Part shown: positions 1-64,000 of the stretch, one piece after another
Numbering within the stretch: position 1 is the first letter of the stretch
How the letters are laid out: each line of letters begins with the position of its first letter
Source: an uncultured Bacillota bacterium
Lineage (GTDB): Bacteria > Sysuimicrobiota > Sysuimicrobiia > Sysuimicrobiales > Segetimicrobiaceae
NCBI GenBank assembly: GCA_963804645.1
Contig: CAWDRG010000009.1
Coordinates: 992,001 to 1,056,000, forward strand
DNA: 64,000 bases
Reading direction: 5' to 3'
Position numbers and translations under genes: made by a program
Notes under the pieces: model-generated
What the model was told of the DNA's origin: nothing
What the model saw: the letters and a program-made list of their open reading frames with translations, nothing else
The model's database searches: none

Positions 1-570
1 GTCTACGACAACCCGAACTTCATCGTCTGCAACACCACGTACTACCCGACGATCCTGTGCGCGCTTGCCGACGAGCTGCTGCGCGACGGCGAGATCGAGC
101 GGTTCACGACGTGGGCGTTCTATTTCGAGGGGAAGCGCTGGTTTGAGGGCAACCGCACGCTCGTCACCAACGAGAACGTCGAGCTGCCGGTGGTCGACGG
201 GTTCCGGATGCTCGAGCGGCTCGGCGACCGCCGCGTGGAGGCCAGCGCCGACAAGGTCGGGGTGCTCGCGGGCGACCGCGGGGTCATCGTGTACCACCAC
301 GTCGACGCCTGGTGGGAGGAGGGCGCGACCCAGGTGACCCTGCGGTGCGTGGGTGCCGGGTCCGGCGTGCGCGTCTGGCGCCTCGGGGACAGCCACGCCC
401 GGTGGCGTGAGATGGGGTCGCCCGAGTGCCCGTCGGCGGAGCAGGTCGCCGCGCTCAGAGCGGCGAGCGGCCTCCAGCCGGGCGAGACGGTCCGGGGAGA
501 GGGCGGACGCCTCACGCACCGGCTCGACGTGCGGGCGCACGAAGCCGTGCTGTGCGAGGTGCTGCCGTAG
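1..570 (+). CDS. Glycoside hydrolase family 39 (beta-xylosidase-like), C-terminal part; 5' end outside the window
   Basis: Frame 1 is open from base 1: VYDNPNF..NTTYYP..TWAFYFEGKRWFEGNRTL..LPVVDGFRMLERLG, which resembles GH39 C-terminal regions; stop at 570. Confidence 0.65.
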   Translation, partial: VYDNPNFIVCNTTYYPTILCALADELLRDGEIERFTTWAFYFEGKRWFEGNRTLVTNENVELPVVDGFRMLERLGDRRVEASADKVGVLAGDRGVIVYHHVDAWWEEGATQVTLRCVGAGSGVRVWRLGDSHARWREMGSPECPSAEQVAALRAASGLQPGETVRGEGGRLTHRLDVRAHEAVLCEVLP

Positions 571-1808
571 AACTTGGGTTGATCGGCTGCGGCGGCATGG
601 GCCGCCGGCATCTCCACGGGCTCGTGGAGCTGCACCGCGCGGCGGGCGATGCCACGGTCCGCCTCGCCGCGGTCGCCGACCGAGACCGGGCGCGGGCGTC
701 GACGTTGGCCGCGGAGGCCGAGCGGCTGCTCGGGCGCCCGCCCGCGGTCTTTCCGGATCAGGACGCGATGGCCGCGTCGGGCGCCGTCGAGGCGGTCGCG
801 ATCACGACCGGGACGGAGTCGCACGCGGACCTGTGCTGCGCGGCGCTTGAGCGCGGGCTCCACGTGCTGGTGGAGAAGCCGCTCGCTGTCACGGTGGCGG
901 AGTGCCTGCGCGTGCAGCGCGCCGCGGCGCGGGCGGGCCGCGTGGTGGGCGTGGCGGAGCAGGTGCGGCGCGAGGCCGCCCACCGGCTGGCGCGCGCCGC
1001 GATCGAGAGCGGCCTGATCGGCGACGTGCGGATGGTGATCGATGAGGCGTTTTCCGGCGGCGATTCTATTCTGCTGACCCCGTGGCGCCACCGGAAGTTC
1101 ACCGGCGGCACGCTGCTCGACGTCATGGTCCACACCGCCGATTTGCTCGAATACCTGGCGGGCCGCGTGGCGCGGGTGGCCGGCCAAATCCGGCTCGCGG
1201 AGCCGGTGCGCCGCTCGCGGGGTGACCCCGGGCCGGTCAGGAGCGCCTCGTACTACGACGCGTGGGTGCCTGAGCTCCCGCGGGAGTTCGCGGCGGACGC
1301 CGAGGATGAGGCGGCCGCGGTCCTGCAGTTCCAGTCGGGCGCGCTCGGGACGTGGACGACCAGCCAGGCCGCCCATGGGGAGGCGAGCCGCGCGCGGTGG
1401 ATCTACGGCAGCCGCGGGTCCCTGCGCATGCCGCCCGACCGCTCGGGAGCCTCCCCCGTGTTCACCCCGGACCGGGGGACCGCGCTCGAGGGACAGGCCC
1501 TCGTCGACGCGGTGCCGTCCTACCGCCTCGATGAGCTCAGCGCAGCGGTCTACGGCGGCGCGCGGCACGTGCCGTCGGAGCTGCCGTTTCCCCTGATCGA
1601 TCACAAGCTCGTCGCGATCGAGCTCGGCGACTTCGCCGACGCCGTCCGGCGCCGCCGCGCGCCCGAGGTGGACGCGGCCGAGGGCACGCGTAACATCGCG
1701 CTCGTCTGGGCGGTGTGCGAGGCGTCGCTCGCCGGGGGCTGGATGGACGTCGCCGAGGTGGAGCGCGGCGAGCACACCGCGTACCAGGATACCCTGCGCC
1801 GCGCGTAG
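552..1808 (+). CDS. Gfo/Idh/MocA family oxidoreductase
   Basis: GLIGCGGMG Rossmann motif, HVLVEKP motif and GGTLLDVMVH; GTG start chosen at 552, overlapping the upstream gene. Confidence 0.9.
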   Translation: MRGAAVELGLIGCGGMGRRHLHGLVELHRAAGDATVRLAAVADRDRARASTLAAEAERLLGRPPAVFPDQDAMAASGAVEAVAITTGTESHADLCCAALERGLHVLVEKPLAVTVAECLRVQRAAARAGRVVGVAEQVRREAAHRLARAAIESGLIGDVRMVIDEAFSGGDSILLTPWRHRKFTGGTLLDVMVHTADLLEYLAGRVARVAGQIRLAEPVRRSRGDPGPVRSASYYDAWVPELPREFAADAEDEAAAVLQFQSGALGTWTTSQAAHGEASRARWIYGSRGSLRMPPDRSGASPVFTPDRGTALEGQALVDAVPSYRLDELSAAVYGGARHVPSELPFPLIDHKLVAIELGDFADAVRRRRAPEVDAAEGTRNIALVWAVCEASLAGGWMDVAEVERGEHTAYQDTLRRA

Positions 1809-2009
1809 GCGCCCCCCGCGCTGCGCCGCGGTTCCGCGGCGGCTCGATCGCCGTCGAGCATGTTTTCCGCACCCTTCGGTTGCTGCCGCCGAGATGGTCG
1901 TTACAAGAGCGTCCGAGGAGCAGGAACCCGGTCCCGGTGCCCGAACCATAGGGCGCCCTAGGCCCGGGGGCCTTGGGGTGCACGAGGACGCTGAGTGAGG
2001 GGTGCACAG

Positions 2010-3248
2010 ATGCGGCGACATCGACGGCTAGGAACGATGCTCCTGGTCTTTCCCGCACTGCTCTTAGTGCTCGCGTCTCCCGGTCGGCCGGCGTCGATGC
2101 CGGAGATCAAGGTCGGCACGGTGCTCCCGCTCACCGGGGCGTTCGGCTCCGCCGGGCTCTACTTCCGGCAGGGCTACTCGATGGCGGTCGACGACGTCAA
2201 CAACGCGGGCGGCCTCCAGGTCGGCTCCCAGAAGTACCACATCAACCTCATCATCCTCGACGACGCGAGCAACGGCACGCAGTCCCGCAGCCTGGTCGAG
2301 AAGCTGGTGACCGACCAGCACGTGAACTTCCTGCTGGGCGGGTACGACACGTCGCTCGTCGAGGCGCAAGAGGTCGTCCCGGATCAGTACAAGATTCCGT
2401 ACGTGGAGGGCGGCGGCGCGGCCTCGGATATCTTCAAGCGCGGGTACAAGTATCTCTTCGGCACGCTCGCGACGGTGTACGACATGGGCACGACCACGGC
2501 CGACTTCCTGACCTACGAGATGAACCAGGGGAAGCTGCCGAAGCCGCTCACCGAGGCGGTGGTGTACGAGAACACCGATCACGGCAAGGACTATATCAAC
2601 GCGCTGACCGACGAGGCGAAGGCGCACCCGGATCTGTTCAAGATCGTGCTCAGTCAGCCGTTCCAGCTCAACGCCAGCGACTTCAGCCCGCTGCTCCAGC
2701 AGGTCAAGGCGGCGAACCCCGAGGCGTTTCTGTCCGACGCCCATCTGCCGGACTTCATCACGATGCAGCGGCAGTATCTGCAGCTCGGGATGTACAACCC
2801 GTTCATCTCGTACGGCGCCCGCGGGCCGGATCAGGCGGGACGCAAGGCGCTCGGCGCCGGCGCGGACTATCTCATCGCCGCGCTGTGGTGGACGCCCGCG
2901 CTCAAGGATCCGGGCTCGCAGCTCTTTTCCGACCGGTACGAGAAGGAGTTCAACGCGACCCCGGACTGGTTCCAGGCGCTCGGCTACGACACGGCGCGGG
3001 TGTTGTTCGCCGGCGTCCACAACGCCAACAGCCTCGACGGGACCGCGGTGCGGGACTCGCTCGCGCACCTCGTGTTCAAGAGCGCGCTGATCCCGGGCAA
3101 CGTGATCCGGTTCGGTGCCAACGGGCAGATCCAGGGATCGCCGTACGTGGTCGTCCAGAACACTCCCGGCAACACGGTGCGGATCGTGTGGCCGCGGAAC
3201 CTCCCGGAGACGAGGGACGTGACGCTGCCCGTGCCGCACATGCCGTAA
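2010..3248 (+). CDS. Branched-chain amino acid (Liv-type) ABC transporter substrate-binding protein
   Basis: Signal peptide, IKVGTVLPLTG, VNNAGG, LDDAS and GYD motifs; followed by two permeases and two ATPases. Confidence 0.9.
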   Translation: MRRHRRLGTMLLVFPALLLVLASPGRPASMPEIKVGTVLPLTGAFGSAGLYFRQGYSMAVDDVNNAGGLQVGSQKYHINLIILDDASNGTQSRSLVEKLVTDQHVNFLLGGYDTSLVEAQEVVPDQYKIPYVEGGGAASDIFKRGYKYLFGTLATVYDMGTTTADFLTYEMNQGKLPKPLTEAVVYENTDHGKDYINALTDEAKAHPDLFKIVLSQPFQLNASDFSPLLQQVKAANPEAFLSDAHLPDFITMQRQYLQLGMYNPFISYGARGPDQAGRKALGAGADYLIAALWWTPALKDPGSQLFSDRYEKEFNATPDWFQALGYDTARVLFAGVHNANSLDGTAVRDSLAHLVFKSALIPGNVIRFGANGQIQGSPYVVVQNTPGNTVRIVWPRNLPETRDVTLPVPHMP

Positions 3249-3285
3249 CGGCGGCGCCGGGCCGGACGCCCGGACGGCGGCCCTT

Positions 3286-4170
3286 GTGTTGACGGCCCAA
3301 AACCTGATCTCGATCGGCATCGCGGCGCTGCTGACGGCGGGGCTGTACGCAGCCATGTCGTACGGCCTCGCCCTCATTTACGGCGTCATGAAGGTGATCA
3401 ACCTCAGCAACGCCGGGTTCCTGATGCTGGGGGCGTTCATGACGTTCGTGTACTTTAACGCGTGGCACCTCGATCCAATGCTCGGCGCCGTCGTGAACCT
3501 GCCCGTATTCTTTGTGGCCGGCTGGCTCCTGTACACGCTGCTGGTCCGGCGGGTGATGGCCGCGCTGCCGATCGCCTCGCTGCTGCTCTTGTTCGCGGTG
3601 TGGCTCGTGCTGCAGAACGTGGCGCTGCTCATCTGGGGAAGCGACGACCACTCGATCATCACGGCGTACACGTACAAGGCCGTCGAGATCCTCGGCTACC
3701 GCATCCCGCTGACGCGGCTCCTGGTCTTCGGCATCGCGGTGGCCGCCCTCGGCGTGCTCCACCTGGTCCTCGGCCGCACGTATCTCGGCAAGGCGCTGCG
3801 GGCCACCGTCCAGGACCCGCAGGCCGCGGTGCTCGCGGGCATCGACACCGAGCGGCTCAGCGCCCTCTCGTTCGGGCTCGGCACCGCGCTCGCCGCGTTC
3901 GCGGGCGGCCTGCTCACGCTCTTGTTCAGCTTCACGCCGGACTTCGGCGGCGACTTCCAGCTCAAGAGCTTCACGATCATCGTCCTCGGCGGCCTCGAGA
4001 GCTTCGCGGGGGTGATGGTCGGCGCGGCGATCCTCGCGTTCACGGAGTCCTACGCGGTGCTGTTCATGCGTGCGAGCCTGCAGAACGTGCTCGCGTACGC
4101 CCTGCTCGTGATCGCGCTGATCGTGCTGCCCGGGGGCGTCTCCCAGCTCTGGACGCGGAACCGTTCGTGA
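3286..4170 (+). CDS. Liv-type ABC permease (LivH-like)
   Basis: GLALIYGVMKVINLS, GKALRAT and IIVLGG motifs; hydrophobic. Confidence 0.9.
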   Translation: MLTAQNLISIGIAALLTAGLYAAMSYGLALIYGVMKVINLSNAGFLMLGAFMTFVYFNAWHLDPMLGAVVNLPVFFVAGWLLYTLLVRRVMAALPIASLLLLFAVWLVLQNVALLIWGSDDHSIITAYTYKAVEILGYRIPLTRLLVFGIAVAALGVLHLVLGRTYLGKALRATVQDPQAAVLAGIDTERLSALSFGLGTALAAFAGGLLTLLFSFTPDFGGDFQLKSFTIIVLGGLESFAGVMVGAAILAFTESYAVLFMRASLQNVLAYALLVIALIVLPGGVSQLWTRNRS

Positions 4171-5180
4171 CGGCCGACCGCGCGCGGCGCGGGCCCGCCG
4201 CGCGCCCGGAGCTGCTCATCGCGGCGGCGCTCGGCATCGCGCTGGCGTTCGTGCCGGCGCTGCGGCCCGGCGACCTCACGCTCCTGAACCTCGGGTTCTT
4301 CACCCTGCTCTATGTGGCCCAGGGCGTTTCCTGGAACATCCTCGGCGGCTTCGCCGGATACATTTCGTTCGGGTACGCGGCGTTCTACGGCCTCGGCGCG
4401 TACACGACCGCACTGTTGTGGATCGCCGGGTGGCCGCCGGTCCTCACGTATCCGGTCGCCGGGCTCGTCGCCGCGGTGTTCTCGCTCGTGATCGGGGTGC
4501 CGACGCTCCGGCTCGTGGGTCCGTACTTCTCCATCGCCACCATCGGCGTGGGCGAGGCGATGCGCATCCTGATGCTGAACCTCGACCGGATCACCGGCGG
4601 CGCCTCCGGGCTCAACCTGCCAACGACGGTGCCGTCGAAGGCGTGGTTCTACGAGGCCGCGCTGGTGCTGGCCGCGGTGGCGTTCGCCGCCGCCGCGTGG
4701 GTGCGCGGCGCGCGGCTCGGGCTCGGCCTGCGCGCGCTGCGCCTGGACCAGGAGGCCGCGGAGAGCCTCGGCGTGCGGACCGCCCTGTTCAAGAACCTCG
4801 CCCACATCCTGAGCGCGTTCTTGGTCGGCGCGTGCGGCGGGCTGTTCGCGACCTACTTTCAATACGTGCATCCCGACACGGACTTCAGCTTCACCGAGAG
4901 CATCAGCCTCGTCTTGATCTGTCTGATCGGCGGCCTCGGCACGCTGTGGGGACCGGTCATCGGCGCCGTGATCTTCTACGCGGTCCAGAACTACCTCCAG
5001 TCCAGCTATCCGAACCTGTACCTGCTCGTGTACGGGGTGCTCCTGATCTTTGTCCTGCTGTTCGAGCCCCGGGGTCTCGTGGGCCTCGCGACGCGGCTGT
5101 GGGAGCGGGGCCGCCGGCCGGCCCGCCGCACCCCGGCCGCGGCGGACGCGCCCCCGAGCGGCTCCGAGGGCGCCGAATGA
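4167..5180 (+). CDS. Liv-type ABC permease (LivM-like)
   Basis: SWNILGGFAGYISFG, GPYFSIAT and IGGLGTLWGP motifs; GTGA overlap with the upstream stop. Confidence 0.9.
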   Translation: MTADRARRGPAARPELLIAAALGIALAFVPALRPGDLTLLNLGFFTLLYVAQGVSWNILGGFAGYISFGYAAFYGLGAYTTALLWIAGWPPVLTYPVAGLVAAVFSLVIGVPTLRLVGPYFSIATIGVGEAMRILMLNLDRITGGASGLNLPTTVPSKAWFYEAALVLAAVAFAAAAWVRGARLGLGLRALRLDQEAAESLGVRTALFKNLAHILSAFLVGACGGLFATYFQYVHPDTDFSFTESISLVLICLIGGLGTLWGPVIGAVIFYAVQNYLQSSYPNLYLLVYGVLLIFVLLFEPRGLVGLATRLWERGRRPARRTPAAADAPPSGSEGAE

Positions 5181-5920
5181 ACGCCGCGCTGGCGCTTGTC
5201 CATCTGACAAAGCGCTTCGGCGGGCTGGTGGCGGTCCACGACGTGTCGGCGGAGATCGCCCCCGGGCACATCACGAGCCTGATCGGTCCGAACGGCGCGG
5301 GGAAAACGACGCTGTTTCGCATGGCGAGCGGGCATACCCGGCCGTCGTCGGGCGCCGTGTTGCACGACGGCGTGAACATCACGGGGTGGAGCCTCCACGC
5401 CGTCGCGCGGCGCGGGGTGTGCGCGACGCATCAGATCGTGCGCCCATTCACGGAGATGACCGTGCTGGAAAACGTCCTGGTCGGGGCCACGTTCGGCGGC
5501 GGGGCGCGTCTCGGCGGCACGGTGCCGCGCGCCGAGGCCGAGGAGGTGCTGGAGTTCACCGACCTCACGGCGTGGCGCGACGCGCCGGCGTCGGTGCTTA
5601 CGCTCGCGATGCGGAAGCGGCTCGAGATCGCCCGCGCGCTCGCCACGCGCCCGTCTGTCCTCCTGCTCGATGAGGCGCTCGCCGGGCTGACGCCGACCGA
5701 GTCGCAGCAGGCGGTCGGTCTCGTCCGGCGGATTCGGGACCGCGGGATCACGGTGGTGATGATCGAGCACGTGATGCGGGCCGTGATGGACCTGTCCGAC
5801 CGAGTGCTGGTGCTCAACTACGGACGGCTGATCGCCGACGGGGCGCCGTCGGTCGTGACGAGCGACCCTTGGGTGATCGAAGCCTACCTGGGGAGCCCGG
5901 ACGCGTCGGTGTCACCGTGA
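5177..5920 (+). CDS. Liv-type ABC ATP-binding protein (LivG-like)
   Basis: Walker A GPNGAGKT, LLLDEALAGL, IEH and VIEAYLG. Confidence 0.92.
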   Translation: MNAALALVHLTKRFGGLVAVHDVSAEIAPGHITSLIGPNGAGKTTLFRMASGHTRPSSGAVLHDGVNITGWSLHAVARRGVCATHQIVRPFTEMTVLENVLVGATFGGGARLGGTVPRAEAEEVLEFTDLTAWRDAPASVLTLAMRKRLEIARALATRPSVLLLDEALAGLTPTESQQAVGLVRRIRDRGITVVMIEHVMRAVMDLSDRVLVLNYGRLIADGAPSVVTSDPWVIEAYLGSPDASVSP

Positions 5921-6660
5921 TCGCGGACGTTCGGCCCGGGCCCGCGGACACGCCGCTGCTCGAGGTCGCGGGCGTCGCGGCCGCCTACGGCCACGTGCGG
6001 GCCCTGTGGGACGTGTCGTTCACCGTGCGGGAGGGCGAGATCGTCACGCTGCTCGGCGCGAACGGCGCCGGCAAGACGACCACGATGCGGGTCATCTCCG
6101 GGCTGCTTCGGCCCGAGCGGGGAGAGGTCCGAATGGCCGGCCGGCCGATCCAGCGGCTGCGCGCGTCCCAGATCGTCGGGGCGGGCGTCGTGCAGATCCC
6201 CGAGGGACGCCATCTGTGGCCCCGCATGACCGTGATCGAGAACTTGGAGTTGGGCGCGTTCACGCCGCGCGGCCGGGCCCGCGTCCGCGACACCATGGCG
6301 TCGGTCCTGTCGCTGTTTCCGAGGCTCGCGGAGCGGCGCGCACAGCTCGCGGGGACGCTCTCTGGCGGGGAGCAGCAGATGCTGGCTATCGGCCGCGGGC
6401 TGATGAGCCTGCCGCGCCTCTTGATGCTCGATGAGCCGTCCCTCGGCCTCGCGCCGCTGCTCGTGCGCGAGGTCTTTGAGACCATCCGGCGCATCAACGG
6501 CGAAGGGGTGACCGTGCTGCTCGTCGAGCAGAACGCGCATCAGGCGCTCGAGATCGCCGCCCGAGGCTACGTCCTGGAGACCGGCCGCATCGTCCGTGCG
6601 GGTACCGCGGCCGACCTGCGCCAGGATCCCGAGATCAGGCGGGTATATCTCGGAATCTAG
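5917..6660 (+). CDS. Liv-type ABC ATP-binding protein (LivF-like)
   Basis: GANGAGKT, LSGGEQQM, LDEPSLGLAP and VEQN. Confidence 0.92.
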   Translation: MIADVRPGPADTPLLEVAGVAAAYGHVRALWDVSFTVREGEIVTLLGANGAGKTTTMRVISGLLRPERGEVRMAGRPIQRLRASQIVGAGVVQIPEGRHLWPRMTVIENLELGAFTPRGRARVRDTMASVLSLFPRLAERRAQLAGTLSGGEQQMLAIGRGLMSLPRLLMLDEPSLGLAPLLVREVFETIRRINGEGVTVLLVEQNAHQALEIAARGYVLETGRIVRAGTAADLRQDPEIRRVYLGI

Positions 6661-6969
6661 GCCGGATGTCGGCGACCTGCCGTCGTGGAGCACGGTGCCG
6701 CTTGGCTGCGGCTGCTCGATGTGACCGGCGCGTTACGCGATAGGACGGGGTGCTGGGCGCCATCGACCGCGGCATTCGTGGTAAGATCAAATCTGACTAA
6801 GGGACACCGAGCGAGCCGGGTAACCCACCGCGTTGCGCGGTACGGGACGATGGCCGCCCAGGCTGGCAACTCCTGACGCCGAAGCCACACCTTGCGCCGC
6901 GCCCGCTACGCTTCGGGACCGCCGTGGCAAGAATCAGCGAGAACCAACCGAATACCTAACTTTGGTGGG

Positions 6970-6998
6970 ATGACCCCAAGTCCGTCGAGGCTTACAAT
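6970..6998 (+). promoter_or_regulatory. Possible sigma70-type promoter for the sulfatase module
   Basis: ATGACC (6970-6975), 17 bp spacer, TACAAT (6993-6998). Confidence 0.4.
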
Positions 6999-7144
6999 AT
7001 GGTCCACGGGCGTGCACAACATGGTCCTCGATCGACGCGGGATCCTCTCGTGGTCATCGCGGGCCGCCGCCGCGTGGTGACCGGGACGCTCGGGGCAGCG
7101 GGGACGGAAGGACAGCCAAGGCCGATCGAGCCGGAGGTGTCGTA

Positions 7145-8017
7145 ATGCACATCACGTTGCCGTTGGCGATGGTGCTCCTGTTCTTGGTCACGGTGATGTT
7201 CGCGGTGGGTCTCGAGGAAACCCCCGGGCAGGTCCTGGCCACCATCAAAAACGGTCCGCTCATGGCGAAGCTCCTCGTCGCGAACCTCGTGCTGATGCCG
7301 GTCATTGCCCTGCTTCTCTTGAAGCTCGCCAACCTGTCGGAAGACATCGTCATCGGCATCCTGCTGATGGCGGCGGCTCCCGGCGTCCCGTTTCTGCCGC
7401 GGATGGCCGCCTCCGCCAAAGGGAATGTCGCGTTCGCGGTCGGGCTGATGATCGTGCTGCAGATGGCCTCCGTCATCACCACGCCAGTCACGCTGAATCT
7501 CATCCTGCCTGTGGACGCTGTGGTCAAGGTCCCCGCGGCTCGTATCATCACCTCCCTGGTCTTGTTCCAGCTGATTCCCCTCGCGCTCGGCATGCTGATC
7601 GCGCACCGTTCCGCGTCGCTGGCCGGCACGCTCGCGAAGCCGGCCAAACTGCTGTCGACCATCGGTCTGATCGGGACGGTGGTGTTGTTGATCGGGCCCC
7701 ACCTCGACGTGGTGGGCAAGGTGTTCGGGGGAGGCGCGCTGGCGATCATGTTGGTGCTCGTCGTCGTCGCGTGGCCCATCGGCTGGGCCCTGGGCGGAGC
7801 GGATGTGGCCTCCCGGAAGACCCTGGCCCTGGGCACCAGCCTGCGGAACGTCGGGCTGTGCCTGCTGGTCGGCACCCAGGACTTCCCAAACACGGGTGTC
7901 GTCGCCGCCGTCGGGTCCTATCTGCTGATTCAAGCCGTTGCGAACCTGATCTTCGCGAGATATCTGGGCCGCGCGTCCAAACCGGAACTGGGCGGGGCGT
8001 CGGCAAAACCGGTCTAG
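7145..8017 (+). CDS. Bile acid:sodium symporter (BASS/SBF) family transporter
   Basis: ANLVLMP, AAAPG and GTSLRNVG motifs; about 9 hydrophobic segments; GGAGG RBS. Confidence 0.85.
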   Translation: MHITLPLAMVLLFLVTVMFAVGLEETPGQVLATIKNGPLMAKLLVANLVLMPVIALLLLKLANLSEDIVIGILLMAAAPGVPFLPRMAASAKGNVAFAVGLMIVLQMASVITTPVTLNLILPVDAVVKVPAARIITSLVLFQLIPLALGMLIAHRSASLAGTLAKPAKLLSTIGLIGTVVLLIGPHLDVVGKVFGGGALAIMLVLVVVAWPIGWALGGADVASRKTLALGTSLRNVGLCLLVGTQDFPNTGVVAAVGSYLLIQAVANLIFARYLGRASKPELGGASAKPV

Positions 8018-8067
8018 GCGTCAACCGGCTGTTCGATACGCGACATGGTGAGACAAGGGGAGTAGCG

Positions 8068-9078
8068 ATGGACGAGGTCACACACTCGGCGATCGAGATA
8101 CGAGCAAGAAAGACGTCGACCGGTTCGAAGCAGGTGCTCCCGCCGGCGCCGGGCATGATGTGGGTCCCGGGCGGGACGTTTCAGATGGGTTCGGAGCAGT
8201 ACTATCCGGAAGAGGCTCCGGTCCACCGGGTCACCGTCGACGCCTTCTGGATGGATCAGCACACCGTGACGAACGAAGCGTTTGCCCGGTTTGTCGACGC
8301 GGCCGGCCATGTCACGTTCGCGGAGCGTCAGCCTCGAGCGGAGGACTATCCCGGAGCGCTGCCGGGAATGCTCGTCCCCGGGTCCCTGGTCTTCCAGAAG
8401 CCCGCGCAGCGCGTCGATCTGCAGAACATGACCAACTGGTGGGCATACGTGCCGGGGGCGGACTGGCGGCACCCGGAGGGCCCGAACAGCTCAATCGAGG
8501 GGCGGGAGACTCATCCGGTCGTGCACGTCGCGTACGAGGACGCGAAAGCGTACGCGGCGTGGGCAAGGAAGTCCCTGCCAACCGAAGCCGAATGGGAGTT
8601 TGCCGCGCGCGGCGGACTGGACGGCGCGGCGTACGCCTGGGGCGACGAGTTCGCGCCGGACGGCCAGATGATGGCGAACACCTGGCAGGGGGAGTTCCCC
8701 TGGGAGAACCTGCGCACCGACGGGTACGAGGGGACGGCTCCCGTGGGGTCGTTTCCGGCGAACGGGTACGGGCTCTACGACATGGCGGGTAACGTCTGGC
8801 AGTGGACGATGGACTGGTATTATCCGCGCCACCCCGAGGAGGCGCAGAAGGCGTGCTGCGTGCCGGTGAACCCTCGCGGCGGGAAGAAAGATGCGAGCTA
8901 CGATCCGGCGCAGCCGGACATCCGGATTCCACGGAAAGTCCTGAAGGGCGGGTCCCACCTCTGCGCTCCCAACTACTGCCTGCGGTATCGTCCCGCGGCG
9001 CGATTTCCCGAGCCGATCGACACTTCGACCTGCCACGTCGGGTTTCGATGCATCGTGAGGGCATCGGCGAAGTCGTAA
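8068..9078 (+). CDS. Formylglycine-generating enzyme (SUMF1/FGE, sulfatase-modifying factor)
   Basis: LPTEAEWEFAARGG, NGYGLYDMAGNVWQW, catalytic-type KGGSHLCAPNYC, and HVGFRC. Confidence 0.93.
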   Translation: MDEVTHSAIEIRARKTSTGSKQVLPPAPGMMWVPGGTFQMGSEQYYPEEAPVHRVTVDAFWMDQHTVTNEAFARFVDAAGHVTFAERQPRAEDYPGALPGMLVPGSLVFQKPAQRVDLQNMTNWWAYVPGADWRHPEGPNSSIEGRETHPVVHVAYEDAKAYAAWARKSLPTEAEWEFAARGGLDGAAYAWGDEFAPDGQMMANTWQGEFPWENLRTDGYEGTAPVGSFPANGYGLYDMAGNVWQWTMDWYYPRHPEEAQKACCVPVNPRGGKKDASYDPAQPDIRIPRKVLKGGSHLCAPNYCLRYRPAARFPEPIDTSTCHVGFRCIVRASAKS

Positions 9079-9269
9079 GCTCGCGGACTTCCTGGGCGAC
9101 GGCCGGGCACCCGCACGGTCTCGTCCACTCCGGGACGGAGACCAGCACCCCACCGCCCGAAGACGATCCGAATGCGCCGTAGATTGGTCTCGGGCAAACG
9201 CGGGAGCGATTCGGGTCAAGAGATCGGGAGTCGGCCACCACATTCACGAGTCGCGAAAGGAGCGAACGG

Positions 9270-10016
9270 ATGGATTTCCTCCCAGCTTTGCGCGCCACGG
9301 CCATTTTTCACACATCGTGGGACGCGTTCACCATCATCGATCTGATCGCGGCATCGACGAATGCGCTCAACGGCGCGTTGCTCGCCCGCCGTCCCGATCA
9401 CTATAAGAACTACACCGATGTTGGCATCCTCGCGATGGCATTCTTGGGCGGGATCGGCGGCGGCGTCTCGCGCGATATCGTGCTCAACCGTGTCCCGGCG
9501 GCGTTCACCAACCCGTGGTACATGGTGGTGTGTGCGGCGGCCGGGCTGATTGGGCTCGCGATTTCCTACAGAACCGGGCAAAAGTTCCGCGAAGGGATCT
9601 TTCAGATCATGACCGCATTCTCGCTGCCCTGGTACGCCATCGTCGGGGCAGACGCGGCGTTGCACGCGCACCTGCCGCTGTTCGCCGCGGTGATCGTCGG
9701 CATCATCGGCCCCACGGCCGGGCGGTACTTTATCGACATCACGTCGCTGGTTGTGCCCAAGCAGTTCGTCCAAGGGGAGTGGTTTGTCGGTACCGCCATC
9801 CTCGCTTCCGTCTTATACATCATTCTTGCCGGCGTGGGGCTCACGATCTGGCCGGCGGCCCTCATCACCTTCGCCATTGCGTTCGGGTTCCGCCTCCTGG
9901 CACAGTCCCTGAGGTGGGAGGAGCCGGAGCCCTGGGAGCCTGCGCCGGTCCGGGCGACGCCGAAGGTGGGCGACACGTTGGAGGAATCTATTCATGAAGA
10001 GTTTGAGAAGAAGTAG
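9270..10016 (+). CDS. TRIC cation channel / UPF0126 family membrane protein
   Basis: GIGGGVSRDI motif with the second repeat TAGRYFID; 7 hydrophobic segments; AAAGGAG RBS. Confidence 0.8.
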   Translation: MDFLPALRATAIFHTSWDAFTIIDLIAASTNALNGALLARRPDHYKNYTDVGILAMAFLGGIGGGVSRDIVLNRVPAAFTNPWYMVVCAAAGLIGLAISYRTGQKFREGIFQIMTAFSLPWYAIVGADAALHAHLPLFAAVIVGIIGPTAGRYFIDITSLVVPKQFVQGEWFVGTAILASVLYIILAGVGLTIWPAALITFAIAFGFRLLAQSLRWEEPEPWEPAPVRATPKVGDTLEESIHEEFEKK

Positions 10017-10191
10017 CGACGCTTGTCCGCAAGGCGGGCACCGGGGCGCTTGGGCATGCGCGGCGCCGGCCGTCGTGGACCTCGACGCATGACGCGAACG
10101 ACGACGACACAGCGGAGCGGGGAGGGTGGGCACGGATCGAAGGTCGTTTTGAGCAGTGGCGTGTACACTATCTTGGGGAGGAATCAGGATC

Positions 10192-11718
10192 ATGCCAACG
10201 CCTTCTGCACAACCCAATATCGTCTTCATCATGGCGGACGACATTGGCTGGTTCAACATCGGGGCCTATCATCAGGGCATGATGGCGGGCCGCACGCCGA
10301 ATCTCGACCGGCTGGCCGCTGAGGGGATCCGGTTCACCGACTACTACGCGGAAGCGAGCTGCACCGCGGGCCGCGCGCAGTTCATCACAGGGCAAATCCC
10401 GATCCGCACCGGCTTGACGACCGTCGGCCAGGCGGGCGCGAAGGTGGGCATGCCGGACGAAGCTCCCACGATCGCCGCCGCCTTGAAGTCGATGGGGTAC
10501 GCGACGGGACAGTTCGGCAAGAACCATCTGGGCGATCTGAACCAGTATCTGCCGACGCTCCACGGCTTCGACGAGTTCTTCGGGTATCTGTACCACCTCG
10601 ACGCGATGGAGGATCCGTCGCACAAGAACTACCCGCCCGCCCTCAAAGACAAGATCGGGCCGCGCAACATGGTGCACTGCTGGGCGACCGACAAGGATGA
10701 TCCGACCGTCGATCCGCGGTGGGGCAAGGTGGGCAAGCAGAAGATTGAGGACGCGGGCACGCTCTACCCGGATCGGATGACGACCGTCGATGATGAGATC
10801 CTCGCCCATGCGCTGAAGTTCATCGACGGCGCGAAGGCGAGCGGCAAGCCGTTTTTCTGCTGGCTCAACCCGACGCGGATGCACGTGAAGACGCATCTGT
10901 CCGAGAAATACAACAATCTACGCACGCCGGAGAACGGGTGGTCGATCCACGAGGCCGGCATGGCGCAGCTCGACGATATCGTCGGGTCGGTCATGAAGAA
11001 GCTCAAGGACGACGGCCTCGACGGCAACACGATCGTCGTGTTCACGACGGACAACGGGACGGAGAACTTCACGTGGCCGGACGGCGGACAGACGCCGTTC
11101 GCCGGCGGCAAGGGGACCGTGCTGGAAGGCGGCTTCCGCTCCCCGTGCATTGCGCGCTGGCCGGGCAAGATTCCGGCCGGCAGGGTCGAGAACGGGATCT
11201 TCTCGGGGCTAGACTGGTTCCCGACCTTCGTGTCCGCCGCGGGCAACCCGAACATTGTCGCGGAGCTCAAGCAGGGCAAGCAGTTCGGCGGCAAGACGTA
11301 CAAGGTCCACCTCGACGGCTACGATCAGACGAACCTCATCACGGGCAAGGGGCCGTCGAACCGGCACGAGGTCTTCTATTTTGCCGAAGGCACTCTGGGC
11401 GCGGTGCGCCTGAACGACTACAAGTACCGCTTCATCGACCAGCCGCAGGGATGGCTGGGCGGCACCGTCAAGGTGGATTGGCCGATCATCGTCAACCTCC
11501 GCCTGGATCCGTTCGAGCGCACCGGGATCTCCGGCTCTCTCGCGTTCTACAACTGGTTCGTGGACCAGTTCTGGCGATTCGTCCTCGTGCAACAGGTGGT
11601 CGCCATGGGGGCGCAGAGCTTCATCGAGTTTCCGCCGATGCAGAAGGGCGCGTCGTTCAACATGGAGGCGGTGAAGGAGCAGGTCGAAAAAGCGATCCTG
11701 GCACACCACGGGCAGTAG
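10192..11718 (+). CDS. Arylsulfatase (Cys-type, FGly-dependent)
   Basis: PNIVFIMADDIG, SCTAGRA (CxxxR), GYATGQFGKNHLG and TDNG; no evident signal peptide. Confidence 0.93.
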   Translation: MPTPSAQPNIVFIMADDIGWFNIGAYHQGMMAGRTPNLDRLAAEGIRFTDYYAEASCTAGRAQFITGQIPIRTGLTTVGQAGAKVGMPDEAPTIAAALKSMGYATGQFGKNHLGDLNQYLPTLHGFDEFFGYLYHLDAMEDPSHKNYPPALKDKIGPRNMVHCWATDKDDPTVDPRWGKVGKQKIEDAGTLYPDRMTTVDDEILAHALKFIDGAKASGKPFFCWLNPTRMHVKTHLSEKYNNLRTPENGWSIHEAGMAQLDDIVGSVMKKLKDDGLDGNTIVVFTTDNGTENFTWPDGGQTPFAGGKGTVLEGGFRSPCIARWPGKIPAGRVENGIFSGLDWFPTFVSAAGNPNIVAELKQGKQFGGKTYKVHLDGYDQTNLITGKGPSNRHEVFYFAEGTLGAVRLNDYKYRFIDQPQGWLGGTVKVDWPIIVNLRLDPFERTGISGSLAFYNWFVDQFWRFVLVQQVVAMGAQSFIEFPPMQKGASFNMEAVKEQVEKAILAHHGQ

Positions 11719-11926
11719 GCGTACGCGGATTGGATAGGCGCTGACATAGGGGGGGTGCTTCGCGGCGGCGGTGCCCGCGCGGAGCATCCCCTCGAGTCAC
11801 CAGTCGGCGCGGGGTAGGCGAGCCGCACCGGATCGTCTAGGTTCCGTCGCGACGTGGGTCGAACGGCGACATGGACGGCCCAGGGATCTGCAGGGGATCC
11901 CATCGAGACCACAAAGGAGATCAGCA

Positions 11927-12724
11927 ATGCGACAACAGGGCTTGCGGGCGCGCACGGTGGTGTGCGTCATCGCGGTAGTGAGTGCGGTGCTGGTGCTTGG
12001 TCTGCCGTTCACGGGGGTACGGGCCCAGGGAACCGTCGACCCCGATGCCGATCACACGTTGCGGGCGATGACGACCTATCTGGGACATCTCGGAGCGTTC
12101 AGCGTGGATTACGACGTGGACACGCAGGTGATCGATCACAGCGGCCAAAAACTAGACGTCACCAGTTCGGGGAGCGCGCTCATCCAGCGGCCCGGCAAGA
12201 TCTACGCGACCCGCAAGACCGGAGTCACCGATGCCGAGGTCTATCTCGACGGCGGGACGCTCACGCTGTACGGCAAGGTGAGGAACATGTACCTGCAAAT
12301 TGGACACCTCGGGACCATCGACGCGGCGATCGAGGCGGTACGCAGTCAGCTTGGGCTCGATTTGGCGGCCGCCGACCTGGTGTACACGGATCCGTACCCG
12401 GGCCTGATGACCGACGTGACAAGCGGCGTCGATCTTGGGTCCGACGTCGTTGGCGGCATCATGTGCGAGCATCTGGCGTTTCGGGCGGCCCAAGTCGACT
12501 GGCAGGTGTGGGTGCAGGCGGGGGCGAGGCCGCTCCCGATGAAGTATGTCATCACCAGCAAATGGGTGACCGGCGCGCCCCAATACATCGTGGACTTCCG
12601 CAATTGGAACAGTAGGCCGAACGTCGATCCGCAGCGGTTTGCGTTCACGCCGCCCCAAGGGTCCAGGAAGGTCGACACGATTCCCACGAACGTCATCGGC
12701 GAGATCGGGGAGGGTCAGCGGTGA
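11927..12724 (+). CDS. DUF2092 domain exported protein
   Basis: Signal peptide; CEHLAFR..VDWQVWV..PLPMKYVITSKW..APQY..FRNWN..FTPP pattern typical of DUF2092. Confidence 0.8.
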   Translation: MRQQGLRARTVVCVIAVVSAVLVLGLPFTGVRAQGTVDPDADHTLRAMTTYLGHLGAFSVDYDVDTQVIDHSGQKLDVTSSGSALIQRPGKIYATRKTGVTDAEVYLDGGTLTLYGKVRNMYLQIGHLGTIDAAIEAVRSQLGLDLAAADLVYTDPYPGLMTDVTSGVDLGSDVVGGIMCEHLAFRAAQVDWQVWVQAGARPLPMKYVITSKWVTGAPQYIVDFRNWNSRPNVDPQRFAFTPPQGSRKVDTIPTNVIGEIGEGQR

Positions 12725-13053
12725 TCACAAACTCGAAGGGCTGGACCGTCGCGTGTGCGATCGGAGCGGCCGCGGTCGGGCTGCTCGTCGCGAGCAATCC
12801 CGGCGCGCTGTTCCTGGACGGGTCGCTGGTGTCCAAGGCGGAGGCGGTCGTCGGGATGCCCCTGACGCCGGTCAGCGTGGCCGGCGTGGCGCGCCGGACG
12901 ACGCGGCGCACCATCGCGCGCTCATCCATTTACGTCAACAGCCTGCCAACCGCGTGCGTGCAGACCAACATCAACGGCACGCTGCTGTATCAGTGCGGCG
13001 CGACGTACTACCAACCGTACGGGACGCAGTACGTCGTCGTGTACGTCAACTGA
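12721..13053 (+). CDS. Small conserved hypothetical exported protein (PLTPVSVAGVARRTTRR motif)
   Basis: GTGA-coupled to DUF2092; hydrophobic N-terminus, Arg-rich motif, and a Cys pair in a Tyr-rich C-terminus. Confidence 0.7.
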   Translation: MITNSKGWTVACAIGAAAVGLLVASNPGALFLDGSLVSKAEAVVGMPLTPVSVAGVARRTTRRTIARSSIYVNSLPTACVQTNINGTLLYQCGATYYQPYGTQYVVVYVN

Positions 13054-13272
13054 ACGGGGCGGCGGAGTTCGCGATCGGGGGTCGCTGACGGGGATGTGAC
13101 GTGCGGCGCGCGCCGGACGCCGTGGGATCCGGCGGGCGCCGCGGTCGAGCGTACGCTTCATGGCGTCGGGCGCGTTGTACAGACGGCCCCAGTCGTCGAG
13201 CGCGGCGGGCTCACGCGAGCGGCCGTCCGCGGTGAAACCCGGGAGCGGGCACACGTCCGGGGTTGAGAGAAG

Positions 13273-13944
13273 ATGCAGACGGAGGGGCGAATGCGCACGG
13301 GTCCGGCATCGAGCGATCGGTTCGACACGGAGAGCGTCCACAATCTGAGCGGCGCCGTGTTCGCATTCGCGATGACCCTGCTCATTCTCAATCTGGTCGT
13401 GCCGGTCATCCCGAAGGGCGCGCCCAATTCGGCCCTGGCGAGTGCGCTGCTCACCCTGTGGCCCCACGTCGCGACGTACGTGATCAGTTTTGGGTTGATC
13501 GCCAGCTATTGGGTCATGCACCGAAGGATGTTTACCTTCATTCGGGCCGCCGATCGAACGTTTCTCTGGATGAATTTGTACTTCCTGATGTTCATCGCGT
13601 TCATGCCGTTCGCGGCGAATCTGATGGGGACGTATCCTCGGTACCGGGTGGCCTTGCTCACGTACGCGGGCACGGCCCTCGTGACCCTGCTGATTCAGAC
13701 CGCGGAATGGCGGTACGCGAAAGTGCGCGGCTTGGTCGATCCCGATCTTGACCCCCGGTGGGCTGTACATCTGGACTGGAGGCTCCGGGGGGGGATCGGT
13801 CTCGTCCTCGTGTGCATCGGTGTGTCGTTTTTCGATACGCTCGTGAGTCTGTTCACCCTCATTCTCATGCCTGTCTTGAGCCTGTGGCCGGCCCACCCAC
13901 ATCTCCGGGACCCGATGGCGGCGTCCCGCGAACGAACGGTGTGA
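13273..13944 (+). CDS. TMEM175 (DUF1211) family potassium channel-like protein
   Basis: AVFAFAMTLL, YVISF..I..YW..H.R.F and LW.NL.FL..I.F.PF motifs; the RxxxFSD signature is degenerate. Confidence 0.8.
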   Translation: MQTEGRMRTGPASSDRFDTESVHNLSGAVFAFAMTLLILNLVVPVIPKGAPNSALASALLTLWPHVATYVISFGLIASYWVMHRRMFTFIRAADRTFLWMNLYFLMFIAFMPFAANLMGTYPRYRVALLTYAGTALVTLLIQTAEWRYAKVRGLVDPDLDPRWAVHLDWRLRGGIGLVLVCIGVSFFDTLVSLFTLILMPVLSLWPAHPHLRDPMAASRERTV

Positions 13945-14066
13945 GCCTGCCGCGCGCGATGGACGACGGGATCATGTTGGCCCTCGCGGTCGCGGGGGTC
14001 ACGGCGCGTCCGCGAGACTCGGGGCGGCGGTCACGCGGCGGGCCTCCCGCCCGACGGTGCGGCGCG

Positions 14067-15419
14067 CTACGGCCGCGGCGCGCCGCGGCCCTCGGTGTGC
14101 GCGCTTGCGGCGACACGTGCCGCCGGCGTCTGGACGGTCCCGCGGTTGAGATTCGACTGCGCCTCCCGGGTGGTTCCGAGCGGTCCGTTGACCGTCCAGT
14201 AGCGCGTCCCCGCCACGAGCAGCGCCTCCGCCGGGAACCGCGTGATCACCTCGCATCCGTCCTTCGTGACGACGAGCTGCTCTTCGATGCGCGCAGCCGA
14301 CCAGCCGTCCGACGCCGGCCAAAACGTCTCGAGGGCGAACACCATCCCTTCCTCGATCACCTCGGGATGATCGAACGAAACCAGCCGGCTGAAGATCGGC
14401 TTCTCCCAGATCGACAGGCCCACGCCGTGGCCGTACTGCAGCGCGAACGCCGCCTCTTCGTCGGCGAACCCGAACTCCTCGGCTTTCGGCCACACCGACA
14501 CCACCTGGGCCGTCGTGACGCCCGGACGGATCAGGCTCAGCGCCGCGTCGAGGTAGTCGCGGCACCGGCGGTACGCGTCCACCATCGCCGGCGACGCGCT
14601 GCCCACGCAGAACGTCCGGTAATAGCAGGTCCGGTAGCCGTTATAGGCGTGCAGGATGTCGAAGTACGCCGGGTCCCCGGGGCGCAGCACGCGGTCGGTG
14701 TAGACGTGCGGGTGCGGGCTGCACCGCTCGCCGGAGATCGCGTTGACGCCCTCGACGTGCTCGGATCCCAGATCGTACAGCACTTTCGCGACGAGGCCGA
14801 CGCATTCGTTTTCCCGCATCCCGGGCCGCAGCGCCTGGTAGAGCGCGTCGTACGCCGCGTCGACCATCATCACCGCGGTCGTGATCAGGGTAATCTCGTC
14901 CTGGGTCTTGATCTTGCGGACCTCCTGCATCAGGCTCTGCCCGTCGACGACGCGCACGCCCGCCCGCTGCAGCGCAAATAGGACCTGCGGCTCCACGATG
15001 TCCACGCCGACCGGCGCGTCCTCGAGCCCGCGCGCCGCGAGCTCGGTCTTGATCTTCCGGGCGACGTCCTCCGCGCTCTCGGGGTACGCGCCGCGCAGCG
15101 TCGAGATGCCGGCGCGCGACCGCTCACCCAGCCACGGGCAGTAGAGTTGGTGGTGGCGCGCCGCGGACCCGAAGTCCCAGAGGATCGGCACATCGCCCCG
15201 CGGCAGCAGCGCGAACCGGACGAGCTTGTCCATCGCCCACGTGCCGATGTGGGTCGCGGTGATGTACCGGATATTGTTCATGTCGAAGCAGAGGAGCGCG
15301 CCGAGCTCCGACGCCGCGAGCATGCGTGTGACCCGCGCCAGACGCTCGGTCCGGAGCCGCTCGTAGTTGACGCGCTCCTCCCAGTCGACCGTCTGCAGCC
15401 CGAACGTCTTGATGCCCAT
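14067..15419 (-). CDS. M24 family (Xaa-Pro peptidase/creatinase-like) protein
   Basis: Creatinase-like N-terminus; IKTQDEI, GHGVGL, FALET and RIEEQLVVT motifs. Confidence 0.88.
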   Translation of the reverse strand: MGIKTFGLQTVDWEERVNYERLRTERLARVTRMLAASELGALLCFDMNNIRYITATHIGTWAMDKLVRFALLPRGDVPILWDFGSAARHHQLYCPWLGERSRAGISTLRGAYPESAEDVARKIKTELAARGLEDAPVGVDIVEPQVLFALQRAGVRVVDGQSLMQEVRKIKTQDEITLITTAVMMVDAAYDALYQALRPGMRENECVGLVAKVLYDLGSEHVEGVNAISGERCSPHPHVYTDRVLRPGDPAYFDILHAYNGYRTCYYRTFCVGSASPAMVDAYRRCRDYLDAALSLIRPGVTTAQVVSVWPKAEEFGFADEEAAFALQYGHGVGLSIWEKPIFSRLVSFDHPEVIEEGMVFALETFWPASDGWSAARIEEQLVVTKDGCEVITRFPAEALLVAGTRYWTVNGPLGTTREAQSNLNRGTVQTPAARVAASAHTEGRGAPRP

Positions 15420-15515
15420 CGCGTGGTCCCTCCCGTGTGATGTGGCTCTGGCGCCCGTTCGGCGCCGGGCGGCGGCGGTCCCTGCGCTCGCCCGCGGCCG
15501 TCGTGCGCGGGCTGC

Positions 15516-16421
15516 CTATCCGGCCCGGTCGGACTCGGGTTCGGGGCGCGGGCTCGACAGGCGCACCAGGACCTCGAACAGGGCGGCGAAGTCCTGTTCG
15601 GCCAGTCCCATCGCCCGCGCGGCGGTGAGTAGCTCGTTGGTGGCTGCGGTGGTCGGGAGGGGAACCCTGAGCGTTCGTCCCATCTCGAGCGCGAGCAGCA
15701 TGTCCTTCTGCATCATGGTGCAGTCAAACCAGGCGTCCTCCGGCATCTGGAGGACGAACGGCCCGCGGTACTTCAACATCGGAGAGGCGATGACGCTGTT
15801 CAGCAACACGTGCGCGGCCGTCTTCCGGTCGATACCGCCGCGCTCCGCCAGCAGCACGCTCTCGCTGAACGCGAGCATCTGCACGGCGAGGCTGAGATTG
15901 GTCGCGACCTTCATCAGCACCGCCTGGCCGTTGCCGCCGACGTGGGTGACGACGGGTCCGATGTCCAGGAGGATCTGCCGGACGCGCTCGACCGCGGCCG
16001 CGGGCCCGCCCACCATCACCGACAGGCGTCCCTCCTCGAGGGTCGCGACGCTGCCGGAGACCGGCGCGTCCAGCATCTCCGCGCCGCGTTCCCGGACTCG
16101 CTCGGCCAGCGCCCGGCTGGCGGCGGGGCTGACCGTGCTCATGTCGACGAGGGTCTTCCCCGGGCCGAGGCCGGCGAGGATCCCGTCGGGTCCGTCCGTC
16201 ACCGCGTGCAGCGCGGACGTGTCGGTCACCATCGACAAGGTGACCTCCGCGCCCGCGGCGACCGCCCGGGGGCTTGACTCGAGCCGCATGCCGGCGGCGA
16301 CGAGCCATTGGGCCTTCGCCGCCGTCCGGTTGTATCCCGAGACCGGGTGGCCGGCGTCCAGCAGCCGCTTGGCGATCCGCCCGCCCATCACTCCGAGCCC
16401 CACGAATCCAAGGGTTGTCAC
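15516..16421 (-). CDS. NAD(P)-dependent oxidoreductase, 3-hydroxyisobutyrate dehydrogenase family
   Basis: GFVGLGVMG, YNRT, DMSTVSP, DAPVSGS, K..N and QKD motifs; GGAGG RBS before the GTG at 16421. Confidence 0.9.
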   Translation of the reverse strand: MTTLGFVGLGVMGGRIAKRLLDAGHPVSGYNRTAAKAQWLVAAGMRLESSPRAVAAGAEVTLSMVTDTSALHAVTDGPDGILAGLGPGKTLVDMSTVSPAASRALAERVRERGAEMLDAPVSGSVATLEEGRLSVMVGGPAAAVERVRQILLDIGPVVTHVGGNGQAVLMKVATNLSLAVQMLAFSESVLLAERGGIDRKTAAHVLLNSVIASPMLKYRGPFVLQMPEDAWFDCTMMQKDMLLALEMGRTLRVPLPTTAATNELLTAARAMGLAEQDFAALFEVLVRLSSPRPEPESDRAG

Positions 16422-16444
16422 GTGCGCCTCCTCCGGCCGCGTTC

Positions 16445-17275
16445 TCAGCGGCTCCCGCGCGACAGACGCGGATCCAGCACGTCGCGCGCCGCGTCCCCGA
16501 CGATGTTGAGACAGAGGACGACCAGCGTAATGGCGAGACCGGGGAACACGCTGAGCCACCAGCCGTGCGGAAAGTACTTCTGGGCGTCCGCCAGCATCGC
16601 GCCCCATTCGGGCGAGGGTGGCTGGGCGCCGAGGCCAATGAAGCTCAGCCCGGCCGCGGTGAGAATGATCGTCCCGATGTCGAGCGTGGCGAGCGCGAGC
16701 ACCGGCGGCAGGGCGTTCGGCACGATGTACCGCAGTGCGATCCAGACGGTCGGCAGCCCGACCGCCACCGCGCCCTGCACGTAGTCGCGCTGCCGGATGC
16801 CGAGCGTCACCCCGCGCACGAACCGCGCCACGCCCGGCGTCCCCCCGATCCCGAGCGCGATCATGACGTTGAAGAGCCCGGGCCCGAGCAGCGCGACGAC
16901 GAACAGCGCGAGAATCAGTCCCGGCATCCCGAGCATGATATCGGTCAGCCGCATCACGACCAGATCCAGCCACCCGCCGGCGTACCCCGCCGCCACACCG
17001 ACCGCGGTCCCGAACGCGAACTCGATCGCGACGGCGACGAGCCCGACGGTGAGCGACAGGCGGCCCCCGTACAGCATCCGGGCCCACACGTCGCGCCCCA
17101 TGCCGTCGGTGCCCAGCAGGTGGGCGGACGACGGCGCGTGCAGCCGAAACGGGATGTTCATGACGAGCGGGCTGATCCGGGCGAGCTCCGGCGCCCCGAT
17201 CGCGCTCAGCACGATGACGGCCAGGATGACGGCGGCGACCCGCGTGGTGCGTCCGGTGTTCCAGAAGCGCGTCAC
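16445..17275 (-). CDS. Peptide/nickel ABC permease (DppC/OppC-like)
   Basis: HLLGTDGMGRD, GLSFIGLG..PP.PEWG and NIVGDAARDVLDP. Confidence 0.92.
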   Translation of the reverse strand: MTRFWNTGRTTRVAAVILAVIVLSAIGAPELARISPLVMNIPFRLHAPSSAHLLGTDGMGRDVWARMLYGGRLSLTVGLVAVAIEFAFGTAVGVAAGYAGGWLDLVVMRLTDIMLGMPGLILALFVVALLGPGLFNVMIALGIGGTPGVARFVRGVTLGIRQRDYVQGAVAVGLPTVWIALRYIVPNALPPVLALATLDIGTIILTAAGLSFIGLGAQPPSPEWGAMLADAQKYFPHGWWLSVFPGLAITLVVLCLNIVGDAARDVLDPRLSRGSR

Positions 17276-17285
17276 GCCGGGTCCT

Positions 17286-18203
17286 CTAGTCGAATCGCAC
17301 GCGGGGATCCGTCAGCGAGTACGAGAGGTCGACGAGCAGGTTCAGGATGAGAAACACCGTGGACGTGTAGAGCACGATGCCCTGGATGAGCGGGTAGTCG
17401 CGGGCGAAGATCGCCTGCACGGCGAGCGTGCCGATGCCGGGCCGGGAAAACACCTGCTCGACGATGATCGCGCCGCCCAGCAGGCTGCCGAACGACAGCC
17501 CGACGATGGTCACGATCGGATTGAGCGCGTTGCGCAGCGCGTGGCGGAGCAGCACGATGCGCTCACCGAGCCCTTTCGCGCGAGCCGTCCGGATGTACTC
17601 GGTCCGCAGGACTTCGAGCATGCCCGCCCGGGTCACGCGCGCTACGACCGGCGCGCCCGTCGCGGCGAGCACCGCGGCGGGCATCACCATCGACTGCCAT
17701 CCCACGGCACCCGCGACGGGCAGCCATCCGAGATCGACCGAGAACAGGTAAATCATGAGGATGCCCAGCCAAAAGCCGGGCACCGACAGGAACAGGAGCG
17801 ACCCGATCAGCAGGGCGCGGTCGACCGACGAGCCTTGGCGCACCGCGGCGATGATGCCGGTCACGAGCCCGACCAGCGTGCCGAGGCCGAGCCCCGTCAG
17901 CGCGAGCTCGAGCGTGTACGGGAACCGCTGGGCGAGAATCGGCCCGACGGGCGTGTGCGACTGCCACGAGTCTCCGAAGTCGCCCCGCGCGGCGTGCGAC
18001 AAGAAGTCGCCGAGCTGCACGAGCAGCGGCCGGTCCAGGCCCAATTGGTGGTGGACCAACTGGAGGGAGGCGACGCTCATCGCGCCCCCGCCGTACAGCG
18101 CCTGGGCCGGATCGCCGCCGATCATGCGCATCAACGCGAAGGTGAGGACCGCGACGCCGAGCCACACCGGGACGAACAACGCCAGGCGCCTGAGCGCGTA
18201 CAT
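17286..18203 (-). CDS. Peptide/nickel ABC permease (DppB/OppB-like)
   Basis: GLDRP, GDFG, YIRTARAKGL, HALRNA, RDYPLIQG and DPR. Confidence 0.92.
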   Translation of the reverse strand: MYALRRLALFVPVWLGVAVLTFALMRMIGGDPAQALYGGGAMSVASLQLVHHQLGLDRPLLVQLGDFLSHAARGDFGDSWQSHTPVGPILAQRFPYTLELALTGLGLGTLVGLVTGIIAAVRQGSSVDRALLIGSLLFLSVPGFWLGILMIYLFSVDLGWLPVAGAVGWQSMVMPAAVLAATGAPVVARVTRAGMLEVLRTEYIRTARAKGLGERIVLLRHALRNALNPIVTIVGLSFGSLLGGAIIVEQVFSRPGIGTLAVQAIFARDYPLIQGIVLYTSTVFLILNLLVDLSYSLTDPRVRFD

Positions 18204-18207
18204 GCCG

Positions 18208-19932
18208 TCAGGCCGCGCCGCGCGGCACGACCGGGATCAGCAGATGGCTCGCGTGATCGCGATCGTGCAGCACGGCCTGCGCGGCGGGCCGCGCGACCGC
18301 GTCATCTCCCGGCGGCGCGCCGGTGTTTGGGTTGCGGTCGTAGGCGGGCCAGCGCGCCGACATCACGGCCACCCGGACGCGGTGGCCGGGCAGAAACACG
18401 TTGCTGATTGCGACGAGCTCGATGCGGTACGTGTACGGGCGGCCGGGCTCGAGCGGAGTCGGGTCGGGGTGGCCCGAGTCGTTGCGGTACGACGCGCGGA
18501 CGATGCCGTCGCACAACGCCAGGCTGGGGCCGTCCGGCGCGACGTCGTAGAGGGTGGCGGCGAAGTCCGTGTCCGGCGCGTCCGTGGTCGCCTCGAGGGC
18601 GACGACCGGATGTCCCGTCACCTCGAGCGGCTCTGTGAGCGGCGCCGAGGTGTAGACGAGCACGTCCTCGCGCCCGAGCAGCCACCGCTGGTCCAACCGG
18701 ACCTCCGGAGGGAACCCTTCCAGGACCTCGCTCGACGGGGTCGGCGCGTCCGGGTCGTACGTGTAGCGGTCGGGCGGCTCGCCCGCGGGCGGCGCGGCCG
18801 GTTCGAGCCGGCCGTCTCCCCCGGCCGTGTTCGCGCGGCCGCCGCTGCGCAGGTACCAGCGCTCGGCGACCGCCGCCGGCGGCGGCCACGTCGGATCGTC
18901 CCGCCAGCGGTTCTCCCCCATGAGAAAAATCCGGCTGCGGCAGCCGGGCGCGAAGTCCGTCGGCGCCGCGCCCTGGCCCTTGAGCCAGTAGTCGAACCAG
19001 CGGAGGTGGATCGCGTTCATGTCGAGCACCGCGGCGTCCCCGAACTCGAGCTCGCCGTGCCGCGGCTCCGGCGACCGCGTGCCGGCGTGGTCCCAGGGTC
19101 CGGACAGCAGGAACTGCCGGTCGCGGGCGGGCGAGTGCGCGGCCATCTGATGCCAGTAGTACAGCTGTCCGAGCTGGTCTCCGTCGAACCAGCCGGTGAT
19201 GTGCAGCACCGGCAGGTCGACCAGGGCGAAGCGACCGAGCATGCCCATCCGCTGCCAGTAGTCGTCGAGCGTCGGATGCGCGAGCCACACGCGCCACTCC
19301 GTGTTGAGGCGGCCGGCCGCGAGATCGACGTCCTTGGACGGCCGCGCGCGGACGACGCGCGCCCAGTCGATCAGCTCCGGCGGCTGCACGGTCCGGCCGC
19401 CCACCATGTTCAGCCACCACATGGCCCACGGCGGGCGCAGCTTGCCGTGCCGGTAGGGCAGCTCCTCCATCAGGCGTCCCGCCGCCGCGGTGCTGACGAG
19501 CGTCGTGAGGTGCGGCGGGCCCTCGCGCGCCGCCAGCCACTGCACGAGTCCCCCGTAGGAGCCGCCCATCATCCCGACCCGGCCGTTCGACCAGGGCTGC
19601 CGCGCGATCCACTCGACGGTGTCGTACCCGTCCTCGGCCTCGTTGATGAAGGGGTGCCATCCGCCGTCGGAGTCTCCTCGGCCGCGGACGTCCTGGCTGA
19701 CGAAGGCATAGCCGCGGGCGGCGAAATACTGCGCGACCTCTACCCAGTAGAACCGCGGGTTCTGGCGCCGGCCGTTGTCGTACGGCGTCCGCTGCAGGAT
19801 CGCCGGCCGCGGCGCCGGCCCGCTCCCGGGCGCATCCGGCAGGTACAGATCCACCGAGAGCTCGACGCCGTCGCGCATCGGCACGCGCACGTCGAGCTCG
19901 ACCCGCACCGGCGCGAGCGGGTCCGGGTTCAT
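18208..19932 (-). CDS. CocE/NonD family serine hydrolase
   Basis: VPMRDGV.L, RTPY, QDVRGRGDS.G, GGSYGG nucleophile, GWFD and GPWDH; C-terminal jelly-roll region. Confidence 0.92.
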   Translation of the reverse strand: MNPDPLAPVRVELDVRVPMRDGVELSVDLYLPDAPGSGPAPRPAILQRTPYDNGRRQNPRFYWVEVAQYFAARGYAFVSQDVRGRGDSDGGWHPFINEAEDGYDTVEWIARQPWSNGRVGMMGGSYGGLVQWLAAREGPPHLTTLVSTAAAGRLMEELPYRHGKLRPPWAMWWLNMVGGRTVQPPELIDWARVVRARPSKDVDLAAGRLNTEWRVWLAHPTLDDYWQRMGMLGRFALVDLPVLHITGWFDGDQLGQLYYWHQMAAHSPARDRQFLLSGPWDHAGTRSPEPRHGELEFGDAAVLDMNAIHLRWFDYWLKGQGAAPTDFAPGCRSRIFLMGENRWRDDPTWPPPAAVAERWYLRSGGRANTAGGDGRLEPAAPPAGEPPDRYTYDPDAPTPSSEVLEGFPPEVRLDQRWLLGREDVLVYTSAPLTEPLEVTGHPVVALEATTDAPDTDFAATLYDVAPDGPSLALCDGIVRASYRNDSGHPDPTPLEPGRPYTYRIELVAISNVFLPGHRVRVAVMSARWPAYDRNPNTGAPPGDDAVARPAAQAVLHDRDHASHLLIPVVPRGAA

Positions 19933-19960
19933 CCCCGTCCTCCCGCCGCGCGGCCGCGGA

Positions 19961-21580
19961 TCACTTGACGACGTAGGCGTTCTCGATCAGGAGGTCTCCC
20001 GTCGCTTTGTTCAAGATGAGGCCCCCGAACCCGCTCTGTGCCACGCGGCCGTTGACCTCGGCGGCGAGCATCGCCCAAGGCGCATCGGTGAGGTACTGCT
20101 GCTGCATCCGCTGCATCAGCTGGAGGCGCACGGTCGACGAGATCGTGGTCTGATACAGGCGCGAGAGATCGGTGAACGCCGGGCTGTTGTACGTCGAGTA
20201 GTCCAGCGCGCCCCCCGGCTGCAACGCGAGCCGCATCACGAGGCCCGGGTCCGAGCTCCACGCATAGCTCGACGCGGAGATGTCGTAGTCGCCCGCCTTG
20301 AGGTGCGCGAGGGCGGTGGTGACCTCGTACGCGGTGATCGTGGTCCCGATCCCCACCTGCTGCAGCTGCGCCTGGATCACCTGCGCGAGATCGGTGAACG
20401 GCTCGTAGGACCGCGTGACCATGCGCAGCATGACGGGGCGTCCGCCGCGCTGCAGCGTGCCGCCCTGCAGCGTGTACCCGGCCTCGGAGAGGAGCTGCCG
20501 GGCGCGGCCGAGATCGAACGGGTAGTAGTTTTCCGATCCCTTCCAGTAGCCGACGAGCAGCGGGCTGAACGGCGCCCAGTTGGCGACCGCGTGGCCGTTG
20601 AACACGCTCGCGACGACGGCGTTCCGGTCCATCGCAACGTTGATGGCCTGGCGCACGCGCAGGTCCTGAAACATCGGGTTCTTCAAGTTCATCTCGACGT
20701 AGTAGACTCGCGGCCCCACCGTCTGGAAGAATTGATACTTGGGGTTCTTGGCGTAGGTGTCCCACTGCTCGGGGGGCACGTTGAGCAGCGCGGAGAGCGC
20801 CCCGGCCTGGAACGCCGCGAGCTGCGATGTGGGCTGCGGGATGATGCGAAACACCAGCTGGTCGAGGTAGGGCGGACCCTGGTGGTCGAAGCTCGGCCCC
20901 CACTTGTACGCGGGATTCCGCGCGAGCGTCACCGACTGCCCCGGCAGCCATTCCTTCAGCATGAACGGCCCGACGCTCGACGGGTGCTGAGCGTACTCGT
21001 TTCCGTACTTCGCCACGGCACTCGGGTCCGTCGGCTGGAGGTACCCCGCGATCGCCAGCGTCTGCAAGAGACCGCCGTCCGGCTGCTTCAGGTTCAGGAC
21101 GAGCGTCGTGGCGTCGGGTGCCTCGAACGAGGCCACCGACGACAGGAAGTCCCGGTCGTAGGGCGACGCGGTCGCCGGGTCGATGTCCCGCTCAAACGTC
21201 GCCTTGATGTCCGCCGCGGTCATGGGTCTCCCGCTGTGGAACATGATCCCGGGCTTGAGGTGGAAGGTTAGGGTCTTGCCGTTCGGGCTGAAGGTCCATC
21301 GATCGGCGAGCCACGGCACGATGCGGCCGTCCGGCGCGATCACCGTCAGGGCCGCGCCGATGTAGTTCGAGATCTCGTCCTCGTCGGCGAGCGTCATCCG
21401 GGGCGCGTCGAGCGTCTTTGGGTCCTGCTGCAGGGCCAGGACGAACGTGCCGCCGTTGCTCGGCGCCGCCGCGCCCAGGGCCGCGGACCGGCCCGCAAAG
21501 GGGATCAGGGCGAGCGCGATGACGACGGCCCCGGTCCACCACGAGGTCCCGAGCGGCCGTCTGAAGGTACGCACGGACAT
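19961..21580 (-). CDS. Family 5 (Opp/Dpp) ABC substrate-binding protein
   Basis: Signal peptide, PWLADRW, TFHLKPGIMFHSG, GPFML and D.RVRQAIN; ATG at 21580. Confidence 0.9.
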   Translation of the reverse strand: MSVRTFRRPLGTSWWTGAVVIALALIPFAGRSAALGAAAPSNGGTFVLALQQDPKTLDAPRMTLADEDEISNYIGAALTVIAPDGRIVPWLADRWTFSPNGKTLTFHLKPGIMFHSGRPMTAADIKATFERDIDPATASPYDRDFLSSVASFEAPDATTLVLNLKQPDGGLLQTLAIAGYLQPTDPSAVAKYGNEYAQHPSSVGPFMLKEWLPGQSVTLARNPAYKWGPSFDHQGPPYLDQLVFRIIPQPTSQLAAFQAGALSALLNVPPEQWDTYAKNPKYQFFQTVGPRVYYVEMNLKNPMFQDLRVRQAINVAMDRNAVVASVFNGHAVANWAPFSPLLVGYWKGSENYYPFDLGRARQLLSEAGYTLQGGTLQRGGRPVMLRMVTRSYEPFTDLAQVIQAQLQQVGIGTTITAYEVTTALAHLKAGDYDISASSYAWSSDPGLVMRLALQPGGALDYSTYNSPAFTDLSRLYQTTISSTVRLQLMQRMQQQYLTDAPWAMLAAEVNGRVAQSGFGGLILNKATGDLLIENAYVVK

Positions 21581-21723
21581 AGGATCCACACCCCTTTTCC
21601 ACGAGACGCGCGCCGGCCGGTCCGCCGCGCGCGATGGTGGTAGTGTCTTAGACTTCCGCCGGATGACTCCTCTCGATCGGCGCGCGGTGCCGCCGTGCCA
21701 GAGCCGGTCCGCGGTGGGTCCGC

Positions 21724-22404
21724 TTACCAGACAAACGGGACGAGCCGGTGCCGCACCCGCCGCGTGTACGCGTCGTAGCCGTTCAGTTCCCGTGTGAGGA
21801 ACCGTTCCTCGAGCAGCGCCCGCACGATGATTGTGCCGATCAGAATCAGCGCCGCGAGCGCGCCCGCGTACGATTGGAGCCACAGGGCCATGCCGATCAG
21901 CAGCACGCTCCCGCCGGCGTAGAGGGGATGCCGGATGACGCTGTAGATGCCGGTGTCGACGACGGTCTGCGCCTCCGGGTGCTTGACCACCGTGGCCGCG
22001 AAGGCGTTCTCCTGGATTCCCAGCCAGGCGATCCACCAGCCGGCGAAAAACAGCGCCAGGCCCAGGGAGGACACGAGCGGCCCGGGCGCTCCGAGCAGGT
22101 GGAGGCGGAACACGTCCAGCGAGATGAACACCAGCAGCGCATAGAACTCGAGCAGGAACAGGCTGAGGACGATCTTGTCGGCGAGGGGCTGCTCCCGCTG
22201 AAGCGGCGGCTTGAGGCGCTCCTTGACGAGATCCGCGCTGGCCGGCAGCAGCGCCACGCCGGCGGCGAGCGACAGCGCCGCGAGCGCGCCGAGCAGGACC
22301 CACGCGTGCCACCAGTGCAGCGTGCCCGCCGGGACGAACAGCAGGGCGCCGAAGAACGCGATCCAGAGGACCGCGGTGACGATCAGCTTGACGACGAGCG
22401 ACAT
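21724..22404 (-). CDS. Isoprenylcysteine carboxylmethyltransferase (ICMT/PEMT) family membrane protein
   Basis: VVDTGIYSVIRHPLYAG and EERFL..Y..Y..RLVPFVW. Confidence 0.88.
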   Translation of the reverse strand: MSLVVKLIVTAVLWIAFFGALLFVPAGTLHWWHAWVLLGALAALSLAAGVALLPASADLVKERLKPPLQREQPLADKIVLSLFLLEFYALLVFISLDVFRLHLLGAPGPLVSSLGLALFFAGWWIAWLGIQENAFAATVVKHPEAQTVVDTGIYSVIRHPLYAGGSVLLIGMALWLQSYAGALAALILIGTIIVRALLEERFLTRELNGYDAYTRRVRHRLVPFVW

Positions 22405-22618
22405 CGTCCCGTCCTTTCTCCGTCGAGGTCCGACCCCGCACCAGTATACGCCGGGCCGTCCACGGCCGTCCCCGCGGGCCCGGTCGGGCGGGCGGCCCCG
22501 CCCGCGCCAGCAGGTCAGCGCCCGGGCGGGGCGAACCGGTGAGGTCGCGGGGCGTCGTTCGTGCGCGCGGCGCTCCGCGAGACCCCGCCGCGGCAGGCGC
22601 GCGAGGAGGCATCACGCG

Positions 22619-23584
22619 ATGCAGTACGTTCGTCCATCGCCACAGACCGTGCAGTGGGGCTACTTTGATGCGTCGGCAAAGCCGGCAGCGGAGGTCGACC
22701 CGGGCGAGGTGTTCCGGCTCCGGAGCGTCACGGGCGCGCCCAATGATGCCGTTCCTACCGACTGGATTCCACCGGAGATCGCGGAGATCCACGCGGCGGT
22801 GCACGACCGCGGTCCCGGAGGCCATCTCTTGACCGGACCGGTGCGCGTGCGCGGGGCCCGGCCCGGACACGTGCTGCAGGTCGACATCATCTCCGTGGCC
22901 CTGGGCGCGCGCTACGGTATCAACAGCGTGGGTCCGCTCAAGGGCATCTTCCCCGACGCGGTCGACGCGTGGGACAAGCAGATCATCCCGCTCGACCGCG
23001 AGCGGGGGATGGCGACGCTCCCGCCCGGCCTGCAGGTGCCGACGCGCCCGTTCTTCGGCGTCATGGGGGTGGCGCCGCCCGCGGCGTGGGGGCGCATCGA
23101 CACGGCGCCGCCGAGGCGCCACGGCGGCAACATGGACAACAAGGAGCTGATCGGAGGGACGACGCTGTTCCTGCCCGTGTGGGCCGACGGCGCCCTGTTC
23201 AGCGCCGGCGACGGGCACGCCGCGCAGGGCGACGGCGAGGTCTGCATCACGGCGATCGAGACATCCCTGGAGGGCGAGTTTCGGTTCGGCCTGCGCACCG
23301 ATGTGGAGCTCGCGCTGCCCGTCGCGGTCACGCCCACGCACTTCATCACGATGGGATTCGACCCGAGCCTCGACCGCGCGGCGCGCATCGCGGTGCGCTC
23401 GATGCTCGACCTGCTCGAGCGGTACGGGGGCATGCGGTGGCGCGACGCCTACGGGCTCGCGAGCATGGCGGTGGATCTGCACGTGACCCAGGTGGTGAAC
23501 GGCGAGAAGGGGGTCCACGCGATGGCGCCGCGGGCCATTCTCAAGCAGCTCACGACGCCGCTGCCGTTTCTCACGGGGCTCTGA
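22619..23584 (+). CDS. Acetamidase/formamidase family protein
   Basis: GHLLTGPV, PFFGVMGVAP, GGNMDNKEL and GDGHAAQGDGEVC; GGAGG RBS. Confidence 0.92.
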   Translation: MQYVRPSPQTVQWGYFDASAKPAAEVDPGEVFRLRSVTGAPNDAVPTDWIPPEIAEIHAAVHDRGPGGHLLTGPVRVRGARPGHVLQVDIISVALGARYGINSVGPLKGIFPDAVDAWDKQIIPLDRERGMATLPPGLQVPTRPFFGVMGVAPPAAWGRIDTAPPRRHGGNMDNKELIGGTTLFLPVWADGALFSAGDGHAAQGDGEVCITAIETSLEGEFRFGLRTDVELALPVAVTPTHFITMGFDPSLDRAARIAVRSMLDLLERYGGMRWRDAYGLASMAVDLHVTQVVNGEKGVHAMAPRAILKQLTTPLPFLTGL

Positions 23585-23607
23585 TCCGCAACACGACGAG
23601 AGGTGCC

Positions 23608-25194
23608 GTGGTGAACTCGACGACGCGCGGCCGGATCACGAGACGGGAGATGCTGCGATACGGGGCCGCCGGCGCGCTCGGCGCGGGCGCGCTGGCGGGG
23701 CTCGCGCTGCCGAGCGCGTTTGGGCAGACCGGCCGCCGCGGCGGGACACTGCGGGCCGGCTTGGACACCGATCCGTTCATTCTCGATCCGCACCGGTCGG
23801 TCGCGGTGCCGGACCGCCAGGTATTCCAGAACCTCTACGACAAGCTGGTGGACACGGACGAAGATCTGAAGATCGTGCCGATGCTGGCGGCGTCGTGGAC
23901 GATTTCGGCAGACGGGACCACGTACACGTTCAAGCTGCAGCCGAACGTCACGTTTCACGACGGCACGCCGTTCGACGCGGCCGCGGTCGTGTACAATTTC
24001 GACCGGATGCGCGACCCCAAGTTCCCGTCCGCCCGCCGGAGCGAGATCGGACCGATTACGTCCGTGACCGCGGCCGATCCGTCCACGGTGGTCATCAAGC
24101 TGGAGCAGCCCTACAGTCCGCTGCTGTACGTGCTGACCGACCGCGCGGGCATGATGGTCTCTCCCACCGCGGCGCAGAAGGCCGGGCTCGATTTTGCCCT
24201 GCACCCCGTGGGGACGGGACCGTTCTCGTTCGTCGAAGAGGTGCGCCAGGATCACGTGACCCTGCAGCGCAACCCCTCCTACTGGGTGCGGGGACTGCCG
24301 TATCTGGACCGCGTGATCTTCCGCTATCTTCCGGACGACAACGCGCGCGTCGCCAACCTGAAGTCCGGCGACCTGGAGATGGTGGCGGTGGTGCCGGCCC
24401 CCCAGATCCCGCAGCTCGCCGTGGAGGCGCGGCAGCCCGGATCGTCGTTCAGGCTCCTCGAGCACGGCGCGTTTCCGTGGACGGGATTCTGGCTGAACAC
24501 CACGAAGCCGCCGTTCAACAATAAGGCGCTCAGGCAGGCGTTCAGCGCCGCGATCGACCGCACCGCGATCGCGAACGTCGTGCTGCAGGGGGCGGCGTAT
24601 CCCGCGTACTCGTTTTTCCCGAACGGGACGCCGGCGTACGACCCGGCGTGGAAGATCCCGCCGCGAGATCTCTCGCTGGCGAGGGAGAAGCTCCGCACCG
24701 GCGGGAGCCCGACCGGGTTTGCGTGCACGCTGCTGACGTACCAGGGACAGTCCAACGTGAGCGTCGCGCAGGCCGTCCAATCGATGATCGCCGACGTCGG
24801 TATCCAATCGCAGATCCAGGTGCTCGAGGCCGGGGCGCTCATCGCCACCCTGACCAAAGGCGAGTACCAAGCCGGATTCGCCGGATGGAGCGGGCGCCCG
24901 GATCCCGATTTCGACGTGTATCCGTTCATGACGAAGTCCGGCATCCCGAACTTCAACTTTTCCGGGTACGTGAACTCCCAGGTCCAGGACCTGCTCGACG
25001 CCGCCCGCGTGCTGCAGAACATGGACCAGCGCGCCCGCGCGTATCGCGAGGTCACGCAGATCCTCGCCGACGACATGCCGTACGCGTGGATTTCCTTCAC
25101 CAAAGAGTACAAGCTGGTGTCGGTCAAGGTGCGCGGATTCGTGCACGTGCCGGATGGGTTACTCCGGCTGCGGACGGTTTCGCTCGCGTCCTGA
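23608..25194 (+). CDS. Family 5 ABC substrate-binding protein with twin-arginine (Tat) signal
   Basis: TRREMLR Tat-like motif, LDPH, YDKLV, FHDGTPF and VGTGPF; no cognate permease adjacent. Confidence 0.9.
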   Translation: MVNSTTRGRITRREMLRYGAAGALGAGALAGLALPSAFGQTGRRGGTLRAGLDTDPFILDPHRSVAVPDRQVFQNLYDKLVDTDEDLKIVPMLAASWTISADGTTYTFKLQPNVTFHDGTPFDAAAVVYNFDRMRDPKFPSARRSEIGPITSVTAADPSTVVIKLEQPYSPLLYVLTDRAGMMVSPTAAQKAGLDFALHPVGTGPFSFVEEVRQDHVTLQRNPSYWVRGLPYLDRVIFRYLPDDNARVANLKSGDLEMVAVVPAPQIPQLAVEARQPGSSFRLLEHGAFPWTGFWLNTTKPPFNNKALRQAFSAAIDRTAIANVVLQGAAYPAYSFFPNGTPAYDPAWKIPPRDLSLAREKLRTGGSPTGFACTLLTYQGQSNVSVAQAVQSMIADVGIQSQIQVLEAGALIATLTKGEYQAGFAGWSGRPDPDFDVYPFMTKSGIPNFNFSGYVNSQVQDLLDAARVLQNMDQRARAYREVTQILADDMPYAWISFTKEYKLVSVKVRGFVHVPDGLLRLRTVSLAS

Positions 25195-25248
25195 TCCGCG
25201 CCGCCGGCGCGCGGGACCATCGCGCCGGACCACCTGAGGAGGAGCGGT

Positions 25249-27168
25249 ATGAGCCTGGAGGCGGGAAACGGGACGGGCCTGTCGGTCGAGCAGCTGCTGG
25301 CGCTGCGGGGAGTCGGGGCCGGCGACGCGCCGCAGTGGGGAACGGAGACGCCGCGGTGGTCCCCGGACGGGACCCAGCTCATGTTCGCGTCGGGCTTGAG
25401 CGGCGGCCTTGAGCTGTGGAGCGTGGCGCCCTCCGGCGGGGCGCCGACCCGGCTCACCGTGGGCCTGGGCGGCGTCGGCCACCTCGCCTCGTGCATGCCG
25501 CAGTGGTCGCCGACGGGGGCGGCCATCGCGTACGTGTCCGCGAAGAGCGGCGCCGACGAGGTCTGGCTGTGGTCGAGCGACGGCGGCGCCGACCGCCAGC
25601 TGACGCGCCTTGGCGCGCGGATCGAGGCGATGAGCTGGGCGCCGGACGGGCGCTCGCTCGCGGTCGCGAGCAACAGCATGGGGACGTTCGATATTTACCG
25701 GATCGCGGTGCCGGACGGCGCCGCGGTGCGGCTGACGCGCGATCAGCGCTACGAAGTGTATCCGTCGTTCACCCCGGACGGACGGATCTTGTACGTGCGG
25801 CTGAACGAGGCGTGGACCGACCACGACGTGGTGCTGATGAACGGGGACGGGACGCGGCCGCGCGTCGTGCTGCGGGACACCGACTTCTTCGACTACCACT
25901 ACGGCAAGACGTTCAACTACCCCAAGGTGTCGCCGGACGGGCGGACGTTTCTGTTCCGGTCCCACCGGAGCGGGTGGATCAACGTTTGGGAGGCCCCTGT
26001 CGAAGGCGGGGAGGCCCGGCCGATTGCGCCCGCGGAGGCGGATCAGGGGGACGCCGCCTGGTCGCCCGACGGCCGCGCGATCGCCTACACCGAGAACCAC
26101 AACGGCACGCTGGACCTGCGGGTGGTCGCGCGCGAGGGGGGAGCGCCCCGGGTGCTCGTCGCGCCGGCGATGGGGGTGTGCGCCGGCCCCGCGTGGTCGC
26201 TCGACGGTGCCGAGGTGAGCTATCTCCTCGGCACGCCGACGGCGCCGAACGACATCTGGGTGGTGGCGGCGGCGACCGGTGCGGCGCGGCAGCTGACGCG
26301 CTCGATGCTCGGCGGCGGGGTGGCGCAGCGGCTCACGGTGCCCGAGAAGATCACGTACCCGGCCGCTGACGGACGGACGATCCACGCCTACCTGTACCGG
26401 CCCGCGTCGCCGTGCGGGGCCTCCCCGGGCATTCTCTGGATCCACGGCGGGCCGACCAGCCAGTTCGTGGACTCGCTCCAGCCGCTGGTTCAGTACTTCG
26501 TGCAGGCGGGCTACACGCTGCTGCTGCCGAACGTGCGGGGCAGCTCGGGCTACGGGCGGGAGTTCGAGGATCTCAACAACGGGGACTGGGGCCACGGGGA
26601 CCTGCGGGATGCGATGGGGGGAGCGGACTATCTCCGCGGGCTGACGGGCGTCGACGCCGCCCACATCGGCATCACCGGCACGAGCTACGGGGGGATCCTG
26701 AGCATGGCGGCCGTTGCCTACGCGCCGGCGGGGACGTTCCAAGCGGCGATCCCGTGCTCCGGCTACGCGGATTTCGCGCACATGCACGGGGAGCAGGAAC
26801 TGCGCCACGTGAAGCTGCTCGAATACGAGTTCGGGACGCTGGAAGACCATCCGGACGTCTACCGCCGCTGCTCGCCGCTGTATTCGGTCCCGCAGGCGGC
26901 GACGCCGTGCTTCGTCATCCACGGCGAAGGCAAGTACCCGGGTTCGGCCGCCGCCAAGAACTTCGCGCTCGCGCTGGAGGCCCACTACAAGGCGTTCTGG
27001 TACAAAGCCTATCCGGGCGAGACGTACTACGTCCTCGGGGAGTCGAACGTGAAGCAGATGCTGCGCGACATGCGCGACTTCTTCGATCTGTACCTCAAGG
27101 GAATCCCGCACCGGCGGGCCGACGACGGCACCCGTCCGCACACGCACCTGAGCGGGGTGCGGCCCTGA
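25249..27168 (+). CDS. S9 (prolyl oligopeptidase/acylaminoacyl peptidase) family protein with PD40 beta-propeller; Asp/His triad positions atypical
   Basis: Repeated WSPDG motifs, IHGGP, NVRGSSGYG and GTSYGG; HGEGK and YPGETY occupy the canonical HGxxD and YPxEGH positions. Confidence 0.85.
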   Translation: MSLEAGNGTGLSVEQLLALRGVGAGDAPQWGTETPRWSPDGTQLMFASGLSGGLELWSVAPSGGAPTRLTVGLGGVGHLASCMPQWSPTGAAIAYVSAKSGADEVWLWSSDGGADRQLTRLGARIEAMSWAPDGRSLAVASNSMGTFDIYRIAVPDGAAVRLTRDQRYEVYPSFTPDGRILYVRLNEAWTDHDVVLMNGDGTRPRVVLRDTDFFDYHYGKTFNYPKVSPDGRTFLFRSHRSGWINVWEAPVEGGEARPIAPAEADQGDAAWSPDGRAIAYTENHNGTLDLRVVAREGGAPRVLVAPAMGVCAGPAWSLDGAEVSYLLGTPTAPNDIWVVAAATGAARQLTRSMLGGGVAQRLTVPEKITYPAADGRTIHAYLYRPASPCGASPGILWIHGGPTSQFVDSLQPLVQYFVQAGYTLLLPNVRGSSGYGREFEDLNNGDWGHGDLRDAMGGADYLRGLTGVDAAHIGITGTSYGGILSMAAVAYAPAGTFQAAIPCSGYADFAHMHGEQELRHVKLLEYEFGTLEDHPDVYRRCSPLYSVPQAATPCFVIHGEGKYPGSAAAKNFALALEAHYKAFWYKAYPGETYYVLGESNVKQMLRDMRDFFDLYLKGIPHRRADDGTRPHTHLSGVRP

Positions 27169-27251
27169 CCTGAGCGCGTCGGGTCTGCGCCGGGGTCCCG
27201 CCGTCGGCTGTCTGGAGGGGATGGCGCGTCTAGGCCTGAACCCTCCTGTCC

Positions 27252-28439
27252 ATGACGGACCCGTCTGTGCGTTCCGCTCGTCCCTGGGAATCCACGCTCG
27301 CCGGGTTTCGCGAGATGTTCCTGCTCAGGCCGGACGTGGTCTTTCTCAACCACGGATCGTTCGGCGCGTGCCCGCGGCCGGTGTTCGAGGCCTACCAGCG
27401 CTGGCAGCTCGAGCTCGAGCGGCAGCCCGTCGATTTTCTCCACTACCGGTTTCCGGATCTGATGGGCACCGCGCGGGAGCGTCTCGCGGCGTACCTCGGC
27501 GCCGACGCCGATGAGGTCGTCTACTTCCCAAACGTCACGACCGCGCTCAACGTCGTCGCGCGCTCGCTCTCGCTCGGGCCCGGGGACGAGGTGCTCGGCA
27601 ACGACCACGAGTACGGCGCCCTCGAGAAGACGTGGACGTTCCTGTGCGGTCCGCGCGGTGCCCGCTATGTCCGCGCCGAGCTGCCTTGTCCGATCGAGTC
27701 GGCGGACCAAATCGTTGAGGCGGTGTGGTCCCGGGTCACGCCGCGCACCAAGGTGCTGTTTCTCAGCCACATCACCTCGCCCACCGCGCTGACGCTCCCA
27801 GTCGAGCCGCTCGTCCGCCGGGCCAAGGACGCCGGCATCCTGACCGTGATCGATGGCGCCCATGCGCCCGGGCAGATTCCGCTCGACCTCCACGCCCTCG
27901 GCGCGGACTTTTACGGCGGCAACTGCCACAAGTGGATGTGCGCGCCGAAGGGATCGGGGTTTCTGTACGCCCGCCGGGACGTGCAGCCGCTGCTCGACCC
28001 GCTGGTCGTGAGCTGGGGATGGCCGGGCAGCTTCGTAGACGTGCAGCAGCGCCAGGCGACGCGCGACATCGCCGCCTATCTCTCGGTGCCGGCCGCGATC
28101 GAGTTCCAGCAGGCGCACGACTGGCCCGCGGTCCAGCGCGCGTGCCACGCGCTGGCGCAACACGCGCGCGCGGTGCTCGCCGGTCTCAGCGGGCTGCCGC
28201 CCTTGTTCCCGGACTCGCCGGAATTCTATGCGCAGATGGCGTGCGTGCCGTTTCCCATCGCCGACCCCGACGCGCTGCGGCGGCGCCTGTGGACCGAGCA
28301 GAAGATCGAAGTACCGGTCACGTCCTGGAACGGGCGGGCGCTGGTCCGCGTATCGATCCAGGCTTACAACACCGAAGCCGACGTCGACGCGCTCGCCGAG
28401 GCACTGCGGCCGGCGGTCGGGGGCGCAGCCGCCGGGTAG
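27252..28439 (+). CDS. Class V PLP-dependent enzyme (isopenicillin N epimerase / C-S lyase-like)
   Basis: FLNHGSFGACP, SHITSPTA, IDGAHAPG and GNCHKW (PLP lysine). Confidence 0.88.
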   Translation: MTDPSVRSARPWESTLAGFREMFLLRPDVVFLNHGSFGACPRPVFEAYQRWQLELERQPVDFLHYRFPDLMGTARERLAAYLGADADEVVYFPNVTTALNVVARSLSLGPGDEVLGNDHEYGALEKTWTFLCGPRGARYVRAELPCPIESADQIVEAVWSRVTPRTKVLFLSHITSPTALTLPVEPLVRRAKDAGILTVIDGAHAPGQIPLDLHALGADFYGGNCHKWMCAPKGSGFLYARRDVQPLLDPLVVSWGWPGSFVDVQQRQATRDIAAYLSVPAAIEFQQAHDWPAVQRACHALAQHARAVLAGLSGLPPLFPDSPEFYAQMACVPFPIADPDALRRRLWTEQKIEVPVTSWNGRALVRVSIQAYNTEADVDALAEALRPAVGGAAAG

Positions 28440-28472
28440 CCCGGGTTCCGTCCCGCCGGTCCTCCGCTCGTG

Positions 28473-29894
28473 CTACTGCAGGGGCGGCCGCCGGCCGGCC
28501 CACGGCCGTGCGGCTTCGAAGCACGCCGCGGCCGTGAGCACCCGCGCGTCCTGTCGCCAGCCCGCCACGATCTGCAGTCCGACCGGCAGCCCGCCGGCCG
28601 TGTAGCCGCACGGGACCGAGATCGCGGGGAAGCAGGTCAGGTTGAACGCGAACGTCGGGATGAGCATCTCGAGATGTCCCGAGATCGCGCGGCCGGCGAT
28701 CTCCTTCGGCAGCCACGCGGCGACCGGAGTGGCCGGCACGGAGGTCGTCGGCAGCACCAGGAGATCGTAGCGCTCGAAGAACCGGCACAGCCGCTGGTGG
28801 TACGCGGTGCGCGCGACCTCGGCCTCCCCGATCTGCTCGGGCGTCATGTTCCGGCTGAGATCGAGGCGCTGCACGAGAATCGGGTCCATCTGATCGCGCC
28901 ACTTGGCCAGGTACTTGCCGACCGTCGCGACGCGGGTGGCGACGTTCAGGGCGAGGAACGGCGTCATGATGTCCCCGACCTCCGGGGACGCGCTCTCGAG
29001 GGTGCACCCCATCTCCGGGAACGCGCCCGCGGCGGCCTCGCACACGGACGCGATCTCCGGGTCGACCGCGGCGGCCCCGCCGAGATCCGGCGTCCACGCG
29101 ACCCGCAGGCCCTTGACCGACGCGCGGTCCGGCAGCGCCGCCCAGTCCTCGCCGGTGTGCGGCAGGCTCAGCGGATCGCGGTCGTCGGGACCCGCCATCA
29201 CCGAAAACATCAGGGCCGCGTCCGCGACCGTCCGTGTGATCGGGCCGTTCGACGACATCGCGCTCCACCCGGCCGCGTTGGGGTAGCGCGCGATCCGGCC
29301 CTGGGTCGGCTTGAACCCGACGATGCCGCACCACGCCGCCGGGTGGCGGATCGACCCGGCGAGGTCGCCGCCCTCGGCGAGGGGCCCCAGGCCGGCGGCG
29401 ACCGCGGCGGCCGCGCCGCCGCTCGAGCCGCCGGGCGAGCGGTCGAGCGCCCAGGGGTTGTGCGTCGCGCCGAAGACGCGGTTGTCGGTGGTCGGCTTGC
29501 AGCCGAACTCGGGCGTGTTCGTCTTGCCGAGGAGAATCGCGCCGGCCCCGCGGATCCGCTGCACGAGGAGCGCATCCTCCTCCGGCACGTTGTGCTCGAA
29601 GATCTTCGAGCCCATCGTCGTCCGCACGCCTTTCGTGGCCGTCAGATCCTTCGCGGAGAAGGGGACCCCGTGGAGCGGGCCCCGCGCCCCGCCCCGGACG
29701 ACCTCGCGCTCGGCGGTCTTGGCCGCGTCGCGGGCCTGCTCGGCGGCCACCGTGACGTACGCGTTGAGCGGCGGGTTGATGCGCTCGATCCGCGCGAGCA
29801 CGGCGTCGACGACCTCGACGGGCGACACTTCTTTGGCGCGGATCATGCGCGCGAGCTCCCGCGCCGGCTTCCAGCAGAGATCGTCAGCGACCAC
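28473..29894 (-). CDS. Amidase signature family amidase
   Basis: GPLHGVPFSAKD, GKTNTPEF, GGSSGG, GSIRHPAAWCG and GLPVGLQI. Confidence 0.93.
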   Translation of the reverse strand: MVADDLCWKPARELARMIRAKEVSPVEVVDAVLARIERINPPLNAYVTVAAEQARDAAKTAEREVVRGGARGPLHGVPFSAKDLTATKGVRTTMGSKIFEHNVPEEDALLVQRIRGAGAILLGKTNTPEFGCKPTTDNRVFGATHNPWALDRSPGGSSGGAAAAVAAGLGPLAEGGDLAGSIRHPAAWCGIVGFKPTQGRIARYPNAAGWSAMSSNGPITRTVADAALMFSVMAGPDDRDPLSLPHTGEDWAALPDRASVKGLRVAWTPDLGGAAAVDPEIASVCEAAAGAFPEMGCTLESASPEVGDIMTPFLALNVATRVATVGKYLAKWRDQMDPILVQRLDLSRNMTPEQIGEAEVARTAYHQRLCRFFERYDLLVLPTTSVPATPVAAWLPKEIAGRAISGHLEMLIPTFAFNLTCFPAISVPCGYTAGGLPVGLQIVAGWRQDARVLTAAACFEAARPWAGRRPPLQ

Positions 29895-29968
29895 GGCATC
29901 CTCCCATCGAGCGGTGCTGCGACGACCGTTCGCCGCGGGCGGGCGGGATTCCGCCGCGCGCGCGGCGG

Positions 29969-31099
29969 CTAGGCGGCGAACCGGTCGAGCCGGAACAGGT
30001 TGAGATCCCACCGGCTGCGCCCGTCCGTCGCGAGTTCGGCCATGATCTCCCCGACGACGCTCGCGAACTTGAATCCGTGGCCCGAGAAGCCCGCGGCGAT
30101 GGAGACCTGCGGACATTCGGGATGGACGTCCAGGATGAAGTGTTCGTCCGGGCTGTTCGTGAACAGACACGTCTTGAGGGCCATCGTCGGCCCGTCGGCG
30201 TCGGGAAAGTACAGGCGGATGCCCTCGCGCAGCACCGCCTCGTCCTGGGGGTGGATCGCCCGGTCGACGCGGTCGGCGTCCGTGGCCTCATCCCGGTGGT
30301 GGTACTTCCCGAACTTGAACCCCGGGACGCCGTACTCCGGGAAGCCGTAGAACCGTCCGGCCGGTCCTTCCATATTAAAGACGGGGAACGTGTCGAGCCG
30401 GAACCGCTCCGGCCGCAGCGGCCGCGTCCAGATCAGCACCTGACGCTCCGGCACGGCGAGGCGCGCCAGCGCCGGCACGAGTTTCGACGCCCACGGCCCG
30501 GCCGTCAGCACGAGCTTGGCGGCCGTGTACGCGTGCCGGGAGGTCCGGACCCGCACCCCGCCGCCGTCGGGCTCCCAGGCGACCACCGGCTCGCGGGCGC
30601 GTACCTCGGCCCCCGCGTCGTGCGCGGCATTCACGTAGGCGACGATGGCGCGCTCCGACATCACGAACCCGCCGTCCGGCTGGTACACCCCGACCATGTC
30701 GGACGGCAGGCGGTACCCCGGGAAGCGCGCGTGCAGCGCGTCTGCGTCGAGGGTTTCGTGGTGGAGGTGGTGCAGCTCGCACGACCGCAGCGATCCGCGG
30801 ATGGTGGCGCTGTCCCTGGGGCCCGCGTCGATGCTGCCGGTGATGAGCAGCAGGCGCTCCGACGAGAGGTGCTCGATCTCGCGCCACAGCTCGTAGGCGC
30901 GGCGCAGCAGCGGGACGTAGGACGGGTGCTCCCAGTACGCGAGGCGGATGATGCGGTTCGTGCCGTGCGACGACCCCTGGTCGTGGGGGATGTCGAACTG
31001 CTCGAGGCCGAGCACGCGCAGCCCGCGGCGCGCGAGCTGGTACACGGTCGCGCTGCCCATCCCGCCGACCCCGACCACGATGACGTCGTAGTGCGCCAC
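29969..31099 (-). CDS. solA: N-methyl-L-tryptophan oxidase / monomeric sarcosine oxidase family (FAD)
   Basis: GVGGMGS, GSSHGTNRIIRLAY, TCLFTNSPD.HFILD and GFSGHGFKF; GGAGG RBS favours the GTG at 31099. Confidence 0.88.
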   Translation of the reverse strand: MAHYDVIVVGVGGMGSATVYQLARRGLRVLGLEQFDIPHDQGSSHGTNRIIRLAYWEHPSYVPLLRRAYELWREIEHLSSERLLLITGSIDAGPRDSATIRGSLRSCELHHLHHETLDADALHARFPGYRLPSDMVGVYQPDGGFVMSERAIVAYVNAAHDAGAEVRAREPVVAWEPDGGGVRVRTSRHAYTAAKLVLTAGPWASKLVPALARLAVPERQVLIWTRPLRPERFRLDTFPVFNMEGPAGRFYGFPEYGVPGFKFGKYHHRDEATDADRVDRAIHPQDEAVLREGIRLYFPDADGPTMALKTCLFTNSPDEHFILDVHPECPQVSIAAGFSGHGFKFASVVGEIMAELATDGRSRWDLNLFRLDRFAA

Positions 31100-31258
31100 T
31101 GGCGGCACCTCCAGAGGCCCCGTTTCGGAGCCTACGGTGATGATTCGGTCGCGCTCTACGCGGCCCTGCCGCCTGGTGTTGCTCGGGGGTCCGAGCTGGT
31201 GGCGGACCTCAGGCGCCGGGACACAGCGTCCGGCGGCCTCCGCCGCACCGCAGTCGCA

Positions 31259-33346
31259 TCAGGCGATCGGATGCGGGTTTGTCTCGACCGCACTCGAGCG
31301 TAATCGATCAAGCCGCGGGTTCTTCACTCTGGGGTGTGCGCTGCCGAAGTATATCGGCTGCATATACACTCCGAACGCGCGCACCACACGGATCGGCGCC
31401 AGCTTGACGTCCGGCGAGGTCACGTCGACGGCGGCGGTTCGGATGCCGGCCTCAAGTAATCGGGACACGCAGGTTGAAAGGTTGGCGGGCTCGCGATAGC
31501 TGGAGCGCAGGCTGGCGAGCGAGGCGGGCGCCTCCGTATCGCCGCGAAACGAATCCAGGCCGGTCGCATGCGCGGGATGCACGTAATAGAGTGCATGATC
31601 CAGGCTGGTCACGACATCCTCGTTCTTCAGAACGTCGCGATGCCTGCCGTCTCGCATCAATCGGCGCATGTACGCGCCGTAGTGGCCGTGTTCAAAGACC
31701 GCTCGCTGCAACGCGATATCGATATCCGGGTGAGTCCCGAGTCCGATAGTGACACCGGGCCACGAATGCCCGTCACCTAATCCGAGACAGACACACGTGG
31801 GATGGCGCGTGCCCACGTCGAGCACATACAGTTCCGTGGTTGCGCCCAGACGCTCAGTGTCCCGCAACGCCTGAGACGTGGCGTGATCGCAACCATCTTC
31901 CGCAACGCGCCGACCCGGGCGTCGCGCAAGCCAGAAGAGCATGAACGCATCACGCTCAATCAACTCGTACAGCGCGCGCAACGCTGCGTCTTCGAGGGTC
32001 GTACCGGCAGCGAGACCGCTACTCGTCGTTTGGCAAAAGCGTTCGTCGGCGGCGACCGGAAAATTCATATATGTTGCGAGCGCGGGGACCTGCACCAGTT
32101 CGTTCGTGTCGAGCCAATGCCCGGGGGCCCACAGCATGCGCCGGTCGGGGTCGAAGCGCGAATACGGAAACCCGGGTCGTGCATACACCGCATCGTCGTA
32201 CAAAACCAGCCAGCGCGGATCGAACGCCCGGTCCGCCAGCGTGCTGAATGGCGCGTACGTGAGTGTAGATACGTCCCAGAGCGACGCGGCGTACCGCTCG
32301 AGACCTTCTCCCAACGCACTGCGAATCGCATCCTCGCGGGTGGCACCCTTGCCCTCGCCATTGAAACTCGGACGCAGACCGTGTCCGTCGCGGTACGGAG
32401 CCATGACGACGCTGCTGCAGGACGGCACGACCGCTGTGTCGGTCCCGTCGCCGTCGTAGAGCAGCACTCGCCGCACGAGCCCGGCCCGAGGATCGGCGAG
32501 CAGCCGCAGCTCTTCCGGGACGTGCAGCGAGTGCGTCAATGACGCGAGTTTTGACGGACCCACTATTGCTGCGGCCCCGCCGCACGTCTCGCACCAGGGC
32601 ATCGGCAGCACCGAGTGCAGCGTAGAGATTTCGTCGCCTTGGATGACGACGCATCCGTAGGCCGCGACATCGGGATAGCGAAGCGCAAGGAGCACGTTCT
32701 CGGCGGCGACGCGAGCTGCAACGGGCTCCTCCAGGGCTCGCGGGTGGCTTGCGCCAGAGATTGAGTCGAACAGGCGCAGTCTGCAGCAGTTCCAGCAGGC
32801 CGTGTGCATCGGGATAGCCAAAGGCCCGTAGAAGACTTCCGAGCCGTGCCTCCAGATTGGCATCGATCGAAGGCGGGCTTGGTGGATGTGTCGCACCAGC
32901 CGCAGCGCATCATGAACATCCAGACCGGAAAGGTCGATGATTGCGAACGCGCTGTCCGCCGCCGTTTCGCGCGCGCGGATCCCGAACCCAACCAGGTGAT
33001 CCATCACGCGGGTCGTCAACGCGGTCTGCCGGGGCGCCCACACAGAGGCTTCGTCATCGGACGACGCGGTATGCGCGGTCTGAGCCGAGGATATCCGGAC
33101 GATATCGGCGTCCTCGAGTTGACGACCAAGAACGTCAACCCAGTCACGTGAGTAAGGAAGATCCTCCCCGCGTATCTCGCCTGCGTTCCCGAGCGCGGGG
33201 AGGACCTCGAACATAAGACCATGCGCTGAATCCTTGTTTAGGCGAAAACACCCCTTCGACGACGAAACAATCGCACCGTCGCGCGTCGCCGCTATCCGGA
33301 CGTTGGGCGCGAGGCGAATGCGATTGCTATCCGCCTCTGGCGCCAC
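31259..33346 (-). CDS. Fused RRE / E1-like (TOMM C) / YcaO cyclodehydratase-type protein, 695 aa
   Basis: YcaO ATP-binding motifs GKG..SALGEGLERY, TSSGLAAG and ALYELIERDA; Pro-rich C-terminus PHPIA; E1-like region with GP....TACWNC and PWCETC Cys pairs; N-terminal RRE-like beta/alpha segment. Confidence 0.88.
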   Translation of the reverse strand: MAPEADSNRIRLAPNVRIAATRDGAIVSSSKGCFRLNKDSAHGLMFEVLPALGNAGEIRGEDLPYSRDWVDVLGRQLEDADIVRISSAQTAHTASSDDEASVWAPRQTALTTRVMDHLVGFGIRARETAADSAFAIIDLSGLDVHDALRLVRHIHQARLRSMPIWRHGSEVFYGPLAIPMHTACWNCCRLRLFDSISGASHPRALEEPVAARVAAENVLLALRYPDVAAYGCVVIQGDEISTLHSVLPMPWCETCGGAAAIVGPSKLASLTHSLHVPEELRLLADPRAGLVRRVLLYDGDGTDTAVVPSCSSVVMAPYRDGHGLRPSFNGEGKGATREDAIRSALGEGLERYAASLWDVSTLTYAPFSTLADRAFDPRWLVLYDDAVYARPGFPYSRFDPDRRMLWAPGHWLDTNELVQVPALATYMNFPVAADERFCQTTSSGLAAGTTLEDAALRALYELIERDAFMLFWLARRPGRRVAEDGCDHATSQALRDTERLGATTELYVLDVGTRHPTCVCLGLGDGHSWPGVTIGLGTHPDIDIALQRAVFEHGHYGAYMRRLMRDGRHRDVLKNEDVVTSLDHALYYVHPAHATGLDSFRGDTEAPASLASLRSSYREPANLSTCVSRLLEAGIRTAAVDVTSPDVKLAPIRVVRAFGVYMQPIYFGSAHPRVKNPRLDRLRSSAVETNPHPIA

Positions 33347-33530
33347 CGGCAGCGGGACCGGTTGCTCCGGCGCTTCCTGCCTCGCTGAGCACTTTCAGGG
33401 CTTTCATGAAGGTCTCGCCACACGGCTCGCATTGATTGCATTCCATGCACTGGAAGCGCCTTGCGATGATCGAACTGATGGTCGCCAGGGAGTCGACGAT
33501 CTTTTCCATATCGTACTGCTTTCCCGGCAT
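33327..33530 (-). CDS. Small Cys-rich peptide (67 aa), putative YcaO substrate / RiPP precursor
   Basis: GGAGG 6 nt upstream of the ATG; own promoter; CMECNQCEPC motif; 3' end overlaps the YcaO start by 20 nt. Confidence 0.75.
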   Translation of the reverse strand: MPGKQYDMEKIVDSLATISSIIARRFQCMECNQCEPCGETFMKALKVLSEAGSAGATGPAAGGARGG

Positions 33531-33633
33531 AGGTCGCCTCCATTGGGCATGATAGTCGTCCTCGAGCGCGAAACGCTAGCTGAGCCTTTGGGACACCGAG
33601 AGGAGCACTACGAGACAAGATCGTTACACAGCC

Positions 33634-33677
33634 ATTGTGGGGATAGCGGTTGAAGGGGTCAACCCTCAAAAGGTCAA
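33634..33677 (-). promoter_or_regulatory. Sigma70-like promoter with overlapping palindrome, driving the peptide-YcaO unit
   Basis: Minus strand TTGACC (33662-33657), 17 bp spacer, CACAAT (33639-33634); a second TTGACC at 33677-33672; imperfect palindrome TTGA.GG-N6-CC.TCAA at 33650-33669. Confidence 0.55.
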
Positions 33678-33992
33678 TTACGCGGTCGCGAACGATAGCA
33701 GGAACCTGCCTGATAACTATCCCGTCGCGGCGACGAAGATATCTCGCCCCTGTTCGAACCGCCGATCGGGCCCGGATAGGTGATCTTAGCGACCGTGTTT
33801 CGGCCCCGTTCGGCGGTCGGCGTCGTCGTCATCGGATTGATCCGCGAGCGGCGCGAGGCCGGTATCTCGCCGTCGGCACTCAGGCAGGAATCGTGATCGG
33901 CGCGGCCCAAGGGGATGCGCGCGGCGGTCGACCGGGTGCGGATGGGCGCCGGTCGCGCGTCGATGCGAATGATCCCTACGCGGGGTGTGCGT

Positions 33993-35384
33993 GTGGCCGA
34001 GGTCGACAGATACGATGCGATCGTAATCGGATCCGGGCAGGGCGGAAACCCGCTCGCGGAAGCGTTGGCCGGAGCCGGCCGCCGGGTCGCCATGATTGAA
34101 CGGAAGCACGTCGGTGGCACCTGCGTCAACGAGGGCTGCACCCCGACGAAGACGATGGTGGCGAGCGCCCGGATCGCGTATCTCGCCCGCCGCGCGTCGG
34201 ACTACGGGGTGCGCGCCGGCACCGTGACGGTGGACATGACGGCGGTGCGGCGCCGCAAGCGCAGGATCGTCAACCTCTGGCGGAGCGGGAGCGAGCGCGG
34301 CCTGAAGAAGGCGGCGGGCCTGGACCTGATCCGGGGGGAGGCGCGGTTTGAGGGGCCGCGGCGCGTCGCGGTGGCCCTCTCGCGCGGCGGCACGCGCGAG
34401 CTGGTCGCGGACCAGATCTTCATCAACGCCGGCGCGCGGCCGGCGCGGCCCGCGGTCCCGGGGCTCGAGACCGTCCCGGTGCTCGATTCGACGTCGATCA
34501 TGGAGCTCGGGGTCCTTCCGCGGCACCTGCTGGTGCTCGGCGGCGGCTACATCGGCTTGGAGTTCGGGCAGATGTTCCGGCGATTCGGCAGTGCGGTGAC
34601 GATCGTCCACCGCCACGGGCGCCTGCTCGATCGGGAAGACCCGGACATCGCCGACGCGATCGAGGGCGTGCTGCGCCAGGACAAGGTGAAGCTCGTGCTG
34701 GACGCCCAGACGCTGCGGGCGGCGCCGGGGCCGGGGCGGACGATCCGCCTGACCGTGCGCGCGTCAGGGGCCCGGTCGCCGCGCACGCTCACCGGCTCCC
34801 ACCTCCTCGCGGCCACCGGGCGCGTGCCCAACACCGATCGTCTCAACGCGGCGGCCGCCGGCGTCGAGCTCGATGCCCGCGGCTTCGTTCGCGTCAACGA
34901 GCGTCTCGAAACGACCGCGCCCAGCGTGTACGCGCTCGGCGACATCAAAGGCGGGCCGGCGTTCACCCACATCTCGTACGACGACTTCCGCATTCTCGAG
35001 ACCAATCTGCTGCGGGGCGGGCAGGCGACGACCCGCGACCGATTCGTGCCGTATACCGTGTTCACGGACCCCGAACTGGGCCGGGTCGGTCTCGGCGAGA
35101 CCGAGGCGCGCGCGCAGGGGCGCGCGATCCGGGTGTTTTCGATGCCGATGCGGCGGGTCGCGCGCGCGGTGGAGATGGACGAACCGCGGGGGACCATGAA
35201 GGTGGTCGTGGACGCGCGGTCCGGGCAGATTCTGGGGTGCGCGGTCCTCGGGATCTTCGGCGGCGAGCTGATGTCCCTGATCGAGGTCGCGATGATGGGC
35301 GGCCTGCCGTATACGGCGCTGCGGGATGCGACGCTCGCCCATCCGACGCTCTCGGAGGCCTTCAACAACCTGTTCGACCGCTAG
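33993..35384 (+). CDS. Flavoprotein disulfide reductase (mercuric-reductase-like / RclA-like; lacks the MerA C-terminal Cys pair)
   Basis: GSGQGG, redox-active [25 protein letters not shown] and HPTLSE. Confidence 0.88.
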
Positions 35385-35501
35385 GCGCACGGGCGTCCGA
35401 CAGGGCGCGGCGCGTCCGCGGCGGAACTCTTCGATGCGTGGCGCGGGCATGGGCGCCCCGCCGCGCGGGTCCGTACGATTCGACGCCCGAGGAGGCGTGC
35501 C

Positions 35502-36353
35502 GTGGCTCGACATCTCGTGTGCCTCACGTTCGACTTCGACGCGATCTCGAACTGGATCCACCGCGGCGCCGTGACCCCGACCCAGATTTCGCGCGGGGAG
35601 TTCGGGCTGGTCGGCGCCGCGCGCATCCTCGAGTTGATGCGGGCGCGGGGGATCGCCACCACGTGGTTCATTCCGGGGCATACGCTGGACACGTATCCGG
35701 AGATGTGCCGGCGCGTGCACGCGGAGGGCCACGAGATCGGCAACCACGGCTACCTGCACGAGCCGCCGGCGACGCTCACGGCCGCCGAGGAAGAGGCGGT
35801 GCTGGTCCGCGGCAACGAGGCGATCCGGCGCATCACGGGCGCCGATCCCATCGGCTATCGGTCGCCGGCGTGGGACCTGAGCCCGCACACGGTGCCGCTG
35901 CTGCTCAAGTACGGATTCACGTACGACAGCAGCATGATGGCGCACGACTGCCACCCCTACCGGGCTCGGCAGGGCGACGAGTTCGCTCCAGACCGGCCGG
36001 TGCGGTGGGGCACCCCCACGACGCTCGTCGAGATGCCGATCGCCTGGTCCACGGACGACTTCCCGCACTTCGAATACGCGCGCCGGGGGGATACGGTGCT
36101 GCCGGGACTCCGCCGCGGTGGCGACGTGCTGGAGAACTGGGTCGACGACTTCCGGTACATGGTCCAGCACGAAGAATGGGGCGTGCTGACATACACGTTT
36201 CATCCCCAGGTCTCGGGGCGGGGCCACCGGATGCTGGTGCTGGAGCGGCTGATTGATGCGCTCCGGGAGTTGGGCGCCACGTTCGTCCGGATGGACGCCG
36301 CGGTCGCGGAATTCGTCCGGTGGGAAGCCCGGCGGCGGGCCGGCTCGGCGTAG
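35502..36353 (+). CDS. Polysaccharide deacetylase family (PuuE/PgdA-like) protein
   Basis: TFDFDA, TWFIPG, HEIGNHGYLHE, GYRSP, YDSS and [14 protein letters not shown]. Confidence 0.88.
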   Translation: MARHLVCLTFDFDAISNWIHRGAVTPTQISRGEFGLVGAARILELMRARGIATTWFIPGHTLDTYPEMCRRVHAEGHEIGNHGYLHEPPATLTAAEEEAVLVRGNEAIRRITGADPIGYRSPAWDLSPHTVPLLLKYGFTYDSSMMAHDCHPYRARQGDEFAPDRPVRWGTPTTLVEMPIAWSTDDFPHFEYARRGDTVLPGLRRGGDVLENWVDDFRYMVQHEEWGVLTYTFHPQVSGRGHRMLVLERLIDALRELGATFVRMDAAVAEFVRWEARRRAGSA

Positions 36354-36379
36354 GCGGCGCCTGATCGAGCGAGCGCCGG

Positions 36380-37441
36380 CTACCGCGCTCTGGTGATTTT
36401 GCGCAGCCCCCTGGGGTGGTCGGGATCGTGGCCGCGCGCGCGAGCGAGATGGTAGGCCAGCAGCTGCATCGGGATCGCGTACACGTGGGGGCTGAGCCGT
36501 TCGTCCGGCGTCGCGGGGACCTCGATGGGCAGGGCGGCCAAGCGGAGGACCGTCCGGTCTGACGAGCAGATGACGGTCTGCGCGCGCCGGTCCTTGAGCC
36601 GCGCGGCGAGCGAGGCGAGACCCGCCAGCACCCGCCCGGGCGGGGCGGCGATCAGCACCGGAAACCCACGGGCGATCACCGCGATCGGTCCGTGGAGGAG
36701 ATCCACCGCGGAGATCGGCTCGGCCGCCACGTAGCAGGTCTCTTTGAGCTTGAGGGCGGCTTCGCGCGCCGTCGCATAGTTGTAGCCGCGCGAGGTGACC
36801 ACGCACTCGACGATGCGGCGCCACCGGCCCGCGACGGTCCGCACCCGGTCGTTGGCGCCGAGCGCTGCCGCGAGAAGACGCGGCAGGTCGCGGTGGGCGC
36901 GGAGCAGGCGGCGATTGGCGGTCGCCTCGGCGATCAGCAGGCTGAGCGCGGTCAGCTGCGCCGTGTAGGTCTTGGTGGCCGCCACGCTGCGCTCGGGACC
37001 GGCGTGGAGGAGCACCGTGTCGTGGGCCGCGCGTGCGAGGGGCGAGTCCTCCCGGTTGGTCACGGCGATCGTGCGGGCTCCGCAGGCGCGCCCGGCCTCG
37101 AGGAACTCCACGATGTCCGGGGATGCCCCGGACTGCGACAGGCCAATGACGAGAGCCCGGCGCAGCCGCAGGCGCGCGCGGTACACGGTGAGGACTGACG
37201 GGGCGGCGAGCGAGACAGGAACGCCCCACACCGTTTCAATGAGATAGCGGCCGTAGAGTGCCGCGTTGTCGGAAGTGCCGCGCGCGGCGAGCACGACCAG
37301 ATCCGGCGGCGTGCGGCGGAGCCGCCTACCGAGCGCGGCGATCGCGGTCCCCTCCAGGTCGCAGACGCGCGCCACCGCGTCCGGCTGCTCGGCAATCTCT
37401 TGCCGCATCCACCGGCCGGGATCCGTGCGGGACGGCGGCAT
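36380..37441 (-). CDS. SIS-domain sugar-phosphate isomerase/deaminase (GlmS C-terminal-like)
   Basis: MRQEIAEQP, ARGTSDNA, SQSG, SVAATKTY, EAALKLKE, HGP and PD.PRGL.K. Confidence 0.88.
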   Translation of the reverse strand: MPPSRTDPGRWMRQEIAEQPDAVARVCDLEGTAIAALGRRLRRTPPDLVVLAARGTSDNAALYGRYLIETVWGVPVSLAAPSVLTVYRARLRLRRALVIGLSQSGASPDIVEFLEAGRACGARTIAVTNREDSPLARAAHDTVLLHAGPERSVAATKTYTAQLTALSLLIAEATANRRLLRAHRDLPRLLAAALGANDRVRTVAGRWRRIVECVVTSRGYNYATAREAALKLKETCYVAAEPISAVDLLHGPIAVIARGFPVLIAAPPGRVLAGLASLAARLKDRRAQTVICSSDRTVLRLAALPIEVPATPDERLSPHVYAIPMQLLAYHLARARGHDPDHPRGLRKITRAR

Positions 37442-37446
37442 GCGGC

Positions 37447-38007
37447 CTACAGGAGACGCGCCGCGACGTCGTCGGCGGTGAGTTCGATCAGCGCGCCGCC
37501 CGTCGTCCCATTGCCCATCGTGCAGTTGACGACGAGAGTCGCGCCCACGCGCTCGATCCCCGCGGACTCGTGCACATGCCCGCAGGTCAGCACGCGCGGG
37601 TGCGCGCGCTGGACCAGGTCCAGGACGTGCCGCGTGCCGATCCGGTGCCCCGAGCGCGCGAGGTCGAGCGTGCCGGCCGGTGGTTCGTGCACGACGAGGA
37701 CGTCGCACGCCGACGTGACGCGCGGGCCGCCGAACGACACGCCGTCGATGACGACGGGATCGGGGCCCGCCAATCCCCCGCGCCGGGCGATCTCCGCCGC
37801 CGCGTGGAGGCCGTCGACGTTGCCCGCCACCGCCAGCACGGGCACCGAAAACGCGCCGAGCAGGTCGAGCGCGTCCTCGCCGTGGCCCGTGTCGGTGAGA
37901 TCGCCCGGCAGCAGCACCACCGCGGGGGCGTGCTCGGCGACGAGCTCGCGCACGCGCGCGATGCGCTCGGGACGGCCGTGCAGGTCGGCGCACGCGAGGA
38001 TTCGCAC
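37447..38007 (-). CDS. Metallophosphoesterase (Icc-related)
   Basis: ADLHG, GDL, GNVD, HEPP and CGHVHE motifs. Confidence 0.82.
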   Translation of the reverse strand: MRILACADLHGRPERIARVRELVAEHAPAVVLLPGDLTDTGHGEDALDLLGAFSVPVLAVAGNVDGLHAAAEIARRGGLAGPDPVVIDGVSFGGPRVTSACDVLVVHEPPAGTLDLARSGHRIGTRHVLDLVQRAHPRVLTCGHVHESAGIERVGATLVVNCTMGNGTTGGALIELTADDVAARLL

Positions 38008-38142
38008 CCGGTATCCTTCGACGCGGCCGTGCGCGGTTCTTGCGAGCACGGCCGACGGCAGGGAGCGGCGACGCGCGGCGGGAAGACCTGCCCGAGAGCC
38101 GTGTCGCGGCGCGAGCGCGATGGGCAGCGGGAGGACGTGGCG

Positions 38143-39558
38143 ATGAAGATGTACGTGGGCGGCGAGTGGATCGACAAGCGGCAGACGATACCGGTGCTCA
38201 ACCCGTTCGATGGATCGGTGATCGACACGATCCCGAAGGCGGACGCGGACGACGTCGAGCGGGCGCTCGCGACCGCGGTGCGCGGCGCCCAGGCGATGCG
38301 CCGGCTGACCGGGTTCGAGCGCTTTCAGATGCTCCGCAAGGCGGCCGACCTGCTGTTGGCACGCAGCGAGGAGTTTGCGCGGACGATCACGCTCGAAGAG
38401 GGCAAGGTCATCGGCGAGGCGCGGGTCGAGGTCACGCGGGCCGCGGAGATCATCGCGCTGTCCGCGGAGGAGGCGAAGCGGCTGTACGGGGAGGTGATCC
38501 CCCTGGACGGCGCGCCCGGCGTGAAGACCCAGATGGGCTTCACCCTGCGCGTGCCGTGCGGCGTGGTCGTCGGCATCAGCCCGTTCAACTTCCCGCTGCA
38601 CCTGGTGTGCCATAAGGTGGGCCCGGCGCTCGCCGCCGGCAACGCCGTGATTCTGAAGCCCGCGAGTGACACCCCGCTCAGCGCCCTGAAGCTGACGCAG
38701 CTGCTGCTCGAGTGCGGGGTGCCGGCGGACGGCATCCAGTGTATCACCGGCAGCGGCGGCACGATCGGGGAAGCCTTGTGCGCGGATCCGCGCGTGCGGA
38801 AGATCACGTTCACCGGCAGCCGCGACGTCGGCGAGCGGATCTGCAAGGTGGCGGGCCTGAAGAAGGTCACGATGGAGCTCGGCAGCAATTCGCCGCTGAT
38901 CGTCATGCCGGACGCGGACCTCGAGAAAGTGGCGACCGCGGTGGCCGCGACCGGCTACGCGAACGCGGGCCAGGTCTGCATCAGCCTCCAGCGCATCATT
39001 CCGCTGCAGCCGATCTACCATCAGTTCCTGGAGGCGCTCAAGCCGAAGGTCGCGGCGCTGACGACCGGCAATCCGCTTGAGGAGGCGACGCGCGTGGGCC
39101 CGATGGTGCGCGAAGAGGACGCCCGCCGCGTCGAGACCTGGGTCAAGGAGGCCGTGGCCGGCGGCGCCAAGCTCGTCGTCGGCGGTGAGCGGCGCGGCGC
39201 GATCCACTCACCGACGGTTCTCGCGGATGTGACCCGCGAGATGCGGATCTCCCGGGACGAGTTGTTCGGGCCGGCGGTCGCCGTGTCGCCCGCGGAGTCG
39301 ATCGACGCCGCGATCGCGATGGCCAACGACACCCGCTACGGGTTGTCGGCGGCGGTGTTCACCGAGAACCTGAACTGGGCGATGCGGTTTGCGCGCGAGG
39401 TCGAGGCCGGGAACATCCACATCAATTGGGGGCCCCAGTGGCGGGCCGACCTGATGCCCTACGGCGGGTTGAAGGAGAGCGGGTTCGGGAAGGAAGGGCC
39501 GAAGTACGCGGTCCAGGAGATGACCGAGACGAAGATGGTGGTCATGCACCTGCCCTAG
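38143..39558 (+). CDS. Aldehyde dehydrogenase family protein
   Basis: PFNFP, KPA, FTGS, MELGSN, GQVC, ELFGP and [14 protein letters not shown]. Confidence 0.95.
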
Positions 39559-39656
39559 CGGACGAGCGACGGCAGTTCCGCGGTCGGGCTGCGGCCGGGT
39601 CGCGGGGGCGCCGGCGGCCGGCGATCGGCCGCAGCCCAGTGACGTAGGAGGAGTGC

Positions 39657-40061
39657 ATGCCGAAGAAGCCGCACGGGCCGACGGGGCAGGGCCCCGCGAG
39701 CGGGACCACCGTGAACGAGCATCTGGCGAACGAGCGGACGCATCTCGCGTTTCTGCGCACCGCGGTCGCGCTGATTACGTTTGGGATCACCGTCAACCGG
39801 TTCAGTCTGTTCCTGATCATCAACGACAAGCTGGCCCCGGGCTCGGGTCCGTTCATCCCGCTGTTCGGGGTGGAGCAGGTCGGGTTTTCCGTCGTGATCG
39901 TGGGCGCCCTGCTGATCGTGTGGGCCGCGGTCCGGTACCAGCAGGTCAGCCGCCAAATCGATCGCGGGGAGTATCGTTCGAATCCGAGAATGGTCTGGAT
40001 TGTGACCGCGGCAGTCCTGGTGTTCGGCGTGGCCAGCCTCTTCTGGCTGTTTCAGCGCTAG
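39657..40061 (+). CDS. DUF202 / YidH-like membrane protein
   Basis: [16 protein letters not shown] motif; 3 hydrophobic segments; AGGAGG RBS. Confidence 0.88.
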
Positions 40062-40147
40062 GCCCGGGCGCCGCGCCGCGATATGACGGCGCCGTTTCCG
40101 ACGAGATGCGGTCGCGACACCCACCCGCGCGACATGGGAGGATGACG

Positions 40148-41119
40148 ATGCAGGCGATACGCGTGCACGAACCGGGCGGCCCCGAGGTGCTGCGGTACGA
40201 GGAGCTGCCGACCCCGACGCCAGGCCCGGACGACGTGGTGGTGCGGTTGGAGGCGTCCGGCGTAAACTACGTCGACATTTATCAGCGGATGGGTCTCTAC
40301 AAGATGGCGCTGCCGTACACGCCGGGATCCGAGGGAGCCGGGACCGTCGCGGACGTGGGTGCCCACGTGCGCGATCTCCGGGTCGGCGACCGCGTGGCGT
40401 ACTGCGGGGCGCTCGGGTCCTACGCGACGCACCACGTCGTGCCGGCCGCGCGCCTCGTGGCTCTGCCGAAGTCGATGGACAGCCAGCGGGCCGCGGCGCT
40501 GATGCTGCAGGGGATTACCGCCCACTATCTGTGTCACTCGACCTACCCGCTCAGGAAGGGCGACACCACGCTGGTGCACGCCGCCGCCGGCGGGGTCGGG
40601 CTGCTGCTCGTGCAGATGGCGAAGATGCTCGGCGCTCGCATCATCGCGACGGTGTCGACGAAAGAAAAGGCGCTGCTCGCGCGGGAAGCCGGGGCCGACG
40701 AGGTGATCCTGTACACTGACCAGGACTTTGAGGTCGAGGTGAAGCGCCTCACCGGCGGACGCGGCGTCCAGGTCGTCTATGACTCGGTGGGGAAGACGAC
40801 GTTCGAAAAGAGCATGAACTGTCTGGTCCCGCGGGGATACCTGGTGCTGTTCGGGCAGTCGAGCGGGCCGGCCCCGTCGATCGACCCGCAGATCCTTCAG
40901 TACAAAGGCTCGCTCTTTCTGACGCGGCCGACGATGGGGCACTACATCGCGACGCGCGAGGAACTGCTCGCCCGGGCGAACGACCTCTTCGAGTGGGTAA
41001 CCTCCGGACGGCTCCGTGTCCGGATCGACCGGACGTTCCCGCTGGCCCAAGCCGCGGACGCCCACCGGACGCTCGCGAGCCGGGCCACCGCGGGCAAGGT
41101 GCTGCTCCTGCCCGGTTAG
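40148..41119 (+). CDS. NADPH:quinone oxidoreductase (zeta-crystallin/Qor family)
   Basis: [32 protein letters not shown] and GKVLL. Confidence 0.92.
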
Positions 41120-41946
41120 GTCACGAGCCGCGGGTACAGCCGCGCGGCCAGCGCCATCAGGGCCGCCGAGAACGCCAGCAGCACCGCGAAGTCCACGCCG
41201 AGCCCGTACACGCTGGTGCCGCCCTGCACCATGAGGGCGCGCAGGCCGTCCACCTCGTAGGTCAGGGGGTTGACGGTCGCGATGATCTTGAGCCAGCCGG
41301 GCATCAGTACGATGGGATAGATCGCGTTGCTCGCGAAGAACAGCGGCATCGTCATCACCTGGCCCATGCCCATCACGCGCTCGTGCGTCTTCACGATGCA
41401 CGCGATCACGAGCGAGAACGTCGAGAACACGGCGGAGCCCATGACGATCAGCAGCAGGACGCCGAGGATGTTCAGCGGCTGCCAGGTCGCGTGGATGTGC
41501 AGCAGGAGCGCGAGAATGTACACGATCACACCCTGCGACAGCGCCCGCACGCTGGCGGACAGCGCCTTCCCGAGCACGAGCGAGACGCGCGAGATCGGGC
41601 TGACGAGGTATTTCTGCAGCACCCCCATGTCGCGCTCTCGGATCGCCGAGACCCCGTAGAAGATCGCGATGAACAGCACGCTCTGGGCGAGGATGCCGGG
41701 CGCCATGAAGTCCAGGTACGTCAGCTTGCCGGTGGGGACGCCGCGCAGGTGCGACATGACCTGCCCGAACACGACCAGCCACAGCGTCGGTTGGACCGCG
41801 CGCATGAGCAGCTCGACCGGGTCGTGCTGGAGCTTGCGGATCTCCGCGTCGGCGACGGTGAAGACGTGGCCGAGGAACGTGACGAACCCCGCCGGACGCT
41901 CAGGATAGACGGCGGGCGGTGCGGCGGGTGCGTAGGACCTCACCAT
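41116..41946 (-). CDS. ABC-2 type exporter permease (DrrB-like)
   Basis: [23 protein letters not shown] and [20 protein letters not shown] before the ATG at 41946. Confidence 0.88.
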
Positions 41947-42763
41947 AGTTTCCTCCTGACTCATTGATGCTGGCGCCGGTGAAGTGCATGAACACGTCGT
42001 CCATCGACGCGCCGGCGCCGACCTGCGTCTTCAGCTCCTGCGGCGTGCCGATCACGGCCACGCGCCCGAGATGCATCACGGCGACGCGGTCGCACAGCCC
42101 GTCGGCCTCTTCCATGTAGTGCGTCGTGATCATCATCGTGGTGCGGAACGTGTCGCGCAGCCGCAGGACGTGCTCCCAGACGGCGCGGCGCGCGACCGGA
42201 TCGAGGCCGACCGTCGGCTCGTCCATGAACAGGACCGCCGGGCGGTGCAGCATCGCCTGCGCGATCTCGAGCCGGCGGATCATCCCGCCGGAGTACTGCC
42301 GCACCAGCTGCTGGGACGCGTCGGTGAGCCCGACGAGCTCGAGCGCCTCCGCGATGCGCTGCGACCGGTCCTCGGCGCGCAGGCCGTACAGCCGCGCGGA
42401 GACGAGGAGATTTTCGTATCCGGTCAGCGCCCCGTCGGCGGAGAGCGCCTGGGGCACGTAGCCGATCCGGCGCCGCACGCGGGACGGGTCCTGCGTCACG
42501 TCGCAGCCGGCCACCCAGGCCTGTCCCGCCGTCAGCGGCAGCAGCGTCGTCAAGATCTTGATCATCGTGCTCTTGCCCGCGCCGTTCGGGCCGAGCAGCC
42601 CGTAGATCTCGCTGGCGCCGACCTCGATGGACGCCTCGTTCACGGCGATGATGTCGCCGAAGCGCTTCGTCAGGTCCACCGTGCGGATCGTCGGCGCCGG
42701 CGTCTCTCGGGGGTGCTCGTCGATCGCCGGCGTCAGGACGGCGCCCGCTTGGTCGTCTGTCAT
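41900..42763 (-). CDS. ABC-2 exporter ATP-binding protein (DrrA-like)
   Basis: GPNGAGKS, YSGGMIRR, MDEPTVGLDP and TTHYMEEA. Confidence 0.92.
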   Translation of the reverse strand: MTDDQAGAVLTPAIDEHPRETPAPTIRTVDLTKRFGDIIAVNEASIEVGASEIYGLLGPNGAGKSTMIKILTTLLPLTAGQAWVAGCDVTQDPSRVRRRIGYVPQALSADGALTGYENLLVSARLYGLRAEDRSQRIAEALELVGLTDASQQLVRQYSGGMIRRLEIAQAMLHRPAVLFMDEPTVGLDPVARRAVWEHVLRLRDTFRTTMMITTHYMEEADGLCDRVAVMHLGRVAVIGTPQELKTQVGAGASMDDVFMHFTGASINESGGNYGEVLRTRRTARRLS

Positions 42764-43254
42764 CGGTCTCCATTCACCTCCGTGTCCGTGAACGCTGCCG
42801 CCAGGGCGTCGAAGTGCTGGGTGAGGCGGCGGAGGGTCGTGTCCGGGAGTAGCGCCAGCACGCCCGCCGTCCGGCGCCGTGCCGCTTCTTTGGCGCCTTC
42901 GAACTGAGTCCGCCCGGCCGGCGTCAGCCGCAGCGTGACCTCACGCCGGTTCGCCAGGTTCGTCGTCCGGGTCGCGATGCCGCGGTCGACCAGCCGTCCG
43001 ACGAGCGCCGAGCACGTCGGCGGCGTCACGCCCAGGTGATCGGCGAGCGCCCGCAGCGTGCAGCCGCGATTCCGGTAAAGGTACGACATCGCGCGGTACT
43101 GCGCCATCGTGAGCCCCGGCATCCGGCGGCGCATCTGCGAGCGGATGAACCGCATGGCGAGCGGTGCCACGTCCAGCAGCCGCGCGGCGCATTCTCCCGC
43201 CGCCCGCGACGGGACAAGCCGGGCCGGTGCGCCCACGCCCGACCGGGGAATCAT
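42760..43254 (-). CDS. MarR family transcriptional regulator
   Basis: LTMAQY, LADHLGVT, LVDRG..R and NRREVTLRLTPAG winged-helix motif; ATGA-coupled to the ATPase. Confidence 0.88.
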   Translation of the reverse strand: MIPRSGVGAPARLVPSRAAGECAARLLDVAPLAMRFIRSQMRRRMPGLTMAQYRAMSYLYRNRGCTLRALADHLGVTPPTCSALVGRLVDRGIATRTTNLANRREVTLRLTPAGRTQFEGAKEAARRRTAGVLALLPDTTLRRLTQHFDALAAAFTDTEVNGDR

Positions 43255-43270
43255 TCGATTCGCCTCGCGA

Positions 43271-43320
43271 ACTGTTTGTGACACTAACTGTATAGTAGCG
43301 CGGACGCATCCACCTGTCAA
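43271..43320 (-). promoter_or_regulatory. Sigma70 promoter and putative MarR operator
   Basis: Minus strand TTGACA (43320-43315), 17 bp spacer, TACTAT (43297-43292), immediately followed by the imperfect palindrome ACAGTTAGTGTCACAAACAGT (43291-43271). Confidence 0.75.
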
Positions 43321-43336
43321 CCGGACGGACCTGTGC

Positions 43337-44461
43337 CTAGCGTCGTGCGGGGGTCTGTTCCTTGAGGGCGGCGTCCAGGGCGTCCACGATGCGCTGCATC
43401 AGCGCGGGGCGCGCCTGCGCGCCGAGATGTCCGATCCGCACGACCTTGCCCGCGAGCTGGGTCAGGCCGCCGGAGATCGCAATGCCGTGGCGCGCGCGAA
43501 GCGCTGTGATCAGGGCATTCGCCTCGATACCCTCGGGAGGATACGCGACCGTCACGGTGGGCGAGGCCCACCGTTCGTCCGCGAATGGCCGAAAACCGAG
43601 GCGCTCCAGGCCCCGCCGTAGCAGCAACTGCGCCTCCCGGTGGCGCGCGTACCGCGCATCGAGTCCCTCGGCGAGGATGCGCTCGAGCGCGCGGTCCAGC
43701 GCGAAGATGTTGTTCGTCGCGATCGTCACGGGGTACGGGTGGTGGGGCCAGATGCGCTCGTACTCGCGCCAGGTCCGCAGATTGAGATACCAGCCCCGCG
43801 GGCCGCCGGACTGCCGGTCGATGACGTCCCAGCCGACCTGGGTGACCGCGACCGGCGCGAGGCCGGGGGGCGCTTCTAGGCACTTCTGCGACGCGGACGA
43901 CACCGCGGCGAATCCCCACGCGTCGGTCTCGACGGGCATGCCGCCGAGCGACGACACCGCGTCGACCGCGACCGGGACGCCTTCCTCGCGGGCCGCGGCC
44001 GCGATCTCCTGGACGGGGTTAATGACGCCGGTCGACGTGTCGCTGTGCACTACCGCGAGCAGTCCGACCTTAGTGCGCCGCAACCACGTCCGGACTTCGC
44101 CGGGGTCGGCCGGCCGCTCCCATGGGATCGCGAGCGTCTCCACGCGGGACGAATGCGACTCCGCGATCTGCCGCACGCGGTCGCCGAAAAATCCGTTGAC
44201 GACGACCCCGACCGATCCGTCGGCGCCGATCAGCGTGCTCAGCATCGCCTCGATGCCGCCGGTGCCCGAGCTGGGCAGCGGATAGATCGAGCCCGCGGTC
44301 CGGTAGACCTGGCGGAGGCGGCCGATGAACGCGTGGTAGAAGACGAGCCACTCGTCGCCGTAGTGCTGGCGCGGCTGCTGCGCCATCGCGGCAAGCACGT
44401 CCGGTTCGACGGGGACCGGCCCGGGGATATGGAGGGCGATCTCCTTCTCAGCCATGAACAC
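43337..44461 (-). CDS. Alanine-glyoxylate / serine-pyruvate aminotransferase family (class V)
   Basis: IPGP, SGTGG, HSDTSTG, DAVSSLGG, SQKCL..PPG and RIGHLG. Confidence 0.9.
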   Translation of the reverse strand: MFMAEKEIALHIPGPVPVEPDVLAAMAQQPRQHYGDEWLVFYHAFIGRLRQVYRTAGSIYPLPSSGTGGIEAMLSTLIGADGSVGVVVNGFFGDRVRQIAESHSSRVETLAIPWERPADPGEVRTWLRRTKVGLLAVVHSDTSTGVINPVQEIAAAAREEGVPVAVDAVSSLGGMPVETDAWGFAAVSSASQKCLEAPPGLAPVAVTQVGWDVIDRQSGGPRGWYLNLRTWREYERIWPHHPYPVTIATNNIFALDRALERILAEGLDARYARHREAQLLLRRGLERLGFRPFADERWASPTVTVAYPPEGIEANALITALRARHGIAISGGLTQLAGKVVRIGHLGAQARPALMQRIVDALDAALKEQTPARR

Positions 44462-44581
44462 GAGCCTCCTCGTCGCGGGATACGCGTGCCGGTTCGGTGG
44501 CGGCGGGCCGGCCTCCTGTAGGGCGGACGAAGGCCCGGGCGGCCGCCGGCCGCCCGGGCCACGGGATCGCGCCGCGCGCGG

Positions 44582-45491
44582 CTAGAGCAGCCCGACGCTC
44601 TTCAGCCAGTCGGTCGTCGCCTGGCTGACCGACTTGCCGTTCACGACCTCGAGCTGCAGCTCCTGGCTCACTTCGGAGGTGAGCTTCGGCGCCAGCGGGT
44701 TCAGCGTCGTGGCGATCGCGGGGTCGCGGTGGAGCGTGTCGTCCCGCACGATCGGCGCCGGGTGGTAGATCGGGAACAGATGCTTGTCGTCCGTGAGCAG
44801 CACGAATTTGTCCTTGGCGATCAAGCGCGCTCGTCGTGTAGCAGACGTTCACGTCGGCCTTGCCTTCCTGGACCGCGGAGAACGTCAGCGGTTCGACAAG
44901 CACCGTCGCCTTGCCGAACGTGAAGCCGTACCGGCTGTTCATGCCGGGCAGCACGTTGGGGTCGGTCTGGCCGTCCGGCGGCGTCGCGACGGTCAGCGTG
45001 GACGCGGCGGACCCGAGGTCCGAGACCTTCGTGGCGTGCAGCTGGCCCGCGCGCGCCTGCGTCGAGCAGATGCCGTAGGTATCGTTCAGCGGCGCGAACG
45101 CGAGCCACGTGATGTGGAACTGCTTCTCGTAGCCGGCCTTGACGAGCGCGTAGTCCTGCTGATCGTTGTGCGTGGACGTCAGCTTGAGCCGCGCCAGGCC
45201 GGTCGCCGTGAACTCGGGGTAAAGGTCGATCTGCCCGCTCACGATCGCGTTGTGGACGATGTCGTTCGTTCCGAGCTTCGCCTTCTCGGTGACGTCAAAC
45301 CCCGCGTGCCGAAGCAGCTGCGTATACATCTCGGTCAGCAGCTGCGCTTCGGTGTCCAGCTTGCCTCCGACCGTGAGATGCCCCATCGCGGCGGCTCCCG
45401 CCGCGGTCCAGGAGCCTCCGCCCGCGACGAGCAGCGCAATCGAGAGCGTGCACGCCGCGAAGGCGCGCAGAGCGCGAACGTATCGTCCCAT
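44582..45491 (-). pseudogene. Osmoprotectant (glycine betaine/choline) ABC substrate-binding protein, split by a +1 frameshift
   Basis: N-part VGGK..E, IDLYPEFT and NDTY continues as IAKDKFVLLTDDKHLFP.Y.PAP in another frame at ~44822-44825. Confidence 0.8.
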
Positions 45492-45574
45492 CTATCGTCC
45501 CCTCCTCGTGGTGCTCGAATCGAGCCGTGTGTGCACGTGATGTCCGCGTTCCGAGCGCGGCGTGCGGGTGCGTC

Positions 45575-46228
45575 TCACCTCCGGACCGGCTCCGAGACTC
45601 CCGCAGGGGTGAGGGCGCGTTGCGCCCATCCCAGCGACAGCTCGGCGGCCATCGCGAGCAGCGTCACCGGGACCGCTCCCGCGAGGATCTGGGTCGTATC
45701 GACCTGATAGAGGCCGGACAAGATGTAGTCGCCGTACCCGCCGGCTCCAATGATCGACGCGAGGGTCGCCGTCGCGACGATCTGCACGACTGACGTCCGG
45801 ACGCCCGCGGCGACGACGGGCAGGACCAGCGGGAGCTGGATCCGCCGCACGATCTGCCACCGCGTCATCCCGCAGCCGCGGGCGGCGTCGATCATCGCCG
45901 GGTCGATGCCGCGGATGCCGGTGTACGTGTTCAGGAGGATCGGCGGGATGCCGAGCACGGCGAGGGCCACGAGCGACGGCGTGAAGCCGAGCCCGAGATA
46001 CGGAATCGCGAACGCGAGAAACGCGATCACGGGGATCGCGCGCATGAATCCGCTCACGTTGATCGCGAGGAACGCCAGCACGGGGCGCCGCGACACGGCG
46101 ATGCCGAGCGGCGTGCCGATGACGATGGCCAGCGCAGACGCAGCGGCGCACAGCGTGATGTACTGGAGGGTGTGCGCCGCGTAGGTGTTGGCGGGGTCGG
46201 CGATGAACGCGGCGAGGCGCCCTAGCAC
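45575..46228 (-). CDS. Osmoprotectant ABC permease (ProW/OpuBB-like)
   Basis: PPILLNTYTGI, AARGCGMT EAA-loop and IGAGGYG. Confidence 0.9.
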   Translation of the reverse strand: MLGRLAAFIADPANTYAAHTLQYITLCAAASALAIVIGTPLGIAVSRRPVLAFLAINVSGFMRAIPVIAFLAFAIPYLGLGFTPSLVALAVLGIPPILLNTYTGIRGIDPAMIDAARGCGMTRWQIVRRIQLPLVLPVVAAGVRTSVVQIVATATLASIIGAGGYGDYILSGLYQVDTTQILAGAVPVTLLAMAAELSLGWAQRALTPAGVSEPVRR

Positions 46229-46265
46229 GGCTGCGTCCTCCCGCCGCGCGGGCGCGGACGCGCGC

Positions 46266-46922
46266 TCATGCGGTCGTCACCGGGAGGCGCCCGCGGTTCA
46301 GCGCCTGCTGGACGAACAGCAGCACGACGTCGGCGGTGACGGCCAGCGCCCCGATCACGATGCCGCCGCCGAGCACCTCGTCGTAGTTGCTGTTCTGGAT
46401 GCCCGTGAAGATCAGGTCGCCGAGCCCGCCGGCACCGACCAGGGCCGCCAGGGAGGCGATGCCGATCGTGGTCACGGTCGCCACCCGGACGCCGGCGACG
46501 ATCAGGGGAAGGGCCAGCGGCAGCACGATGCGGCGCAGGATCTGGCCGCGGTCCATCCCCATCGCGCGCGCCGCCTCGAGCAGCACCGGGTCGATCCCGT
46601 CGATCGCGGCGACCGTGTTCCGGATCAGCACCAGTTGCGCGTACAGGATCAGCGGGATGATGATCGTCGTCGCATTGAGCCCGGTGAACGGGACGAGGAA
46701 GGAGAGCAGCGCGAGGCCCGGGATCGTATAGAGCAGGCCGGCGACGGTGATCACGGGCAGGTACAGCCGGCGGTACCGCGAGATCGCCACGGCGAGCGGC
46801 AGCGCGATCACGACGGAAATGAGCATGCTCGTCGCGACGATCGACAGGTGCTGCGCGACAAGATGCGGCAGGCTCGACGGGTCGGCGAGGTTGTACCGGG
46901 CGGGATCCAGCAGGAACGGCAT
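46266..46922 (-). CDS. Osmoprotectant ABC permease (ProW/OpuBB-like)
   Basis: YTIPGLAL, EAARAMGM and VGAGGLG. Confidence 0.9.
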   Translation of the reverse strand: MPFLLDPARYNLADPSSLPHLVAQHLSIVATSMLISVVIALPLAVAISRYRRLYLPVITVAGLLYTIPGLALLSFLVPFTGLNATTIIIPLILYAQLVLIRNTVAAIDGIDPVLLEAARAMGMDRGQILRRIVLPLALPLIVAGVRVATVTTIGIASLAALVGAGGLGDLIFTGIQNSNYDEVLGGGIVIGALAVTADVVLLFVQQALNRGRLPVTTA

Positions 46923-46962
46923 CGTCGCGTCTACCGGGCCGCGGCGTGCGCGCGCGCGCGGG

Positions 46963-47970
46963 TCATCGGGCGGGCGCGGGCTCGCCGCGGCGGGTGCTGG
47001 CGATGTGACGGTTGATGGACGCGAGCGTGACGAATCCCATCGGCGCGCCGCCCTCGTCCTCGACGGCGAGCGCGGCCGCGCCCGTGTCGAGCAGCGTGAC
47101 GATGGCGTTGAGCAGCGTGGCGGTCGGACGGACGCGGGGCGCCCCGTCGTGCGCGCGGCCGTCGGCCGGGCCGGGCTCGAGCGCCATGGTGACCGGCAGG
47201 TACTCGAGCTGGCGGACGATGTTGTCCGCTCCCATGAGCTGGCTCACAAACTCGTTCGCCGGGCGCGCGAGGATCTCGATCGGCGTGCCGACCTGCGCCA
47301 GGTGCCCCTCCGACATGACCGCGATCTGATCGCCAAGGCGGAGCGCCTCTTCGACGTCGTGCGTGACGAACAGAATCGTCTTGCGGACGCCGCGCTGGAT
47401 CCGCAACAGCTCCTGCTGCATGCGGCCGCGCGTGATGGCGTCGAGCGCGCCGAACGGCTCGTCCATCAGGAGCAGTCCGGGGTCCGCGGCGAGCGCCCGC
47501 GCGATCCCGACCCGCTGCTGCTCCCCGCCCGAGAGCTGCCGGGGAAAGCGTTGCCGGTACTCGCGGGGCACGAGCCCGACGAGCGTGAGCAGCTCGTCGA
47601 CGCGGCCGGCCAGACGGTCCCGCTCCCAGCCCGCGATCTCGGCCGTCACCCGGACGTTCTCCGCGATCGTCATGTGCGGAAACAGGCCGACCTGCTGGAT
47701 CACGTAACCGATCCGCCGCCGCAGGGCGATGGGGTCCTCGTCGAGGACGTTGCGTCCGTCGATCAGGATCGCCCCCGCGCTCGGCTCGATCAGGCGGTTG
47801 ACCATGCGCATGAGCGTCGTCTTGCCGGACCCCGATGTGCCGACGATCATGCAGATCGTGCCCGCGCGCACGTCGAAACTGACGGCATCCACCGCGGGTC
47901 GGGGGGCCTGGGGGTAGTGTTTCGAAACGCCGCGAAACGCGATCTTGGCCACGCCGTCCAGGCTGTTCAT
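46963..47970 (-). CDS. Osmoprotectant ABC ATP-binding protein (ProV/OpuA-like) with C-terminal CBS-like region
   Basis: GTSGSGKT, IGYVIQQVGLFPH, LSGGEQQR, MDEPFGALD and VTHD. Confidence 0.92.
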   Translation of the reverse strand: MNSLDGVAKIAFRGVSKHYPQAPRPAVDAVSFDVRAGTICMIVGTSGSGKTTLMRMVNRLIEPSAGAILIDGRNVLDEDPIALRRRIGYVIQQVGLFPHMTIAENVRVTAEIAGWERDRLAGRVDELLTLVGLVPREYRQRFPRQLSGGEQQRVGIARALAADPGLLLMDEPFGALDAITRGRMQQELLRIQRGVRKTILFVTHDVEEALRLGDQIAVMSEGHLAQVGTPIEILARPANEFVSQLMGADNIVRQLEYLPVTMALEPGPADGRAHDGAPRVRPTATLLNAIVTLLDTGAAALAVEDEGGAPMGFVTLASINRHIASTRRGEPAPAR

Positions 47971-48019
47971 GCACGCCCCTGGCTCGAGCCTCGGTAAGCT
48001 GCTGGCCGTACGGTTCCTT

Positions 48020-48048
48020 ATTATAGGCGAGGAGGGTGGCATTTGCAA
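48020..48048 (-). promoter_or_regulatory. Sigma70 promoter of the osmoprotectant operon
   Basis: Minus strand TTGCAA (48048-48043), 17 bp spacer, TATAAT (48025-48020). Confidence 0.65.
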
Positions 48049-48104
48049 AAGGCCGCGGCGCGTGCATCCGTCGGGCGGAGTTGGTCCGCCGGACGCGGTG
48101 TATA

Positions 48105-48872
48105 ATGTCTGGCGTGGCCTCCGCGTTCGCACGTCCTGCGATCAGCGCCGAGCACCTGACGAAGCGGTACGGTGACACGGTGGTGGTGGAGGATCTCTCG
48201 TTCACCATCGGCCGCGGCGAGATCGTCGGCTTCCTCGGCCCGAACGGCGCGGGGAAGACGACGACGCTCGGCATGCTGCTCGGGCTGCTCAACCCGACTC
48301 GGGGCGCGGTGCGCATCCTCGACCTGCCGATGCCCCAGGAGCGGCAGCGGATCCTGGCGCACGTCAACTTCACGTCGCCGTACGTCTCCCTTCCCGGGAA
48401 CCTCACCGTGTGCGAAAATCTGTTTGTGTTCGCGCGGCTGTACGGCGTGGCGGGGGCGCGGGGCCGCATCGACCGCCTGCTCGAGCGGTTCGGGCTGGTC
48501 GCGCTGCGCGACCGCGCGGCGGGGCGGCTGTCGTCCGGCGAGGGCACGCGGTTGGGGCTCGTCAAGGCGCTGCTCAACGATCCCGAGGTCCTGTTCCTCG
48601 ACGAGCCGACGGCCAGCCTCGACCCGGACAGCGCCGACCGCGTGCGTGCGGTCCTGCGCGACATCGTGGCGGAGCGCGCGATGACGCTCTTCTATACCTC
48701 CCACAACATGCAGGAGGTCGAGCGGTTGAGCGACCGCATCCTGTTCCTGCACCGCGGCCGCCTGCTCGCGGACGGCACGCCGGCCGACGTGCTGCGTCGG
48801 TTCGAGCGGGACACGCTCGAGCGCATGTTCCTCGACCTCGCGCGCGAGGAGGAGAGCGCGTGGACGCGGTAG
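48105..48872 (+). CDS. ABC-2 exporter ATP-binding protein (start may be the GTG at 48114)
   Basis: GPNGAGKT, LSSGE, LDEPTASLDP and SHNM. Confidence 0.9.
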   Translation: MSGVASAFARPAISAEHLTKRYGDTVVVEDLSFTIGRGEIVGFLGPNGAGKTTTLGMLLGLLNPTRGAVRILDLPMPQERQRILAHVNFTSPYVSLPGNLTVCENLFVFARLYGVAGARGRIDRLLERFGLVALRDRAAGRLSSGEGTRLGLVKALLNDPEVLFLDEPTASLDPDSADRVRAVLRDIVAERAMTLFYTSHNMQEVERLSDRILFLHRGRLLADGTPADVLRRFERDTLERMFLDLAREEESAWTR

Positions 48873-49690
48873 CCGCGGCGGTCCCCCCGCTGCGCCGGGG
48901 CCTCAGCGGCGGCCGGATCCTGGCGCTGCTGCAGCGCCAGGTGTACCTGTACCGGCGCAGCCTGATCCGGTCGCTCGAGATCGTGTACTGGCCGCTGATG
49001 GACCTGCTGGTGTGGGGCTTCCTGAGCGTGTACGTCGCAAAGCTTCAAGGCGGCGCCGGGGCGATCGCGTTTCTCCTCGGCGGGATGATCTTGTGGGACC
49101 TGTTCTTCCGGGCCCAGCAGGCGATCTCGGTGTCGTTTCTCGAGGACATCTGGACGCGCAACCTCATCAACGTCTTCGTGAGCCCGATCAGCACCGCGGA
49201 GTTTCTGTGCGCCACGATGCTGCTCGGCGTGTTGAAGGTGGTCGTCGTCGGCGCGCTGCTCGGCGTCCTCGCGCTCGCCTTCTACGCCTTCAACATCTTT
49301 CACTACGGGCTGCCGCTGCTGCCGTTCGTCCTCAACCTGATCGCCGCCGCGTGGGGCATGGGGATCATCACGACCGCGCTCATCCTCCGGTTCGGTCAGG
49401 GCGCCGAGGCGCTGGCCTGGGCGGTCGCGTTCCTGTTCCAGCCGTTCTCGGCGGTGTTCTATCCGGTCGCGGTGCTGCCGCCGGCCGTGCAGCGCGTCGC
49501 CTGGCTCCTGCCCACGACGCACGCGTTCGAGGGCATGCGCGCGGTGCTCGCGGGGAAGCCCCTGCCGTGGGAGCACGTGGCGTGGGCGGCGGCCAGCAAC
49601 GTGGTGCTGTTCGCGATCGCCGTCGGCGTGTTCGCGTGGGTGATGCGCATCGCGCGCGAGCAGGGCCTGCTGCTCCGCTCGGAGGGATAG
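48860..49690 (+). CDS. ABC-2 type exporter permease
   Basis: WPLMDLLVWGF, FLEDIWTRNL and YPV..LP; 6 hydrophobic segments. Confidence 0.85.
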   Translation: MDAVAAAVPPLRRGLSGGRILALLQRQVYLYRRSLIRSLEIVYWPLMDLLVWGFLSVYVAKLQGGAGAIAFLLGGMILWDLFFRAQQAISVSFLEDIWTRNLINVFVSPISTAEFLCATMLLGVLKVVVVGALLGVLALAFYAFNIFHYGLPLLPFVLNLIAAAWGMGIITTALILRFGQGAEALAWAVAFLFQPFSAVFYPVAVLPPAVQRVAWLLPTTHAFEGMRAVLAGKPLPWEHVAWAAASNVVLFAIAVGVFAWVMRIAREQGLLLRSEG

Positions 49691-49692
49691 GG

Positions 49693-50442
49693 ATGGACGG
49701 ACGCACGGCGGTCGATCGCGGGCCTCTCGAGGAGGGCGGCCGTGTCCTCGCCGGCACCTCGGGCTTCGCGTTCGCCCAGTGGAAGGGCGGGTTCTACCCC
49801 GAGGGCCTCCCAAACGACCGGTTCCTGTCGCACTACGCGTCGGTGCTGCCGACGGTCGAGATCAACGTGTCGTTCTACCGGATGCCGACATCGTCGATGC
49901 TCGCCGGCTGGGCGGCGCAGACGCCGGAGGCCTTCCGGTTCGCGATCAAGGCGCACCGGCGCATCACGCATCAGAAGCGCCTCCGCGACGTGGACGATGA
50001 CCTGCGGTGGCTGTACGAGCGGGTGTCGGAGCTCGGGCCCCGGCTCGGGCCGGTGCTGTTTCAGCTGCCGCCCACGCTGCGCCGGGACCTCGAGCTGCTC
50101 GAGCGGTTTCTCGCCGCGCTCCCGCCGCTGCCGTACACGGCCGTCGAGTTTCGCCACGCGAGCTGGCACGACGAGGCGACCTACGCGCTGCTGCGCAAGT
50201 ACCGGGCGGCCTTCTGCATCGCCGAGGACGACAAGAGCTGCGAGCCGCTCGTGTATACCGCGCCGTTCGCCTACTACCGGCTGCACCGGCTCCGGTACAC
50301 GGACGAGCAGCTGCAGACGTGGATCGAGCAGATCCGGGCCCACGCCGAGCTCCGCCCCGTGTTCTGCTACTTCACGCACGAGACCGGCACCGAAGCGGTC
50401 GAGTACGCTTCGCGGCTCCTCGCGGCGGTCCGTGGGACTTAA
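49693..50442 (+). CDS. DUF72 domain protein
   Basis: GTSGF...WKG.FYP, VEIN.SFY, KAH..ITH, LFQLPP, EFRH.SW and Y.RLH. Confidence 0.9.
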   Translation: MDGRTAVDRGPLEEGGRVLAGTSGFAFAQWKGGFYPEGLPNDRFLSHYASVLPTVEINVSFYRMPTSSMLAGWAAQTPEAFRFAIKAHRRITHQKRLRDVDDDLRWLYERVSELGPRLGPVLFQLPPTLRRDLELLERFLAALPPLPYTAVEFRHASWHDEATYALLRKYRAAFCIAEDDKSCEPLVYTAPFAYYRLHRLRYTDEQLQTWIEQIRAHAELRPVFCYFTHETGTEAVEYASRLLAAVRGT

Positions 50443-53200
50443 CGAGTACCGCCGCAAGCGGCGGTTCGACAAGACGCCGGAGCCGCAGGGCGCGGGCCCG
50501 ACGGCGGCGGCCGACGCGCTGCCGAAGTTCGTCGTCCAGGAACATCACGCGACGCGGCTGCACTGGGACCTGCGGCTCGAGATGGAGGGCGTCCTGCGCT
50601 CGTGGGCGGTGCCGAAAGGCCCGTCGCTCGATCCCGCGGACAAGCGCCTCGCCGTGCTGGTGGAGGACCACCCGCTCGAGTACGGGGAGTTCGAGGGGAT
50701 CATCCCGGAGGACAACTACGGCGCCGGGAGCGTGATGCTGTGGGACCGCGGCACGTACCTGTGCCGCGAAGGCGATCCGGCCGCGGCGTTCCGGGCCGGG
50801 AAGCTGACCCTCGACTTTTTCGGGGAGAAGATGCGCGGCGAGTTCCACCTCGTGCGGACGAAGCGGAACGAGGGGCGCGACTGGCTGCTCTTTAAGGGGA
50901 AGGACAGTTTCGCGGCGCCGGGGTACGTGCCCACCGGGACGCGGTCGGTCAAGAGCGGCCGGCCGATCGAGGAGATCGCGTCCGACGCGGGGGCCCGCTG
51001 GCTGCCGGGCACGCCGCCGGATCCGCCGGGGCGGGCCTCGCGCGCCCGGCGAGGGCGCAAGTCCGGCGCCGCGCCCGGCGGCGACGACGAGGGCGCCGAC
51101 CCGTTTCCCAAGCCCTTTCCGCCGATGCTCGCGGAGTCGACGGAGCAGCCGTTCAGCCGGCCCGGATGGCTGTTCGAGGTCAAATGGGACGGGGTCCGCG
51201 CGCTCGCCTACATCCGCCGCCGCGGCCCGCTGCAGGAGATCACGCTCTCCAGCCGGACGCAGCACCGCCTCAACGCGCAGTTTCCGGAGGTCGTCGGCGC
51301 ACTGAGCCTCCTCGACTGCTGGGACGTGGTGCTCGACGGTGAGATCATCGCGCCCGACGACCAGGGCCGGTCGAGCTTCGCCCAGCTGCAGCAGCGCCTG
51401 CACCTCTCAGGGCCGGACGTGGCCGACGCGGTCCGCCGCATCCCGGTCGTCTACGCCGTCTTCGACTGCCTCTATCTCGACGGGCACGATCTGAGACGCT
51501 CGCCGCTTTCCGAGCGGCGGCGGGTGCTCGACGGGATCCGCCTGCCCGCCGGGGTCATCCGGACCGACGTCGTGGCGGACGACGGCCGCGCGCTGTTCGA
51601 CGCGGCGCGCCAGCACGGGCTCGAAGGGATCGTCGCCAAGCGGGCGGCGAGCCCGTACCTGCCCGGGGTCCGCAGTCCGGCGTGGCAGAAGATCAAGATC
51701 CGCCAGGCGCTCGATGCCGTCGTGGGCGGGTTTACGCGGGGGAAGGGCCAGCGGGCGCGCACGTTTGGGGCGCTGGTCCTCGGTCAGTTCGATCCCGGCA
51801 CGCACGCGCTCGTGCACGTGGGGCAGGTCGGCGGCGGACTGGGCGACGCCGACATCGCCGCGCTGCGGCGGCGGCTCGACCCGCTGATCACCCCGACTCG
51901 CCCGTTTGCCACGCGGCCGCGGACGCTCACGCCGGCGACCTGGGTGCGTCCGGAGGTGGTGGTCGAGGTCACGTACGGCGAGCGCACGCCGGACGGCGTG
52001 CTCAGGCATCCTGTGTTCGTGCGGGTGCGCGACGACGTGCGGCCCGAGGACGTGGTGCTGGCCACGAGCGCGGACACCGCGGCGGCCGCCGGGACGGCGC
52101 CCGAGCGCCTTCGCCCAGACCGGAGCGCGGCGGCGGAGGTCGGGCGCCCCGCGGCCCCGTCGGGGCTCGTGTTCACGAATCTCGACAAGATCTTCTTTCC
52201 GGAGCTCGGCCTCACCAAGGGCGATGTCGTCGAGTACTACCGGCGCATCGGCCCGCACCTGGTGCCCCACCTGCGCGACCGCCTTCTGACGCTGCGGCGG
52301 TTCCCGAACGGCATCCACGGCGACGATTTCTTCCAGAAGGACGTGACCGACGCGCCCGCGTTTGTGCGCCGCATGCGGGTCTGGTCGGATCAGGGCAAGC
52401 GGGACATCGAGTTCGTGGTGGGCGCGGACGGCGCGACGCTCTTGTGGCTCGCGCAGTTGGGCTGCATCGAGATGCACGCGTGGTTCTCGCGGATCGCGCC
52501 GGTGCCCGGGCGAGGCGCCGGGCGGCCGACGGCCGCGTTCGCGGGGTCGGAGGCGGCGATCGAGGGCAGCGTCCTCAACTATCCCGACTCCGTCGTGTTC
52601 GACATCGACCCGTTCCTCTATCCGCCCGGGACGGGACCGACGCGCCGCCACGGCGAGATGGATCCCGATTACAGCCGGCGGGGGTTCGACGCGGCGCGCG
52701 AGGTCGCGCTCTGGGTGGGCGACGCGCTCGAGGCCCTCGGCCTGCGGACGTTTCTCAAGACCTCCGGGAAGACCGGCCTCCACGTGTTCGTGCCGATCGA
52801 GCGGCGGTACACGTACGCGGAGACGCACGCGTTCGCGAAGACGGTCGCGACCTGGCTGGCCGACGCGCATCCCGACCGCGTCACGACGGCGTGGGCGGTC
52901 ACCGACCGCGTGGGCAAAGTGTTCGTGGATTACAACCAGAACGTGCGCGGCAAGACGCTCGCGAGCGTGTACAGTCTCCGGCCGGTGCCGGAGGCGACCG
53001 TGAGCGTGCCGGTGACCTGGGCGGAACTGCGCGCGGGTGTCGACCCGCTCCGGTGGACGATCTCCACCGTGTTCGACCGGCTGGCCGCGGTCGGGGATCT
53101 TTGGGCGGACATTCTGCGCGTCCCGCAGCGCCTGAACGTCGGCGCACCGGCGCCGCGCGGCGGGGCCCGGCGGACGCCGGCGAAGGGCTCCGCGGGCTGA
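50432..53200 (+). CDS. ligD: NHEJ DNA ligase D (phosphoesterase - ATP-dependent ligase - primase/polymerase)
   Basis: PE domain: FVVQEHHATRLHWDLRLE..SWAVPKGP. LIG domain: EVKWDG, EGIVAKR..S.Y. POL domain: RFPNG, FFQK, FDIDP, KTSGKTGLH, DYNQN. Confidence 0.95.
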   Translation: MGLNEYRRKRRFDKTPEPQGAGPTAAADALPKFVVQEHHATRLHWDLRLEMEGVLRSWAVPKGPSLDPADKRLAVLVEDHPLEYGEFEGIIPEDNYGAGSVMLWDRGTYLCREGDPAAAFRAGKLTLDFFGEKMRGEFHLVRTKRNEGRDWLLFKGKDSFAAPGYVPTGTRSVKSGRPIEEIASDAGARWLPGTPPDPPGRASRARRGRKSGAAPGGDDEGADPFPKPFPPMLAESTEQPFSRPGWLFEVKWDGVRALAYIRRRGPLQEITLSSRTQHRLNAQFPEVVGALSLLDCWDVVLDGEIIAPDDQGRSSFAQLQQRLHLSGPDVADAVRRIPVVYAVFDCLYLDGHDLRRSPLSERRRVLDGIRLPAGVIRTDVVADDGRALFDAARQHGLEGIVAKRAASPYLPGVRSPAWQKIKIRQALDAVVGGFTRGKGQRARTFGALVLGQFDPGTHALVHVGQVGGGLGDADIAALRRRLDPLITPTRPFATRPRTLTPATWVRPEVVVEVTYGERTPDGVLRHPVFVRVRDDVRPEDVVLATSADTAAAAGTAPERLRPDRSAAAEVGRPAAPSGLVFTNLDKIFFPELGLTKGDVVEYYRRIGPHLVPHLRDRLLTLRRFPNGIHGDDFFQKDVTDAPAFVRRMRVWSDQGKRDIEFVVGADGATLLWLAQLGCIEMHAWFSRIAPVPGRGAGRPTAAFAGSEAAIEGSVLNYPDSVVFDIDPFLYPPGTGPTRRHGEMDPDYSRRGFDAAREVALWVGDALEALGLRTFLKTSGKTGLHVFVPIERRYTYAETHAFAKTVATWLADAHPDRVTTAWAVTDRVGKVFVDYNQNVRGKTLASVYSLRPVPEATVSVPVTWAELRAGVDPLRWTISTVFDRLAAVGDLWADILRVPQRLNVGAPAPRGGARRTPAKGSAG

Positions 53201-53295
53201 GCGCGCCCGGCCGTTCCCGGCGACGAGGAATCTCGGGGGAGGAAGCGGAACAACGGTCGTGGCCGCGGGTGTCGGCGGCCGGGGAGGTACTCACG

Positions 53296-54252
53296 ATGGC
53301 TGAGCAAGCGCAGTGGCTCTGGTTTAACGGCGAGATCGTTCCACGGGAGCGCGCCACCGTGCACGTCATGGCCGCCACCGCCACGCGCGGCGCGAACGTG
53401 TTCGAGGGCGTGCGCGCGTACTGGAACGGAGACGAGCGCGAACTGTACATCTTCAGGAATGACGACCACCTCGCGCGGCTGCGCGAGTCCGCGAAGATCA
53501 TGCGCATGCCGATCCCGTGGTCTCCGGAGGAGCTGACCCGCGCCCAAATCGACGTCCTCCGCGCCAACAAGTACGAGGGGACCGCATGGTACCGGTTGTG
53601 CCTGTACGTCGGCGAGGGCGAGCAGACGTCGTACCCGCCGGCGGAGCCGCCGATCGGCGGCTACATCGCGACCCGCCACGCGCCGCACACCAAAGGCGTC
53701 ACCGACGGCGTGGACTGCGGGGTCAGCTCGTGGCAGCGGATCGCCGACACGTCGATGCCGCCGCGCGTCAAGGCCGGCGCGAACTACCACAACAGCCGCC
53801 TGGCGGCGATGGAAGCGAAGAACCACGGCTACTCCGGGCAGCCGATCATGCTGAACGAGCGCGGCAAGGTCTCCGAGGGCCCGGGGGCCTGCCTGTGCAT
53901 GGTCCGGCGCGGGACGCTCGTGACGCCGCCGGTGACGTCGAACATCTTGGAGTCGATCACGCGCGAGACGATTCTGGAGCTTGCGCGCGACGTGCTCAAG
54001 GTGCCGGTGCAGGAGCGCGAGATGGACCGCACCGAGCTCTACGTGGCCGACGAGGCGTTCTTCTGCGGCAGCGGGGCGGAGATCACGCCCATCAACTCGG
54101 TGGACCACTACGCCGTGGGAACGGGGAAGCCCGGTCCGATGACGCGCCGGCTGCAGGACGCCTATTTCGCGGTCACCGAAGGGCGGGTGCCGCAGTACCG
54201 GCACTGGCTCACGCCGGTCTACGCCGGGGCGAAGGTGACCGCCCGCTCGTAG
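53296..54252 (+). CDS. ilvE: Branched-chain amino acid aminotransferase (class IV PLP)
   Basis: FEGVRAY, HLARL, KAGANY, EGPG, ILESITR and EAFFCGS; GGAGG RBS. Confidence 0.85.
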   Translation: MAEQAQWLWFNGEIVPRERATVHVMAATATRGANVFEGVRAYWNGDERELYIFRNDDHLARLRESAKIMRMPIPWSPEELTRAQIDVLRANKYEGTAWYRLCLYVGEGEQTSYPPAEPPIGGYIATRHAPHTKGVTDGVDCGVSSWQRIADTSMPPRVKAGANYHNSRLAAMEAKNHGYSGQPIMLNERGKVSEGPGACLCMVRRGTLVTPPVTSNILESITRETILELARDVLKVPVQEREMDRTELYVADEAFFCGSGAEITPINSVDHYAVGTGKPGPMTRRLQDAYFAVTEGRVPQYRHWLTPVYAGAKVTARS

Positions 54253-54275
54253 CCGGGTCTCACGGGTGTCACACC

Positions 54276-54305
54276 GGGGGCCGGCCGCAGTCGCGGCCGG
54301 CCCCC
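54276..54305. terminator. Perfect 13-bp hairpin between convergent genes
   Basis: GGGGGCCGGCCGC-AGTC-GCGGCCGGCCCCC; no poly-U tract. Confidence 0.6.
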
Positions 54306-54324
54306 ACGTCATCCGTGTGCACGG

Positions 54325-55143
54325 TTAGCGGCGCGCGCCCACCTCGGGCCGCGCGTACAGCGCCTCGCGCCGGTGCCGGAGGGCGGGCAGCTTCTCGCGC
54401 ACCCGTGCGATCCGCTCGAGATCGACGTCGCCGATGAACACGCCCGGTTCCTCGCCCCCGTCGACGAGGGTGACGCCCATCGGGTCCACGAGCCGGCTGC
54501 GGCCGGCGAAGGTGTTGCCGACCTGGTCCGCACCCGCGACGAAGATCGTGTTCTCGATCGCGCGCGCGGCGAGCAGCGTCGTCCAGTGGTCTTCCTTCAG
54601 CGTCCCCGCGGCCCACGCGGCCGGAAGCAGCAGCACGTCGGCGCCGGCGAGCGTCACGAGGCGGGCCAACTCCGGGAACCGCAGCTCGTAGCAGACGAGC
54701 AGGCCGAACGTGCCGAGCGGCGTGCGCACGACGCCCGGCGGCTCGCTGCCGGGGACGATGCGGTCGGACTCGCGGTACCCGAACGCGTCGAACAGGTGCG
54801 TCTTGCGGTACCGCAGCAGCAGGTCGCCGCCGGGTCCGAGCAGCACCGTGGTATTGAACGCGCGCGCGGCCTCGCCCGGCGCGGTTTCCCAGATCCCGCA
54901 GCCGACGTACAGCCCGAGCGCGCGTGCCTCCGCGGCGAGGGCCGACACAAACGGCCCGTCGACGGGCTCGGCCACCTCGGCGGCCGTGACCGGGTCCTTG
55001 GGCGCGAGGAACGCCATGAACACCTCGGGCAGGAGGGCCACATCGGCGCCGCGCTGCTTGGCGTCCCGCAGCGCGCGGCGGGCGGCATCCAGATTCTCGG
55101 GCTTGCTGGGAGACGAGCCGAGCTGGCAGAGGGCGATGCGCAT
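54325..55143 (-). CDS. Carbon-nitrogen hydrolase (nitrilase superfamily, Nit1/YbeM-like)
   Basis: LPE, YRKTHLFD, CYELRFPE triad and ARAIEN. Confidence 0.92.
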   Translation of the reverse strand: MRIALCQLGSSPSKPENLDAARRALRDAKQRGADVALLPEVFMAFLAPKDPVTAAEVAEPVDGPFVSALAAEARALGLYVGCGIWETAPGEAARAFNTTVLLGPGGDLLLRYRKTHLFDAFGYRESDRIVPGSEPPGVVRTPLGTFGLLVCYELRFPELARLVTLAGADVLLLPAAWAAGTLKEDHWTTLLAARAIENTIFVAGADQVGNTFAGRSRLVDPMGVTLVDGGEEPGVFIGDVDLERIARVREKLPALRHRREALYARPEVGARR

Positions 55144-55191
55144 AGGAACCTCCCGGGCGGGCCGGGTGAGAACCCGGCCGCACGTGTTACT

Positions 55192-56139
55192 TCACCGGGC
55201 CAGCAAGTCTCCCTCCCCCGGGACGGCGAGGCCCCGCGTCCGCAGGGCGAGGGCGGACGGACGGCGCGGCGCGTACGCGGCGACGATCTCCGCGCCGAAC
55301 AAGAACGTGCAGGCCAGCGCATAGATCCATGCGAGCAGCGCGACGATCACCCCGAGCGACTGGTACAGCGACGTGTAGTCCGCGACCCGGCCGATGTACA
55401 GGCCGACCAGATAGTTGATGATCTGCCACAGGATCGTGGCGATCAGCGCGCCCGGCCATGCCTCGCGCCACCGGACCGGGACGTTCGGGAGGAACCGATA
55501 GCCGACCCAGAAGACCACGAACTGCGCCACCGCGGGAAACAGCGCGGCGATCCTGCCAGCGGCCTGCGGCGTGATCGGCACGCCCACGAGCGGCGCCAGT
55601 CCGCTGAAGCGGATCAGGCGAATCGCGAGCACCGTGCCGACCATCGCGCCGATAAAGATCAGCAGCGATCCCACCATCATCAGCACGCCCACCGCGACTC
55701 GAGTAGGGAGGAAGCGGCCGCGGCTCTCGAACACGCGGTCCAGCGCGACCTGCAGGGCGCCGAAGACGCCCGTCGAGGACAGGATCAGTGTGATGCTGCC
55801 CCACCAGCCGTAGGAGCCGCGGTGGGCGTACGCGTCCTGCACCGTCTGCACGAGGATGTCGGGGTGCTGGGCGCCCCCGAGGATGCGCCCGAGGATCCGG
55901 TCGATTCGCGCGTGCGGGAAGGCGAGGCTCAGGAGGATCGCGAAGAGGACCGCCATCGGCAGCAGCGAGAACAGCGCGTAGAAGCTGATCGCGGCTCCCG
56001 AAAAGAGATCCCCGTGCGTCCACAATCCGCCGATGGCACGCCCGAACGCCCGACCCAGCCGGGGGGCGTTCAGCCACGCCCCGGGCGTCAGCCGGAGCGC
56101 CGCGGGGATCGAGGACGGGACCGCCTGGTCTCTAGCCAT
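55192..56139 (-). CDS. YihY/BrkB family membrane protein
   Basis: AAISFYALFSLLP, YRFLPN, PGAL and Y.SLG...LL.WIY..FLFGAE. Confidence 0.88.
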   Translation of the reverse strand: MARDQAVPSSIPAALRLTPGAWLNAPRLGRAFGRAIGGLWTHGDLFSGAAISFYALFSLLPMAVLFAILLSLAFPHARIDRILGRILGGAQHPDILVQTVQDAYAHRGSYGWWGSITLILSSTGVFGALQVALDRVFESRGRFLPTRVAVGVLMMVGSLLIFIGAMVGTVLAIRLIRFSGLAPLVGVPITPQAAGRIAALFPAVAQFVVFWVGYRFLPNVPVRWREAWPGALIATILWQIINYLVGLYIGRVADYTSLYQSLGVIVALLAWIYALACTFLFGAEIVAAYAPRRPSALALRTRGLAVPGEGDLLAR

Positions 56140-56218
56140 ACCCTCTATCCTTTCCCCGTCGATGGGAACACTCAATCTGAATCGGCAAGGTCCACGGAAC
56201 CGGACCGGGAGGTGCCCC

Positions 56219-57844
56219 ATGAGTAGGCGATGGTTGAGGCATACCATGCAGGCCGGCGTGTTCCTGCTTGCGGTAGCGGTGCTGCTGTCCGGGTCCTCCG
56301 CGTCTCCCGCGCCCGCCGGCGGTGACGTCGACGTGCTGACGTTTCACGGCGATCCCGCCCGGACCGGGTGGAACGCCGCGGAGCGCGCGCTGACTCCGGA
56401 CAGTGTCCACGGCGGCCGCTTCGGCAAACTCTGGACGGCGGCCATGGACGGGGACGTGTACGCCCAGCCGCTCGTCGCCTCCGGCCTCTCGGCGTCGGGC
56501 GCGACGCGCACGCTGGTGGTCGTCGTGACCGAAAACGATTCGGTGTACGCGCTTGACGCGGCGGACGGGAAGCCCGTCTGGGGCCCGGTGTCGCTCGGCG
56601 CCCCGGTCCCGCGTTCCGCGCTGCCCTGCGGCGACATCGATCCCGTGGGGATCACGAGCACGCCGGTGATCGATCGCGGGTCGTCCACGGTGTACGTCGT
56701 GGGCCTGACCACTCCGGACGGCGGTCGGACGAAGGTGTTTCGGGCGGCGGCGCTCGACTTGGGAACGGGGCGCATGCGGTCGGGCTGGCCGGTCGTGGTG
56801 ACGCCGCCGTCGTCGTCCGGACTGCACTTCGATTCGGGCGTCCAGGAGCAGCGCGGCGCGCTGGTGTTGGTCCGGGGTGTCGTCTACGTCCCGTTCGGCG
56901 GGTACTGGGGCGACTGCGGACCGTACCACGGTTGGGTCGTCGGCATCCCCGCCGATTCGCCCGGCAAGCAGGAGGCATACGCCACGCCGACCGGCCGCGA
57001 GGGCGGCATCTGGGCCGCGGGGGGCGTGTCCGCGGACGGCGACGGCAATCTGTACGCGGCGACCGGCAACAGCGATTCGAACGGATCCAACGATTTCGGC
57101 GATACCGTGCTCCGTCTGACCACGCAGCCCCTGCGCTTCTCGGGGGCGGCGCGCGACTACTTCACGCCGAGCAATTACATCGCGCTGAACCAGGACGACG
57201 TCGATCTCGGGTCGACGGTGCCGCTCGTGGTGCCGGCGCAGCCCGACGTGGCGACGCCGCATCTCCTGTTCATCGCCGGGAAGCAGGGCGTCGCCTACCT
57301 CATCAACGCCGATCAGATGGGCGGCCTCTCGAAGGGCAACGGAATCACCGGCGAGGGCGTCTACAGCCAGTGCGTGTTCGGGACGTGCCAGGGCGGCGCG
57401 CCGCAGGTCTTCTCGTCCGCGGCGTACTGGGACGCGGGGACGCGCGGGCGGTTCGTGCTCGTGCCCGGGCACAGCCGGCAGCCGGCGCCCTGCGGCGGCA
57501 CCGGGGGGGTGGTCGCGCTTCGGCTTGGGACCGCCGGCGGATCGCGCGACGCGGCGTTCACGGTCGCCTGGTGCAGTCCCTCGATGGAGAGCGCCGGGGC
57601 TCCGGCCGTCTCGAGCGCCGGCGCGGAGGACGGACTCGTGTGGGTCGTCGACACGCGCGCCGGCGGTCCTCGCGCGGGTGACGGCACGCTGTACGCGCTG
57701 AACGCGCTGACCGGCGCTCAGGTGTACGCGTCGAGCGGTGCGGACGCGCTCGGGAGCTCGCGCCAGTTCATTACGCCGGCGGTGGCCAACGGCCGCGTCT
57801 ATATCGGCGCCGGGCGCACGGTCGCGGCGTACGGCCTGCGGTAG
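56219..57844 (+). CDS. Secreted PQQ-binding-like beta-propeller protein
   Basis: Signal peptide, TFHGD.ARTG, YAQPL, VYALDA..G..VW, GITSTPVID and TPAVANGRVYIG. Confidence 0.78.
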   Translation: MSRRWLRHTMQAGVFLLAVAVLLSGSSASPAPAGGDVDVLTFHGDPARTGWNAAERALTPDSVHGGRFGKLWTAAMDGDVYAQPLVASGLSASGATRTLVVVVTENDSVYALDAADGKPVWGPVSLGAPVPRSALPCGDIDPVGITSTPVIDRGSSTVYVVGLTTPDGGRTKVFRAAALDLGTGRMRSGWPVVVTPPSSSGLHFDSGVQEQRGALVLVRGVVYVPFGGYWGDCGPYHGWVVGIPADSPGKQEAYATPTGREGGIWAAGGVSADGDGNLYAATGNSDSNGSNDFGDTVLRLTTQPLRFSGAARDYFTPSNYIALNQDDVDLGSTVPLVVPAQPDVATPHLLFIAGKQGVAYLINADQMGGLSKGNGITGEGVYSQCVFGTCQGGAPQVFSSAAYWDAGTRGRFVLVPGHSRQPAPCGGTGGVVALRLGTAGGSRDAAFTVAWCSPSMESAGAPAVSSAGAEDGLVWVVDTRAGGPRAGDGTLYALNALTGAQVYASSGADALGSSRQFITPAVANGRVYIGAGRTVAAYGLR

Positions 57845-57868
57845 GCTCGAGGCGGCACGCGCCGCGGG

Positions 57869-58363
57869 TCAGGGGGTCAGGTTCGCGGGGATCAGGCGCT
57901 CGACGATCACGACGTCGCGCCAGATCCCGTCGAGCCGGGCGTGCCGTTCGTAGGTGCCGATCTCGCGGAAGCCGAGCGAGCGGAGCAGCGAGAGGCTCGG
58001 GACGTTCTCGGGAAACACGCGCGACACCAGTTTCCAGAAGCCGGCGCGCTCCGCTTCCTCGATGAGCGCCTGCATGGCGGCGCGGCCGGCGCCGCGGCCG
58101 CGTGCCGCACGCGCGACGTAGACCGAGAACTCTGCGATCCCCGCGTAGCACTCCCGCGGGCGGTACGTGGACGTCGAGGCGAACGCGAGCACCTGCCCCG
58201 CGTCTTCGACCACGACGATTGGATGCGTGCCGTCGAACCATGCCTCGACGTCCCGCGCGGACCGCGGGCGGGTCTCGAACGTGGCGACCCGATCCTCGAT
58301 GCCCTCGTTGTAGATCCGGGCGATCGTCTGAGCATCCTGCGGCGTTCCCGGCCGTGCGCGCAT
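57869..58363 (-). CDS. GNAT N-acetyltransferase, phosphinothricin/arsinothricin (ArsN1 family A-like)
   Basis: IYNEGIEDRVATFET, YRPRECYAGIAEFSVYV, RGRGAG and FPEN..S; GGAGG RBS. Confidence 0.82.
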   Translation of the reverse strand: MRARPGTPQDAQTIARIYNEGIEDRVATFETRPRSARDVEAWFDGTHPIVVVEDAGQVLAFASTSTYRPRECYAGIAEFSVYVARAARGRGAGRAAMQALIEEAERAGFWKLVSRVFPENVPSLSLLRSLGFREIGTYERHARLDGIWRDVVIVERLIPANLTP

Positions 58364-58435
58364 CCGTGCACCTCCAGCCCGTCCTGACACGCAAACGCCC
58401 CCGGGGGGTCCCCGGAGGCATCCTGGCCGTACTGC

Positions 58436-58444
58436 ATTGTAGCA
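58436..58444 (-). promoter_or_regulatory. Extended -10 promoter element upstream of the GNAT gene
   Basis: Minus strand TGCTACAAT (TGn-TACAAT). Confidence 0.5.
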
Positions 58445-58570
58445 CGGCGCGGACCGCCCGGGCCGGGCGGAGAGGCGTGCACCTTCCGGCTCCCGAACGG
58501 TGGGAGCGTCCGACGAATCGCCCGAACCGGGCCGGCGCCCGGTCAACGCCACCGCGTGGGGAGAAGAGCC

Positions 58571-58990
58571 ATGGAGATCCGTCGTGCGCACGAAGGGGAT
58601 GGTGAGCGCGTGCATCCGCTGCTCGAGCAGTTGATGCACGCGGACCGCGAGCGCCGGGGGGGCGCGTGGCGCGGCGCCCTCAAGGATCCGGACTACGCCG
58701 CCTGGGTGGCCGAGGCCGACGGCAAGGCGATCGGCTTTCTCGATCTTTTCGTCCTGGCCGACGTGGCGCACGGCGCCAACATTGCCGTGATCAATAACCT
58801 GGTCGTCGATGCGGGATACAGAGGCCGGGGAGTCGGGACCCGCCTGCTGCGGGCGGTCGCACAGCACTGCCGGGAGCGGGGCGCGGTGGAGACGCACGTG
58901 TGGACGGCGCGAGAGAACGCAGCGGCGATCCGGCTCTACACGGCATGCGGATTTGTCGACCGCGGCGTGCTGCTGGAGCTGGAGCTGTGA
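58571..58990 (+). CDS. GNAT family N-acetyltransferase
   Basis: LVVDAGYRGRGVG motif A and N.AAIRLY..GF. Confidence 0.88.
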   Translation: MEIRRAHEGDGERVHPLLEQLMHADRERRGGAWRGALKDPDYAAWVAEADGKAIGFLDLFVLADVAHGANIAVINNLVVDAGYRGRGVGTRLLRAVAQHCRERGAVETHVWTARENAAAIRLYTACGFVDRGVLLELEL

Positions 58991-59021
58991 TCGGCGCGTC
59001 GGTGAGCGGACGGTCCCGAGG

Positions 59022-59789
59022 TCAGAAATAGTTGGACGTGATGCCGCCGTCCGCGACCATCACGCTGCCATTCACCCACGTGGACTCGTCCGACGCCAGA
59101 TAGAGCGCGAGGCTGACGATGTCCTCCGGCCGTCCGAAGCGGCCCATCGGAATGCGGTTGAGGCGCAACTGCTTCGCGTCCGGGTTATCGAGGAGCCACG
59201 ACGTCAGGAGCGGCGTCTCGATCGGGCCCGGGGCGATCGCGTTGGTCCGGATGTGCTTGGGGCCGAACTGCACGGCGAGCGATTTGGTCAGCGCGATGAC
59301 CGCGCCCTTGCTCGCGGTGTACGCGTCCTGGGGGACCGTGCAGCCGACGAGCGCCACGAACGACGCGACGTTGATGATCGAGCCGCCACCGCCGCGCAGC
59401 AGCTCCGGGATGCCGTGCTTGCAGCACAGGTAGATGCTCTTGAGATTCACCGCCATGACGTGATCCCACACCCATTCCTCGACGTCCACGACGGAGCCGT
59501 CGCGCTCGGGGAAGATCCCCGCGTTGTTGTAGAGGATGTCGACGCGCCCAAACGTCCCCACGCCCGCGCGCACCATCTCCCGTACCTGCGACTCGACCGA
59601 GACGTCGCAGGCGACCGCGATCGCCCGGCCGCCCGCGGCGGCGACGGCGGCGGACGTCTCCTGGACGGCCGCGGGCGCGATGTCCGCGGCGACGACGCGC
59701 GCCCCCTCGCGCGCGAACGTGAGCGCGGCGAGGCGGCCCATCGCGCCGCCCGCGCCGGTGATCACGGCCACCTTGTCGCGCAGTCTCAT
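59022..59789 (-). CDS. Short-chain dehydrogenase/reductase (SDR)
   Basis: TGAGGAMG, NNAG, YTASKG, NAIAPG and DGG. Confidence 0.92.
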   Translation of the reverse strand: MRLRDKVAVITGAGGAMGRLAALTFAREGARVVAADIAPAAVQETSAAVAAAGGRAIAVACDVSVESQVREMVRAGVGTFGRVDILYNNAGIFPERDGSVVDVEEWVWDHVMAVNLKSIYLCCKHGIPELLRGGGGSIINVASFVALVGCTVPQDAYTASKGAVIALTKSLAVQFGPKHIRTNAIAPGPIETPLLTSWLLDNPDAKQLRLNRIPMGRFGRPEDIVSLALYLASDESTWVNGSVMVADGGITSNYF

Positions 59790-59803
59790 CCGATGCCGCC
59801 TCC

Positions 59804-61186
59804 TCAGATCCGCTCGAAATTTCGGGCGAGTTCCCAGCACGTGACCGCTCGATCGTACTCGTGCTGCTCGAGCGCGGCCGTATGGTGGTAATGGTCCACG
59901 ACGCGGTCGCCGAACGCCGCGCGCGCGATCTCGCTGCGCCCGAGCTCGGCGGTCGCCTCGCGCAGCGTCGCCGGAATGCGCGGAAGCCCCTCGGCGTGGT
60001 ACGCGTTTCCTTCGAACATCGGCGGCGGCTCGATCGCGTGCTCGATGCCCCACAGCCCGGCGGCGATCGTCGCGGCGAATGCGAGGTACGGGTTCACATC
60101 CGCGCCGGGGATCCGGTTTTCGAGCCGGAGGCCCTGCCGCTGCCCGACGACCCGGAACCCGCAGGTGCGGTTGTCGTGGCTCCACACCGCGAACACCGGC
60201 GCGAAGGTGCCCGGGAGGTAGCGCTTGTACGAGTTGATGTAGGGGGCGAAGAAGTAGGCGAGCTGACGCGCACCGGCGAGCTGCCCGCCGAGGTAGTGGC
60301 GGCACGTCGCGGACATGCCGAGCGGCCGCGCCGCGTCGTCCCAGAAGAGGTTGCGCGCGCCCTCAGTGTCCCAGAGGCTGCTGTGGAGGTGGCAGGATGA
60401 CCCCGCGAGGTCGGCGCGCCACTTCGCCATGAACGTGACCGCGATGCCGTTGAGGGCGGCGATCTCCTTCGCGCCGTGCTTGAGCAGCGTGTGGCGGTCG
60501 GCCATCTCGACGGGGGTCGCGTAGCGCAGGTTGATCTCGTGCTGTCCCGGTCCCCACTCGCCCTTGCTGAATTCGATGGGCACGCCGGCACCCATCAGCG
60601 AATTGCGGATCTGCCGGACGAACCATTCTTCCTTGGTCCCCTGGAGGATGTGATAGTCCTCGATGTAGTGCCCGTAGGGCGTGAGGTCGTGGTACTGTTT
60701 CTCGCGGGCGCGCTCGTACGTCTCGCGAAAGATGTAGAACTCCAACTCGGATGCGACCATCGGCAGCGCGCCCATGCGCGCGGCGCGCGCCACCTGAGCC
60801 TGGAGGATCTGGCGCGGCGACTCGGCGACCGGCGCGCCCTCGTCGTCGCACACGTCGCAGAGAACGAGCGCGGTCCGTTCCAGCCAGGGCAGGCGCCGCA
60901 GCGTGGCGAGATCGGGACGAAGCTGCACGTCCTGATAGCCGGTTCCCCAGCTGGTGAGGCGATAGCCCGGAAGCGGCTCCATTTCGACATCGCACGCGAG
61001 CAGGTAACTGCATGCGTGGGCGCCGCCGGCGGCGACCTCGTCGACGAAGAACCGTCCGGTCACCCGCTTGCCCATCAGGCGTCCCTGCATATCGACCATC
61101 GCGGCGATGACCGTGTCGATGCCGCCCTGGGAGACCTCACGGGTCAGGTCGTCGAGCGTCAGCGGTCCTGCCGCGGGTTGCGTCAT
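59804..61186 (-). CDS. Glutamine synthetase-like gamma-glutamyl ligase (PuuA/GlnA4-type)
   Basis: DMQGRLMGK, ELEF, EWGPGQHE, TFMAK, GSSCH.H.S, NSYKR and RLENRIPGADVNPY. Confidence 0.9.
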   Translation of the reverse strand: MTQPAAGPLTLDDLTREVSQGGIDTVIAAMVDMQGRLMGKRVTGRFFVDEVAAGGAHACSYLLACDVEMEPLPGYRLTSWGTGYQDVQLRPDLATLRRLPWLERTALVLCDVCDDEGAPVAESPRQILQAQVARAARMGALPMVASELEFYIFRETYERAREKQYHDLTPYGHYIEDYHILQGTKEEWFVRQIRNSLMGAGVPIEFSKGEWGPGQHEINLRYATPVEMADRHTLLKHGAKEIAALNGIAVTFMAKWRADLAGSSCHLHSSLWDTEGARNLFWDDAARPLGMSATCRHYLGGQLAGARQLAYFFAPYINSYKRYLPGTFAPVFAVWSHDNRTCGFRVVGQRQGLRLENRIPGADVNPYLAFAATIAAGLWGIEHAIEPPPMFEGNAYHAEGLPRIPATLREATAELGRSEIARAAFGDRVVDHYHHTAALEQHEYDRAVTCWELARNFERI

Positions 61187-61385
61187 CCGAACTCCACCTC
61201 TTCGCGGTCCCGGGTCATCCGTGACCGCCATCCGCCGTAGACTCCGTCTTGGACCCGCGAACCACCTGCTTGGGCCGGCGCGCCCACGCGGGCGCCGTCG
61301 CGGTGACCAACCCGGCGCATCACGTGCCCGGCGAAGGAGTCTTGGCGCCGTCCGCCCAAGCCTCATGCAAACGGGAGGTGGCCGC

Positions 61386-61577
61386 GTGACGCGAGACGCG
61401 CTCTTCGGCACTTGGAGACTGCTCTCAATGGAATCGGCGGACACACAGAGATGGAGTCGGCGTCGCGCGTTCGGGAGAATCCGCGGTCTCGAACACCCGT
61501 GCAGGCCGCATATTCGTGATTGGGTGAAGAGTCGGCGAAAAATCGGTGAAGAATCAGACGCAGACCAGGAGTCGTGA
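61386..61577 (+). pseudogene. Possible truncated lipocalin-like gene remnant
   Basis: GGGAGG RBS, then VTRDALFGTWRLLSMES (GxW lipocalin-like start); recognisable sequence is lost afterwards. Confidence 0.35.
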
Positions 61578-61647
61578 ATTCCGGGAGCATAATTCTTTCA
61601 GCACCACGGACCGGTAGACGGCACGTCTATCTTGGAGGGGGCATAGT

Positions 61648-62772
61648 ATGGTGGAGGACCTCAAGCGGATCAGTACGTTCTTGGTCGCCGCGCTGGTCGT
61701 TCTGGCGCTTGTCTCGATCGCGGCCGCGCAGTCGCCGGCCAACCAACCAATGGGCAGACTCGTGGCCGCTGCCTCGCACGAAGGCCAGCTCACCGTTATC
61801 GCGCTGCCGCACGACTGGTGCGGGTACGCCGACGTCATTAGCAGTTTCAAGCGGAAGTACGGGATCAAAGTGAATGAGCTGAACCCGGACGCGGGGTCCG
61901 GCGATGAAATCGAGGCCATCAAGGCCAACAAGGGCAACAGCGGGCCCCAGGCGCCGGACGTGATCGACGTCGGATTGTCGTTCGGCCCATCGGCCAAGCA
62001 GGCCGGGCTGCTCCAGCCGTACAAGGTCGCGACGTGGAACAGCATCCCGAACGACCAGAAGGATGCGCAGGGGTATTGGTACGGCGATTACTACGGCGTG
62101 CTTGCCTTCGAGGTCAACACCGACGTCGTCAAGACCGTCCCGCACGACTGGCCGGATCTGCTCACGCCGCAGTACGCGAACGCGGTCGCGCTCGCCGGCG
62201 ACCCGCGCTCGTCGAACCAGGCGATTCAAGGCGTGTTCGCGGCGGGCCTGTCGGCCGCGATGGGACACGTGGACGGGGCGGCGGCCGCGGGCTTGAAGTA
62301 TTTCGCCACGCTGAAGAGCCGCGGCAACTTTGTGCCGGTCATCGGCAAGGCCGGGACGATCGCCCAGGGCGCGACGCCGATCATCCTTCGCTGGGACTAC
62401 AACGCGCTCGCGGATCGCGACACGCTGAACGGCAATCCCAAGATCCAGGTGATCGTGCCGCAGACCGGCGTGGTGGCCGGCGTGTACGTGCAGGCCATCA
62501 GCGCGTACGCGCCGCACCCGAACGCGGCGAAGCTGTGGATGGAGTACCTGTATTCCGACGAGGGGCAGCTGCTGTGGCTCAAGGGCTACTGCCACCCGAT
62601 TCGCTTCCAAAACCTCGTGAGCACCCACAAGGTGCCGGCGGACCTGCTGGCCAAGCTGCCGCCCGCGGCCGGGTACGCCAAGGCGCTGTTCCCGACGCTC
62701 GCGCAGCAGGGCCAGGCGGCTCAGGTCATCACGAAGCAGTGGGACACGGTTGTCGGGGCAAACGTGAAGTAG
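61648..62772 (+). CDS. ABC substrate-binding protein (spermidine/putrescine/iron-type)
   Basis: Signal peptide, APDVIDVG, W.DLL, WDYN and APHPNAAKLW; GGAGG RBS. Confidence 0.88.
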   Translation: MVEDLKRISTFLVAALVVLALVSIAAAQSPANQPMGRLVAAASHEGQLTVIALPHDWCGYADVISSFKRKYGIKVNELNPDAGSGDEIEAIKANKGNSGPQAPDVIDVGLSFGPSAKQAGLLQPYKVATWNSIPNDQKDAQGYWYGDYYGVLAFEVNTDVVKTVPHDWPDLLTPQYANAVALAGDPRSSNQAIQGVFAAGLSAAMGHVDGAAAAGLKYFATLKSRGNFVPVIGKAGTIAQGATPIILRWDYNALADRDTLNGNPKIQVIVPQTGVVAGVYVQAISAYAPHPNAAKLWMEYLYSDEGQLLWLKGYCHPIRFQNLVSTHKVPADLLAKLPPAAGYAKALFPTLAQQGQAAQVITKQWDTVVGANVK

Positions 62773-62827
62773 CCCCAACGGTCCCGTCGGCGGTCGGCTC
62801 CTGGTTCCGTGTGATCTCTGGCGCCCG

Positions 62828-62857
62828 CCCCGTCCCCCGGTGATCCGGGGGACGGGG
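62828..62857. other. Perfect 13-bp intra-operon hairpin after the SBP gene
   Basis: CCCCGTCCCCCGG-TGAT-CCGGGGGACGGGG. Confidence 0.65.
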
Positions 62858-62876
62858 TAGGGCGCAGACCGCCGTC

Positions 62877-63779
62877 ATGGCACAGCGAACCGTCCTCGCC
62901 GCCGATCCGCCTCCCGCGGCCGTCCCGCCGGTCCGGCACATCTCGTGGGCATGGGTCGGCGTCGTCCCGTTTCTGATCTTTGCGCTCTTGTTTCTCATCT
63001 TGCCCATGGGGCTCTTGATGGTGGGCGGGTTTCAAGACGCCCAGGGGCATTTCACCCTGGCCAACGTGTTCGATCTGTTTCAACCCAGCATCGTGAGCGC
63101 GTATCTGATCAGCATCAAGGTCAGCGCCGCGTCGGCGATCGGCGGGGCGCTCGTCGGCTTCCTGCTCGCGTATACGGCGATCGCGGGCGGCCTGCCCGCG
63201 TGGGTGCGGCCCACCGTTATGACGTTCTCGGGCGTCGCCTCGAACTTCGCGGGGGTGCCGCTGGCCTTTGCGTTTCTCGCGACGCTGGGGCGCGCGGGAC
63301 TCGTGACGGTGCTGCTCGTCACCCTCTTCGGCTTCAACCTCTACAGCACGGGGTTCAATCTTCTGAGCTTCGCCGGCCTCACGCTCACCTATATGTACTT
63401 TCAGATCCCGCTCATGGTGCTGGTGATGGCGCCGGCGATCGACGGGCTCAAGCCCGCGTGGCGGGAAGCCTCGGCCAATCTCGGCGCGGGCGTGTGGGAT
63501 TACTGGCGGTACATTGCGCTGCCCATCCTGTTCCCGCCGGTCCTCGGCGCGTCACTCCTCCTGTTCGCCAACGCCTTCGGTGCCGTCGCGACGGCGTACG
63601 CGCTGACCGGGAGCTCGCTCAGCATCGTCACGATCCTGCTGTACGCGCAGATTCGGGGGGACGTGCTGCACAATGAGAACCTCGGCTACGCGCTGGCGTT
63701 GGGGATGATCGTCATCACCGGCCTCTCCAACGCCGCGTACATTTGGCTGCGTGGACGCAGCGAGCGGTGGCTGCGGTGA
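62877..63779 (+). CDS. ABC permease (PotB-like)
   Basis: SNFAGVPLAFAF, YFQIPLM and WREASANLGA EAA loop. Confidence 0.9.
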   Translation: MAQRTVLAADPPPAAVPPVRHISWAWVGVVPFLIFALLFLILPMGLLMVGGFQDAQGHFTLANVFDLFQPSIVSAYLISIKVSAASAIGGALVGFLLAYTAIAGGLPAWVRPTVMTFSGVASNFAGVPLAFAFLATLGRAGLVTVLLVTLFGFNLYSTGFNLLSFAGLTLTYMYFQIPLMVLVMAPAIDGLKPAWREASANLGAGVWDYWRYIALPILFPPVLGASLLLFANAFGAVATAYALTGSSLSIVTILLYAQIRGDVLHNENLGYALALGMIVITGLSNAAYIWLRGRSERWLR

Positions 63780-64000
63780 GGCGGGGTCGGCTTGGATCGT
63801 GGCTCGTGATGCTGTTCGGCGTGCTGTATTTCTTCATCCCCCTGCTGGGGACGTTCGAGTTTTCGCTGCGCTACTTCCGCGGCCGCTACAGTTGGGAAGC
63901 GTACCGGATCGTGCTCGCGGACCCCCAGTTTGCCGCGACGCTCACCTATTCGACGGTCCTGGCGCTCGCCACCATCGTCGTGGGCGCCGTGCTGGTCGTT
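63776..64000 (+). CDS. Second ABC permease (PotC-like), truncated by the window end
   Basis: GTGA-coupled start; YFFIPLLGTFEFSLR..AY..V...P.F; open to the end of the window. Confidence 0.8.
   Translation, partial: MRRGRLGSWLVMLFGVLYFFIPLLGTFEFSLRYFRGRYSWEAYRIVLADPQFAATLTYSTVLALATIVVGAVLVV

What the first reader, a model, noticed from the sequence alone, without database searches (positions are those of the whole stretch)
31259..33677. Minimal two-gene RiPP-like system: Cys-rich 67-aa peptide plus a fused RRE-E1-YcaO enzyme
Seen: a promoter, an RBS-led 67-aa ORF (MPGKQYDMEKIVDSLATISSIIARRFQCMECNQCEPCGETFMKALKVLSEAGSAGATGPAAGGARGG), and an overlapping 695-aa protein. The protein has intact YcaO ATP-binding motifs (SxxxExxER, ExxERD), two CxxC pairs in an E1-like region, and a PHPIA C-terminus. 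Known: RRE-E1-YcaO fusions (PatD/TruD/LynD, TOMM C-D) with Pro-rich tails convert Cys/Ser/Thr to azolines, and their clusters normally also encode an FMN dehydrogenase, protease and/or exporter. Inference: this is a stripped-down, possibly new thiazoline-forming system whose product may act inside the cell or use trans-encoded maturation.
Basis: partly seen in the sequence, partly recalled or inferred. Interest (0 to 1): 0.9.

Follow-up and report, generated by a model that had tools for sequence, protein, structure and literature searches.

The report
Mobile two-gene peptide-modifying cassette
A small mobile gene pair, encoding a 67-residue cysteine-loop protein and the ring-forming enzyme that most likely modifies it, is kept together in soil bacteria of several phyla, and the little protein is more conserved than its enzyme, which suggests an undescribed modified mini-protein that works inside the cell.

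Summary
A 67-aa ORF (33327-33530, minus strand) with a GGAGG ribosome site overlaps by 20 nt the start of a 695-aa E1-like/YcaO fusion (31259-33346). The enzyme folds like the cyanobactin heterocyclases LynD, TruD and MusD.

All 14 close enzyme loci carry the peptide gene directly upstream. Of 28 loci found through the peptide, all 26 with room downstream carry the enzyme.

No third gene is conserved: no dehydrogenase, protease, exporter or TfuA. The host genome holds no SagB-type dehydrogenase and no TfuA.

The pair is a 2.7-kb, low-GC insertion between two genes that lie adjacent in a same-genus genome. It was not found in 60 relatives.

The peptide (66% mean identity) is more conserved than the enzyme (47%), which is unusual for a RiPP. 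Its invariant loop is E-C-N-x-C-x-P-C-G. The first Cys is replaced only by Thr.

Best reading (0.55): ATP-dependent thiazoline formation on a dedicated cytoplasmic mini-protein that is neither cleaved nor exported. The chemistry and biological role are untested, and the leader-binding (RRE) domain is not confirmed. I found no published or curated description. I rate it a new variant of a known kind.

The parts
33634..33662 (-). sigma-70-like promoter candidate (TTGACC, 17 nt spacer, CACAAT), about 100 nt upstream of the peptide start
   Evidence: one match, 9 of 12, against 0.6 +/- 0.8 in shuffles. It is not significant alone. The same sequence is kept in the near-identical loci L082 and L083.
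33537..33541 (-). GGAGG ribosome-binding site, 6 nt before the peptide ATG
   Evidence: sequence. GGAG-type sites stand upstream of the peptide start in nearly all of 42 related loci.
33327..33530 (-). Gene for the 67-aa cysteine-loop mini-protein, the presumed substrate. Predicted helix 8-28, loop 29-36, helix 37-52, and a variable disordered tail
   Evidence: 39-sequence alignment; coding signature; AF2, pLDDT 63. It is single-copy in its genome.
33417..33449 (-). Codons 28-38, the (C/T)-M-E-C-N-Q-C-E-P-C-G loop that holds the candidate modification sites C28, C31, C34 and C37
   Evidence: E30, C31, N32, C34, P36 and G38 are invariant in 39 of 39. C28 is Thr in 4 of 39 and no other residue. 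C37 is Gly in 1 of 39.
31259..33346 (-). Gene for the 695-aa fused E1-like/YcaO enzyme. Its GTG start overlaps the peptide gene by 20 nt
33062..33346 (-). N-terminal domain (residues about 1-95): four strands then two helices. It is the putative leader-binding part and the least conserved domain (29% mean identity)
   Evidence: no Pfam family in 11 of 11. The structural matches cover it poorly.
32537..33061 (-). E1-like (ThiF/MoeB/MccB-fold) domain, residues about 96-270, with two invariant Cys pairs (C184/C187, C252/C255)
31382..32353 (-). YcaO domain (residues 332-655) with invariant acidic ATP/Mg motifs
   Evidence: PF02624, E 9.3e-62; invariant E347, E350, R351, E461, E464, R465, D466.
31262..31276 (-). 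C-terminal P-H-P-I-A tail (residues 691-695)
   Evidence: P691, H692, P693 and A695 are invariant in 30 of 30; the tail reads PHP(I/L)A in 21 of 23 loci, PPPLA in L003, and L009 has a broken frame.
31099..34010 (.). Segment present here but absent between the same two flanking genes in a same-genus genome. It holds exactly the two genes plus their upstream region, at lowered G+C
   Evidence: in G002 the flanking homologies end 224 nt apart, against 2913 nt here; 56-67% G+C inside, against 69-77% outside.

Best explanation
This is a self-contained, horizontally acquired two-gene module.

Gene 1 encodes a 60-75-residue cytoplasmic helix-loop-helix mini-protein. Gene 2 is translationally coupled to it and encodes a three-part enzyme: an N-terminal docking domain, an E1-like domain and a YcaO domain. 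The enzyme is built like the cyanobactin heterocyclases.

Proposed mechanism:
1. The enzyme docks on the conserved N-terminal helix of the mini-protein (inferred).
2. The YcaO domain uses ATP to activate the backbone carbonyl in front of each loop cysteine, C31, C34, C37 and usually C28 (inferred from the family).
3. The thiol attacks and water or phosphate leaves, giving up to four thiazolines spaced three residues apart (inferred).

No dehydrogenase, protease or exporter travels with the pair (shown). The product is therefore most likely an uncleaved, unoxidised, thiazoline-bearing mini-protein that stays in the cell (inferred).

Its role is unknown. My best guess is a metal-binding or redox site built from thiazoline nitrogens and the invariant Glu and Asn side chains of the loop (speculative).
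For: Pairing
- The peptide gene stands directly upstream in 14 of 14 close enzyme loci.
- The enzyme gene stands directly downstream in 25 of 28 peptide-found loci by tblastn. A 26th, L107, was confirmed by eye as the divergent L011-type N-terminus. The other two loci end 47 and 2 nt after the peptide gene.

Nothing else is conserved
- All-against-all clustering of ORFs from 25 loci finds only the two genes, and shadow ORFs inside them, in more than 8 loci. The next independent cluster is a generic ABC ATPase in 4 of 25, at differing positions.
- Pfam on 135 flanking ORFs of 14 loci finds no family in more than 2 loci.

Enzyme type
- PF02624 and TIGR03604 score over their cut-offs. All 30 of 30 family members match TIGR03604 at E <= 0.01.
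- The catalytic acidic motifs and the C-terminal PHPxA are invariant.

Substrate-like features of the peptide
- Invariant Cys recur with Cys-x-x spacing in a loop between two predicted helices.
- The only substitution ever seen at C28 is Thr, in three separate lineages: the L005/L104/L105/L109 group, L010 and L011. Thr is the other residue these enzymes cyclise, and it is a poor metal ligand.

Complex prediction: weak support
- Median score 0.56 (runs 0.66, 0.39, 0.56); best of 3 controls 0.00.
- That mark was reached by 116 of 157 solved complexes and 2 of 215 mismatched pairs. At 0.60 or under it was reached by only 18 of the 157 and by both mismatches that passed.
- The runs agree in at least 54% of contacts, and the partner's pLDDT is at least 42.
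- A like complex (LynD with its substrate) is solved, so the pass may be from memory.

No trans-encoded helpers seen
- The host genome (96.8% complete) has one YcaO, no TIGR03605 SagB-type dehydrogenase, no TfuA and one copy of the peptide gene.

Mobile unit
- The pair is a 2.7-kb insertion relative to same-genus genome G002, with a G+C dip.
- It was not found in 0 of 60 relatives searched and is present in 1 of 151 genomes of the Paraburkholderia host's genus.

Weak hint of expression
- One 211-nt contig from a peat metatranscriptome library lies on 33358-33568, over the peptide gene, with 1 difference. DNA carry-over is not excluded.
Against: - No chemistry was observed. Azoline formation is inferred from family membership, and TIGR03604 is passed only narrowly (222.6 against 219.25 bits).
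- The leader-binding (RRE) domain is not confirmed. It is also the least conserved part of the enzyme (29%), although the peptide it should bind is 66% conserved.
- The peptide is conserved along helix, loop and second helix, more than the enzyme in 249 of 253 pairs. That is unlike usual RiPP precursors and would also fit a folded partner protein.
- Four Cys in ten residues could bind a metal or an Fe-S cluster without any modification.
- Unoxidised thiazolines are prone to hydrolysis (general knowledge), so a stable azoline end product is not assured.
- One Cys (C37) follows a Pro. I have not checked whether Pro is tolerated at that position.
- The complex prediction is only 'weak support'.
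Confidence: 0.55

Rival explanations
1. The enzyme acts on the same substrate but with different YcaO chemistry. It may activate a backbone amide of the mini-protein for something other than stable azolines. One option is ATP-dependent backbone cleavage, as reported for MusD, releasing a short fragment, possibly after transient ring formation. Others are thioamide or amidine formation.
Against: The invariant nucleophile-bearing residues (Cys, with Thr as the only replacement) point to cyclodehydration. TfuA is absent from the host genome and from the flanks. The E1-like fusion is typical of azoline formers (passage in PMC4603692). The parts flanking the loop are as conserved as the loop, which argues against their being discarded.
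Confidence: 0.17
2. The pair is an ordinary secreted azole or azoline antibiotic (LAP-like RiPP) whose dehydrogenase, leader protease, exporter and immunity genes lie elsewhere in each genome.
For: The sporadic, accessory distribution is typical of competition genes. Some known azole peptides have nearly invariant precursors: for microcin B17, helicobactin and coryneazolisin this is stated in passages of PMC4603692. SagB-type dehydrogenases over the cut-off exist far from the pair in 2 of 5 other host genomes.
Against: The host genome shows no SagB-type dehydrogenase (96.8% complete). Three of 5 other hosts have none over the cut-off. The module inserted alone between two housekeeping-type genes. 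No exporter or protease recurs in 25 loci. The peptide shows no evident signal sequence or double-Gly leader end, and it is conserved across phyla along its whole folded length.
Confidence: 0.1
3. The mini-protein is not a substrate. It is a metal- or Fe-S-binding partner or regulator of the enzyme, and the enzyme's true substrate is another protein.
For: The peptide is more conserved than the enzyme. The Cys spacing recalls cluster- or zinc-binding motifs. There is a non-significant likeness of C-x-x-C-G-x-x-F to zinc-finger knuckles (E 0.42 and 0.89) and a weak NCBIfam match of no value (E 0.036). YcaO enzymes do act on full proteins, for example ribosomal protein uL16 (abstract only of PMC13063428).
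Against: The first Cys is replaced by Thr in three lineages, and never by His, Asp or another ligand. There is no other conserved candidate substrate. Obligate adjacency with translational coupling is the standard precursor-enzyme arrangement. The enzyme already has its own invariant four-Cys site in the E1-like domain.
Confidence: 0.1
4. The peptide ORF or the pairing is a chance feature or an annotation artefact.
For: High-G+C DNA is full of spurious ORFs. The promoter match is within chance.
Against: The association is complete in both directions. There is a coding signature at codon positions, 66% mean identity across phyla and conserved ribosome sites.
Confidence: 0.01

Closest known systems
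Cyanobactin heterocyclases LynD, TruD and PatD (PDB 4v1t/4v1u/4v1v, 4bs9)
   Different: Sequence identity is only 17-22%. The enzyme here is about 80 residues shorter, mostly at the N-terminus. There are no PatA/PatG proteases, no PatE-type precursor with repeated cores, and no macrocyclisation or prenylation genes. The precursor here has a single invariant loop between two conserved helices.
MusD of the muscoride pathway (PDB 7u58)
   Different: MusD works within a full cyanobactin-type cluster. Nothing here shows cleavage.
Linear azole peptide systems (microcin B17 McbBCD, streptolysin S SagBCD) and heterocycloanthracins with Cys-Xaa-Xaa repeats
   Different: Those systems carry a B-protein dehydrogenase, an exporter and immunity genes, and have Gly/Ser/Cys-rich, low-complexity C-terminal cores. 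Here there are none of those genes, and the core is a short loop inside a conserved, probably helical protein. No NCBIfam precursor model matches.
YcaO enzymes that modify proteins (McrA thioglycine by YcaO-TfuA; uL16 thioamide in Pseudomonadota)
   Same: The target is a conserved protein kept in the cell, not a secreted variable peptide (abstract of PMC13063428; the McrA case is recalled).
   Different: Those are stand-alone or TfuA-assisted YcaOs that make thioamides on large housekeeping proteins. Here an E1-like fusion acts on a dedicated 67-aa partner encoded next to it, and no TfuA is present.
Cofactor-type RiPPs with invariant precursors (PqqA/PQQ, MftA/mycofactocin) and copper-binding bufferins
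   Same: The precursor is held constant because the product has a conserved cellular job (recalled for PQQ and mycofactocin). Bufferins are Cys-derived heterocycle peptides that chelate copper (abstract of PMC12452194).
   Different: The enzymes differ (radical SAM, MNIO) and those clusters are larger. Bufferins are exported. The analogy concerns evolutionary behaviour only.

Membership tests
YcaO superfamily (PF02624) | YcaO domain scoring over Pfam's gathering cut-off | tested here: met
   209.6 bits against a 25.7 cut-off, residues 332-655, profile positions 2-320 of 325.
   E347, E350, R351, E461, E464, R465 and D466 are invariant in 30 of 30 aligned members.
Azoline-forming TOMM cyclodehydratase, fused C-D type (LynD/TruD/PatD/MusD-like) | D-protein (SagD family, TIGR03604) signature over the cut-off | tested here: met
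   222.6 bits against 219.25, a narrow pass; 30 of 30 family members match at E <= 0.01 (best 6.4e-74).
Azoline-forming TOMM cyclodehydratase, fused C-D type (LynD/TruD/PatD/MusD-like) | E1-like (C-protein) domain fused N-terminal to YcaO | tested here: met
Azoline-forming TOMM cyclodehydratase, fused C-D type (LynD/TruD/PatD/MusD-like) | Leader-binding winged-helix (RRE) domain at the N-terminus | tested here: inconclusive
   The AF2 model shows strands 9-37 followed by helices 38-53 and 68-79. No Pfam family matched residues 1-100 in 11 of 11 members. Structural matches mostly start at model residue 42-46.
Azoline-forming TOMM cyclodehydratase, fused C-D type (LynD/TruD/PatD/MusD-like) | Pro-rich extreme C-terminus (PxPxP-type; the motif is recalled from memory) | tested here: inconclusive
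   The tail P-H-P-x-A is invariant in 30 of 30, but its last position is Ala, not Pro.
Azoline-forming TOMM cyclodehydratase, fused C-D type (LynD/TruD/PatD/MusD-like) | Adjacent precursor with Cys/Ser/Thr at the modified positions | tested here: met
Azoline-forming TOMM cyclodehydratase, fused C-D type (LynD/TruD/PatD/MusD-like) | ATP-dependent loss of 18 Da per ring on the substrate | not testable with these tools
   This needs mass spectrometry.
Cyanobactin pathway | PatA/PatG-type subtilisin proteases and a PatE-type precursor | tested here: not met
   No such protease recurs in the flanks. A single S8 hit occurs, in L004 only, and no third conserved gene appears in 25 loci. The peptide matches no NCBIfam or Pfam precursor model.
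Linear azole-containing peptides (McbBCD/SagBCD type) | FMN-dependent B-protein dehydrogenase (TIGR03605) in the cluster | tested here: not met
   None in the flanks of 14 loci. None in the host genome. Over the cut-off in only 2 of 5 other host genomes, on other contigs or far from the pair.
Thioamide-forming YcaO-TfuA systems | TfuA (PF07812) partner | tested here: not met
   none in the host genome; none in the flanks of 14 loci.
Heterocycloanthracin/sonorensin family | Precursor of that family and its docking-scaffold and dehydrogenase genes | tested here: not met
   No NCBIfam precursor model matches the peptide at E <= 0.1, and no such neighbours are present. Only the Cys-x-x spacing is shared.

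The most novel reading that the evidence does not exclude
The pair makes a new kind of cellular component: a ribosomally made mini-protein whose loop is converted by its private YcaO enzyme into a row of thiazolines. Together with the invariant Glu and Asn side chains, these form a metal-binding or redox-active site, in effect a genetically encoded, siderophore-like chelating centre built into a protein. The module would be used inside the cell and traded between soil bacteria as a two-gene accessory trait.
Probability: 0.2. Interest if true: 0.85.

Novelty: new variant of a known kind. Interest (0 to 1): 0.62.

Why it matters
Azoline- and azole-forming YcaO enzymes are known almost entirely from multi-gene clusters that make secreted, variable antibiotics or toxins. 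This is the smallest possible version, one substrate and one enzyme. It is conserved as a unit from Actinomycetota to Pseudomonadota, and its substrate evolves more slowly than its enzyme.

If the chemistry is confirmed, azoline rings would count as a post-translational modification of a functional intracellular mini-protein. It would also provide a compact, portable enzyme-substrate pair for studying and engineering leader-guided heterocyclisation.

The system is directly testable. Two genes can be co-expressed in E. coli and read out by intact-mass spectrometry. Two cultured isolates, a Paraburkholderia and a Luteibacter, carry the pair and could be used for genetics.

Tried and rejected
- **Third conserved gene.** I looked with Pfam on 135 flanking ORFs of 14 loci and with all-against-all BLAST clustering over 25 loci. 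None was found.
- **Flanking repeats or mobile-element ends.** Only short chance-level repeats surround the insertion.
- **Shared operator or riboswitch.** The upstream regions of 43 loci share no motif beyond the ribosome site. Rfam gives only a sub-threshold miRNA match.
- **Anti-phage defence.** PADLOC gave no match for either protein.
- **ESM Atlas for the peptide.** There was no usable feature hit. The structure rows were generic two-helix hairpins with no family over the bar.
- **PDB profile search with the peptide alignment.** Only non-significant zinc-finger knuckle likeness appeared (E 0.42 and 0.89). I rejected it as evidence.
- **Fused or longer forms of the peptide.** One 168-aa call (P0274) reads the peptide's second half in frame with the enzyme's N-terminus. 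This is a single record that may be a sequencing or gene-calling artefact, so I did not use it.
- **C-terminal Gly-Gly as a ThiS/MoaD-like tail.** I rejected this because the tail is variable in length and sequence among 39 homologues.
- **Cross-phylum mixing in the enzyme tree.** The tree has 22 rows; L009 and L014 were left out for broken frames. It shows taxon-coherent clades: Rhodanobacteraceae, Burkholderiales and several Actinomycetota groups. It gives no direct proof of recent inter-phylum transfer. The case for mobility rests on the insertion, the G+C dip and the sparse distribution.
- **Read laying.** The RNA library's contigs cover only 33358-33568. The lack of cover over the enzyme gene says nothing, because these are contigs at low depth.
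- **One DNA contig with a joint.** A contig in run X2 skips 32911 to 33719. I did not follow it up; it may come from another organism.
- **Earlier scan notes.** Nothing was recorded on this place or sequence. The word search returned other YcaO systems in other genomes that do not bear on this family.
- **Literature.** Seven full-text searches and passages of PMC4603692 and PMC12710340 gave no description of this peptide family or of a two-gene E1-YcaO module. Supplementary tables of those surveys were not read and could list family members.
Full report
**1. The observation**

Both ORFs exist as described. The enzyme ORF is 31259..33346 on the minus strand, 695 aa, with a GTG start.

GGAGG lies six bases before the peptide's ATG. 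The enzyme's GTG lies 17 nt before the peptide's stop, so the genes overlap by 20 nt.

The enzyme carries a YcaO domain (PF02624, E 9.3e-62, residues 332-655). It passes NCBI's SagD-family cyclodehydratase model narrowly (TIGR03604, 222.6 against 219.25 bits). It matches the leader-binding/E1-like model only below threshold (TIGR03882, 27.2 against 36.9 bits).

The peptide matches no Pfam family and no meaningful NCBIfam family.

Shuffled sequence gives 0.6 +/- 0.8 such matches, so it is not significant alone.

**2. The family**

A word-indexed search found 151 relatives at E <= 0.001. Of the best 120 listed, 93 clusters are 45-99% identical, mostly about 690 aa and almost all from metagenomes. 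A more distant tier of about 700-830-aa proteins also carries a ThiF (PF00899) signature; it includes Sorangium proteins that NCBI names 'TOMM precursor leader peptide-binding protein'.

An exhaustive HMMER search of 1.84 billion representatives gave 264 proteins at E <= 1e-30.

In an alignment of 30 full-length members the following are invariant:
- C184/C187 and C252/C255
- G330-E-G-K-G334
- E347, E350, R351
- E461, E464-R465-D466
- the C-terminal P-H-P-x-A

All 30 members match TIGR03604 at E <= 0.01.

**3. The fold**

AlphaFold2 on that alignment gave a confident model (mean pLDDT 86.2, pTM 0.87).

Foldseek ranks the cyanobactin heterocyclase LynD first (4v1v, E 3.3e-34), followed by TruD and MusD.

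VIA-align results:

|---|---|---|
| LynD | 35.3 | rmsd 4.5, 551 residues aligned |
| MusD | 32.4 | |
| TruD | 31.4 | |
| Stand-alone archaeal YcaOs, McbD | 31-33 | YcaO domain only |
| MccB, MoeB, ThiF | 11.4-12.4 | model residues about 42-257 |

So the E1-like/YcaO fusion is confirmed.

The first ~45 residues are poorly covered by these matches. The first 100 residues of 11 of 11 members match no Pfam family, even at E 10. The model shows strands 9-37 followed by two helices. That is compatible with an RRE, but I count the RRE as unconfirmed.

**4. The decisive comparative test**

Among genome contigs, the 14 loci with a full-length-type relative (36-57% identity) come from these groups:
- Thermoleophilia, Solirubrobacterales, Acidimicrobiaceae, Jatrophihabitans and other Actinomycetota
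- Paraburkholderia and other Burkholderiales
- Rhodanobacteraceae, including a Luteibacter isolate

One further cluster is named Verrucomicrobiota.

All 14 carry the peptide ORF immediately upstream.

I then ran the test in reverse. A metagenome scan seeded only with the peptide found 28 loci.
- 25 have the enzyme directly downstream by tblastn.
- L107 was missed only because its enzyme is of the divergent Rhodanobacteraceae type. Its N-terminus lines up with that of L011.
- The last two contigs end 47 and 2 nt after the peptide gene.

The peptide ORF shows a coding signature. Identity at codon positions 1, 2 and 3 is 0.73, 0.85 and 0.49 over 91 pairs of 14 sequences. L012 was left out there because my pattern missed its variant; its ORF is intact.

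**5. Nothing else belongs to the unit**

Pfam on 135 flanking ORFs of the 14 loci shows no family in more than two loci. There is no SagB/nitroreductase, TfuA, recurrent protease or exporter.

Clustering all ORFs of 60 aa or more from 25 loci, including the window, finds only the peptide, the enzyme and shadow ORFs inside them in more than 8 loci. The next independent cluster is a generic ABC ATPase in 4 of 25, at different positions.

The host genome is 96.8% complete. It has one YcaO, one copy of the peptide gene, no TIGR03605 dehydrogenase and no TfuA.

Of five other host genomes, two have a SagB-type gene over the cut-off. In both it lies away from the pair.

**6. It is an insertion**

In the same-genus genome G002, the homologues of the two flanking genes lie 224 nt apart. 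These are a DAO-family FAD oxidoreductase and a pyridine-nucleotide disulfide oxidoreductase. In the window they lie 2913 nt apart, and the extra DNA is exactly the pair plus its upstream region.

G+C falls to 56-67% inside the segment, against 69-77% around it.

The enzyme was not found in any of 60 relatives of the same genus, family or order at E <= 1e-50. It was found in only 1 of 151 sampled genomes of the Paraburkholderia host's genus.

No terminal repeats or mobile-element genes mark the ends.

A maximum-likelihood tree of 22 enzymes (L009 and L014 omitted for broken frames) shows taxon-coherent clades, not cross-phylum mixing. Transfers between phyla therefore look old or rare. The sparse distribution points to repeated gain and loss within lineages.

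**7. The peptide behaves like a small protein**

In a 39-sequence alignment:
- Invariant: S19, R25, E30, C31, N32, C34, P36, G38, F41, M42, L45, G52.
- C28 is Thr in 4 of 39 and nothing else. Across all loci this occurs in three separate lineages: the L005/L104/L105/L109 group, L010 and L011.
- C37 is Gly once.
- The tail after residue ~53 varies in length and sequence, so the window's terminal Gly-Gly is incidental.

AlphaFold2 predicts helix 8-28, loop 29-36 and helix 37-52, with modest confidence (pLDDT 63).

Conservation over 23 loci, 253 pairs:

| Region | Mean identity |
|---|---|
| Peptide residues 1-53 | 66% |
| Whole enzyme | 47% |
| Enzyme N-terminal domain | 29% |
| Enzyme E1-like domain | 36% |
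| Enzyme YcaO domain | 57% |

The peptide is the more conserved partner in 249 of 253 pairs. That is the reverse of the usual RiPP pattern of a variable core.

**8. Mechanism**

Shown:
- an obligate, translationally coupled pair
- an enzyme of the LynD/TruD/MusD fold with intact YcaO catalytic motifs
- a partner with invariant Cys at Cys-x-x spacing
- no co-travelling dehydrogenase, protease or exporter

Inferred: the enzyme docks on the peptide and cyclodehydrates the loop Cys to thiazolines with ATP. The product is neither oxidised, cleaved nor exported.

The Cys-to-Thr replacement favours 'modifiable nucleophile' over 'metal ligand'.

The complex prediction gave weak support only:
- Median 0.56; best of 3 controls 0.00.
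- The mark was reached by 116 of 157 solved complexes and 2 of 215 mismatches. At 0.60 or under it was reached by only 18 of the 157 and by both passing mismatches.
- Runs agree in at least 54% of contacts, and the partner's pLDDT is at least 42.
- A like complex is solved, so the score may reflect memory.

One 211-nt contig of a peat metatranscriptome library lies on the peptide gene (33358-33568, 1 difference). It is a weak hint of expression, and DNA carry-over is not excluded.

**9. Rivals**

- A different YcaO reaction on the same substrate. MusD is one of the closest structures and is reported to cut a peptide bond with ATP (passage in PMC10885120).
- A conventional secreted azole peptide with helper genes elsewhere.
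- A metal- or Fe-S-binding partner that is not a substrate.

The second and third are each disfavoured by the data in sections 5-7. None of the three is excluded without mass spectrometry.

**10. Comparison with what is known, and novelty**

By fold and motifs the enzyme is a member of the fused azoline-forming cyclodehydratases, but it is only 17-22% identical to the solved ones.

The system is not a cyanobactin pathway: there are no PatA/G proteases and no PatE-type precursor. It is not a LAP: there is no B protein, exporter or immunity gene. It is not a thioamide system: there is no TfuA.

The peptide matches no Pfam or NCBIfam (release of June 2026) model.

I ran seven full-text searches. 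I also read passages of the 2015 TOMM survey (PMC4603692) and the 2025 RRE survey (PMC12710340). None describes this peptide family or a two-gene module of this kind. Their supplementary tables were not read.

I rate it a new variant of a known kind: known enzyme class, new substrate family, new minimal organisation and an unusual conservation pattern.

**11. Verdict**

Interest is 0.62. The system is rare but widespread in soil and peat bacteria, unusually compact, and directly testable. Its biological role is open.

Noticed in passing
window 33215-33346 (minus strand); protein P0001: A public gene call for the same enzyme (P0001, 99% identical, 651 aa) starts at the Met that is residue 45 of the ORF. 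That cuts off the conserved N-terminal strands (R-L-A-P-x-V-R...G-C-F-R) present in 30 aligned homologues. The database start is probably too far downstream.
   Followed up: partly
L014:6032-8050 and L009:6106-8023: In two long-read-derived MAG loci the enzyme frame is broken: three overlapping ORF pieces in L014 and a changed C-terminus in L009. The upstream peptide ORF is intact in both. These are either pseudogenes or homopolymer assembly errors.
   Followed up: no
protein P0274 (168 aa, metagenome contig of 45.6 kb): One record reads the second half of the peptide (from the M-E-C-N loop onwards) in a single frame with the N-terminus of the enzyme. It is either a natural substrate-enzyme fusion or a frameshift or gene-calling artefact.
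   Followed up: no
window 29969-31108 and 33915-35384; L110: The flanking DAO-type FAD oxidoreductase and pyridine-nucleotide disulfide oxidoreductase genes are direct, divergently oriented neighbours in a same-genus genome. They are native context and not part of the cassette, despite their redox annotations.
   Followed up: yes
window 32911-33719: One DNA contig of run X2 joins 32911 to 33719, skipping 807 nt that include the peptide gene and the enzyme's N-terminus (side 113 nt, depth 8.5). This could be a deletion variant in the population or a chimeric contig.
   Followed up: no
window 31259-33700: Near-identical DNA (28-71% of sampled words) occurs in 8 runs of 2 studies labelled peat metagenome. 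Two metagenome contigs (L082, L083) carry a 93%-identical peptide gene and a roughly 92%-identical enzyme gene. The best holders may be the window's own source sample.
   Followed up: partly
L007:8391-10328, L008:9680-12289, L002:2655-3809, L012:6982-7587, L011:4212-5177: Several hosts have redox or metal genes within a few kb of the pair: animal-type haem peroxidase, DyP peroxidase, P450, GST, FMN reductases and a cation-efflux protein. None recurs in more than 2 of 14 loci, so this is at most a faint functional hint.
   Followed up: partly

Follow-up and report, generated by a model that had tools for sequence, protein, structure and literature searches.

The closest described systems are the cyanobactin cyclodehydratases LynD and TruD (PDB 4V1V, 4BS9), in which an RRE, an E1 domain, and a YcaO domain form one chain and a small Cys-rich gene adjoins. 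The locus analysed here, within a window of 64,000 nucleotides of DNA from an uncultured bacterium, has the same layout: a fused RRE–E1-like–YcaO cyclodehydratase (positions 31259–33346, reverse strand; 695 aa counted from a GTG, true start uncertain; assigned by PF02624, TIGR03604, and an AlphaFold2 model) and a 67-aa gene for a precursor or miniprotein, P0001 (33327–33530, reverse strand; supported by its translation, homologues, and pN/pS). It differs from LynD and TruD, at 18% identity, in having a shorter E1-like domain with no ThiF Pfam match, in lacking PatA/PatG proteases and a dehydrogenase, and in having a substrate whose invariant core lies at its centre and is followed by a helix that is also conserved. 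Together, the peptide and the YcaO enzyme probably make up an undescribed two-gene system whose role is to modify a small folded protein, rather than to release a clipped antibiotic. The literature searched (few subscription papers, and main texts without supplements) contains no account of the peptide family or its junction with the enzyme.

Two further groups of systems resemble the locus. Heterocycloanthracins (TIGR03601; PMC2674419, PMC4603692) share the Cys-Xaa-Xaa periodicity and a TIGR03604-type enzyme. However, their precursors carry a long C-terminal low-complexity repeat, whereas nearly all members here have four central Cys; they use a truncated cyclodehydratase with separate F and B proteins (PMC4603692), whereas here the predicted RRE is on the enzyme, there is no F or B protein in the flanks, and the precursor is adjacent to the enzyme. 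The likeness raised in the first-pass annotation thus stops short of membership: none of the 39 members of the peptide family matches TIGR03601 at E ≤ 0.1. Among the nearest enzymes retrieved (37–42% identical) are those of uncharacterised three-gene systems (L031–L034, L043, L044, L049, L076, and L089; enzymes akin to Sorangium TOMM P0121–P0127), which share a C-terminal P-H-P-x-A, a helical leader, and CxxC repeats often ending in C-G-P-C. In contrast to the system described here, with its shortened E1-like domain, they have an enzyme of about 810 aa in which the ThiF domain is complete and the start codon normal, a SagB gene downstream (5 of 5 tested), and long, variable C-terminal cores with no follower helix. 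A profile comparison of their precursors with the leader found here gave no match (probability 9.8). By eye only, the two leaders share a P-K-D-F/L-E-I/L likeness.

The peptide gene has a GGAGG Shine-Dalgarno sequence (33537–33541, reverse strand; computed pairing −9.3 kcal/mol) 6 nt 5′ of its ATG. A sigma-70-like promoter match farther 5′ (TTGACC-17-CACAAT; 33634–33662, reverse strand) is at chance level, with 1 found and 0.5 expected. Four sequencing runs were compared, one of them RNA, and a contig from this peat RNA library spans 33358–33568 with 1 mismatch; because DNA can occur in such a library, this is only a weak hint of expression. The RNA run has no contig over the YcaO gene, which is uninformative. 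A single-sequence search returned 9 homologues of the peptide, and 23 family matches at E ≤ 1e-3 were obtained among 1.84 billion representatives; P0152 was left out of the by-eye reading, in which P0149 and the C-terminal part of P0153 were judged false matches. The aligned family comprises 39 members and has no Pfam or NCBIfam model at cut-off; the peptide itself matches nothing in Pfam at E ≤ 1, and its NCBIfam matches lie far under cut-off. For the peptide as a whole, pairwise pN/pS across 16 loci is 0.30; the core stands at 0.06, versus 0.36 and 0.51 elsewhere, all rough values because synonymous sites are near saturation. Peptide residues 6–52 have a mean identity of 64%, versus 52% for the cognate enzymes (105 pairs). 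The ORF is more than a chance reading: the pattern CxxCxxCxxC occurs in 3 of 11,508 Met-started ORFs of 40–100 aa genome-wide, and the other two resemble Arg/Ser-rich off-frame readings.

The peptide is divisible into four segments (all reverse strand): residues 1–27 (33450–33530), comprising an extended N-terminus with a Y/F-E-I pattern and amphipathic helix 1, defined by AlphaFold2, alignment, and hydrophobic moment, and together a putative RRE-binding leader; residues 28–38 (33417–33449), the core C-M-E-C-N-Q-C-E-P-C-G, which is the most conserved part; residues 39–52 (33375–33416), a conserved amphipathic follower helix ending in A-G; and residues 53–67 (33330–33374), a variable Gly/Ala tail with a purine-rich end that overlaps the open YcaO frame. 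The first-pass annotation described an amphipathic leader, four Cys at exact three-residue spacing, and a second helix-like segment, and all three hold. Specifically, the hydrophobic moment is 0.54 for residues 8–26 and 0.56 for residues 39–50 (reached by 2.4% and 1.4% of 5000 shuffles, respectively), and C28, C31, C34, and C37 are encoded by codons at 33449, 33440, 33431, and 33422. The RRF that the annotation placed at the end of the leader is present at residues 24–26, but C28 is directly preceded by Q27. An AlphaFold2 model has a helix at residues 8–29, a loop, a helix at residues 39–51, and a disordered tail, and so predicts a two-helix hairpin at middling quality (mean pLDDT 68, pTM 0.47). 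A wide fold search with this model gave a best Z of 4.8 and nothing distinctive, and the ESM Atlas gave no usable feature match for P0001 and, on the structure side, generic helical hairpins.

The 39-sequence alignment bears out the proposal that the core is bracketed on both sides, the N-terminal segment and the follower helix each being conserved. Follower residues F41, M42, A44, L45, L48, and G52 are kept in 34–38 of 39 sequences, and 17–49 residues follow C37 across members, so that the core is central throughout; the tail, in contrast, is not conserved, its length after G52 ranging from 2 to 34 residues. Conservation of the Cys positions, which the annotation had singled out as decisive, is high (C28 in 34, C31 in 38, C34 in 37, and C37 in 36 of 39), with all four kept in 31 of 39 and each lost in some member. 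Position 28 is Thr in 4 of 39 members (L001, L021, L036, and P0148), and the first three each have a Cys-bearing neighbour in a quick tree, indicating three independent Cys-to-Thr changes. Thr is cyclisable but a poor metal ligand, and this recurrent substitution is as expected of a cyclodehydration site.

The enzyme has the hallmarks of a SagD-type cyclodehydratase. It scores 222.6 bits against TIGR03604 (cut-off 219.25) and matches PF02624 at E 9e-62; its AlphaFold2 model (pLDDT 89.6) has a LynD/TruD-like fold, with LynD 4v1v as top PDB match (E 4e-33, TM 0.65, 787 columns), and MusD is among its closest solved relatives. Three domains are recognisable (all reverse strand): a predicted winged-helix RRE at residues 9–79 (33110–33322; from model secondary structure, labelled by likeness to LynD), a shortened E1-like domain with two CxxC pairs (32579–33046), and the YcaO catalytic domain, with C-terminus P-H-P-I-A (31262–32353). 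The E1-like assignment rests on the LynD model match and on C184/C187 and C252/C255, which are invariant in 67 of 67 enzymes; TIGR03882, at 27.2 bits, is under its cut-off of 36.9. Invariant catalytic-domain residues are K333, E347, E350, S442, G444, A446, E461, E464, R465, D466, and E552. Intact ATP-site residues, judged against the known motif, and a Pro-containing C-terminus are both present, as in TOMM/LAP enzymes. In McbD, C-terminal prolines matter (PMC6395948). The enzyme clade carries its own E-H-G-H and G-E-G-K-G motifs. An ESM Atlas search with the enzyme (P0005) returned three unnamed clusters at 0.80–0.81, which is chance level. A thioamitide-type TfuA partner was not found: no TfuA family occurs among 80 flank ORFs, and TIGR03266 scores 78 bits against a cut-off of 365.

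These observations make azoline formation on the peptide likely, and suggest a model on which we are evenly divided, in which YcaO likely converts at least one loop Cys of a predicted helix–loop–helix miniprotein into thiazoline, and the product likely stays uncut and intracellular. Of the close-clade loci, 18 extend upstream of the enzyme, and all 18 have the peptide directly 5′ of it (6 further loci are cut at a contig edge, L015 is divergent with E 0.014, and L026 is a near-duplicate of L025); the two genes move as a pair, with no other gene in common between loci. The RRE of the enzyme would bind the N-terminal F-E-I segment and helix 1 of the peptide. Prediction of the complex of peptide and RRE/E1, suggested as a check by the first-pass annotation, points only weakly to such binding: the score is 0.37, versus 0.00 for the best control. 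Among benchmark pairs, 116 of 157 solved complexes and 2 of 215 mismatches score that high, but of these only 18 solved pairs, and both mismatches, lie at or below 0.60; contacts agree between runs to at least 4%, the partner has a pLDDT of at least 47, and likeness to solved LynD–leader complexes may contribute.

ATP-dependent cyclodehydration of the loop by YcaO would most likely occur at the Thr-tolerant C28 and perhaps at C37, while the Glu-neighboured C31 and C34 would probably remain free thiols; a study of LynD describes Asp/Glu beside a modified Cys as disfavoured (10.1101/2024.10.14.618330). The rings would stay thiazolines, because no dehydrogenase is at hand, and the follower helix would pack on helix 1 as part of the product. 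We suggest, tentatively and as the least sure element, that a soft metal (Cu or Zn) is bound by the loop once modified, or that the loop serves as a redox CxxC site. Bufferins and oxazolin provide a model for such a function: these are small copper-binding proteins in which Cys are converted to heterocycles (PMC12452194), although by an MNIO enzyme rather than YcaO, and with a Sec signal peptide and export, whereas the peptide here has, by reading, no signal-peptide-like hydrophobic stretch. If demonstrated, the pair would provide natural azoline formation inside a folded protein loop, so far only engineered, as in the MicD-F modification of a Cys in a loop of the helical bundle Rop (PMC9052802), and could serve as a compact backbone-modification tool.

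The junction between the two genes (33317–33346, reverse strand) has an unusual feature, in that the peptide stop TAG (33329–33327) sits at the start of YcaO homology, with YcaO in the +1 frame. Candidate enzyme starts are GTG at 33346 (weak Shine-Dalgarno, −2.9) and ATT at 33319 (Shine-Dalgarno, −7.5); no ATG is present at the junction position. A contig from a DNA run bridges the junction without indel. Two features were absent from the earlier annotation: the peptide stop abuts the first conserved RRE strand in 18 of 18 junctions, and no start codon is conserved. ATG, GTG, and TTG are lacking from −60 to +12 in 5 of 18, L017 lacks even a near-cognate start codon, and the first conserved position frequently encodes Trp, Pro, Phe, or Ala. 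In the YcaO frame, the RRE is under purifying selection from the first codons past the stop (pN/pS 0.57 over 10 codons), and the 10 codons before it are not (1.24). Upstream GTG/TTG/ATG codons number 12, against 10.1 expected under synonymous resampling (P 0.21), and are thus not enriched; the second frame was dropped as a start-codon control (13 versus 4 of 18), its composition being different. Enzymes of the related systems, unlike this family, keep a clean M/V-x-x-I-R-L start.

Several of these features fit an alternative in which some ribosomes shift +1 at the peptide stop and produce a precursor–linker–RRE–E1–YcaO fusion of about 756 aa, where the Gly/Ala tail is a linker and the fused leader switches the enzyme on, as in the engineered LynD fusion, or the core is modified in cis. 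The YcaO frame is +1 relative to the peptide in 14 junctions, the stop is TAG in 14 of 18 (TAG ends 1223 of 3488 long ORFs of the genome), and 31 of 37 N-terminal extensions of database enzymes fit a +1 stop at exact register. Further, C follows the stop in 9 of 14 +1 junctions and the upstream sequence is purine-rich. A prfB-type +1 frameshift, however, needs a re-pairable P-site codon before a weak stop and a Shine-Dalgarno sequence just upstream, and the last codon here is not constant (GAG, GAA, AAG, GGA, CGA, among others) and could seldom re-pair in the +1 frame. Moreover, 4 junctions, in three separate branches, are +2, their enzyme frames being otherwise open; a direction-specific signal would not survive such a change. 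L001 groups with L017, which is likewise +2 through a different indel, and a homopolymer error was considered for L001. There is no conserved RNA structure at the junction (0 pairs), and none of 120 listed enzymes, read at their N-termini, carries the peptide in frame. One database protein, P0151, is an in-frame core–follower–RRE fusion; as a single-member, leaderless record of 168 aa that may be an assembly error, given that P0163 and P0164 from the same source are split by frameshifts, it was not accepted as proof. Leader–linker–enzyme fusions of LynD and MicD have the layout that recoding would give and are constitutively active (PMC9052802); no natural leader–enzyme fusion was found in the literature searched.

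On balance, recoding appears rather unlikely, and a natural recoding-controlled RiPP, in which most ribosomes release the hairpin and a minority make a fusion whose tethered hairpin activates YcaO or is modified in cis, appears unlikely. If true, it would be a natural counterpart to the fusion engineered from LynD, would place a stop-triggered frameshift in a bacterial gene other than prfB, and would yield a thiazoline-bearing folded metal-binding protein from two genes. Re-initiation at weak starts near the peptide stop is the likelier route to the enzyme; we think it somewhat probable that the enzyme is made at a low level in this way, which would keep the peptide in excess. The mixture of +1 and +2 junctions favours this route, and the junctions short of canonical or near-cognate starts speak against it. 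Two reports describe precedents: a stop-C-start geometry in M13 gV–gVII (PMC2268962), and initiation at CUG, AUU, AUC, and AUA at 1–2% of AUG (10.1101/063800). The junction is a simple test case for weak-start re-initiation versus recoding. The missing start codon leads gene callers often to cut the RRE short (in 58 of 102 database enzymes the annotated start lies within or past this domain, although some of these may be contig fragments), making the family easy to miss or mis-clone.

That the core is cyclised, freed from both flanking segments by housekeeping proteases, and sent out of the cell through a general transporter, as an ordinary azoline antibiotic or signal, seems improbable. The enzyme is a standard TOMM-type cyclodehydratase, related enzymes lie beside SagB and precursors with long Cys-Xaa-Xaa repeats, constraint on the peptide is strongest in the core, and accessory genes, including the FMN dehydrogenase (B protein; PMC4603692), are not obligatory in such clusters (PMC2674419). 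Against this, a scan of flanks found no protease, exporter, dehydrogenase, or immunity gene shared among loci, and neither the TldD family nor the SagB dehydrogenase family (TIGR03605) was found in the 96.8%-complete genome; ahead of C28, the family alignment shows neither Gly-Gly nor any other conserved motif for cleavage, the core is near-invariant rather than diversified, and the follower helix has a conserved hydrophobic face. The missing genes fit an uncleaved product, in line with the earlier suggestion of a folded miniprotein modified by YcaO, which stands in part. A protease other than TldD may act in trans. Single flanks contain S8 and MFS (L002), pro-kumamolisin (L023), and M23 (L001) genes, and many contigs are short.

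We consider it very unlikely that the peptide stays unmodified, as a partner or regulator of the enzyme that binds Fe-S or Zn, and that YcaO acts on another target or by other chemistry (amidine formation, or MusD-like backbone cleavage): the four retained Cys, faint Fe-S matches (TIGR04395 in 9 of 39 and HgcB ferredoxin in 2 of 39; best E 0.0018–0.0099, none near cut-off), clade-specific enzyme motifs, and relatedness to MusD are countered by the repeated change to Thr28, the retained RRE and E1 domains, the lack of TfuA or another partner in the flanks scanned, and a CxxCxxCxxC spacing that, as the first-pass annotation recognised, is not that of a ferredoxin. The 4Fe-4S ferredoxin-like motif is CxxCxxCxxxCP.

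The preferred reading, a modified miniprotein, includes horizontal acquisition of the peptide and YcaO genes as a unit. The profile of the peptide was not found in 93 other genomes of its own phylum, 400 other genomes of the order of L001, and 298 others of the family of L002 (2 not scored, 5 limited). Viral contigs yielded no peptide relative among 146 pattern matches and one weak YcaO fragment, and plasmids yielded 115 YcaO records, all distant and each short of 80% query coverage. In a scan of 80 flanking ORFs from 19 loci, 78 of which were drawn from 115 heuristic calls, no gene family recurs between loci, and no convincing repeats are present at the insertion ends. The two genes amount to a self-contained YcaO system spanning 2.3 kb. 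Its substrate, which shows higher conservation than the enzyme, resembles a folded miniprotein with a central core. Peptide-linked enzymes form one clade (SH-aLRT 100, quick tree only), and the named hosts, an actinobacterial MAG and Paraburkholderia, are unrelated. The interval 31099–34010 contains an inserted cassette of about 2.7 kb, delimited by GC, GC3, and flanking-gene spacing: the cassette is 63% GC, versus 71–72% for the flanks, with GC3 of 0.71–0.73 versus 0.91–0.95, and the genes that flank it are only 223 and 188 nt apart in genomes G002 and G005.

The window carries a 67-residue ORF (33530–33327, minus strand), preceded by a GGAGG Shine-Dalgarno sequence, with the four cysteines at 3-residue spacing (C28, C31, C34, and C37) that the first-pass annotation had reported. 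This pattern is rare, occurring in 3 of 11,508 small Met-started ORFs genome-wide. Residues 8–26 and 39–50 are amphipathic, with moments equalled in 2.4% and 1.4% of 5000 shuffles, respectively, and an AlphaFold2 model from 39 sequences (pLDDT 68) comprises a helix (8–29), a loop, a second helix (39–51), and a disordered tail. A homologue search returned 9 matches, the loci held 18 more copies, and a profile search of 1.84 billion representatives returned 23 matches, these being overlapping sets; no Pfam or NCBIfam model reached its cut-off with the peptide. In a peat sample, a single RNA-library contig spans 33358–33568, a weak hint that the peptide is expressed.

The peptide-family alignment contains 39 sequences (P0135, P0141, P0146, P0149–P0153, L002, L024, and L026 excluded as partial, extended, doubtful, or duplicate). 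In particular, C28, C31, C34, and C37 are retained in 34, 38, 37, and 36 sequences, respectively, and the complete set is present in 31; the excluded P0141 lacks C34. The core positions E30, N32, E35, P36, and G38 are retained in 33–36 sequences, the leader positions E9, L15, A16, S19, and R25 in 34–37, and the follower positions F41, M42, A44, L45, L48, and G52 in 34–38. The proposed bracketing of the core by a leader and a follower thus holds, but the Gly/Ala tail is variable, extending 2–34 residues beyond G52. Pairwise pN/pS across 16 loci is 0.36 for the leader, 0.06 for the core, and 0.51 for the follower (rough values, synonymous sites being near saturation), and mean identity is 64% for peptide residues 6–52 versus 52% for the cognate enzymes (105 pairs, not independent). 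Divergent members, L015:3748–3948 and P0154, carry five cysteines or a core of the form C-Y-E-C-D-P-C-W-E-C; in L015 the start overlap is a canonical TTGA.

In every one of the 18 close loci whose upstream DNA is present (6 further loci are cut), the peptide gene lies directly upstream of the RRE-E1-YcaO fusion gene (33346–31259, minus strand, in the window). Neighbouring genes vary between loci, and the flanks of 19 loci (80 ORFs) contain isolated peptidases and transporters but no shared one. The genes flanking the insertion are 223 and 188 nt apart in two same-genus genomes versus ~2.9 kb here, the cassette has a GC content of 63% versus 71–72% and a GC3 of 0.71–0.73 versus 0.91–0.95, and a search across 93 further genomes from the phylum did not recover the peptide. 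Peptide and enzyme are a rare, horizontally moved two-gene cassette. The system is real and conserved, and apparently undescribed, no description having been found in the openly accessible literature.

The enzyme gene passes both TIGR03604 and PF02624. The enzyme model (pLDDT 89.6) shows three domains (N-terminal winged-helix, short E1-like, and YcaO), with LynD and TruD as best structural matches. Both CxxC pairs are invariant among 67 aligned enzymes, as are K333, E347, E350, S442, G444, E461, E464, R465, D466, and E552, which we take to be ATP-site residues. A C-terminal P-H-P-x-A/S ending is present in 91 of 94 close proteins; C-terminal prolines have a functional role (PMC6395948). The group comprises ~100 proteins at 45–65% identity, and its 18 members on a quick 35-row tree form a single clade (SH-aLRT 100). 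Strict linkage and enzyme type make it very probable that the peptide is the enzyme's substrate. Complex prediction gives weak support for binding, scoring 0.37 versus 0.00 for the best among 3 controls, with at least 4% of contacts in common between runs and partner pLDDT of at least 47; of the pairs that reach the mark (116 out of 157 solved, 2 out of 215 mismatched), those at or below 0.60 include both of the mismatched ones but only 18 of the solved ones.

We compared 18 junctions (the window and 17 others; the duplicate L026 omitted). The peptide stop (TAG in 14, TAA in 2, and TGA in 2) falls at the first conserved RRE strand in all 18, with the enzyme frame at +1 in 14 and +2 in 4. A contig from a DNA run, perhaps from a near-identical source, bridges the window junction without an indel. 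Purifying selection acts in the enzyme frame on the codons past the stop (pN/pS 0.57, then 0.43) but not on those before it (1.24). There is no conserved enzyme start codon: ATG, GTG, and TTG are missing from −60 to +12 in 5 of 18 junctions, and upstream start codons occur at chance frequency (12 versus 10.1). In related systems the enzyme retains a normal start codon, and an intergenic gap separates the two genes. Tolerance of both frames and purine-rich tail ends fit re-initiation, the favoured, if far from certain, route to the enzyme. The first strand position is TTG, CTG, GTG, or ATT in 9 of 18 loci, which is consistent with re-initiation but does not discriminate, because the same position prefers Leu. 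Stop-C-start arrangements are known from M13 (PMC2268962), and near-cognate codons initiate at 1–2% (10.1101/063800). Recoding at the peptide stop, yielding a natural precursor-enzyme fusion, would fit the fixed register, the missing ATG, the linker-like tail, and an in-frame fusion record (P0151), but is unlikely, as P0151 is a lone truncated record, the pre-stop codon is variable, and no RNA structure is conserved at the junction.

C28 is replaced by Thr in three branches of a quick tree, each time with Cys-bearing relatives adjacent, and also in P0148. This replacement takes two base changes, and Thr is cyclisable and a poor metal ligand; together, these features suggest that modification takes place at position 28. 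C31 and C34, the best-retained cysteines, each have a Glu neighbour, and Asp or Glu adjoining the target Cys hinders LynD (10.1101/2024.10.14.618330), so both are perhaps unmodified and may stay thiols. No members of the SagB or TldD families turned up in the genome (96.8% complete); without a dehydrogenase, any rings formed would remain thiazolines. Three features tip the balance modestly towards an uncut, intracellular product: the follower conserves a hydrophobic face, the core is near-invariant, and the loci share no protease or exporter. A metal or redox function of the modified peptide, the weakest step, is suggested tentatively and with some doubt by analogy with bufferins (PMC12452194).

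The system works like TOMM/LAP cyclodehydratase systems, possessing both the enzyme and the precursor. The system is not a heterocycloanthracin one: the peptide family has no TIGR03601 match, and the long repeat, F protein, and B protein of heterocycloanthracin (PMC2674419, PMC4603692) are missing. The tests run rejected a ferredoxin and a TfuA system. Related ~810-aa enzymes, with SagB downstream in 5 of 5 tested, have long C-terminal Cys-Xaa-Xaa precursors without a follower, whereas the window peptide has one. In outline the window system resembles this type in a reduced, fixed form and may descend from it, although the tree does not place the root and the two sets of precursors show no profile similarity.

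Precursors upstream of the YcaO match at L031–L034, L043, L044, L045, L049, L076, and L089 (two in tandem at L089) combine long CxxC repeats with a leader of the D-L-E-L-R-V-T-E-L-E type, in systems including an ~810-aa ThiF-YcaO and SagB; faint TIGR03601 matches (best E 0.0015) occur for 2 of 11 precursors of the related systems. Another small precursor family precedes YcaO genes at L042:1697–1909, L057:2642–2845, L060:311–517, L062:5117–5314, and L080:1741–1959, its members having a helix followed by a C-x-D-P-P-x-x-C motif and a basic tail; in L057 and L062 these YcaO genes are short, at ~520 aa, with no CxxC pairs. At L037:4932–5207 and L038:4956–5231, the YcaO frame is overlapped by the gene for a long Ala-rich helical precursor, which has a C-V-C-I-C core and an acidic follower. 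A Cys-free 88-aa ORF (L054:5677–5940) lies directly 5′ of a stand-alone ~420-aa YcaO ending I-P-P-x-C, with similar enzymes at L047, L051, L063, and L072.

Divergent from the window cassette is a pyridine nucleotide-disulphide oxidoreductase (33915–35384, plus strand), native to the genus and outside the insertion; homology with relatives starts at 34011, placing its true start probably downstream of 33915. A 15-nt imperfect inverted repeat (87%; 31086–31100 and 33599–33613) near both cassette ends, 1 of 40 such pairs, is probably chance. A TolB-propeller and S9-type peptidase (25249–27168, plus strand) lies 4 kb off, with nothing tying it to the cassette. Divergent from the L001 cassette, beside a DUF1360 gene, is a 683-aa protein with Trp- and Cys-rich stretches (L001:3098–5149, minus strand) and no Pfam or NCBIfam match. 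Directly upstream of the L014 cassette is a second RiPP-like cluster (L014:1427–5563, plus strand), in which a 154-aa protein has P-V-V-D-P-x-P-W-P repeats and ends that are coiled-coil; two B12/radical-SAM genes come next, and one passes TIGR03975 (709.7 bits).
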